Positions 1-64,000 of a stretch of 64,000 bases of DNA are shown here, in pieces (position 1 is the stretch's first letter; every line of letters begins with the position of its first letter). The stretch is from Perna viridis (Eukaryota). The translations under genes were made by a program, and so were the position numbers. Location: assembly GCA_037379345.1 (NCBI GenBank), contig CM074516.1, positions 49,079,626 through 49,143,625 on the forward strand, read 5' to 3'. Below the pieces are notes generated by a model. It worked only from the letters and a program-made list of their open reading frames with translations. It ran no database searches and had not been told where the DNA came from.

Positions 1-199
1 GAAAGAAGTAATACTCTATGCAATTATTTGGTTTTGTACTTATTACACAATTTGATTTCCTTCCTACCATATATTATTTTTCATTTCACCCTACATTGAA
101 GAACAAAGGTTTGTGAACCAATATAAAAGGTTTTCTTCCTGGAAATTGCACTAAACTCGTTAATGACTGTAACTTGTCATTATTGGTACTGGTACTTAC

Positions 200-3100
200 A
201 TTTTCAATGTCCTCTACAAGTTCATCAGGTAATGGAGACGCTGTCATAAAAATCCTGTTGAGTTTGTTAGCCGTTTTAGACAGGCATATTTGATCAGATG
301 ATTCACTGATAGTCTCCTTGTATGTCACCAGTGGTTGTGAAATCTGTTGGTATAAAATACAGACGTTTTCTTTCTTTTTTCATGGTGGATCATCGAGTTA
401 AATCATTTCTACACCTTAATTAAAGTTGAAGCATTGGAAATTGACAATATATTCATATGGAGTTCATCTACCCAGTAATGAAATTATAGGCGTTATGTTT
501 TCAGTACACATGTATATCAAGATAGCACATTTTAAAATGTGAAATCAATGTATTGTATAATATTTAACATACTAACCAATGCATGAACTTACGTTTAAGG
601 GCACACCAGCATGCTCATTTTCAAGATCTTTCAAACAAATCTCTAGATGGAGCTCTCCAGCCCCTGATACAATGTGTTGTCCCCCCTCTACAGTAACCTG
701 GACCAGGGGGTCAGATTTAGCCAGTCTCTTTACTCCCTCCACAAGCTTGGGTAAATCAGCTGCGTTCTGTACATCTACCGCTATTCTTACCACAGGACTA
801 ACAGAGAACTTCATCACCTGAAATAATTAGATGTAGTGGTTGGATTGACTTTGGTGTATTAATCTAGTATTTGACATAGGAAAAGGGACTTTGCTTCACA
901 TAAATACGACCGTTATGGTTATATTTGTTTTCTACATTCTGAATCAGTTCTATTTCATTGGGTTTTTTTACCCAAGAACTTATACAAATGTAACACACAT
1001 TTTAAAGTTAGCATCAATACAAAAACCGATTATACAAAAACTGCCAATATGTATGTTCGGTATGTGTAAACGTGTTTAAAGAATAAACTCTCATCAGTAG
1101 AATTCATACTAATTAACTCCATAGGAAAATCTAAATCCGAAATAAATCATATACAGGAAGCAGTCGAAGCCAAAACTGTCAAAATCTAGTAGGATAAATG
1201 AATTACCCGGTTACATACCTTCATGTTATGTGCATGTTCATATGTAGTTAGAGTTCCTGATCGTACGATATATTGGTCTATACCCGACAGCCCCACTACA
1301 CTGCCACACGGGACATCATGTATTCCCCCAGAAATACCAGATCCCATCATTATATTAATGCTGAAAAAAAACCATGATGAATAAAAATGTCTAGGTGGTA
1401 TAAACATGCAGTACTAATGTCGGGTATTGTGTTCATTTTACAAGGGAATGAAGTTATTTACAGACACAAGACAAGGTTTTTTTAAAATACATTTATGTGT
1501 ACCCTATTTTTATGCATTTTAAGTGTAAGTATTTGTAAGAATCAGGCAAAATAGGAAGAATCAGAAACATGCATGTCAAAACCCCACGGATCTGACAATA
1601 CAATATCACCCAAGGATACTTTCTCTATTTGAAAAAAAAAACATTATTTGATCTCTGCATCACTGGCTTAGCTCAGAAAGTTTTCAATAGAATGTCAGAA
1701 AAATGAGGTTTTTGACAGAGTTAGCTGCCCTTGAAATGTTCATTTTCAGTGCATTTCAATAAATTTTAACTGAATGCATCAACATTATATGGAAAATATT
1801 GCCTTCTTTCCTTGATTCTGATGGTGTAAACAGTCAAATTACACTATCAAAATGTTTTTTATACCATGTTTCACCCACTGCCAGATTCTTACAGAGACTG
1901 ACACTTAAAAAGTTCTCTTGATAATACTTGTGAGGCAATTATATCATTCAAAACTCAATGTCTTTTGAAAATCGCTCATATCTTAATTATTTTTTAACCA
2001 TATTTCCCTTACATAGATGATTATATTAATATAGTCCATCCACCGTATTTGTTCTATCAATCGTTTCTTGTGCACTTTCTTGTTACTATACTAGTGTTTT
2101 ACAACCATGCAACAAGCAATTGCGCGTACCTTGGAACTTTCTTCACCCATAAGTCTCTCTTTGCACCGGGTTGATAGTTCGGACCCATTATCCTGACCAT
2201 CTGTCCAGATGTTATTGTTCCAGAGAAAACTCTACCAAAAGCGTAAAACCTGCCCTTATTAAGTGATGGTACCATCTTTGAGATATACAGCATTAGAGGT
2301 CCTTCGGGGTTGCAGGTTTTCATTGCTGAAAAGGACAAAAAGTAATTCATATTTATAAACACCATCTGTCAAATCTATTATGTTTAAAGAACCTAGCTAA
2401 GCCTAAACTGAACTGAGGTTTTATTTAGTTACTCGTTAGGTTAGAATTAGGTTTATAACGTTGTTTATCAACATATATAAACTGTGCGCTTTCTTACCGA
2501 TTGCTGCTTCGTCGTCTTCAGGACCTTCATATAACAGTTCTGTACGGTATTTCTGTGAGGTGACGGGTGAAGGTAGATGTACAACAAACATTTCCAACAA
2601 AGCGTCATCAACTGGTAGCCATTTTTTCATCACAGTTCTCATCAGTGTCTTTCCTTCAGTTCCCATCTCCTCGGTTGTTAGACTGACTTTGATCTTCTGT
2701 ACCAACATCAACAACTCGGTCTTATCTTGGGCTTTCGTGGAATGAAGAATCTTAAAAAAAAACAAACACTACAATATCTTTTACAAAAATATGAGAGATG
2801 CTTGAATTTCTTAAAAACAAGATTTTAAACTGTTGCTTCGAGATTAAAGAGCAACCTATTATACAATAAGTCTTTGTTGAATTTGACAGTAAGCCGGATA
2901 TAAGAACCCAGTCGAAATAACATAAGAATCTTCTATTAGGCTTTACTCCATATAGTAGTTTATATACAAATACATTGTTAAGTAATTAAAGAGCTAATTG
3001 TAGTTAGTTAAACATACCCTATACAAGGGTTCCACCACAAACTTGTTGAAGCCACGGACACAGTTTTCTTCCTTTTCAGTGCACCATTTCTTTGTCACCG

Positions 3101-5179
3101 TGTTGTAGTAGTTATCTCCCCATAGTTTAGTTAGCATCTTTTCCTCTTTAACACCCAATTTCTCAGAATACATTTTGGCAAAACGCCTCAGGGTAAACCC
3201 CCATCGATGCAGACCAGAACCAAATGCAACATTGCACCTTGAAGGATCCACCTAAAAGATGAGAAGACACTTAAATTGTATACATCTGTTAAAATATTGT
3301 AATTCTCTAATAAGAGAAGCCTAAGCCTTTAAAAGAATGGAGAAAAAATACTCATGCTCTTCCGGTGTGTACTAGCATTTAGCCCCATTAGTGCAATTTT
3401 CAATAAAACTAAACAACTACAAGTTACTAGAGGTTCACTGGTTATAATACCTTCGTTAAGATTCGATTTACGGCGAGGTCACACACTGAGTGGCCAGAAT
3501 ATATAGCTAGTACAACATTGTATTAGATATTATATTTACCGTAAGGTCACCCATTGAGTTCTCAGAATATGTAGCTACCACCACATTGTAATGCTCTACA
3601 ACTCTCCGTAAAGTCTGGTACAGTTCCTCTGGTAAAAGTTGGGTCTCGAACACACATCTATCTATCTTGTTGATCATCAACACGGGCTTGATTCGCTCAC
3701 TTAGAGCCTGTCTCAGTACAGTTTCTGTCTGTACACAAACACCTACAATATCGAATCGAGTGTGTTTCATTTTGTAATTTTTGTGCGTGTGTGAATTGCA
3801 AATATTTCAATCAATGAACTACATAATACAAGCAAGTGAAACAAAAAAAACTATTTCAATATGTATAAAATAAATGTCCGACATTTAACAGAAAACCGCT
3901 GGATAAAAAGAGAAACATGCATCCTGGCCTCACGTGATATGCGCAGATTCAGAGATTTTGGTACAGGAGTTCCCACATTATATCGGTCATTTTTTTATCC
4001 CAAAATGCATGAAATAACAACATTTTTATACAAAAGAAGGTGTTCATGTAACCATTGGACCCCTGAGTCCGCCAATGCGTGATCAGATGATTAATCCTTA
4101 CCACTGATACTATCCACGACTACAAGTGCCCCGTCAGCTACCCTCAGTGCCGCCGTCACCTCAGAGGAGAAATCCACGTGACCAGGAGAATCAATTAGAT
4201 TGACAATATACTCATTAGATTCCTGCTTCTGGTATCTTAAAGGGAGAATTCTATGGTCCACATCATACAGCAAGGAAACCGCACTGAAATAGAAAGATTC
4301 CGGGTGTGATTAACGAGAACTTGTCGGGGTTTTTTGGGTATAAAGCTACAAAATGTAACTCCTTTCAGTAAAACTTAAAAACTTTTATATAGTGAGTAGC
4401 AAAAAAATGTTACTTTACGCTTTTTTCAAAAACTCGCACTCAAATTTACGAAATTGTACGCTGAAACTTCCGTCTGGAAGTAAGTTTGGTAGAAAACCTA
4501 TCACTGAAATACTTAAAAACAAGCGCAACAAACACAGAATTGAGATGAAGATAAATATAGACATGAAGAAGTATGTGTTTCAGTCAAAGGCGCCAGACTT
4601 AGCGTTTAATTCATTTCGCTAAAAGTTTACAACTTACGTTGATTTGATGGTTATTCCTTTTTCTTTTTCGTCAATCCTGGTATCCATGGCACATTTATCC
4701 CCCGCCTGGTGGGCAGCGATGAAGCCTGCCCTGGCCAAGAGGGAATCTGTCAAAGTTGTTTTACCATGGTCAACATGGGCAATTACAGCCATATTCCTGA
4801 TGTTCTGAGGGCGGTCCATGGCCCTCCTTAACTCTTCTACTGTAAACTTTACCTGCAATAGGTATGGATGTTTTTGCATTTCAAGATAATAACTTGCATG
4901 TGTTGTTCAGAGCTTTTATCTTATTTTGTATTTTCTGCATCGTAATAAGGAATAAAAATCACGCAAAACAAATCAAAAGATTTTCGTGCGTAAGCTATCT
5001 AATTATAACAAAACACACAACCAATTAATAAACTAAAACAAGAACTATAAAAATCTTTTTTTTTGTGCTATGAAATTATCCCCTCAATTTTTTCTTTGTG
5101 TTTTTGTACTGCCACTCAAATTTACCACGCTCTTTTATATTTGATAAGAAAATGCCTTCTAAATATAAGAACTTACCAT
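200..5179 (-). CDS. EEF2: Divergent eukaryotic elongation factor 2 paralog (eEF2-like); first 10 coding exons, 3' end lies outside the window
   Basis: Exons (minus strand, all GT-AG, frame consistent): 5177-5179 (ATG only), 4638-4852, 4102-4283, 3540-3742, 3018-3251, 2498-2750, 2130-2325, 1219-1360, 593-817, 200-343. Translation includes [130 protein letters not shown] and [15 protein letters not shown], all eEF2 signatures. The ATG-only first exon followed by 215- and 182-nt exons matches the EEF2 gene architecture as I recall it. Confidence 0.93.
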
Positions 5180-5313
5180 TTTTTTTTCAAAATTTCTCCT
5201 CTGAACTCGACTTAAGGCTCGTCCCTATCTAGGGATAAATTTTATTTCCACTTTTTTAAACTTTGAGCTTGACGCTCACATTGTTAAATGTCTACTTCAT
5301 ATCGACTAGTTCC

Positions 5314-5339
5314 TTTTTATAGCGGGGGTATTTCGCAAT
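5314..5339 (-). promoter_or_regulatory. Putative core promoter of the eEF2-like gene: TATA box with adjacent kB-like and C/EBP-like sites
   Basis: Minus-strand TATAAAAA at 5314-5321, about 135 nt upstream of the ATG. GGGGGTATTTC at 5324-5334 overlaps ATTTCGCAAT at 5330-5339 (1 mismatch to the C/EBP palindrome ATTGCGCAAT). Confidence 0.45.
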
Positions 5340-6459
5340 ACTCCACTATTGCACCATCGCTAGAAATTCACTTCGATCATCTCGAAGGTTAGCGTACAAA
5401 CCTAACGGTCGCGTACGTTCGGAATGTATTTAGACGTTAGCTTTAACAATGTATAATGTGTAATGTTCTTAAAATAGAATTTGTAATTCCCTTTTAAATA
5501 CTGTTTAGAAGAAAACGACTACTCAATTAAACAAATGCGTTCCCTTTAAGATACATTAACAGCGTCAAACAATGTCTATTCCAACATCTTCCTACACGTC
5601 AGACAACAAAATCAATTTGATGTGATAACATGTCTGCGAATAATCTAATGAAGAAATTTCTTCGGGCAGGATTACTTAAAGCCTTTTTTCGCTTATTTAT
5701 TATACCTAGGCAGTGAGCAAAATTTTGGCCATAAATAAGCAAACGATCCCTGGAACCCCATTATATAAATTCTGGACCCACCCCTGTTCACACAAAAATA
5801 TTACATGTATTTAAAAATTATGTAATATGCGCCCGTCTGTCATCCTCTTTAGCTGACAATATCACTGATTCATTGGGTTGCACTCGGCATAGGCCCCACT
5901 AAAATTGGGAAAATATTTTGCATGAAATCGTGATTTTTCGCTTGGTCTTAAATTGTATTCCCCACAACTGAAATCTTAAAGGTACTTTCCAGACCACATT
6001 TCGAAGGGACACTTTTGTGAGGGAATGTTGTTTAAAATAATTAACTGCTTGTCCCCTAATATTTTTTTTTTATTGTTACATTTATTTTAATTGGAATTTA
6101 TCAGAAAAAGTTTTCATGCACACTTTTCTTGGGAGTGGACTAAGCTAAAAATCATATATTTTGCTTGACGCTTGGATAGCCCCTTCATTTATGTACCACA
6201 TCCTTTAGACTTGGATTAAATATTCCACAGTTTAAAATCTTAAATGTGATTGATTTTTACTTAAACTGTGATGTCTGAGTGTCATTATGCAGGCACGCGC
6301 ATGGGGTATGTCAGCCAGCGTGCTCAATAAAGTTCTTTAATTTACCGATTTTCAGGAATACACACGATCCGACACAATCAAACAGTTTTCAGAAGGTTTA
6401 TACAGTTACAAAACGGAAATAACCAAGAACATGCAAACAAACAAACTCCATTTTTTAAT

Positions 6460-7090
6460 CAAATAAAAAGCTTTGCGGAGCACAGCATTATACGCTCGCG
6501 GCATGTGGAACTATGTTTGTGGACACAATATAAGTTTTTTTAACACACTTAAAGTATCAGGACTTCTAGTTTATTATGGACACAACAACTGGTTTACATA
6601 CAATATAATACAAAGTTCGGAATTCAATTGAAGGTGAAAAAAAAAGTTCTGCTCTAAAGGTACTTTTCAAAGACCATCGATCCCTGTAACTAAAAAGACA
6701 TAAAAGATGTAAATTTTGCAGAAAAACGCATGCAGGGATTTTCATAAAGAATAAAAAAAAAATAGAAAAGTAAAAAAAAAACAGCAAATCTCACTTGGTG
6801 ATACCCCCACTTCCCTCAAAGAAACCACATAAGATACTTAATAAGTGATTTAAGCATTCAGATAGGAAAACAAAAAAGATAAACAATGGCATCATGTAAT
6901 AAAGAATCCGTGAAAGTTTCATCAAGATACATTCAGTGGTTTCAGAGGAGTTGATGATTAGAAGAGGGCCCCAGGGTCTTTAAATGACAAAATCCATATT
7001 TTGCATTAAGAAAATCCGAAAGTCATTCAGATGGAAACCCAAAATAGGTGGCATTTTGTAATAAAGAATCTGAATTCAGTTATTTCAGAG
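6460..7090. mobile_element. Degraded Helentron/HINE-like non-autonomous element
   Basis: Two related internal units (..cattcagat..aaa..tggcat..tgtaataaagaatc..tggtttcagaggagttg), resembling the satellite-carrying elements found elsewhere in this window. Confidence 0.4.
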
Positions 7091-7685
7091 GAATTGTCCA
7101 TTACGACTCGTAAACCGTAAAAGATATCTGAAATCTGATTGAACAAGCAGGCAGGGATTTTTATAAAAAAAATCCATTTTTTTTTTAAATCGGACCAAAA
7201 AAAAAAAGATTTTTTTTTTTTTTTTTTTTTGCATTACCCCTTTTGGCAAGCAGGGATTTTTGATAAGGAATCCAATAAAAAATACTTCAAAATCGGGCCA
7301 AAAAAGGGTTGATTTTTTTTATGGCGTGGCCCAATTTCGTATCTTTTATGGTAAGTTCTCTCATTCTAAGCCGGTGATTTAAAATGCACACGAGTTTTTG
7401 GCCACTGAGCGGTGTTTCCCGCCATTTCACAGTTTCGAGTTTTCTGTAGACGAATGCTCCTTCAGCCTATTCTTGATATAAATCATTTCTCCACTCTCTA
7501 TGGTGAATTAAGATTTTTATCATGCTCGCTAAATCTCGCATGTTGAAAATTCAAATGCTACCATTTCGAGTGGAGAAATGATTTAAACCACTCATTACTA
7601 AAATGCGAATCTGTTTTTGTCAACGAAGCCACGACAGGGGCTGATATTGACCACCTAGGCATCACATGAAATAATATATTTTGCA

Positions 7686-7835
7686 GTCCGAGTTGCTCAT
7701 TTGCTTTTGTTACTTTGTATGTATGATTTTAGTTACTTTATGTTCTTTGTTGTGCATGTCTGTTTTCCATGTCTGGTCTTTGTCCTTGGATTACATTCGT
7801 TTGACCACCGCTATAACCTTGGTTTCCTTGATACT
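7686..7835 (+). mobile_element. 3' tail fragment of a Penelope-like retroelement family
   Basis: Closely matches the reverse complement of 30410-30562 and is related to 32440-32560 and 53875-53942. Confidence 0.65.
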
Positions 7836-8261
7836 CTTTCACACCACTGGGTCGATACCTCTGCTGGTGGATTTTGTCTCTTACAGAAGCAATCACAAGA
7901 ATCCGCGATCAAGATTTTAGGTACAGACCATAGTCTATGGGAAAGAGTGCAATGTCTTTTTTTAAATACCTTTCGAAGAGAACTTCAACTTAAAATCATA
8001 TAAGCAGTAATTTGAAGTACACGTATCATTGCAGTCATTTCATATTTTAAATCAAGAGTTAATTTGTAAAATATTGTAATGAAAACTTTTTTTAAAATCA
8101 TTTATGTACGATATGATTGTAACGTCTTCTTTGTGCTGAGTTAGCCAATGATGAATGGATAAACTATAATAATTTTGCTCTCTGTATTCCTATTGTTATT
8201 TGTTATCTTGATATACATAAACACATAACAATTAACGACACCTGCTCAAAACTATATAATA

Positions 8262-8525
8262 TATTATCGGTACTTGGAGCATAAGGATGACACAAGATCT
8301 CGCCTTTCAACTCCGTTCTTTGCCTGGTTCTCAGCCACTCCTAATGTCATCTTAAGCTCTTTCAATTCTCCCTCAACAGTCCTACGCCAGGTTGTTTTTT
8401 GGTCTTCCTACTGGCCGTTTCCCTTGTGGTGTCCATCTTAGGGCTGTTTTGCTGATGCTTGATCCTTCCATCCTAAAGACATGTCCAAGCCATCTAAATC
8501 TCTTTTGCGTTATTTCATCAATGAA
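8262..8525 (-). mobile_element. RTE-clade LINE 3' fragment
   Basis: Minus-strand translation DEITQKRFRWLGHVFRMEGSSISKTALRWTPQGKRPVGRPK/(frameshift)TTWRRTVEGELKE..SLCS is the typical RTE ORF C-terminus (RW.GHV.R..ALRWTP.GKR..GRPK.TWRR). Confidence 0.75.
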
Positions 8526-10495
8526 CTTGTTAATTCACAGAATCAGCCATTGAACAAATATATGGAGTCCAAAAGTACTGAAGGATATAAGTTGTTTGAT
8601 TACCCTTTAGAGTCTCCCAGAACTGCTCCTTATCGAGATTATGTTATTAACTGTATTTAGAAGAGGTGACAGAACCCAGCCTTTGGGTAATCGGATAGAC
8701 CTCGTATGGTCATATAATTCACATTAATGGTAATTAGACAGCAAAAATGACAAATTTACATGCTTCGACAGAATTTAACAGTGGTTTAGCTACGAAATCC
8801 TACAATGCACTTAGATGACTTGAGAGAACCCTAATTTTAAAGTTTTTTAGACGTGTAAAAATATTTGGTTCAATCGTATGATAAGAGAAGCAAATGCTGT
8901 GTAGTGAAATTGGTGAAACAGAAAAAAAACATGGGAGATTGATTTAACATTTATCTTTAAAAAAAAGTTATGAAATGAGTAAACTTTCTCCCATTGATCA
9001 TGTCTAGGTGTCATGACTACTCGGTTTATAAACTATCTTTTAAAAAAAGTTTCGTGTCTCACAGCTAAAAACATCAACAAGAAATCTGAGAGCAATGGCT
9101 TAATACTGATTTCCCCGCTTAAAACCACGATATAAGGAAAAGAAACAAAATCCTCAGTAAACAGGAAGTTGTTGGCGATTTTTTTTTTTAAATAAATACC
9201 ACCAAATGCCATACCTACAGGAAGAATGTTTCAAGATTTCAAGATGTTTTGATGAGTAGTTGCTAAGAAAACTGTGACGTCCGCAAAAATACTTTCCCTA
9301 TGTTAATATAATACAATTTATGTACGTATTTATGACAGAGCCAGGTCGAGACGCATATATTTTTGATTTTTGATTTTTTTAATGCATACTTGACAAAACT
9401 TGAACATTTCTCATTCCGCTTTTTTTGGTGACATTTCAGGACCACATATCTTGCTAGGGTTGATAAATATGCTGCTGACTTCATTTGTTTTCTTCACTGT
9501 TTCCCGCTAATAAAATTTGAACGCCAAACTTTTTCGTTATTTGTTTGAACGTTAAAACTTCTCAAACAATAACACTCGTCTATTGCCTTATAGGTAATGT
9601 ATACATATTTTAACAGAGATTTGTCGTGAATTTAATTGCTTAATTTTGTCGATGATTTTTTTTTATTCGTCATTTCTTTTTTGTTCTTCTGTATATGGAC
9701 ATGGCTTTCAAAATACTGTAGGCGCTCCTAATTTCGGTTAAGAGTGATCGACTTTTCTACGTATTTTTTCTGGTTTCAATAATCATGGTAATCGTTATTC
9801 CGCCCGAGATATTTAGATATTGCTTTCAAAATCCTTAATAAATTATTTCAGTTACGTATCGTGTTGCTGCTATATATAAAGAGTTTTTTTTATCAGTATT
9901 ACGTTTTTTTTTTGTGCTTAAATACACTTCAAGTCAGAATATGGATGTCAAAATAAAATAAATTTACTAATGACAGTTTTAAAATCAACATTGTAATAGA
10001 CATGATGACAGTTTTTAACAAAGCATGCTAGATTAATGTGAGTGATATTCGCTTGCACTGTGAATGGCGTAACCCAACCCTTGGCTGTCAAGTTCTGTCC
10101 CACGGGTAATGGCATATCCCGACCTTACGCTGTTAATTTCTGTCCGCGGCTGATTGTTGTTGCAGTCACAGTCTTCATTTGAACAGTCACTACAACCCTG
10201 TTTGGTTGACTTCCTCCAGCTATCCCACGTGGACTTTGTCAGCTGTATAAATTGCTGGGCCAGGTAGATGAATGCGAAATGGAAAAGTGGCTCCTGAAGT
10301 CAAAGCTTGTATTGAATTTCCGTTTCAACGTATTAATTGTTATTATTTAAAATAAATCATTTTAATTTTTTGACAGAAAACAAAAGAACCGGGGACCGCG
10401 TGCACATTTAAACTATGCTAGTGAAACACTTCTGAGTATGTTAAGTTCTCATCAAAATTGGTGACACAAATAAAAGGACGGAAATCAATGATAGT

Positions 10496-12678
10496 TCACT
10501 TTAGTATGTTAACTTTGAACGTTTGAAATGCTATACTTACAGTATCATTTCCATAGAAAGAAAAATTTCTTTGCACTTCTTTGCTGCTGAATGACTTCTC
10601 TAAGTCACAAAGGCCTTTAGATATGCTTTCATTCAGATTATCTACCCTAAAACTGTTTAAACTCGTGATGGTTCTGTCCGTTGTGTAGTTATAAAGACCA
10701 CCAAACCAAGAAAAACTGTTATCAAGAAACCTCTTAAAACTAGGTTCGTCTGGTTCATCGAGAAAGCTAAACGGGTCAACTTTCCGATCCGTTTTATTTT
10801 CATCACACATTAACGACAAATCACTGGAATCTGAGATGAAGCTGGAGCTTGCGCGTGGTGGTCCTATTTCGTAACCTTCATCGTCATCTAACAACAATTC
10901 TGTACTCTCTGTATCTATGTTTGATTCATCTTGGTTGTTGTATACATTTTCTATTTCCTGGTCTTGATTTAAATCCCTTTTATTCGGCAACATCTGCTGT
11001 TCATTAACACTGTCCAGACCAAATGCATTTGCCTCGCAAACAATTATATTGCCATGTTTACGGACACTCTGGTGTAGATGATCAACGCAGTTGGGCTTAA
11101 TACACAGAAGAGCATTAATGACATTTTCTGGTATAATGTCATGTCTCATATCAAATGTACGTAATCCGTTTTGCTTTTGATGTTTGAATGAAATAAGTTT
11201 ACAACTCTCGTGGGTTACTACGTTATAGATTCCACCGTCGCCGGCACAGTGTTGCATTTTCTTCACAATTACTTGACCTTGTTTAGATAAATGATATTTC
11301 TTTAGCTTTTTGGTTTTCCTTAGTTTGTCGCTTTCCTTACTCTGTGATTGAATGACCGGGGATGATTTCGGTGCATTTGGTCTTTTTCCTTGGAGTCTTT
11401 GTGTGTGCATGCCGCCGATTCTTACTACAAAAGGGCAACACACATAAAACGTTGATTTTATAGTTTAATTTTTCATGAACAAGGTAAGTTTTAATGGGGA
11501 ATTTAAAATCGGTCATGGGTTCTTTTGTGTTTTTCATTTTATACAACGTACATGTAGTAATAGGTATAATTTAAGGAAAGATCTAAGTTTGTTCTCGAAG
11601 TTCTTTTAATAACAATTCAACGTGTAAAAACTTTAAGGGTGAAATTTGAAACGAGTTCACTACTTGTTGTTTTAAACTTGCTAAGAACTCTACTTTTACC
11701 ACCTCGTTGTCTTTGTAAATTCTTTCTTCTTTTCATCTTCAAAAGGAGCAAAATTCCTAGACAAGTTACTGGAAGTGTGAAACAAAACCTGCAATAGTCA
11801 TATTCCGGCAAAAATGACTGCAAACGCTCGATGGAAATGGACACTGCAAAGAAAAATCCAAATACAAGTTTAGTTTTCAGAACAAAATAAGAAAGGAAAT
11901 GGCTTATGCATGAACGATTGATATTTAGATTAAAAACCAAAAAAAAATAAAATAAAATAAAAAAGACTTTTTTCCGTTCGAAGTATATAAAACTGAAAAA
12001 TAACAGTCAGCTGTTGTTATCGTACGGACGAACGGAGTCAAGAGAATGCTAAACCTGCTTTACTGGTGATCAAGCAGGCTAGAATATCACTTGACCAAAT
12101 ATTTTCTTTCTCGAAGAATCACGAAAGATAAGTAATTGCCCTTGACGAGAATTTCAACTTACGCCCCATATTGTCCATGGTAGCAGCCACAGTACTTGAA
12201 AATGTGTCTTTCTCGGGTTGATGATTTTCCCATTTGTCACAAAGTTCACATGGTATCTCATTGTATTCTTGCTGCTTATCACAATACTGACAATCTGGTA
12301 AAGAATCTAATCCGGACAACCACAGAAATAAATCCAATCCAAATAGGTTGTCTTTCGTACTAAAAGAACGTTGAACATTAAAACATTGTAGTTTAACTTT
12401 ACTTAACGGGTTCTATATATAGGTGTTTTATTCATATCTGGGTAATTACAAGTATTATCATCATAATATTTAGTCCGTGTTCAATAATGAATTAAATATT
12501 GTTTCTTCACAAGTTCAAGTGCAGCTTTGCGATCCCTAACTATCAGGTTTATATCGATCAGGCTTATATATTTATACTGAAAAAATAGAAAGAAAATGAA
12601 AATTTTAAATTCTTACCTAGTTCCTTGAAATCTTCCTAGAAACACGAGACAAATTAACAAAATAGAATAAAACTTCAT
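10496..12678 (-). CDS. Uncharacterised predicted single-pass (type I) membrane protein, about 443 aa, 4 exons
   Basis: Exons 12617-12678, 12163-12359, 11700-11843 and 10496-11424 join via GT-AG sites in compatible phases (2,1,1), 1332 nt in total. Features: signal-peptide-like MKFYSILLICLVFLGRFQGTS, CQYC..CELC ectodomain, hydrophobic FCFTLPVTCLGILLLL followed by KMKRRK, and a long polar tail. An alternative donor (ACT|gtaagt) at 10541 may give a different C-terminus. Confidence 0.65.
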
Positions 12679-13082
12679 TGCGATTGTGTTGCTCTCATCC
12701 CATTACGTTTGCTACGTCTGTCAACCATCTTGCTTGTTTCGTGACGTTATCTCACTATGGAAAGTTTATGACGTCGTTGCGATTATTTCGGTTACATACG
12801 GTACTGGTGATTTTGTGGGGGGGGGGGGGGGTTACAGTCTTGACTATCCTTACGGATCTCGCACGACCGCCCTTTACGGGAATTCTGTTAGTAATGCCAG
12901 TTAGTAGTAGAAGGTAGCGGAGCCCATCCTTCGTCAGTCAGAGTATGTCCTTACTAGCGGCTGGGCAGCTGTGTTGACGCTCTGGCCTACTCCCAGACTC
13001 CACGTGGGCCCGAGAGCGTTTCTCCACTTGGGAGTACGTCAACGTGTAGAGTGAATTACGGTACTTGGTAATGGCATGCAGG

Positions 13083-14630
13083 TAAAGTAAAGGGTAATCC
13101 GAAACTTCACAAAAAGAACCACCCGTTTCGAACAATCATAAACGGCCGAAATCACCCTACCGAGAAAACTGCGGAACTGGTCGAGAATGAATTGAAAGAA
13201 CACGTACGATCACAGACACTCCCAAGCTTCATACAAGATACAGAAGACTTTTTAAGAAAAGTGAATGACATATCACAGCCGTTACCGAAAAATACGACTT
13301 TATTTTGTCTTGATGTCAAAAAGTAATAACCTTGTGTACCTCACAATGAGGCAAGAGAAGCTTGTATCAATGCTCTAAATGAAATAACTAACACGTCAAT
13401 ACCAACGGAAAATGTACTAGAGATGCTAGATCCGGTGTTACAAAATAATAATTTTACATTCAATGGTAAGCACTATCTACAGACAGAAGGAACAGCCATC
13501 GGTTCACACTTAGGAATGAACTATGCTTGCACCTACCTAGGAGTTTGGGAAAATAAATTTTTAAGGAATTGTACCTTCAAACTATTTTAGATACGTGGAT
13601 GACATATGGGGAACATGGGATCATGGCTAAGAATCTTTGAAAGAATTTCATAAACACACTAATTCCATTCGCCCTAGAATTCAAACAGAATTACGAATTT
13701 CAAATTCCAGCATCGAATTTTTGGGCGTTCAGACAACGATTAAAGATGGTTTCATCAAAACCGAGTTTTTCACTAAAGAAACAGATGCGCATCAATATTT
13801 GCATGCGCATTCAAGCCATCCTTCATCCGTTCAAAACGCAATACCGTATGGTTTGGGAGTACGAGTTTGACGAATATGTCCCGAAGAAAGTGACTACTCA
13901 AAGGAACGTGGAGAAATTAAGAAACATCTAAGGAGAAGAGGATACGATAAAAATATAATAGAAGAGTAGACAATTTAAAGCGTGAAGATCTATTGCGCTA
14001 CCACGAAAAGAAACAAAAATCAATGGTGCCACTTGTTTTAACTTTCTCGCGAGCACTGCCTAACGTACACAGAATCTTGCGAAAAAATATGAAAACACTC
14101 CATCAATCACCGCGCTTGAAACAGATATTCCCAGAACCACCGTTAGTGTCTTTTAAGAGAGATAAAAATATTAAAGATATACTTGTGCACAAGAAACACA
14201 ACCCCCTGTTCTACAGGAAAGAAAATGGCTGTAAACAGTGTGGCAAAAATTGTGCCTTATGCGAGAACATTTGACAACAAAATTATTCCATGACAACAAA
14301 GGAAAGGAATACACAATCCGAGGTGATATTAATTGTAAAACCACGGGCGTAATTTACTTGATCTACAGCGATAAATGCAAGAAAAATTTATATGTCGGTC
14401 AAACAGGAGACACCTTATACAATATTCAAATTTAAAAAAATTAGAACCCCCCCAAAAAAAATGACCCCGTCACTGAACATCTGATTCACAAACGGTCACA
14501 ATACAAAACACATGCGAGTTACAGGAATTGTAATGGTGAACTGTTCAACAACATTGCGGGTAAAAGAGTAAGAGTCATTTTGGACGCAGAAATTGAATAC
14601 TTTAGAACCTATGGATTAAATGTTAAATAT
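13083..14630 (+). mobile_element. Degenerate Penelope-like element (RT plus C-terminal GIY-YIG endonuclease)
   Basis: PKLHK..PFRTII, LPSFIQDT, LFCLDV, YLQTEGTAIGS, RYVDD, HQYLHAHSSHP..IPYG, VPLVLTF, PPLVSFKRDKNIKDILV, CKQC..CALC and INCKTTGVIYLI..YVGQTG, with several stops and frameshifts. Confidence 0.9.
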
Positions 14631-14687
14631 GTACATTGAATATCTTACTATTTCCTAATCGTTACCAATCCAAAGTGGACAAAAATG

Positions 14688-15035
14688 AGAATTTTCAAAT
14701 ATTAAAAAATGATTTTTTAATATTACAAATTCATTTTCTAATATTACAAATTAGATTTCTTATATCACAAAACACTTTTTTAAAATATTAAAAAATCATT
14801 TTCAATTATTAAAAATTCAATTGAATTTCTAGTATTAAAAAACTATTTTTTAATATTAGAAATTGATTTTCTAATATTAGAAAATGGATTTGATGTATTC
14901 AATTACGACTTTAGAAAATCATTTTGTAATATTAAAAAATGTGACTGATTTTGCAATACCGCAAAGTGATTTTCTAATATTACAAATTCAATTTGTAATA
15001 TTTCAAAATGTGTGATGCTTTATAATATTACTAAA
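14688..15035. repeat. Degenerate ~21-bp tandem array with a palindromic unit
   Basis: Recurrent (g/c)attttctaatatta(c/g)aaatt; perfect palindrome ATTTTCTAATATTAGAAAAT at 14866-14885. Confidence 0.8.
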
Positions 15036-15088
15036 TCAGGAATTTGTATCACGATGGTGTAGTCATATTATCTCCTGTTTTGGTGGGA

Positions 15089-15192
15089 AAACTTCCGGAA
15101 GTGGACCCTGAATTAGGCTTAAATTACATTTGCTCTGAAACTTCCGGTGTAAACAATCAAAATTAATTTAAATAAGCGTTCTTAGGGTAAGT
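15089..15192 (+). promoter_or_regulatory. Putative CUEDC2 promoter and non-coding first exon
   Basis: Palindromic ETS-type site ACTTCCGGAAGT (15091-15102), a second ACTTCCGG near 15140, then a strong donor AGG|GTAAGT near 15187. Confidence 0.5.
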
Positions 15193-15334
15193 TTTTCTTA
15201 ATAAGTTTTTTGCTCTAACCCTTTTAATAAAAGGAAGGTGTAATTAGTAGGAAGACGAAGTTGTTTATCCTTTTTACATAAACTAGGTCTCATTCCCTCC
15301 CCCATAATCTAACAAAACTGTTTTTAGATATTAG

Positions 15335-16840
15335 CTCACAGAGGCTTGCTCCCACTATTAGATATGCAGCCCCACTTGTATGTAACATACACAAGGGTCA
15401 TTCCAAATTTGGGGGGTGCCTCGCTTAAACTCAATTTTTTTTCAAATAAAGTCGAATATAAACATGTATTTACTACTCGGCAATCACTTGACATATGATT
15501 AATGTAATGAATAAACACCATCAAATACACGTACTTCTAATTAAAACAACACAATGATTTCAGTGATTTTTCTAGCATTTATCATTTTTGTCATTGATGA
15601 AAGACTATTAGGATGACAAAAATTATCTAGTCACATCAAGAGCTATGTGCATTTAAGTTTTGTTTAATGTATTTACACAGTGCAGTAAATAACAGACAAA
15701 ACTGAAATATGTTCTTTATGTAAGATGTAAATACATACCATTAAAATAGTCTTCATTTTCTCCTGTAGAAGTGATGAAAGCTTTCAAAATCCTGGAAAAA
15801 ACCCTGTGATTTGAAGATTCAAACTCCATATTTCTACTATTGCTTGGACCGAAAGTGAAGCTACTGTGACCTTGACATTGCTAGACAGACAATGGAAAGC
15901 ACTGGAAAATTTGTGTTCCTAGTGTTATCGCAATTTATAAGTACTTGTCCGTCTAAGAATCAGATGAAATGTGAATAAGTTGTGGCACATGAAGAAAAAA
16001 ACACAGATTTTATCAGATTATCCAAGTATCTCTACCTTGTAACCTCCAGAAATAACCATCAAAATGTTTGTAAAGTTTTCCTTTGTAAGATATTGATAGG
16101 CCAAATTTAATTGAAATGCACTGTAGAAAATTTTCCCATGCTTTTTCCCTATAAGCAGGCAAAAAATCTAAGTCACAGCTGCTTCATGATGAGATATATT
16201 GATTATATGTAAGTTTAAGAAGACCAAGTTGAGAATAATGATGTACCACCTATGCCTGATTCTTATGAAAAATGGTACTGAAGTATTTGTCTAGCAATAT
16301 CAAGGTTGCCTTAGTTTCACTTTCGGTCCAAGATTGTAGAAATATGGAGTTTGAAAGTTCAAATCATTGTGTTGTTTCAATTAAAAGTATTTGATGGTGA
16401 TACCTGTGTTTATTCATTACATTCATCATTTGTCAAGTGATTTCTGAGCAGTAAATATCACTGATATATTTGATTTTATTTGAAAAAAAAATTGAGTTGA
16501 AGGGAGGCACCTCAAATCAGGGATTACCCTTGTGTAGGTTATATACACTTCTGTCAACACAAAAATTTGATTTCTCCACTCTCCACAGTGGTGATATGTT
16601 GAGTGGAGTCACACTGTCTCACTTTTCATAGGAATTGCCATTCAAAAATTGTAATTAACTTCTGTAAAAATATTGAAAACTATTGAAATGGAGCAATTTT
16701 ATACCAGTTTTTACTTTGGTGGATTTACAGTGGAGGACATAAATGACTCTACTGTGAAGAGTAGAGAAATTCAAATTTTAGTTGACAGAAGTGTACTAGT
16801 GGGACTGCATAATTCATAGTGGGAGTAAGCCCGTGTTGGT
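15335..16840. mobile_element. ~1.5-kb foldback (long inverted repeat) non-autonomous DNA element in CUEDC2 intron 1
   Basis: 15335-15560 is the reverse complement of 16360-16545 plus 16794-16835, and 15808-15890 is the reverse complement of 16287-16366. Confidence 0.75.
16546..16793. mobile_element. Tc1/mariner-type MITE nested in the foldback element
   Basis: TIRs CACTTCTGTCAAC..GTTGACAGAAGTG flanked by TA; removing it restores the match to the left arm of the host element. Confidence 0.8.
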
Positions 16841-18143
16841 TAGCTTAATCCCTTTTGGTGGTCAAAGCAAAAAATATCTCCATTGCCAAATTCCAAAAGG
16901 GATTAGATGTTACCTATAAGATAATAACATACGCATTACGTAGTTAGTCTGAGATTGCTCTGATGTCCTGCTGATAAGCCCAACAAGCTAGGGCAGTGAC
17001 ATGCCAGAGCTTGTCCCACATCAAAAACATGGGATTTGACTTGAAAGTCAAAATCCTGTAATTCAAAGAAAGACATTTATTTGTTAGTTGCTGTTGCATG
17101 TACAACAGACAACACTATTGAAATGTTTTTCACTCTATATGAACTTTCCACACTGCTTAGTCTTACAAAGTTTCACAGTAATTGACTCTTTAATCTCGAG
17201 CTTAAAAAAAATTCAAGATCACAATGTTAAGTTAATTTTTTTTTTTAATTTCCATTCTCAATACATGTATAGTTAATAGTATAAACTTTCATTGACATTA
17301 CATACCAAACTTTAACTTTTCAAGACCCAATTTAACATTAAATTTAAGACTCGAACCATGCAAAATACCACATTTTGATATGGGACACGCTCTGACGTCC
17401 CACACCCCCAGCTTGTCTGGTTAATCAGCTGTTCAGAGCAATTTGGGACTAGTCTGTTTTCAGTGGGAAATTTGTGGTGAAATTGAGCCAATATTTGTCA
17501 AAAAGGAAATACTTAACCTTAATCTCTTTTGAGATTCAGTTTCTTTAGTGATTTTCTGATTTGGCTGCCATATTGGATGTTTGTACATGTACAAATGTAC
17601 CGGATGTTTGTACATGTACAAATGTACCTATTTGGTAAACATATGTGCAGTTTAACACTACGTAAGTAGGACTTAAAGCAAGTCAAAGAACATGTTGTAA
17701 AGATAGACACAAACAATTTAAGCAACTGAATAAAATAAAAATGCCCCTGTCTGAAATACTTTGTAAATAAGTTTAAGCACAAGGTCCAATTTTATAAGAT
17801 TTTCAGCCAGTTCTCATCATCCTGAAATCATGTTGAAGCCATATAAATTATTGTACAATTCTTTGAAATGTCATATGTGTACATGTACAAATGTATTTTA
17901 TACAATACTGTTTAATAATAAACAATTGTCTTTGCTTATTATTACATATAATATATGTGCATTCCACTTGCCATGTTGGAGATGAATTTTGCTTTGCATA
18001 TGCTTGTACATTTACAAACATGTTAAGTAATTCTGAATGGACAGAAGTAATAGATCAAATGCATGTGTACTTTAAATTTTAAGTAGATTATTTATATACA
18101 TGTACATGTATGTTTGCTATACTTTTTAGGTGATGTTACACTA

Positions 18144-21100
18144 ATGGATGGGGAGACTCTTGTGAAGGACTGTCTTTCCAAGTTCCTTAATAAGCATGGA
18201 CTTAATGATGGGATAGAGTGAGACAATATTTCAGCTTTTCAGTAATTAATTCTAGGTTCTGTGGTCTCTTATTGTAAAAGTATTTTCTGAAGAAACAGTT
18301 TACTATCTTCCAGAGTAATTATACATTCATATTCACCAATGACATGAAATTTGAAATCTAGAGCATTAGAATGTGATTTTTGTCATTTTACCCCAAAACA
18401 TCTTAAAAAATATTTTTTAATATCATAAGAATTCTTTTTGTTTGCATTGAAATATTTCCCCATTCAATTTAATTCAAGTTTTCTACAAGTTTTCTATATC
18501 TATGTAATTAACAATATCCTACATGTTCACATACATTGTAAGTGCAGTGTAATAGTTTTATATCATTGAATGATTAATATTTCCAATAAATAAACCAATA
18601 ATTGGTACAATATAAATGAAATTATAAATACAATACTACTTATACATGTATGATGTATCAATATTTCTGACTTTGAACAGAGCCATAGATGAGATTGTGT
18701 TGAGCTATGTTATCAGTATACTGGAAGATTTAGGTGATGACCAAAATGCTGAGGAGAATATTGATGTTGACCAATTCACTGAGATGATGGATGCATACAT
18801 CCCTGGCTTTAACAGTATAGACAGGTATTGCCATTATTAAAGTGAAGGACCATCAACAATCTGCTTTCAAATATTATCCTTTTGCCAAAACTAAGACACT
18901 TAAGGCATACCAAAGTTATGTGATAGATTTCTGGGATTCTGATAAATTATATTGTATACCAATGATCAGTATCATGTTGATAGTTTCTTCTATTCACATA
19001 TTTGATCTTTGAGTGTCCCATCTAGTCTTAAATAGTGCAGCACCTTTCCTTCCATCTGCTGTGCTACTTTTCCATGATTATTATTTAGCCATTAGTTTTG
19101 TTTTCTTATTACCTCAGTTTTTTGTTTTCCCTACTTCGTAATGCATTTGAACCAATAAAAAGTTTAATTATAATAGAGTATAACCCTTATTTCTTCCAAA
19201 ATGCTGAAGTAAAAAGTTTAATCATAATGGAATATAACCCTTTTCTCATCCAAAATGGATCACTGCTGAAATAAAACGTTTATGAGAAGTAAACAAAATG
19301 TCATTGGCTAATTTGATTGTCATAGAATGATATCATAACAGAAATTGATGGGAATAACTTAGCCTTTCTTGCTTTGTGAATACAGTAGTAAATGCCACAT
19401 AGTTGTGATTCAACAGAAATTGAAGAATGCGAAAATTTTAACAAAAAGACTAGAATCTAACAATGATAGTCTTTTATACCTGCCACAATAATTGGCTAGG
19501 TACTATGTGATATGGGGAAAGTACTATTATTCGTGGGGTACCAATTTTCATGGTTTTTGTGGGAAGACCAAACCATGAAATTTGGTTCCCCCAACGAATA
19601 AGAGATTCCCATTTATGTGTATACTGAAAACATTTGAACCACAAATTCAAGAATCCATGAAATTGTGTTTCTTCCCTAAACAGTAATAGTGGTATCCACG
19701 AATCAAAGCACTTTCACAGTACCCTCGGAAAAGTTGCATGTCCATCTGTCTGTCCCCAGACGGTTTTCAGATAATAACTTGAATTTTTATGAAATTTTGT
19801 ACAGTTGTTTAGTACCATAAAACAGAGGACAAAATCAATTTTCAGCAAAATCACAAATGAAATATGAACATTTTGCCATCTGACCTTTTTTTCACCATTA
19901 CGTGATGGTGTATCACCTAATGTTTCATTAATGACCTATTTTTCTAAGTTTAAAAAGATTGAAAAATAAATATGAAATTTCATATGCCATATTTTTTTTC
20001 TATGTCACTTGAAATTTATACATAAAACACAGGTTTTTATTTGGTGAATCATTTTCTCTAGTTTCATTAATTCCCAGTACTTCACTTCACAAAACTATGT
20101 CTAAACTTATTGTAATTTTTGTCTTTCTAATTATTTTAGTGTAGAAGTTTGTGAATGGATGTTCTCATTGTCAACAGAGCTGTCTAACAAGAACAAAGGT
20201 TTGTCTAAACTGTATTTTAATTCTATGTTAAGTTATGTGATATTTCTTTAGTGTAATATGTTATATTCTTTTTCTGAACACAAGATTTTTTAGAGGTTTA
20301 TATCAGAACTAAATAGAGCAAGTTGAGAACAAGGTTGCTGTCATGATAGAAAGAAATTAAATGAATTGGTCTTAAACACTTAGCGGTAGCAACCAAAAAC
20401 AAGCATTGTGTAAACAGTTTTGGTTGCTTCGACTGGTTCAGTATGGTTTGATTGGAAGTTTTGAATTATTCGTGTTTTTTTGTACATGCAGATAAATACT
20501 GTGATTGATTTTTTGTTTTGGTGCTATTTTCAAGTTGAGTTTCATTTAGGCTCAAAGAGTCTAGTTAAATGTTGATTGATATTTTTATAAACTGTTGAAC
20601 TTATGGAATTCTTTGATATACTGTGTCTTTGTGTATAGATTTTATTTTCAATTTGATCCACATAAGGATTAAAAGAATGCAAAATTCAACTTCCATAAAA
20701 AAATTCCACATTTTCTTTTAGAAATTGAAATTGAAACTGATCTGATCAAAATGGTCCATGAACAATTCCAAAATTTACATTTTGTAGCATGTTATGGTAC
20801 AATTTATTACAGATGATAATTATACAACTGATGAACCTTGCACCCAAATCACTGAAATTTTAGGGGCAACTGCTGTTCCACTCTTACCAGAGGGGGAGGT
20901 CAATGGTAATTTGGTAAGTAAACAAGAAAAGATCCCAAGGAAGTACATGTAATATAGTGTTGCAGAACTTTACAGTGTAATCTGGCTTTATATTAAACTT
21001 CGGTACTTTGTCTTGGTAATTATTTAACACTTGTAGCAATAGAATCTTTACGGTACTTTAAACTAGAAAGCTGAGTTTTGATATGCAAAGATTTAATGTT

Positions 21101-24100
21101 CCACAGTGTGACTAAATCTTGATAAGACATAGTTTTGTATCTTCTACAAACAGGTGTTGAAGCTGTAAATAATGAGAGTCCCTTAAGCTTTTATTGATGA
21201 ACCATTCCACAAATACCATACAGTTTGGGTAAATCTCAATGTTGTCTTACAAGTTAACTCAAATCAAAATATTTTAATATATATTACCTTAGCATATCCT
21301 AACAACATAAGTATAAATATTTTTTGTGGTAAAATTGTGAGGTTAATTTCAAAGTCAAGCATTCAAACTCAGATTTCAGAATGTTCTTTATTTGATAGGG
21401 GGTGGAATTAGACTGTCAAATTTATTATGATCTTTGGCAAATGTTAAAATAAGAATGAAAGTTAGATATAATGAGTTATTTATTCACCAATTGAAGGCAC
21501 ATTGTGATAGTGTTCATTCTTACTGTGTCAGCATTTTATAGCTTCGACACTGCAAAAATATATAATAGTTAAAGCTGTATCAGATTGTTTTATAGACATT
21601 GGTAATACATTTCAATGGTTGTTGTAGAGGTATCAAGTTGTGAACAGATGTTGATAGAACATACCCTATTATGCTCTACTTTCTTTCTCCATAGAACGGC
21701 TATGGAATTGATTGTAGTATCCAGCTGGTTTCAATGATGATGGAGCATACCCTATTATGCTCTACTTTCTTTCTCCATAGAACGGCTATGGAATTGATTG
21801 TAGTATCCAGCTGGTTTCAATGATGATGGAGCATACCCTATTATGCTCTACTTTCTTTCTCCATAGAACGGCTATGGAATTGATTGTAGTATCCAGCTGG
21901 TTTCAATGATGATGGAGCATACCCTATTATGCTCTACTTTCTTTCTCCATAGAACGGCTATGGAATTGATTGTAGTATCCACCTGCTTTCAATGAAACAT
22001 AATAAATGTGTTACATAAACTGCTGAGAAGAGCCTATTGAAAAAGCTTCAAGCATGCTCGGAGCTTCCTTTTAAGAATAAATCTATCACCCCTTATTTTA
22101 ATAATTAAGTACTGTAAACAGGTTTTCTTGTTAATGTTGACTGGGTCTGAAAATATAATCAATGTTTTTTGCCAAGTTATGCTTTGTTCATTATTTCGTA
22201 CGTGTTCAGGGTTACTACATTTATTTAGTGTTTTAATACTCCCTTATGAAACTGTGAAATGAGTACACAGCAATATAAGCAAGTTAGTTCTGAGATATTT
22301 ATGATTTTGTATTATTTTCATTTAAGGAATGTGAAGAAGATATAGAAGATGGACAAATAAACTTGTTACTTGAGATGTTCCCAAAGGCCTGTACTATGGA
22401 AGTTACACACTGTTTGTCTCTCAGTAATGGTAACTTAGATGAAGCTGCTCAGCTGATCATACACAGAGAGGAGAAGGGTGATTCTATAGTCACTCCTGTA
22501 AGTGAATTTCCCATAGGAAATAAAAACTTTGACTGCATTTTTTGCACCTGTCCCCAATTAGAAATTTCTGGCCTCTGTATGTCTTGTTTCTTTTTCACCT
22601 TTAGTTTATTTTTTATGCTACTATGGGGGCAACTGTTTCGTTGTACCTGTATATAATGATGTTTTTGGGCTAGCTGCAGCCTGCCTTGAGGTTTTCCCCC
22701 TCATTCCTTGAAGACCGGTGGGTGGCTTTAGGCTGACATTTTCATCACTGTGGGGTTGTTGTCTCTTTGACATATACACCATACCTATTCTTGTTATATT
22801 TGATAGAAAGATCAGGATTTAATTATTAATCCTGTTGGTACCTCCTCAGTAATGAGTACCCAATATATCAATGAATAATGTTGTCTTATTTACTATTGGT
22901 AAACACTTTAGTGATATTAACCACTGTGTGTAAATTAGTCTCAATTTTAAGTAATTTCGATGTATTTATTTTCTTATTTTAGACAAATATAAAGAAGAAA
23001 AAAGAAATGGTTTTAGATGACAATAAAGTAAAAAGTCATATAATTAACAGGTGAACAGTAAGAACTATAAAGTTTAATACAAGTGTAACAGAAAGTTTGT
23101 ACTATGTCTTTATCTAATTACTGTAACAGAAAATTAGTGCAGTTTCTTCGATCAATCTACTTTTGCAGAGTTTTAAATTTGTGATCCTTCACCAAATTAT
23201 AGTGTAATGTCCTTTGAAAAAAAATGAAAACAGTTTTATTTTTGCATTACTGGTATTACACTGAAAAAAAACAAAAAAATTCATGGTTCACAGTATCTGT
23301 TTGTTTTAAATGAATTGGTAAAATCTTTTAATACATTTTATACATTTTTGTTCCTTGTACATGTATGAAGACCTTATCTGACATAATTTGTTTACTTTTC
23401 TTAGCTTGCTTAGTGAGTATACCACACGCTATGTAGAACTAAAATTTTATATTTTAATGTGTTTTGTTAATTCATGAAATCTGTGTAGGATAAATATAAG
23501 ATACAAATATTTTAGGTTTTCCTATGTCGACACAGATGCTGATAAGAAGACACACACCCCTGTGATGAAGAAACAGGTTTGATTCTGGCTTCAGTTTTTT
23601 GTTACTACATGTATATTAAAATGGTTTGCATGCAGCAGACTTTTTTCCCCATTATTTAAATTTTCTTAATCCATGCATTTAGTGAATTTAATTATTATGG
23701 GAACTTTGAATCCAGAAAATGCTAACAAAGCAAATTGCTGGTAATATTGATTTCTGCATATTCTATACCCCATTTACTATTATAGTGGGTTAACCTCTTT
23801 CTGGTGGTCAAAATATTAATCCAAAACAACATTTGATGGACACAATTTGTTTCTATACACATAGCCTGGATAGTCTATTGAATGTCAAAAATATTATTAT
23901 GATTGTAAATGCTGATCTACTTAAGGAATGGATGAATGACAAGAGTCATTGGCTGCCATTATTGATTTTGTTTAACCTGGTTCTATTCTTAGTCATATCA
24001 TCTGATTTTAATGAGGGATGTCTTTTACATAGCAGACCGTTTATCATTTCTGTTTCTGTTATTGTAGGTTGAAAATCAATATTAAAATTTTAATCAAATT

Positions 24101-24581
24101 TTGAATGCATACATGGATTTTGAGGGTGTATAGTAAATCATAATGGCAAACTGATAAAAGAACGATAAACCATATATTTAATGTTGAGCTGATTTGAAAA
24201 TGTTAGTAAACCCTCATGATCTTACCTTGATGAAATATGATCCATAAATTCGGGCCCGTTCTTCATTACAAAGAAATCCAAATTTGCAATTACATCAGAA
24301 AGAGGTTGCCAAGGAACTATAATGCAAATTACATGAATGTTGAATAGTTTTCATTTATAAAAGAAATATATCAGTGATAGGGATGTATTTCACATTTCTG
24401 ATGGTATTTTATAAAGTGAATGATTTTTCTGCAGGACTCCAAAAAGATGGTGAGATATTTAGACAATAAAGTTGTCAGTACTAAAGGGGAAAGATTTACG
24501 GAAATCAAGAAAGATGATTCCGAGGAAATGAAGAAGACTTACATCAACCTGAAACCGGCCAGAAAGTACAGGTTTCACTGA
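18144..24581 (+). CDS. CUEDC2: CUE domain-containing protein 2
   Basis: Exons 18144-18217, 18681-18824, 20140-20198, 20813-20913, 22327-22497, 22983-23050, 23516-23576, 24435-24581. [32 protein letters not shown] domain [20 protein letters not shown] and C-terminus [38 protein letters not shown] match CUEDC2. Confidence 0.95.
19515..19720. mobile_element. ~200-bp MITE (same family as 63443-63643)
   Basis: Shared sequence tattatt(c/g)..gggg(t)..ccaattttcatggtttt..gtggg ... actttcacagta in both copies. Confidence 0.55.
21660..21994. repeat. 86-bp tandem repeat, ~3.9 near-identical copies, in a CUEDC2 intron
   Basis: Units start at 21660, 21746, 21832 and 21918 (cataccctattatgctctactttctttctccatagaacggctatggaattgattgtagtatccagctggtttcaatgatgatggag). 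Confidence 0.95.
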
Positions 24582-26310
24582 CAGCATTCCATTGTGTAAT
24601 CTTGTTATTCAAACAATACAACTATGTGATAGTAACATAAAGATCTGGGTGACTACAATGTACATGTAGTATTACCTGAATACAACTGGAGGAGTATTTA
24701 TCTTTTTCCTAGTTCAACGCCTATCAAAATTATATGACACTATTAATTTTTATAATACTGCAATAAGTTTTTGTACATGGAAAGAAGTATGAACTTTGGT
24801 TTTATAAAAGTCTGCTGTATGTATAATCAGGGTAGGAAACTCACTCAAATTCTAGACAGTCCGGAATACAATTTTTCAATATATTTACTATATGGCCATA
24901 TAGTTTTTTGTTAAAATCAGCCAACCCTGCCCCAAAATGGCCAGTCTCGGGCTGACGGGTAGGCTACTATTTCTAACTCTGACTGTAAGTTTAGTTACGC
25001 CTACAAACTTTGTTTTAATGACTCAAATTATTGCTACACCAAATATACCAAGGAGCCTCAGGGAAAATTGGGAAAAAGTTTTTTTTGTCAAGTTTTTCCT
25101 TTTTTATTTTATTTTTTGAATGCATTATAAAGGAATATAATTACAGTATTTTTCAGAATGAGATTTTACACAAAACAGGTAGAAATGTTGGGTGGAGTGA
25201 AGTGTTTCCTCTGTTTTAAGTTTTATACATATAAAAAGTAAATTGTATATTGTTCTATAAGTCAGCAAGCGTCAGGTTTCTCAAATGGATTGTTTTCTGA
25301 TCAGATCTTGATTTGACATTAAATTTCAAAGTTCAAGCTTGGCAATTTGTCAGTTGAGGAAAGGTTTAAGGAAATTCTTAAATTTAGACGTTTTATAAAG
25401 CAGGATCCAGATTTGTTGGAGGCTACATTACAACATATTGTTCTAGGATTATGTCTTTTATGTGTGTTGTGGAATAGTACATGTATATTGCAATTTAGAA
25501 CTGGTCATTTGATCATTTCTAAAGAAGTGTCGAGTTACATTTTATCTGTGACCTTGATAACCTGCCTGATCTTTGTATTGATTATACACCGTTGTAAAAT
25601 GATCTCAATCTGTACACTTCTATTGGTAAAAGATTGCAATGCCTGACTGACTTGATTAGTTTTTTTATTGTTTTACCTTGTTACATGTAGTAGTTTTCCA
25701 TAGTAGTTACATTTTACGTAACCTTTATTTCTAAATTCATAAAGAATTTGTGCCATCCATGCTGTGCATATGACACTTTTAGAGTTTGTGGATCAACTTA
25801 TTGTGTCATTTAACATACTAAATACCAGTACATTTCTTTATAAATGTGATGACTTAGAGACTCAATATATTCTGACCAACCTCTTACATAATAAAACCTG
25901 TATTTTAAACAGTTTTTGATTAACACTTTAGACATGATTAGCACTGTAATTATATTTTGTTTTCAATCTAATTTAATTTGATTGGTTTTGTTTATAATTA
26001 GATGTGTACTACATGTATGGACATTCATTTATAAGATTAATAACAGCGTTTAATGTTACATTTTAATTTGTTATTTTGAATTTTAGTTACATACTATGTG
26101 TTCATTTTTATACAATTACAAAAAAAAATGTAACTTTTTAAATCATATGTTGACAGCAGCATCAATACTTGTGTGATTTCCATATCAATCATCTATTAAC
26201 AAAATGTGTCAAGAGTTTTCTGACAAATTCTGTTGTAAATTACTTACTAAATGGCTGATCTTTGTGTGATATTTCTTATCACCATTAAGGTTTAAATGCC
26301 AAAGACTTTC

Positions 26311-26474
26311 CAGGGTTCAACACTTTTCTTGCTAGATAGCCTGCAGGACTTTCTGGTAGAGTTTTAAAAACTAATTTAAGTAGCCCAAAGGACTACCAAT
26401 TAAAACTTCATGACAGTCCTTTCTAAAATTAGGTAGGCACAGGACTACTGGACTACTGTTAGTGTCAAACCCTG
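26311..26474. mobile_element. Small hAT-like MITE
   Basis: Terminal inverted repeats CAGGGTTCAACACT ... AGTGTCAAACCCTG; TSD not recognisable. Confidence 0.5.
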
Positions 26475-28264
26475 CTTTTGCTAATTTAAACTAGTGCATT
26501 TGTCCTTCACATTTTATTAAGGTTTAACCTAACAAACAATGATACTGAAATAATCAAACTTATCTGTTAATATTCATTACTGTCTTTTAGTGAAGTTACG
26601 TTTAAGAGGAAACAAGACGTCCAGACTTTACAATCTCTTAGACTTGTGGTTCTATGACCACAACAAATAGTGTATTTGCATTTGGTTTATGCATTTCAAT
26701 TTCATGGACAAGGATTTTCTATTTGGGCATTTTTTCCAGCTACTTTATATACTGCAAAACATTTTAAAAAATTAAATAAAAATAATTGGCATATCAATTT
26801 TTACCTAATTTTCTTTTTTCAGTTTACATCTTTAATTAGAAATTTGAGAAGAATGGTCATTTTAAAATCTCTGAACAAAAAAGCATGATTTATTTTGATT
26901 GTCTTTAAAATGAAGTATATCTTTATTAGGTGTTGAAGCAGCTGTCAAATTTTGGTACACCTGGTGCTTCTGAAAAACTCATTAAGGTAGATTATACCTA
27001 TTTCAAATTCTTTTTGCAAAATTATACAGACGTGTCTTTCAAGGGGAGATAATTGGCTGGAAAAAATAAAAGGAATATTTGTTTTTTTTTCTTTAATATA
27101 AAGAGAGAAAATTATCATTATATTTCTTTTTTTTTAAAGAATGTTGGAATTTTTTTAAAGAAATTTTATTTATCAGTTTTTTCATGGCTTGCAAAAAAAT
27201 TGAAAAGGTAGCTAATAATCTCCTGCATTTAGGTACGAATATCTCAAAAAGTTTGGTGACCTATATGTATGTTTTTATTTATACATGTATGAAACTTTTA
27301 TTACAAAATCAGATTCACCTTAAAGCCAGCAATTTTAATTTTGAAAAGTTATTGTTACTGTGTAATGTGTTTAAGATCAAATAAATGTTTTTTTTATTTG
27401 TTTGAATGTCTACAAGACAATGCTTTTTACCTTGACTGTTTACACAAACATGTTTATTAATTAAATATTTAGAAATTAAGTGAGTTTTGTTTGGTTTTCA
27501 TCCACATGTTTTATTTATTAATGTAAATCTTAATAAAGTAACCAAGCTATTTTTTTTTATATACAGTATATAAAAAGAAGAGGATAAGAAGTGTCCATGC
27601 CAGTTTGTTCTAACTTCAATGTCAAATGTTGGTGAACAACATAGTACAGTTATGTGGTTTTAATAATTCCAGTTTCTCAATTACTATATCAAACACTCTA
27701 GATTATTTTTATTAATGTTTTGATAGCAAAAATTTCACAATAGTCATGACACCAAGCCTGCTGTCATGACTAATTTTCTAACTGAGTTTTTTTCTCAAAT
27801 GCCCGAGACTTAAATTTGTTCAAAGAGATCTGATAGAAATTTTAGTTAAAGCAGTATTTGAGGAAACTCTCAATTCATTTTTTTTTATGGAACTGGACCT
27901 AGGACCTCAAGTGTTGCACGTACAATTTTTTTAGTTGACCCATTATTCCATATAGATATGGCTGACAGTTTTGTCTTTCCAGATAGTGGAAGGATGTTGA
28001 TAAGATTTTTTTAGTTGACCCACAATTCCATATAAATATAGCTGACAGACACTGGAAGGATGTTGATACCACCTGTTCACATTTTATATAAGTTGGGGGA
28101 CACCTTTTAAACTTAATTTTTTATATTTTCCTTTTCTCTAGACCATGGAGAAAACAATTGTTTTTAAACTTAATTAACTTATAACTTCTGACTAATTACA
28201 ATTTCAAAAGTGGAACTACAAATTTTTCTTGCTTTTCCGTTGTATAATTCAAACATTAAGACTT

Positions 28265-29772
28265 TTAAGAAGCCTTACGTAAAATCTCTTGTATGCCCCA
28301 AACTGCATGAGCAAACAGAGGAAAAGAATCTGTCAAGTGTAGCAGTGATTGATCAAGATTGTCAGTGAGTGCATGCAGAAAATCTGACGACTTCATCACT
28401 GTGTGTTGTCTATGCTTGTGTAAAATGTTCCTCAGTAAGTGAAAAAGATGATTTGAATTCCAGTATAGAAGAACTTGAATATTTTCCTTTTTCAGACAAA
28501 TGTCTCTCAGATGGTTTGAAAGTTCAGTTATCCTTGACATCAACATTTTTACCATTTTTTCAAATAACCGAAAGTGGCAAAATGATGTTAGCAGCCTTAC
28601 ATGTAGTTCTACTTCTACCTAAAAAAAACAAACAGAATTTTGAGTGGTATAATGAAATATACACTGATCTCACCTCTGCATATAATCTCTATATATACCT
28701 TTTCCTGAATTTCTTACCTAATAATTTTCAAAAAGATTTTTAAAAAAAATTGATATTTAAAATTGGTTGATTGAAACATTTAAAAATTACAGCATCTTTT
28801 TAAATTATCTCTAGCCTATAAGTAAATTTATCTTACCATACATTCATGATCTTTTGACAACAAACTGTTAAGTACACAGGTAATGATATCCAGAACACAG
28901 TTAACAACTTGTACCAAGTCAACAAACTGTTCACTGTCCAATACATTGGTAATCACATGTACATTTCTTTGCAAAGAAGACAAAGAAATACTGGCTTCAT
29001 TCTCAATACATTGTTTTATCATTGTTAAACTGTTGTTGATAGTTTTAAGTGTGACTGAAGTTAACTGTGGTGTTCTTGTTACTGTCTGTAAGTTTAGTAT
29101 GCTCTGTAGAAATGCTGTATTCTGGATCATAGATGAACTGTTTTCTGTTGAATTCAACTGATGATTGTTGCTGACTGTATCATCAGTCTCCATTAATGGA
29201 CTCTCTCCACTTGTAGGCAGAGACGGGTGTACTACAGACTCTAACATAGAAGAAATAATTCATTTAGTATACATGTACTAGGTACAGGTCTTAATGCTTC
29301 CTTTCAGTTAAGATTTCATTCTGGTTTCCAAAATGAATTATTATAGATCAGATTGGTGAGAAATAATTTCAAGAAAAGTAAACCATATTGTGTCCTCATA
29401 TGATACTAAGCACATTCCTGATAATAGATGGATACATAAAATCAAGCCCAATCAAATGATTAAATGATGGTTTTTTTTTTTTCTATGCCAAATAATAGTT
29501 TTTTCTTGTTTACTTTTTTAAACAAGAATAAAAACATAAACTGGATTAGAAATTACCTCTATTCTGTCTGAAGCTGGACTGAAGAACCAATTGCTGCCTT
29601 AGCTGTAGAATTTCATTTTCTGCAGATTTCAGTCGATCGTTGCAGGTATGATGTTGATGTCGATATTCTTGGCATAGCTTTTCCGTATACTCTGATGCAG
29701 ACATGTGATCTGGCTTACTCTTTATACATGCCAGAGCAATTGCCATTTTAAAAGTTTTTAAATAATTCTTAT
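28265..29772 (-). CDS. MEI4: Meiotic double-strand break formation protein MEI4-like
   Basis: Exons 29557-29772, 28837-29240, 28265-28618. KNYLKTFKMAIALACIKSKPDHMSASEYTEKL..LKSAENEILQLRQQL matches the MEI4 N-terminal motif (WYLRTSKLALALAIIRSKP..SSREYTE.L). NTAFLQSILNL matches the central motif and LDQSLLHLTDSFPLFAHAVW the C-terminal motif. The start is either the ATG at 29746 or an unidentified upstream micro-exon. Confidence 0.85.
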
Positions 29773-30404
29773 CTGCAAGAATTGGAAAAAAATTATTTTG
29801 TTTTACATATTATTGAATTAAAGTCTAAAACAGAAAAGTTTTGAAACTTTTTAAAAATAGAAAGATAAAGCAGAAAAATAAAGATCAAAGGAAGTGTTGC
29901 TTGAATTTGACTCCAATAAATTCAAGTCTCATGCAAAATGTGTGACTTCACAGACTTGCAGCCAGAATACTACGGAATTTATAGTTTTACAAACATTCTG
30001 CCAGAACACTCACTCAAATGAAGTTTCAAAAGTTTCAAATTTTCTTTGAAAGTAAAATGTGTGTTAGTTTACAAACTTTTAGCTCTTCGAAATCTTTTGA
30101 ACAAAACTCATGGTTAGGAGGACAAAAAAGACACAGACACACACACACACAAAACAATACACCCTTAATGACCTTATTTACACACACATACATACACGCA
30201 CAAAAATTATAAATGTATATATAAATTAAAAAGTGAGTAATTTTTTTTTTCACCAGAACATGCAATACATATTTTTTTAGAAACAATGCTGAATAAAGTC
30301 AATATACCATCTTTAGAACTTATTTCTTTTTCTTTTTCCATTTTGAATTAAAATATACAAAACCAGTTTCGGCAAAAGAATTCCGCTTCAAGCCCTGATT
30401 TGAG

Positions 30405-31135
30405 AAAGAGGAATCAAGGGAATCAAGGTTATAGCGGTAATTAATAGAATGTAATCCTGGGACAAAGACCAGACATGGAAAACAGACATACACAACAAAG
30501 AACATAAAGGTAACTAAAATCATACTTACAAAGTAACACAAGTAAATGAGCAACTCAGACTCCACTAAAAACTGGGAGCATGGACCAGGTGCACCGGTAG
30601 GGTAAGCGTCCTCTGCTTTTCTAGAAACACCCGCCGAGTTGCTCATAAAAAGTCAAGTCCGGGGTAGACAAACGAGGAAAGGAACATTATGACCCGTTGA
30701 ATAAATCAGTTTTCATGGTGCTGATGGATACACCATAACGATCCACGAGTTCATGATGACGACCATAAAACTTCTATAGTGATGACTTCAATCTCGTAGC
30801 AACATAACCCTGTTCCAGAAGCCTATTTGTTAAAGTTCTAGCGCGATACAAAAAGTCTGCGTAGTTTCGGCAAGCTCTGGCATAACGTATGAGTTGTGAT
30901 ATGAACACTCCATACGCAGGAACCGAAGGGATGTTGCCACAGATGAAAGTTGACAATTCTGAATGAAAAGTCATCACGTTTATCGTAAAGTTTGATCAAT
31001 AGTTTTCCTTTACCATCGATTTCTAAGTGTAGGTCAAGATATGAGTGTCTGTAGTATCCTTTATCTCAAGTTCTTTTGGGTAGATGCGATGTATCAAATC
31101 CCCGAAATTAGGATTGTTTAAAGATAATACGTCAC
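30405..31135 (-). mobile_element. 5'-truncated Penelope-like retroelement (RT thumb plus 3' tail)
   Basis: DVLSLNNPNFGDLIHRIYPKELEIKDTT, SYLDLHLEIDGKGKL..KLYDKRDDF and GNIPSVPAYGVFISQLIRYARAC..LLEQGY, followed by a tail shared with 7686-7835 and 32420-32680. Confidence 0.8.
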
Positions 31136-31576
31136 GAATTATCTCCCTTTTCGAAAAGTATATTTTAGTCAAGTTAAACACAACTTTTTAATAATGAAAA
31201 AAAGTTTTCGTTTTAAATCACAGGAGTTTAATACAAAGTAAAATGCATTTACTGTCAATATAATAATCTGCTCCTACACCATGTTGATATTTATTGGTGT
31301 CTGAAAGCTATTTGTGAATTAAGAAAATCAATGCATGTATTTAATATCAGTCTATGGTTAAAACCCTTTACGTATGTAACAAATAGAAAAATTCCGAAAT
31401 TGAAATAGTCAGGAGTATATGTATTGCTCGAGATTTTTCACGAATTGATTCCTTCTTGTGTATATATTTAGCATATTAAGGTGTGTAACGCGATACATAA
31501 TGGATTCCTATTCAATCTTTGAAACCAGATTTTTTAGAGACACATATGAAATTATCCATTCAGACCATAATTTATA

Positions 31577-32082
31577 GCCCCGTGCAGGTCCGGATGTTAA
31601 AAGAATAGGCCTGCAGCAGCGCTAAACTTGTCGTAAAAGGCAACTAAATAGTGCTCAGAACCTTAGCCGGGGGCTAGGGCGCGCTGCCCACAGAGCAACT
31701 GGGTTGTGTACCTCAGGTGGTGGAATGGGGTACCCCTGGTGTGTTACATGCTGGGGTTGTCAGGCTATAATACGGAAAACCTGACCGCAAACCATAGTGG
31801 TGCACCGTGTTGGGAAAGATGCCACGTTCCTTGCACGTTAAAAATCCCTACTGTGGTATTCTCCCGGAGTAGGAACCACAAGAGGCTAAATTGCCCGACC
31901 CTACAAACCTCTTCCTATTTCCAATGGCAATCAAAATTTGTTGACCCCGTTATCCTTGTGTCCCATCCCATTTTTCATTTCAACATCATTTCATGTTCAT
32001 TTTGTCATCCACTTCATGTTCATCGCCTGAATATAGCTGAAATATTGCTGCTCGGGTGTTAAATCCTGACAAACAAACAAAC
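31577..32082 (+). mobile_element. SINE of the Meta/Deu-domain type, lacking a clear tRNA head
   Basis: GC-rich island with CTTGTCGTAAAAGGCAACTAAA (Meta-domain-like) and GCACGTTAAAAATCCC (Deu/Nin-domain-like), plus a 3' tail GAAATATTGCTG..GTGTTAAA..(ACAA)n. Confidence 0.65.
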
Positions 32083-32199
32083 ATAATTTATAAATTTATT
32101 TTATATGTAATGTATGTTACATTGTACTGTTTTTGTTTATGCCATAACCATGTAAATGTGTTTGTGCAAATAAAATTGTTTATTGTCTATGTAGACAAT

Positions 32200-32375
32200 A
32201 TAGAGAACATAGCTCAACGTGCTTCTACTACTTGAATTAGGACAAGTTCCCATTTTCTAATGATAAAAAAGAACGACAGAAATTCAAAACGTTCATATAC
32301 AGTTTGTAACTCTGGGCAAATTGAAAATGAAGAACATTTCTCGCTTCATTGTACTCACTATGAACAAGGAACACA
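32200..32375 (+). mobile_element. LINE 3' fragment (C-terminal Cys/His knuckle)
   Basis: YTVCNSGQIENEEHFSLHCTHYEQ resembles the C..C..E.E.HF.L.C..Y LINE ORF2 end. Confidence 0.45.
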
Positions 32376-32419
32376 CAATTTAAAGAATAAAATAAATAAA
32401 CCAATCCCTGGCTTTATGA

Positions 32420-32850
32420 AAGAGTAGTAGAGGATGCCAAGATTCTAGCGGAAATTCAGGGACAGTGACCAGACGGGGAAAAAGAGACACATACAACAAA
32501 GAACATAAAGTGAACAAAATAGCACATACAAAGAAACAAAAGCAAATGAGCAAAGACTCCACTATAAGTAGGAGCATGGACCAGGTGCACTGGTAGGGTA
32601 AGCATCCTCTGCTTTTCTATAAAAAAAACACCCGCCGACATTCTCATGAAAAGTCAAGTCCGGGGTAGACGAAAATGGAAAGGAAAACCGTAACACGTTG
32701 AACAAATCGGTTCTCATCTGTAGTATCCTTTATCTCAAGTTCTTTGGGGTAAGGCGATGCATAAAATCCTTGAAACTAGGATTGTTTAACGATAATGCGT
32801 CATCTATATAGCGGAAACTGAGATTAAAGAATCTAGCCAAACGATATTCA
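32420..32850 (-). mobile_element. Penelope-like fragment (YIDD region plus 3' tail, internally deleted)
   Basis: RLARFFNLSFRYIDDALSLNNPSF; tail homologous to 30405-30720. Confidence 0.75.
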
Positions 32851-34027
32851 AAGCAAAGTACACATTACTTTAAGATGGATTCACAGAAATCACCCAAATG
32901 TCTCATAAAAAAGTGCAGTAGGACTAACTTGTCTCCGCTGCGGTAGCTCAGAACGGCTTGTGGAAGTTCTTTGTCGAGGCCTTGTCCCTTGTAACCATTC
33001 GCTGACAGCACGATATACTACTATACTTCAAAGAACATCTAGAGATGATTGAAAAAAGATGAATCTGGAAAAAAAATGAAATAAGTAACCTTCGAAAACA
33101 AGGAAAATAGATGCATCATAAAAAAAAACTTTAAAAGTGAAAAATCGGTGCTATCATTCTGTTATTCAACAGATCATCTTTTTCAACTAGGTTTTCTTGT
33201 CAGTTCCCTGTGGGGTTGTTGTCTCTTTGACATATACATCATAACTATTCTTGTTATATTTGTTGACAAACCAAACGGTCACAAAGACTTACCTCTAGGA
33301 TCGCATACTAGTTAAAAAGGAAATCCCATATCATAGTAGCCGATTCATTAAAAAAATGAGTCGTATTGGTAACATATATGTCAACAAATATAGAAATTTT
33401 TGGATTTTTTTTTATTTTGCGGTCAGTACTCAAAGAATATTATTTTAGAAAAGAAAACGGTACCAGATCGTTTCAAACCAATCTGGTGATGTGTTGCATG
33501 GTCGAAATCTAATTTCCTTGGTTCCTGTGAAAAATGGGGAACGAGGCGCCCTTAGAGACGAATGAAAATCGTTTTCAGTTAGATCTATAAATCACAGAAA
33601 TTAAAAAACAATATCTTACAGAATCTCTTCCACTCAGAGAAACAGTTTTAAAAATATTTTTACTTTATAAGTCAATGACAAGCGATGGTAGAAAAGCCCT
33701 TTTTGCTAGCAGTTTTGTACCATCATTTTTCTAGGGTTTTTGTACCATCATTTGCTTGGGGTTTTGTAGCATCATTTTGCTATTGTTTTGGACTTATATA
33801 ATACCGTTTATATTTTTCCATATGATGGGTGTGCTGTAATATATTTACTTAACACGTTAGGTATGTGGTTTTCTAGTCAATACATGTAAAATGTCAGTTT
33901 GTAAGTATTGGATTGCACAAATATTATATTCCCTTTAAACTGTACTTGACTATATAGTATAAATGCTTTGTCCAATAAACTAGTTGGAACTTGAATATGA
34001 ATAAAGTTTGGACACTGAGATCAAATG

Positions 34028-34510
34028 ATCTGGCTAAACGATATTCCTTCCTTTGGATCAGCTACAAAGTCAGTCTCGTAAAAGTGAATGAATAGGTCAC
34101 CGAGTAGAGGAGAACAATTTGTTCCCTTGGAATACCAACCACTTGATGAAAATGCGTCAACCAAACTGGACAAATATGTTGTCGATTAAAAATTCCAGCA
34201 TTTGGAGAACATCTTCTTTGGTACATTTGGAAGATGATTTGGAATAGTTTTTACAAAATATGAGGAATCTCTACCAAGAACTACTATTTGTATCTAGGTG
34301 TACCGTCTTTTTTGGAGTAACAACGATGTATAAAGTTAATTTTTGAGTCGGGTTTTTAACTGCGTATGGGGAATAGATCTTTTGATTATTTAGAACCCAA
34401 AGTAGTTTTGAAACTTATCTGAAATAAATGTTAAAATCGACAACTATTCTGAGAATGTCCTCCACATTTGTATTGATTTGTTTTAAAATTAGATATGTGA
34501 GTCTTCAATA
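34028..34510 (-). mobile_element. Penelope-like RT fragment (same family, upstream RT part)
   Basis: EDVLQMLEFLIDNIFVQFG and a degenerate GIP.GTNCSPLLGDLFIHFYETDF; overlaps 32834-32849 in the motif ct(a/g)gc(c/t)aaacgatattc. Confidence 0.7.
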
Positions 34511-35686
34511 GCGAAGTAATGTGAATTAATAAAAGTAATGTGAATTAACAAAAATATACTGTTCAAATATGATTACTGTAATATTTCTGTTGTAATAGGC
34601 CATAACCATGCACGGTAAGAGTTAGTGTTAATAAAAGTATTGTATTTGTATTGTATAATGCTACAATAAATAAATACTTCATGGACTCTCAAGGAAAGTT
34701 ACATAGAGACATTGGTGAATCAGTTAACAAAGGCAAGTCACGAACTTTCCTTCCTTCGGTCGTGTATGGCACTTTTTGGAAAGAAATCGAAGATCATTTT
34801 TCCAGAAAACAGGAAAATGCTTGTTTAAGGTTCAGCTATTTTATGGGCACCATATATCTACCGAAATGATATATGGTAAAACGTCGATGCCTTTTCTGGT
34901 CGAAAAAAAAACACACATTCTACGCGTTAAAGTTTCATCTTCCCTGTGCCTCTATTTTCAAATCATAACTAGAACAGTGATGACCGATTTTTTTTGCAGA
35001 CATACAAATATTAATTTAACATGGACTTGATGTTTAATCCTCAGTTTGGTTTGTTCTCTCTAAAATAAGTCTGCAATGCCAGCAAATTAGATTATATCCC
35101 TTTACACGTGTTGGGCACCATGCCCATCTGCATACGACACTTCATATCATATTTCATCAAAATCCTTTGAGCAGTACAGGAAGAGCAAGATTATTCAACA
35201 TTTGGATTACCTGTCGAGAAAATCACATCGACGCATTATAATTACCGTGTGTATGGATGGACCGTAGAGGTCGAACCAAGAACAGCTTGGGCAAATATGG
35301 ACACGACAATTTATTTTTTACACGGGATGAAACTTTCACCAGAATCGAAGTACATTCTTAAAATATTCTATTAGGGTATTATAGTTTAAACTTAATGAAC
35401 AGCTTGTTTCTGTCCATTCAGGACGCTTCATATCTAAACGGTTGCGGTCATTGCCATAGACATCGATCATCAATCTTCCTTTTGTGATTAGGAACATTTT
35501 TGGACAATTTTGACCGAGATCCACTCTGTATTATTGAAGTCATTGAACGAAAACCAAATATATACATATACCGACAACATCATATAGTCAACCACTTTTT
35601 TCGGTCGGTCGTATAAAAATGCTACTTCTCCTGTGATGCCTAAATTTCTTAAACTTTCTATTTAAGAGTTCTGGTAAACGATATGT

Positions 35687-35941
35687 GGACAGAAGGGGAC
35701 TCACTATACCCCCAACAACTTTGTTCGATGACTGCAGGGGACTAACTATACCCCAACAACTTTGTTCGATGACTGCAGGGGACTAACTATACCCCAACAA
35801 CTTTGTTCGAGGACAGCAGGAGACTCGCTATACACCAACAACTTTGTTCGAGCTAGGACAGCAGGAGATTCACTATACCCCAACAACTTTGTTCGAGGTC
35901 AGCAGGGGACTCACTATACCCCAACAACTTTGTTCGAGGAT
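35687..35941. repeat. 41-bp minisatellite, ~6 copies
   Basis: Unit ggacagcaggggactcactataccccaacaactttgttcga with minor variants. Confidence 0.93.
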
Positions 35942-36584
35942 AAAAAACCAGTTTTGGTAACACTCTAAATACTGTCAAATTTAAAGGTGCTTTCAGTTAT
36001 ATATTACCAGTATACATGTAATGTGATATGTCAACTAATTGTGCATTATTTGACACACGGCAATTTTTAATGATTGCTAGCCATTTTCAGGGGGGTGTTG
36101 GAGTGGCAGTATAGATTTCGATATGAATCTGTGACAATACCGAAACCTCGATTAAGACCGAGGAATTATTAAGTTAAATCCTAGTGGAGTGTCTCAGCAC
36201 CACCGAAGATTCATTTTATGCTTATTGTATAGCAAGACGTTCACAGGCACTTGGGACCAGAATTTTGTTTAAAATTCCTCAAAAAATATCATTAAATAAT
36301 ATTGTTTCCATATTTGAGTTATTATGCGTGTTCTCTGACATGTCCGCTTTCTATTTATTGCTGTTTATACTATGCATAGTTTTCTATTTAGAACAGAAAA
36401 GGGAAGGAAAAAATCCCTGAACATTTATATATAATCATAGCATCGTAAAAATATGAATTGAACATAACGAAAAGAACTACATGTATATGCATTCAACGTC
36501 AATTTCTAGAAAAAAATAATATACAGAAATATTTCGAAAACGAAATATACAACTCAGTATTTTCCAATTCATAAATTCAAGAGT

Positions 36585-36830
36585 GTGGAGTTGCCTAAGA
36601 ATACCATTAATCTCGTACACCTTTATTTAGAAATTACACTAGGAAATGGCATCCTTTATACAGAAATTTATGACAACAGAGACTTAGATTTTCCTTTATT
36701 CCCGAAGCACCCGCAGGACTGCTTTACATTGCTCGTATTTGTAATAAATTGTCATATTTTATGGAACGCTATTATTCCTCCTAGAAAAGGGTATCGTCCT
36801 AAAATGGTCATCATAAACTTCTAAGAACAT
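36585..36830 (+). mobile_element. Highly degraded Penelope-like RT-thumb remnant
   Basis: LHLYLEI..GILYTEIYDNRDLDFP resembles the LEID..L.TKLYDKRDDF motif of the other copies. Confidence 0.35.
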
Positions 36831-39271
36831 TTACGCATGTTTTTTTTTTCATCGTTCAAAAAAACCGGACACAAATGCATGTTCTCAACTTTAATAATGA
36901 AGTTGCTCACACACCTTTTTGACGGAAATGTAGCCTATGAATCACATATATATTGAGATATCCGATCTCTAATTGCATCACAATCGTAAAAAGGAAGTTA
37001 TTTTTCAGTATTGAACTACAATTGTACACAAACATCACGTCTTGTTTATTGAGCACTTGACGTTTCTACTCCAAACCAGTTCACTGGAATTGCAGTGACC
37101 GATTATTTTTAATGCTGGTCGTCATCTTCATATTCCGGGCCAGCTTTTTCGAACTGCAAGCGTTCTTTAATAGGTCAGTTCATTTTGTTTGAAAAATGTA
37201 TTCCTGTGAGAATAATCGAGTTAATTTTAAGTATATTTACTTTTTCAGTTATTTTCGACCTTGCTTTGAAAGGGGGTGGTTCAATCTTCAAATTATTTCA
37301 CCCCAGCGCAGGCATCCACCTGCCCAGTCAGATGTTGCGCATTGAAGAATTGTTTATCATTCTGTTACCATGGATTTTATTTCTTTAGTTGTCGTGGGCT
37401 CTTCAAAGCTCACTAAAAGGGGTTCACACTTGTTAGACCTTTTGGTTAACCGGTATTTGAATTACACGCGGGTGTATTTGTTGAGAATCTTTGTCAAGGA
37501 CAACTTTTTCCTCATCAAATACTAGTACCTGGATTAGTTGTACGGGTTATTGTTTTAACATGATAATGTATTGTTGGCATCCATATACTTATCTGTTTCC
37601 TCTCCACAAAGTAAACCTTCAATATCGTTACCGTGATTCAGGTTGTCAAGTGTACTGCACTTCAAACATTAATACAAATGCAACCAATGTGAACTTGGCA
37701 GAAAGATGCCTAGTTTCATTCCAAAATCATATTCCTGCTTGCTTATGTCAATTCGTTGCTCGGCTTTTTTTTTTTACTTGATATGTCAGTATGACTAACA
37801 GGTGGTCCTGAATAACGAGAGTTGTTACTTCTAGGCTTGAATGGTAACAGAAATGAAATTTTCCACCTGTTTTGAAAGATAACTTTTATATCCCTTCAAC
37901 TTCGCTGGACTTGTTTGTTATTCTTCAGATGATCATAGATCAGTGCTTGATTTTATAGTACATGCGTTTTACTTAGTGTGTGCTAATTAGAGTGACCCTA
38001 AGTCAATCATAAAACTAATCTGATGTAGTGGGGCTTTGGAGAGAAATTTCTATTGTGTTGGTTAGTAAGCTCATTTTAGTTAATAGCGATATTTATCTCA
38101 GATTGTAGAAGGTCGTTGTTGAAGTTTTCATAAGTAGACATACATTTGTCAGAGCAATTAAGTAGTTACATGTACTGTTGATATTGGCGAGTCTTAGGTA
38201 TGGTATTTAGTTTAAAAATTGATGATATATGAATTTTACTTTTTTTTTCCCTGTTATTCTACTCAAGCTGTAGTAATTTGTGTAGAGGTGCAAAAGTGAT
38301 ATTTATCACATAGATGCGCAAACAATCTTATATTTCATACTTGAGCTATGTTTTTTCTGGCATATATTTTTATACCACAGAATTATGAGTGTAAATAGTA
38401 TAATGACAAAGTTGGTATAGATATTTGGTGCAATGAATTGTCATTTAAAGAAGAGTTATCTTTCTTTGCACTTGAGTTATAATGTTACTTTTGTTTTATA
38501 GGGAATTTCATCTGGATATACATCTAGAATAAATAGTATTAGAACGGCCCTCAGGCATTTCAGGTATAAATGTCCTATCTGAATTATGTCTTTCAAAACA
38601 CAAGTTGATGACCGTTCTTATCCAAGAGTAACAACTCTCATGATTCAAGACTTGTAAATCATGCCAAAATGTCAACAAAACAGTTGACAAATATTTCAAC
38701 TGAAATGTATATAATCAGAGCAATGAAATTTTATGCTAGTTATTAAAGGCTGTTTCATTAAAATACATAAGGAGCGGGAATGACACATTTTGTGTATACA
38801 CTGGGGTGGGGATTGGGTTGTCAAAACTCTTGACCAATGTAATGAATTATAAACTTAGCAAAAATTGCTTCCATGGGTGAGTCCCCTCAAAATCCCCCCC
38901 CCCCAAACAGGGTTTATACTAGTGTTGATCCTAGGTCTAGGACCCTCTATATGGACTCTATTAGAGTCTTTTCATTGACTCTTTATGACTAACTCTGTCT
39001 TCTTCATGTTGACCAATTAATAGAGACTTGAAAAATTCCAAGACCTTCCACTGTAGAAAGTAAACATTCAGCCAAACCTACATGTGAACTGTAGTCCAAT
39101 GGTTTTTCTTCAAAAGTAAAATACATGGAAACATCTGGTGATTTAATCATTTCACCTCCAACATGGAGATGTTCCCTAGTTTGCCTCACTTAGAATGTCC
39201 ATTTCTATACAATAAAAAAATAGATAGTACAATATTTTTAGCATTTTTTTTTATTTGTTTGCAGTCCTCAT

Positions 39272-51200: not shown

Positions 51201-52671
51201 GGAAATAACAAGCTTAACTTTTAAATACCTGAACTATCAAATCAAAGTTTATGGAGTTTTCAGGACATTATCTGACATAGGTTTTAATATTTTTTGCAAC
51301 CATTTTATCCTTGTTTATTACTGATCTAGAAATTTCATTTAAGACCCAAAACTGATATAGATCTGCTTTACAATCAACACCAATCAAGTTACCCATGAAT
51401 CCTGCTGGAAAGCCCATATCTGTTCTAACTTTTCCGTCAACTTTGATCAGTCTTTGCATGACTATCTTCTTTACCTCATCATGAGTCAATGCATATTTTA
51501 GTCTGTTTCTCAGGAAAACAATCAAAGGGAGGGATTCCCTTAGTTTATGAGGACCAGAGCTTGGTCGTGGAGCCTGTAGATGTAATAGATGCATTAAAGT
51601 AAAAATTTTTCAACAAAGCCACATGTAAGCAGGTAGAAATTATTTCTAAAATCTTCAAGCTAACAGGTAAACCAATTTATTCATAAACATTTCCAATACC
51701 AAGAGGTATTCATTTACTCATAATGAAAGCTATACAAGCCTAATACTACAACTTAATCATCATGAAAGATTAGTAACTAATCCAATATTAGTGTTAGTAC
51801 TTACAAAAACACCACCAAGTTTGTCCAGCATCCATGACTTTGGTGCAGTGAGACGCTTCAGATGCTTTCTACGTCCACGATAACCCTGTAATTACAAGAT
51901 AAGCTTTGAAAATCTACGATGTATAATCTCAACATATAAATACAATTTGGAGAATATCACGTTTAGGTAGCTTAAATAAAACCTTAAAATTCAGGCCATG
52001 GACAGTGCTCTGACAAACTTTTGTCAAGGCTTGTACTGTACAACTACAGAACAATAGAATTTTTTAAGATGGAGACAGCAAAAAACAAGAAAGTACTAGT
52101 TATGGGTAAATATAATCAAGGATGGGCAACTGGGAAAAATATTCTGTACTAGCCCCATACATATCAAATGAATGCTGCCTTGTCCATTTGAAAATTTGTT
52201 TTAAACTTGAAGCATTCAATTCTTCTTATTAACCTGCTCGTTAGGTATCGTAAACAAACGTTGCTTTAGCAAAAAAAGAAGTTCCATGATCATTTGTAAT
52301 TTCGCTGAACAGCGAACTTAGTCTCCAAGTCTCCTTTCAAAATAGTAGAAATAACACGGACCCAAAATACGCAAACTTGGATGATTTTTTTATGAATACA
52401 ATCATGAATGAATGCATTAAGGTAAAATAAATATAATTATATATATTTATATGTAAGTTGTGCCGCTAGCAAATGTAGGTTTCATGAATGCACTACCGTC
52501 AACATCGCCTTAAATTTTGGCGTGATTCATGATTACGGACGGAAAATTAAGGTACCATTTGAATTACAATACGTCAATAACTAATTTGGTAACCCAGATG
52601 GGACTATAAACGCGCGTAGCAAGTCCAGATGAAAGAGATATACGAGTATAGCAATAATCTATACCAACCAT
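39272..52671 (-). CDS. RPS4: 40S ribosomal protein S4 (eS4)
   Basis: Exons 52669-52671 (ATG), 51805-51885, 51393-51573, 50159-50256, 49537-49708, 40190-40319, 39272-39392. [105 protein letters not shown]. Confidence 0.98.
39717..39950 (-). ncRNA. SNORA73: U17/snR30 H/ACA snoRNA, copy in RPS4 intron 6
   Basis: 234 nt, sense to RPS4: TCCAATGT..GGCTCTGTCACAGTGGC..TTCCACAACATTGG, H box AGATAA, m1-like ATATTCCAT, m2-like AGACCAT, ACA+3 nt. Colinear with vertebrate U17 as recalled. Confidence 0.9.
41798..41918 (-). ncRNA. Candidate structured intronic RNA (box C/D-like ends, C(UUCG)G hairpin)
   Basis: Sense to RPS4: GTGATGA (41907-41913), outer stem TCCAGTGG/TTACTGGA, TTTTGATCC-TTCG-GGATCAAAA hairpin, then CTGA (41802-41805). 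Family not recognised and the terminal stem is weak. Confidence 0.3.
42536..43345. mobile_element. Helentron/HINE-like element with 4 internal ~150-170-bp repeats
   Basis: Units cttgacctgtaact..ataccaaaaatcatgtcaatatctgcaa start at about 42784, 42953, 43102 and 43249; terminus cttcgttgcgtggggtataaaa. Confidence 0.7.
46382..46511 (-). ncRNA. SNORA16: SNORA16-like H/ACA snoRNA, copy in RPS4 intron 5
   Basis: GGCCCTTTCGAAGCTG..GGTCAAAATGAGGCC, hinge, CTGCCTACGGTCGCT..AGCATCACCAAAGACAGGG ACA+3. The 5' pocket TCGAAG/TCAAAA is complementary to 28S UUUUGA-U-C-CUUCGA (human Psi4412, yeast Psi2865/snR46 site). Colinear with human ACA16 as recalled. Confidence 0.8.
46622..46855 (-). ncRNA. SNORA73: U17/snR30 H/ACA snoRNA, second copy in RPS4 intron 5
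   Basis: Same 234-nt length, H box, m1/m2 motifs and ACA as 39717-39950; the 3' half is nearly identical and the flanks are unrelated. Confidence 0.9.
46949..47072. mobile_element. Small hAT-like MITE
   Basis: TIR CAGTGTTCTCCC ... GGGAGAACACTG. Confidence 0.55.
47948..47970. repeat. (CA)n microsatellite
   Basis: Direct reading. Confidence 0.8.
49275..49508 (-). ncRNA. SNORA73: U17/snR30 H/ACA snoRNA, copy near the 5' end of RPS4 intron 5
   Basis: Starts about 28 nt after the exon-5 donor; same H box, m1/m2 and ACA motifs. Confidence 0.9.
50789..50917 (-). ncRNA. SNORA16: SNORA16-like H/ACA snoRNA, copy in RPS4 intron 3
   Basis: GGCTCAATCGAAGCTGA..TCAGTCATAAATGAGGCC, H box ATATTA, CTGCCTACGGTCGCT..AGCATTACCAAAGGCAGGG ACA+3. 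Paralog of 46382-46511 with conserved pockets and diverged apical stems. Confidence 0.8.
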
Positions 52672-52685
52672 GTTGGTTATCTTTC

Positions 52686-52998
52686 AAAAAAGGAAGTACA
52701 CTTACCGGAAGTGAACGTCATTGTCATTTCGTACCTTTAAGAAATAGATACTTTAAACCTTCTTCCGTTCATGGCCTGGTAGACTTGCGACAGGTTACTT
52801 TCTCGCTCTCCTGAACTAAGAAAAAAGAATTAATAAATTGCATTTGTACCTCTGATAGCAAATCTATAATAAGAATCGGTCTTTATTATAAATCGTCACT
52901 CGGAAAGACAGGAGTCCAAAAATCTTCGCTAATGAATAGTATTTTTTATATTTCAAAATTTCTAAAAAAAAAGATACCTAGATTTCCGCCGGTGAGTT
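52686..52998. promoter_or_regulatory. Bidirectional RPS4/MTF1 promoter region with the RPS4 5' TOP tract
   Basis: Minus-strand CTTCCTTTTTT at 52696-52686, 14 nt before the RPS4 ATG; ETS site CCGGAAGTG near 52705; plus-strand donor CCG|GTGAGT at 52991 fits an MTF1 non-coding exon 1. Confidence 0.65.
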
Positions 52999-53499
52999 TC
53001 TATTGAAAACTCATTTAAACATCCTGACTTGATTTTTTCATATTTTTGGTTTAATCATTCAGTACGCATTTTTCACAAGGACTTTTGTCTACTATTTTTG
53101 AGGTGGTGTTATTTTTTCAACAATCTATTAAAGAGGGATCATTTTTAAGTAGAAAATGAAAAAGGGGTCAGATAATAAATTTTAAAAAGCGGGTGCCAGT
53201 TTTCTTATGCGTATTTGTGTAGGTAGGTCTGGCCAAGGAATCATATTGGTAAAATAGAAGCGATAGATCTAAGGGATGAAGAAGAAAAAACATAGACACG
53301 AAGAAGATGCGGATGATATTAATTCAAATGTGTTCGGTCTTCTGCTTTTGGTGCAACCTCCCAATGTTTCATTAAACAACCTCGCGCTTACGTGTCTAAG
53401 TGGGAGATCCACATTTGCATCATACATGAATTTTCTGCTTAAAATTGTGATATTATCAAAACATGTCATTAAAACAAAACTTGGCAATTGACATTGACC

Positions 53500-53539
<40 letters not shown>
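53500..53539. repeat. (GAT)n microsatellite
   Basis: Direct reading. Confidence 0.85.
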
Positions 53540-53541
<2 letters not shown>

Positions 53542-54083
53542 ACTTGTGTGATAACTCGTTCAGGGAGGGAAGCAGAAATCCAGAAATGTACGCTTTATAT
53601 GCGTTGCAATTAATAAATGGTTTTTAAACAAGAAGAGTATATTTCATGTGAAGATTATCTACAAAAATAAGAGGATCATTATTTCTTTGGTCAGTGATGA
53701 CCCCCCCCCCTTTCCGGGAAAAAAGTGATAAGTCCCTAAATCATGTACACTATAAGACTTATTCACAACTCCCCGTTTCAGACAGAGCCTCGCCTCTAAC
53801 TACCACCACACTGAAACTGGGCCTGTGTGCGATTATGAGGTGCAAACAATGGAAAATTGCAATATAACTTTTCAGTTCTGGTCTTTGTCCCTGGATTTCA
53901 TTCTTTTGATTACCGCTATAACTTTGGTTCCCTCGATTACCTTTCGTGGTCCGAAAAGACTAAATGGCGAATCTACTAATTATGGTATTTATAACGAAAC
54001 TATCCATTGGTACATTCTTCTTTTGGCAGCGAATCGAATAGCTCGTCTGGTACAGTTACGGGAAGGGATCTTCATGACATGAA

Positions 54084-63872
<9,789 letters not shown>

Positions 63873-64000
63873 GTAATTATTATTTCACTATGTTCTGTGT
63901 AGCTATTTTAGAGAACATTTTTATAAAGTTGAAATCATGACTGTAATTTATAAAAAGACTGGCATGGTACATGTTTTTAACATTTGCACTTGTATGATAG

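What the first reader, a model, noticed from the sequence alone, without database searches (positions are those of the whole stretch)
4640..4720. eEF2 paralog lacking the eEF2-kinase phosphorylation site (Thr56->Met)
Seen: residues 51-60 read [10 protein letters not shown] where canonical eEF2 has AGETRFTDTR. Residue 57 (Thr56 in mature numbering; codon 4685-4687) is Met, and the neighbouring Thr54 and Arg55 are also replaced. G1 is GKTT and switch I is KGITI (canonical GKST and RCITI). All 10 exons are intact and in frame. Established: Thr56 phosphorylation by eEF2K is the main switch that shuts off elongation under starvation, hypoxia and Ca2+ signalling. Inference: this is a second, non-housekeeping eEF2 that cannot be turned off at this site and could sustain selective translation under stress.
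Basis: partly seen in the sequence, partly recalled or inferred. Interest (0 to 1): 0.85.

Follow-up and report, generated by a model that had tools for sequence, protein, structure and literature searches.

The report
Expressed, divergent eEF2 paralog lacking Thr56
This animal genome carries, beside its normal translation elongation factor 2 and the kinase that switches it off, a second intact and transcribed eEF2-like gene from a fast-evolving multi-species family; this copy has methionine at the kinase's target threonine, so it cannot be silenced there, but what it does is still unknown.

Summary
On the minus strand, codon 4687-4685 is ATG (Met57, which is Thr56 in mature numbering) inside [10 protein letters not shown]. 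The P-loop reads GKTT and switch I reads KGITI.

- **Gene:** 14 exons and 839 aa, all introns GT-AG, no stops. Four exons lie left of the window.
- **Expression:** spliced contigs from three studies carry the exon joints. A DNA run does not.
- **Same genome:** it also holds a canonical EEF2 on another chromosome (AGETRFTDTR, GKST, RCITIKST; about 59% identical) and an eEF2K orthologue.
- **Family:** the gene is eEF2-type, not EFL1 or Snu114. It belongs to a fully supported clade of seven sampled genes from unnamed assemblies. The clade evolves 2-4 times faster than canonical eEF2 but under strong purifying selection.
- **Shared clade features:** GKTT, an AGxK motif, a clade-specific intron, and loss of Pro596 in the decoding-centre loop of domain IV.
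- **Thr56:** Met is derived within the clade. Of 48 exon-2 fragments, 36 keep Thr, 10 have Met and 2 have Leu.

"Cannot be phosphorylated at residue 56" is shown. "Sustains translation under stress" is untested, and the domain IV changes leave a diverged function open. The age of the duplication is unresolved.

The parts
5177..5290 (-). Predicted exon 1: 5' UTR plus the ATG only (ATG 5179-5177, donor GT 5176-5175). A TATAAAAAGG box lies at about 5322-5313. The 5' limit is approximate.
   Evidence: This is the only ATG|GTAAGT on this strand upstream of exon 2. The canonical gene on C3 has the same ATG-only first exon. The spliced RNA contigs carry 9 and 49 further letters 5' of exon 2 (table 8). 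The joint itself was not among the listed joints, so this exon is predicted, not shown.
4638..4852 (-). Exon 2: N-terminus, G1 P-loop and switch I, including the Thr56 site.
   Evidence: RNA joint 4283|4638 seen in X1, X2 and X3. AG/GT flanks. Pfam GTP_EFTU 1.2e-16. Best PDB match is eEF2 at 4e-26, against EFL1 at 1e-12.
4676..4705 (-). Residues 51-60, [10 protein letters not shown] (canonical AGETRFTDTR). The Met57 codon is 4687-4685. Thr59 (mature Thr58) is kept at 4681-4679.
   Evidence: Direct reading. No variant in four runs (table 3).
4754..4765 (-). G1 P-loop, GKTT (canonical metazoan GKST).
   Evidence: Direct reading. Ser33->Thr is one of 12 positions that separate the paralog clade from canonical eEF2.
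4646..4660 (-). Switch I, KGITI (canonical metazoan RCITI). The Mg-coordinating Thr is kept.
   Evidence: Direct reading. Cys67->Gly is diagnostic for the clade.
4102..4283 (-). Exon 3: G domain, with DSPGH switch II intact.
   Evidence: RNA joints. AG/GT flanks. GTP_EFTU 4.5e-13.
3540..3742 (-). Exon 4: G domain, with the NKID G4 motif.
   Evidence: RNA joints..
3018..3251 (-). Exon 5: G'' insert. It ends at an intron (after about aa 279) that the paralog clade shares and the canonical gene lacks.
   Evidence: RNA joints. Exon bounds compared across loci.
2498..2750 (-). Exon 6: G''/domain II junction.
   Evidence: RNA joints. In 1.84 billion representative proteins only the gene's own fragment reached E<=1e-30, and the next hits were at most 59% identical.
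2130..2325 (-). Exon 7: domain II.
   Evidence: RNA joints. GTP_EFTU_D2 at 27.1 bits, below the 30.3 cut-off for this piece alone.
1219..1360 (-). Exon 8: end of domain II.
   Evidence: RNA joints..
593..817 (-). Exon 9: domain III.
   Evidence: RNA joints. EFG_III 6.4e-13. PDB: eEF2 3e-31, EFL1 5e-14, Snu114 1e-10.
200..343 (-). Exon 10: start of domain IV. The gene continues left of window position 1 with four more exons: L008 9977-9768, 9495-9313, 8929-8797 and 8584-8391, followed by a TAG stop.
   Evidence: RNA joint 343|593. The loose end at 199 in X3 matches the start of the next exon in L008 (table 7). The full model has no stops. EFG_IV and EFG_C are found on the outside exons.
254..277 (-). 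Domain IV loop 2, KTANKLNR (canonical KSPNKHNR). Ser595->Thr, Pro596->Ala, His599->Leu. The tRNA-contacting Lys is kept.
   Evidence: The loop's role is described in PMC6143161. The CDK site Ser595 is described in PMC11660736.

Best explanation
The window holds exons 1-10 of an intact, transcribed gene for a divergent eEF2-type GTPase of 839 aa and 14 exons. It is the second eEF2-type gene of this animal genome.

The canonical EEF2 on another chromosome, and an eEF2K orthologue, carry the usual Thr56 off-switch. The window's gene belongs to a separate, fast-evolving but purifying-selected eEF2-like family found in several other unnamed eukaryotic assemblies. The few taxonomic hints point to spiralian invertebrates.

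**Shown**
- All five EF2 domains, G1-G5 and the diphthamide loop HxDxxHRG are kept.
- Every sampled family member has lost Pro596, so none has the proline-directed Ser595-Pro site. In mammals that site recruits eEF2K.
- This sub-lineage has also replaced Thr56 by Met and His599 by Leu.

**Inferred**
The protein still binds the ribosomal GTPase centre and probably still translocates. It is blind to the eEF2K/CDK control that acts on the canonical copy. Its altered domain IV tip may change how it meets the decoding centre. Its likely role is an eEF2K-independent elongation or ribosome-associated factor used beside the regulated housekeeping eEF2. The cells and conditions in which it acts are unknown.
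For: - **Sequence and model:**. All 13 introns are GT-AG and the 838 codons hold no stop.
- **Expression:** spliced contigs in X1, X2 and X3 (three studies) carry eight GT-AG joints that the DNA run X15 lacks. Fourteen RNA-type runs and three unclassified runs (10 studies including the DNA source) hold about 0.3 of the sampled words, which is roughly the exon share.
- **Single locus, no retrocopy:**
- **Canonical EEF2 in the same genome:**
- **eEF2K orthologue:** an exon matches human eEF2K at 5.5e-33.
- **eEF2-type:** PDB scores. Domains GTP_EFTU, D2, EFG_III, EFG_IV and EFG_C.
- **Family:** 48 exon-2 fragments carry the signature. Seven gene loci form a 100/100 clade outside the canonical metazoan clade. 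They share an intron near aa 279. Twelve positions are diagnostic.
- **Selection:** window gene against L018, pN 0.17 with pS 0.78 (saturated). L031 against L032, omega 0.069.
- **Met is tolerated:** a solved 842-aa eEF2 chain (9rvu_HE) has Met at the same position. So do 29 of the 90 fragments without the paralog signature.
- **Loop 2 and the diphthamide loop:**, with roles from PMC6143161 and PMC11660736.
Against: - No functional data of any kind.
- Contig data cannot give expression level, tissue or stress response. Four RNA-type runs with the same species label hold none of the sampled words, so expression may be restricted.
- 17% of the 380 positions invariant in canonical eEF2 are changed, and 28% in domain IV. 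The Pro-His stack that positions the tRNA-contacting Lys is gone. One family member (L033) has even lost the diphthamide His. The family may therefore have left classical translocation.
- Thr59 (mature Thr58) is kept and could in principle be phosphorylated.
- Most family members keep Thr56, so escape from eEF2K at residue 56 is not what founded the family.
Confidence: 0.6

Rival explanations
1. Neofunctionalised ribosome GTPase. The family no longer acts as the elongation translocase. It uses the eEF2 body for another ribosome-linked task such as hibernation or storage, rescue, subunit quality control or back-translocation, as EFL1, Snu114 and the archaeal aEF-2p paralogs do. Loss of Thr56 would then be simple decay of a regulation that is no longer needed.
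For: - Domain IV is the most changed domain: 48 of 67 invariant positions are kept.
- Loop 2 has lost Pro in all seven genes and His in four. L033 has lost the diphthamide His.
- Branches are 2-4 times longer than canonical ones.
- PMC6143161 argues the same way for archaeal aEF-2p.
Against: - HxDxxHRG and the loop-2 Lys are kept in six of seven and seven of seven genes.
- G1-G5 are intact.
- Domains III and V stay 67-72% identical to the canonical copy.
- aEF-2p lost both loops completely, which this family did not.
Confidence: 0.25
2. Tissue- or stage-specific isoform, for example germline, gamete or larval, with ordinary translocase chemistry. The regulatory sites drifted because eEF2K signalling is irrelevant in those cells. 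No link to stress.
For: - Four RNA-type runs with the same species label hold none of the sampled words, while the 17 listed holders that are not the DNA source hold the exon share.
- Fast evolution under purifying selection is common for reproductive paralogs. That last point rests on general knowledge, not on a test here.
Against: - No tissue labels could be read, because run names are coded.
- The gene was found in nine different RNA-type studies, which argues against a very narrow expression.
Confidence: 0.3
3. Decaying duplicate, misannotated EFL1 or Snu114, or an assembly artefact.
For: Only the high divergence: 59% identity to the genome's own canonical eEF2.
Against: - The 839-codon frame is open, with 13 GT-AG introns.
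- Spliced RNA is seen in three studies.
- pN is far below pS against an orthologue whose synonymous sites are saturated.
- eEF2 scores about 55 bits above EFL1 and 65 bits above Snu114 on exon 9.
- The genome's own two other EF2-family genes are only 41-43% identical.
- The DNA run covers the locus evenly.
Confidence: 0.02

Closest known systems
Canonical eukaryotic elongation factor 2 (EEF2; yeast EFT1/EFT2)
   Same: Five-domain architecture, length (839 against about 842-858 aa), G1-G5, switch II DSPGH, the diphthamide loop HxDxxHRG with its His, the C-terminal ...LDKM, an ATG-only first exon, and several intron positions shared with the genome's canonical gene.
   Different: - About 59% identity to every canonical metazoan eEF2 tested, while those are 72-79% identical to this genome's canonical copy.
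- Lies outside the canonical metazoan clade.
- Thr56->Met, GKST->GKTT, RCITI->KGITI.
- Loop 2 reads TANKLN instead of SPNKHN.
- 17% of invariant positions are changed.
- Four intron positions differ.
Single-copy eEF2s that naturally carry Met or Leu at the Thr56 position (for example the solved chain 9rvu_HE, which from memory resembles fission-yeast eEF2, and many protist-type fragments)
   Same: Met at the eEF2K target position in an otherwise working switch I. This shows the residue is compatible with eEF2 function.
   Different: Those are, as far as I know, the only eEF2 of organisms without a classical eEF2K. Here the Met copy sits beside a Thr56 copy and an eEF2K orthologue in one genome.
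Archaeal EF-2 paralogs aEF-2p (Narrowe et al. 2018, PMC6143161)
   Same: A second, divergent EF-2 gene beside a bona fide one. The G domain is kept and the changes concentrate at the domain IV tip.
   Different: aEF-2p lacks both tip loops and the diphthamide His altogether and occurs in genomes without dph genes. This family keeps loop 1 and the loop-2 Lys.
EFL1/Ria1 and Snu114/EFTUD2 (the two recognised eukaryotic eEF2 paralogs; Atkinson 2015, PMC4342817)
   Same: Same EF2 family fold.
   Different: Far weaker matches. The genome has its own copies elsewhere, on C3 near 52.79 Mb and on C11 near 11.82 Mb, at 41-43% identity. Which of those two is EFL1 and which is Snu114 was not determined.

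Membership tests
eEF2 (eukaryotic EF2-type translocase) | Five domains: GTP_EFTU with G'' insert, domain II, EFG_III, EFG_IV, EFG_C | tested here: met
   Pfam searched exon by exon. GTP_EFTU on exons 2-4, D2 on exon 7 (27.1 bits, under the cut-off for the piece alone), EFG_III on exon 9. EFG_IV on exons 11-12. EFG_C on exons 13-14 (each piece under the cut-off alone).
eEF2 (eukaryotic EF2-type translocase) | Closer to eEF2 than to EFL1, Snu114, aEF2 or EF-G | tested here: met
   Exon 9: eEF2 109 bits, EFL1 55, Snu114 44, EF-G 39. Exon 2: eEF2 93 bits, EFL1 50. The gene is 59% identical to the genome's own eEF2 and 41-43% to its two other EF2-family genes.
eEF2 (eukaryotic EF2-type translocase) | Intact GTPase motifs G1-G5 | tested here: met
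   GKTT, switch I Thr, DSPGH, NKID and SGLH are all read in the spliced model.
eEF2 (eukaryotic EF2-type translocase) | Domain IV loop 1, HxDxxHRG, with the diphthamide His | tested here: met
   HSDSSHRGGGQ on exon 12, just outside the window.
eEF2 (eukaryotic EF2-type translocase) | Domain IV loop 2, SP(N/H)KHN, with the Pro-His stack that positions the Lys (PMC6143161) | tested here: not met
   The loop reads TANKLN. The Lys is kept, the Pro and His are lost. Pro is lost in all seven clade members.
eEF2 (eukaryotic EF2-type translocase) | Falls inside the canonical metazoan eEF2 clade | tested here: not met
   The careful tree gives a paralog clade at 100/100, separate from the canonical metazoan clade at 93/94. 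A position next to the spiralian canonical genes is not rejected (p-AU 0.19).
eEF2K-regulated eEF2 (animal type) | Thr56 phospho-acceptor (and Thr58) | tested here: not met
   Met at position 56, with Thr58 kept. Whether Thr58 alone can be used cannot be tested here.
eEF2K-regulated eEF2 (animal type) | Ser595-Pro596 CDK site that promotes Thr56 phosphorylation (PMC11660736) | tested here: not met
   Thr-Ala in place of Ser-Pro.
eEF2K-regulated eEF2 (animal type) | Is phosphorylated and inhibited by eEF2K | not testable with these tools
   This needs a kinase assay. An eEF2K orthologue is present in the genome.
EFL1/Ria1 | Best match to EFL1; about 1100 aa with large inserts | tested here: not met
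   839 aa with no insert. The EFL1 chain 5anb scores 55 bits against 109 for eEF2.
Snu114/EFTUD2 | Best match to Snu114; acidic N-terminal extension | tested here: not met
   The protein starts 17 residues before the G domain, as eEF2 does. Snu114 scores 44 bits.

The most novel reading that the evidence does not exclude
The family is an ancient third-type cytoplasmic eEF2 subfamily of animals. It would have arisen before the radiation of living animal phyla, as the free tree suggests, and been lost from vertebrates, insects and nematodes. It would provide a translocase, or a ribosome factor with a remodelled decoding-centre tip, that is exempt from eEF2K/CDK control. Animals that keep it would then run two elongation regimes in parallel.
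Probability: 0.15. Interest if true: 0.8.

Novelty: new variant of a known kind. Interest (0 to 1): 0.6.

Why it matters
Phosphorylation of eEF2 at Thr56 by eEF2K is the textbook brake on elongation in animals, and it is treated as acting on a single factor. This genome holds the brake, a brake-sensitive eEF2, and a conserved, expressed eEF2-like protein that lacks both the target residue and the CDK priming site. It is a natural experiment in partial escape from elongation control.

If the protein translocates, eEF2K activation in these animals would not stop elongation uniformly. If it does not translocate, it is a new ribosome-associated GTPase derived from eEF2. The broad survey of translational GTPases (PMC4342817) lists only eEF2, Ria1 and Snu114 for the eukaryotic cytoplasm, so this family appears not to have been described as a unit. 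Gene models of it are probably present in public annotations under "elongation factor 2-like" names.

Tried and rejected
- Searches, structure prediction and complex prediction with the joined (spliced) protein were not run, because the joined model has no reference. All database searches were made exon by exon by reference. As a result no full-length, named orthologue of the paralog could be fetched, and its taxonomic range stays unknown.
- **Exon rows on a full-length scaffold (A2).** MAFFT scattered the fragments.
- **Typed peptides in a script (between).** All later scripts used references only.
- **Representative search with exon 6.** It returned mostly fragments and no full-length member of the paralog family.
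- **Tree with the genome's own two other EF2-family genes as outgroups.** Long branches met and the root was unstable. It was replaced by a tree without them.
- **Naming the organism.** No COX1 is present in the assembly. ORFs in the window have no Pfam family that would help. The ESM Atlas look-up of exon 2 gave only generic GTP_EFTU clusters. The only hints are that the canonical copy groups with a gastropod eEF2, and that an intronless RING gene beside the most divergent family member (L033) has named hits led by molluscs and nemerteans, over its RING domain only.
- **Literature.** No paper describing this family was found. The library is incomplete, so this is not proof.
- **Pseudogene, EFL1 or Snu114, retrocopy.** Considered and rejected (see rivals).
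Full report
**1. The observation.** The finding lies on the minus strand. Reading 4705-4676 gives [13 protein letters not shown] at 4687-4685 is residue 57 counting the initiator Met, which is Thr56 in mature numbering. The P-loop is GKTT (4765-4754) and switch I is KGITI (4660-4646). Four sequencing runs laid on the locus show no other letter at the Met codon (table 3).

**2. Gene structure.** Contigs of three RNA-type runs from three studies (X1, X2, X3; X3 carries a second organism label) were laid on window 1-6000. They show eight joints with GT..AG ends on the gene's strand. The DNA run X15 covers the locus evenly and has none of these joints.
- The verified exons are 4852-4638, 4283-4102, 3742-3540, 3251-3018, 2750-2498, 2325-2130, 1360-1219, 817-593 and 343-200. 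All have AG/GT flanks and together give 598 codons without a stop.
- The loose end of the X3 contig at position 199 matches the first bases of the next exon, which lies left of the window.
- I fetched the 10 kb before the window (L008) and found four more exons ending in ...LDKM and a TAG stop.
- Exon 1 is predicted. It is the only ATG|GTAAGT on this strand upstream of exon 2 (5179-5171), about 135 nt downstream of a TATAAAAAGG box. The canonical gene has the same ATG-only first exon.
- The full model has 14 exons and 839 aa.

**3. Is it eEF2?** Pfam, searched exon by exon, finds GTP_EFTU, domain II, EFG_III, EFG_IV and EFG_C. Against all PDB chains, exon 9 scores 109 bits on eEF2, 55 on EFL1, 44 on Snu114 and 39 on EF-G. 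Exon 2 scores 93 on eEF2 and 50 on EFL1. The genome has two further EF2-family genes, on C3 near 52.79 Mb and C11 near 11.82 Mb. They are only 41-43% identical to the window's gene. The EFL1 refutation test therefore fails, and the gene is eEF2-type.

**4. The rest of the system in the same genome.**
- Searching the whole assembly with exon 2 finds two loci only: the window and C3:33.14 Mb. The C3 gene reads AGETRFTDTR, GKST, RCITIKST, KSPNKHNR and HADAIHRGGGQ, so it is a canonical EEF2.
- The two genes are about 59% identical (43-73% per exon). Their intron positions differ at about aa 279, 316, 476 and 551 of the paralog.
- A multi-exon alpha-kinase gene on C4 matches the catalytic domain of human eEF2K at 5.5e-33, well above myosin heavy chain kinase. 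Two intronless alpha-kinases on C5 are not eEF2K-like.
- The canonical brake is thus present, and the window's gene stands beside it.

**5. A family, not a one-off.**
- A search with exon 2 by reference returned many single-exon fragments from unnamed assemblies. They share GKTT, an AGxK motif and mostly KGITIKST, and most stop exactly at the exon-2 boundary.
- By a position-based rule, 48 fragments carry the signature. At residue 56, 36 have Thr, 10 have Met and 2 have Leu. Met is therefore a derived state of one sub-lineage, whose members are 71-100% identical in this exon.
- I fetched seven loci with such exons and projected them on the spliced model inside scripts. L018 is a clear orthologue at 73% identity, with Met56 and the loop reading TSNKLN. 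L023, L024, L031, L032 and L033 are 58-62% identical and keep Thr56. L022 was too incomplete to use.
- In a careful IQ-TREE analysis with 11 named canonical metazoan eEF2s (sponge, corals, jellyfish, urchin, amphioxus, arthropods, gastropod, nemertean), a plant sequence and another outgroup, the seven genes form a 100/100 clade.
- This clade lies outside the canonical metazoan clade (93/94). The genome's own canonical gene groups with the gastropod (99/98).
- Paralog branches are 2-4 times longer than canonical ones.
- A tree that forces the paralogs together with the spiralian canonical genes is only 9 log-likelihood units worse (p-AU 0.19). The date of the duplication is therefore open: it is either older than the animal phyla, or spiralian-specific with acceleration and long-branch pull.
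- The only taxon hint for the most divergent member (L033) is a neighbouring intronless RING gene. Its named hits are led by molluscs and nemerteans, over the RING domain only.

**6. Selection.** By Nei-Gojobori counting on projected codons, the window gene against L018 gives pN 0.17 and pS 0.78 (saturated). L031 against L032 gives omega 0.069. The family is under strong purifying selection despite its speed.

**7. What has changed.**
- Twelve positions separate all paralogs from all canonical genes, among them Ser33->Thr in the P-loop and Cys67->Gly in switch I.
- Of 380 positions invariant in 13 canonical eEF2s, the window's gene keeps 83% and its canonical sister keeps 97%. Domain IV is hit hardest, with 48 of 67 kept.
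- Loop 1 of the domain IV tip (HxDxxHRG, diphthamide His) is kept in six of seven genes. L033 has Cys there.
- In loop 2 (SP(N/H)KHN) a Lys touches the tRNA and is positioned by a Pro-His stack (PMC6143161). All seven genes have lost the Pro, and four, including the window's, have lost the His. The Lys is always kept.
- The same loop holds Ser595-Pro596. This is the CDK site whose phosphorylation recruits eEF2K and promotes Thr56 phosphorylation in human cells (PMC11660736). No family member has a Ser/Thr-Pro there.

**8. Reading.**
- *Shown:* a real, expressed, conserved eEF2-like paralog without a phospho-acceptor at residue 56 and without the CDK priming site, beside a canonical EEF2 and an eEF2K.
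- *Met is tolerated:* Met at this position is compatible with eEF2 function. A solved 842-aa eEF2 chain (9rvu_HE) has it, as do 29 of the 90 fragments without the paralog signature.
- *Inferred:* it still works at the ribosomal GTPase centre and is blind to eEF2K at residue 56.
- *Not shown:* that it translocates, that it is non-housekeeping, or that it acts under stress.
- The domain IV changes make a shifted function a serious rival, and restricted (tissue or stage) expression is another. Four RNA-type runs with the same species label hold none of the sampled words, but contigs cannot measure expression.

**9. Known or new.** The survey of translational GTPases lists only eEF2, Ria1 and Snu114 for the eukaryotic cytoplasm (PMC4342817). 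My literature searches found no description of this family. The nearest analogy is the archaeal aEF-2p paralog (PMC6143161), which is far more degenerate. I rate the finding as a new variant of a known kind.

**10. Limits.**
- The alignments are projections of tblastn pieces on the window's protein, so they contain a few intron-derived residues at exon ends and drop insertions.
- The other loci come from unnamed assemblies.
- Long branches affect where the clade attaches.

Noticed in passing
window:1517-1910 (intron 7 of the paralog): A 394-bp element with 32-nt terminal inverted repeats (1517-1548 / 1879-1910, 88% complementary), which looks like a MITE. The genome search gave 4,762 first-look candidates, and the 40 that were scored are about 87% identical on many chromosomes. 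Word depth in the DNA run is about 1,500-4,000 times the single-copy level.
   Followed up: partly
L033:13491-13808: The most divergent member of the paralog family has Cys in place of the diphthamide His (HTDPACRKG against HxDxxHRG), in an otherwise well-aligned exon. An animal-type eEF2-like protein without the diphthamide site is unusual.
   Followed up: partly
L018:10928-11257: In the orthologue from another assembly, the end of exon 3 and the start of the intron are repeated in tandem about four times as a 14-codon unit. This is a minisatellite born at a splice donor. It broke my automatic exon model there.
   Followed up: no
P0290 (Lineus longissimus 'eEF2-like', 908 aa) and P0033: These two form a separate long-branch pair inside the canonical metazoan clade (100/100). 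They keep Thr56, RCITIKST and KSPNKHNR and carry an insert after switch I. This looks like a second, independent eEF2 duplication in nemerteans or their relatives.
   Followed up: no
G000:C5:24700921-24701496 and C5:11618862-11619425 (L012, L014): Two intronless alpha-kinase ORFs (309-329 aa open frames) that are not eEF2K-like. Their best PDB matches are a 'putative protein kinase' and myosin heavy chain kinase A.
   Followed up: partly
window:4638-200 and L008: All 13 introns of the paralog begin GTA.
   Followed up: no
G000, whole assembly: No COX1 match anywhere in the 46 contigs, so the mitochondrial genome is not part of this assembly.
   Followed up: no
exon-2 fragments (for example P0155, P0163, P0165, P0173): Many eEF2 fragments without the paralog signature, apparently from protists or fungi, have Met (29) or Leu (8) at the Thr56 position. 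Thr56 is thus far from universal outside animals.
   Followed up: partly
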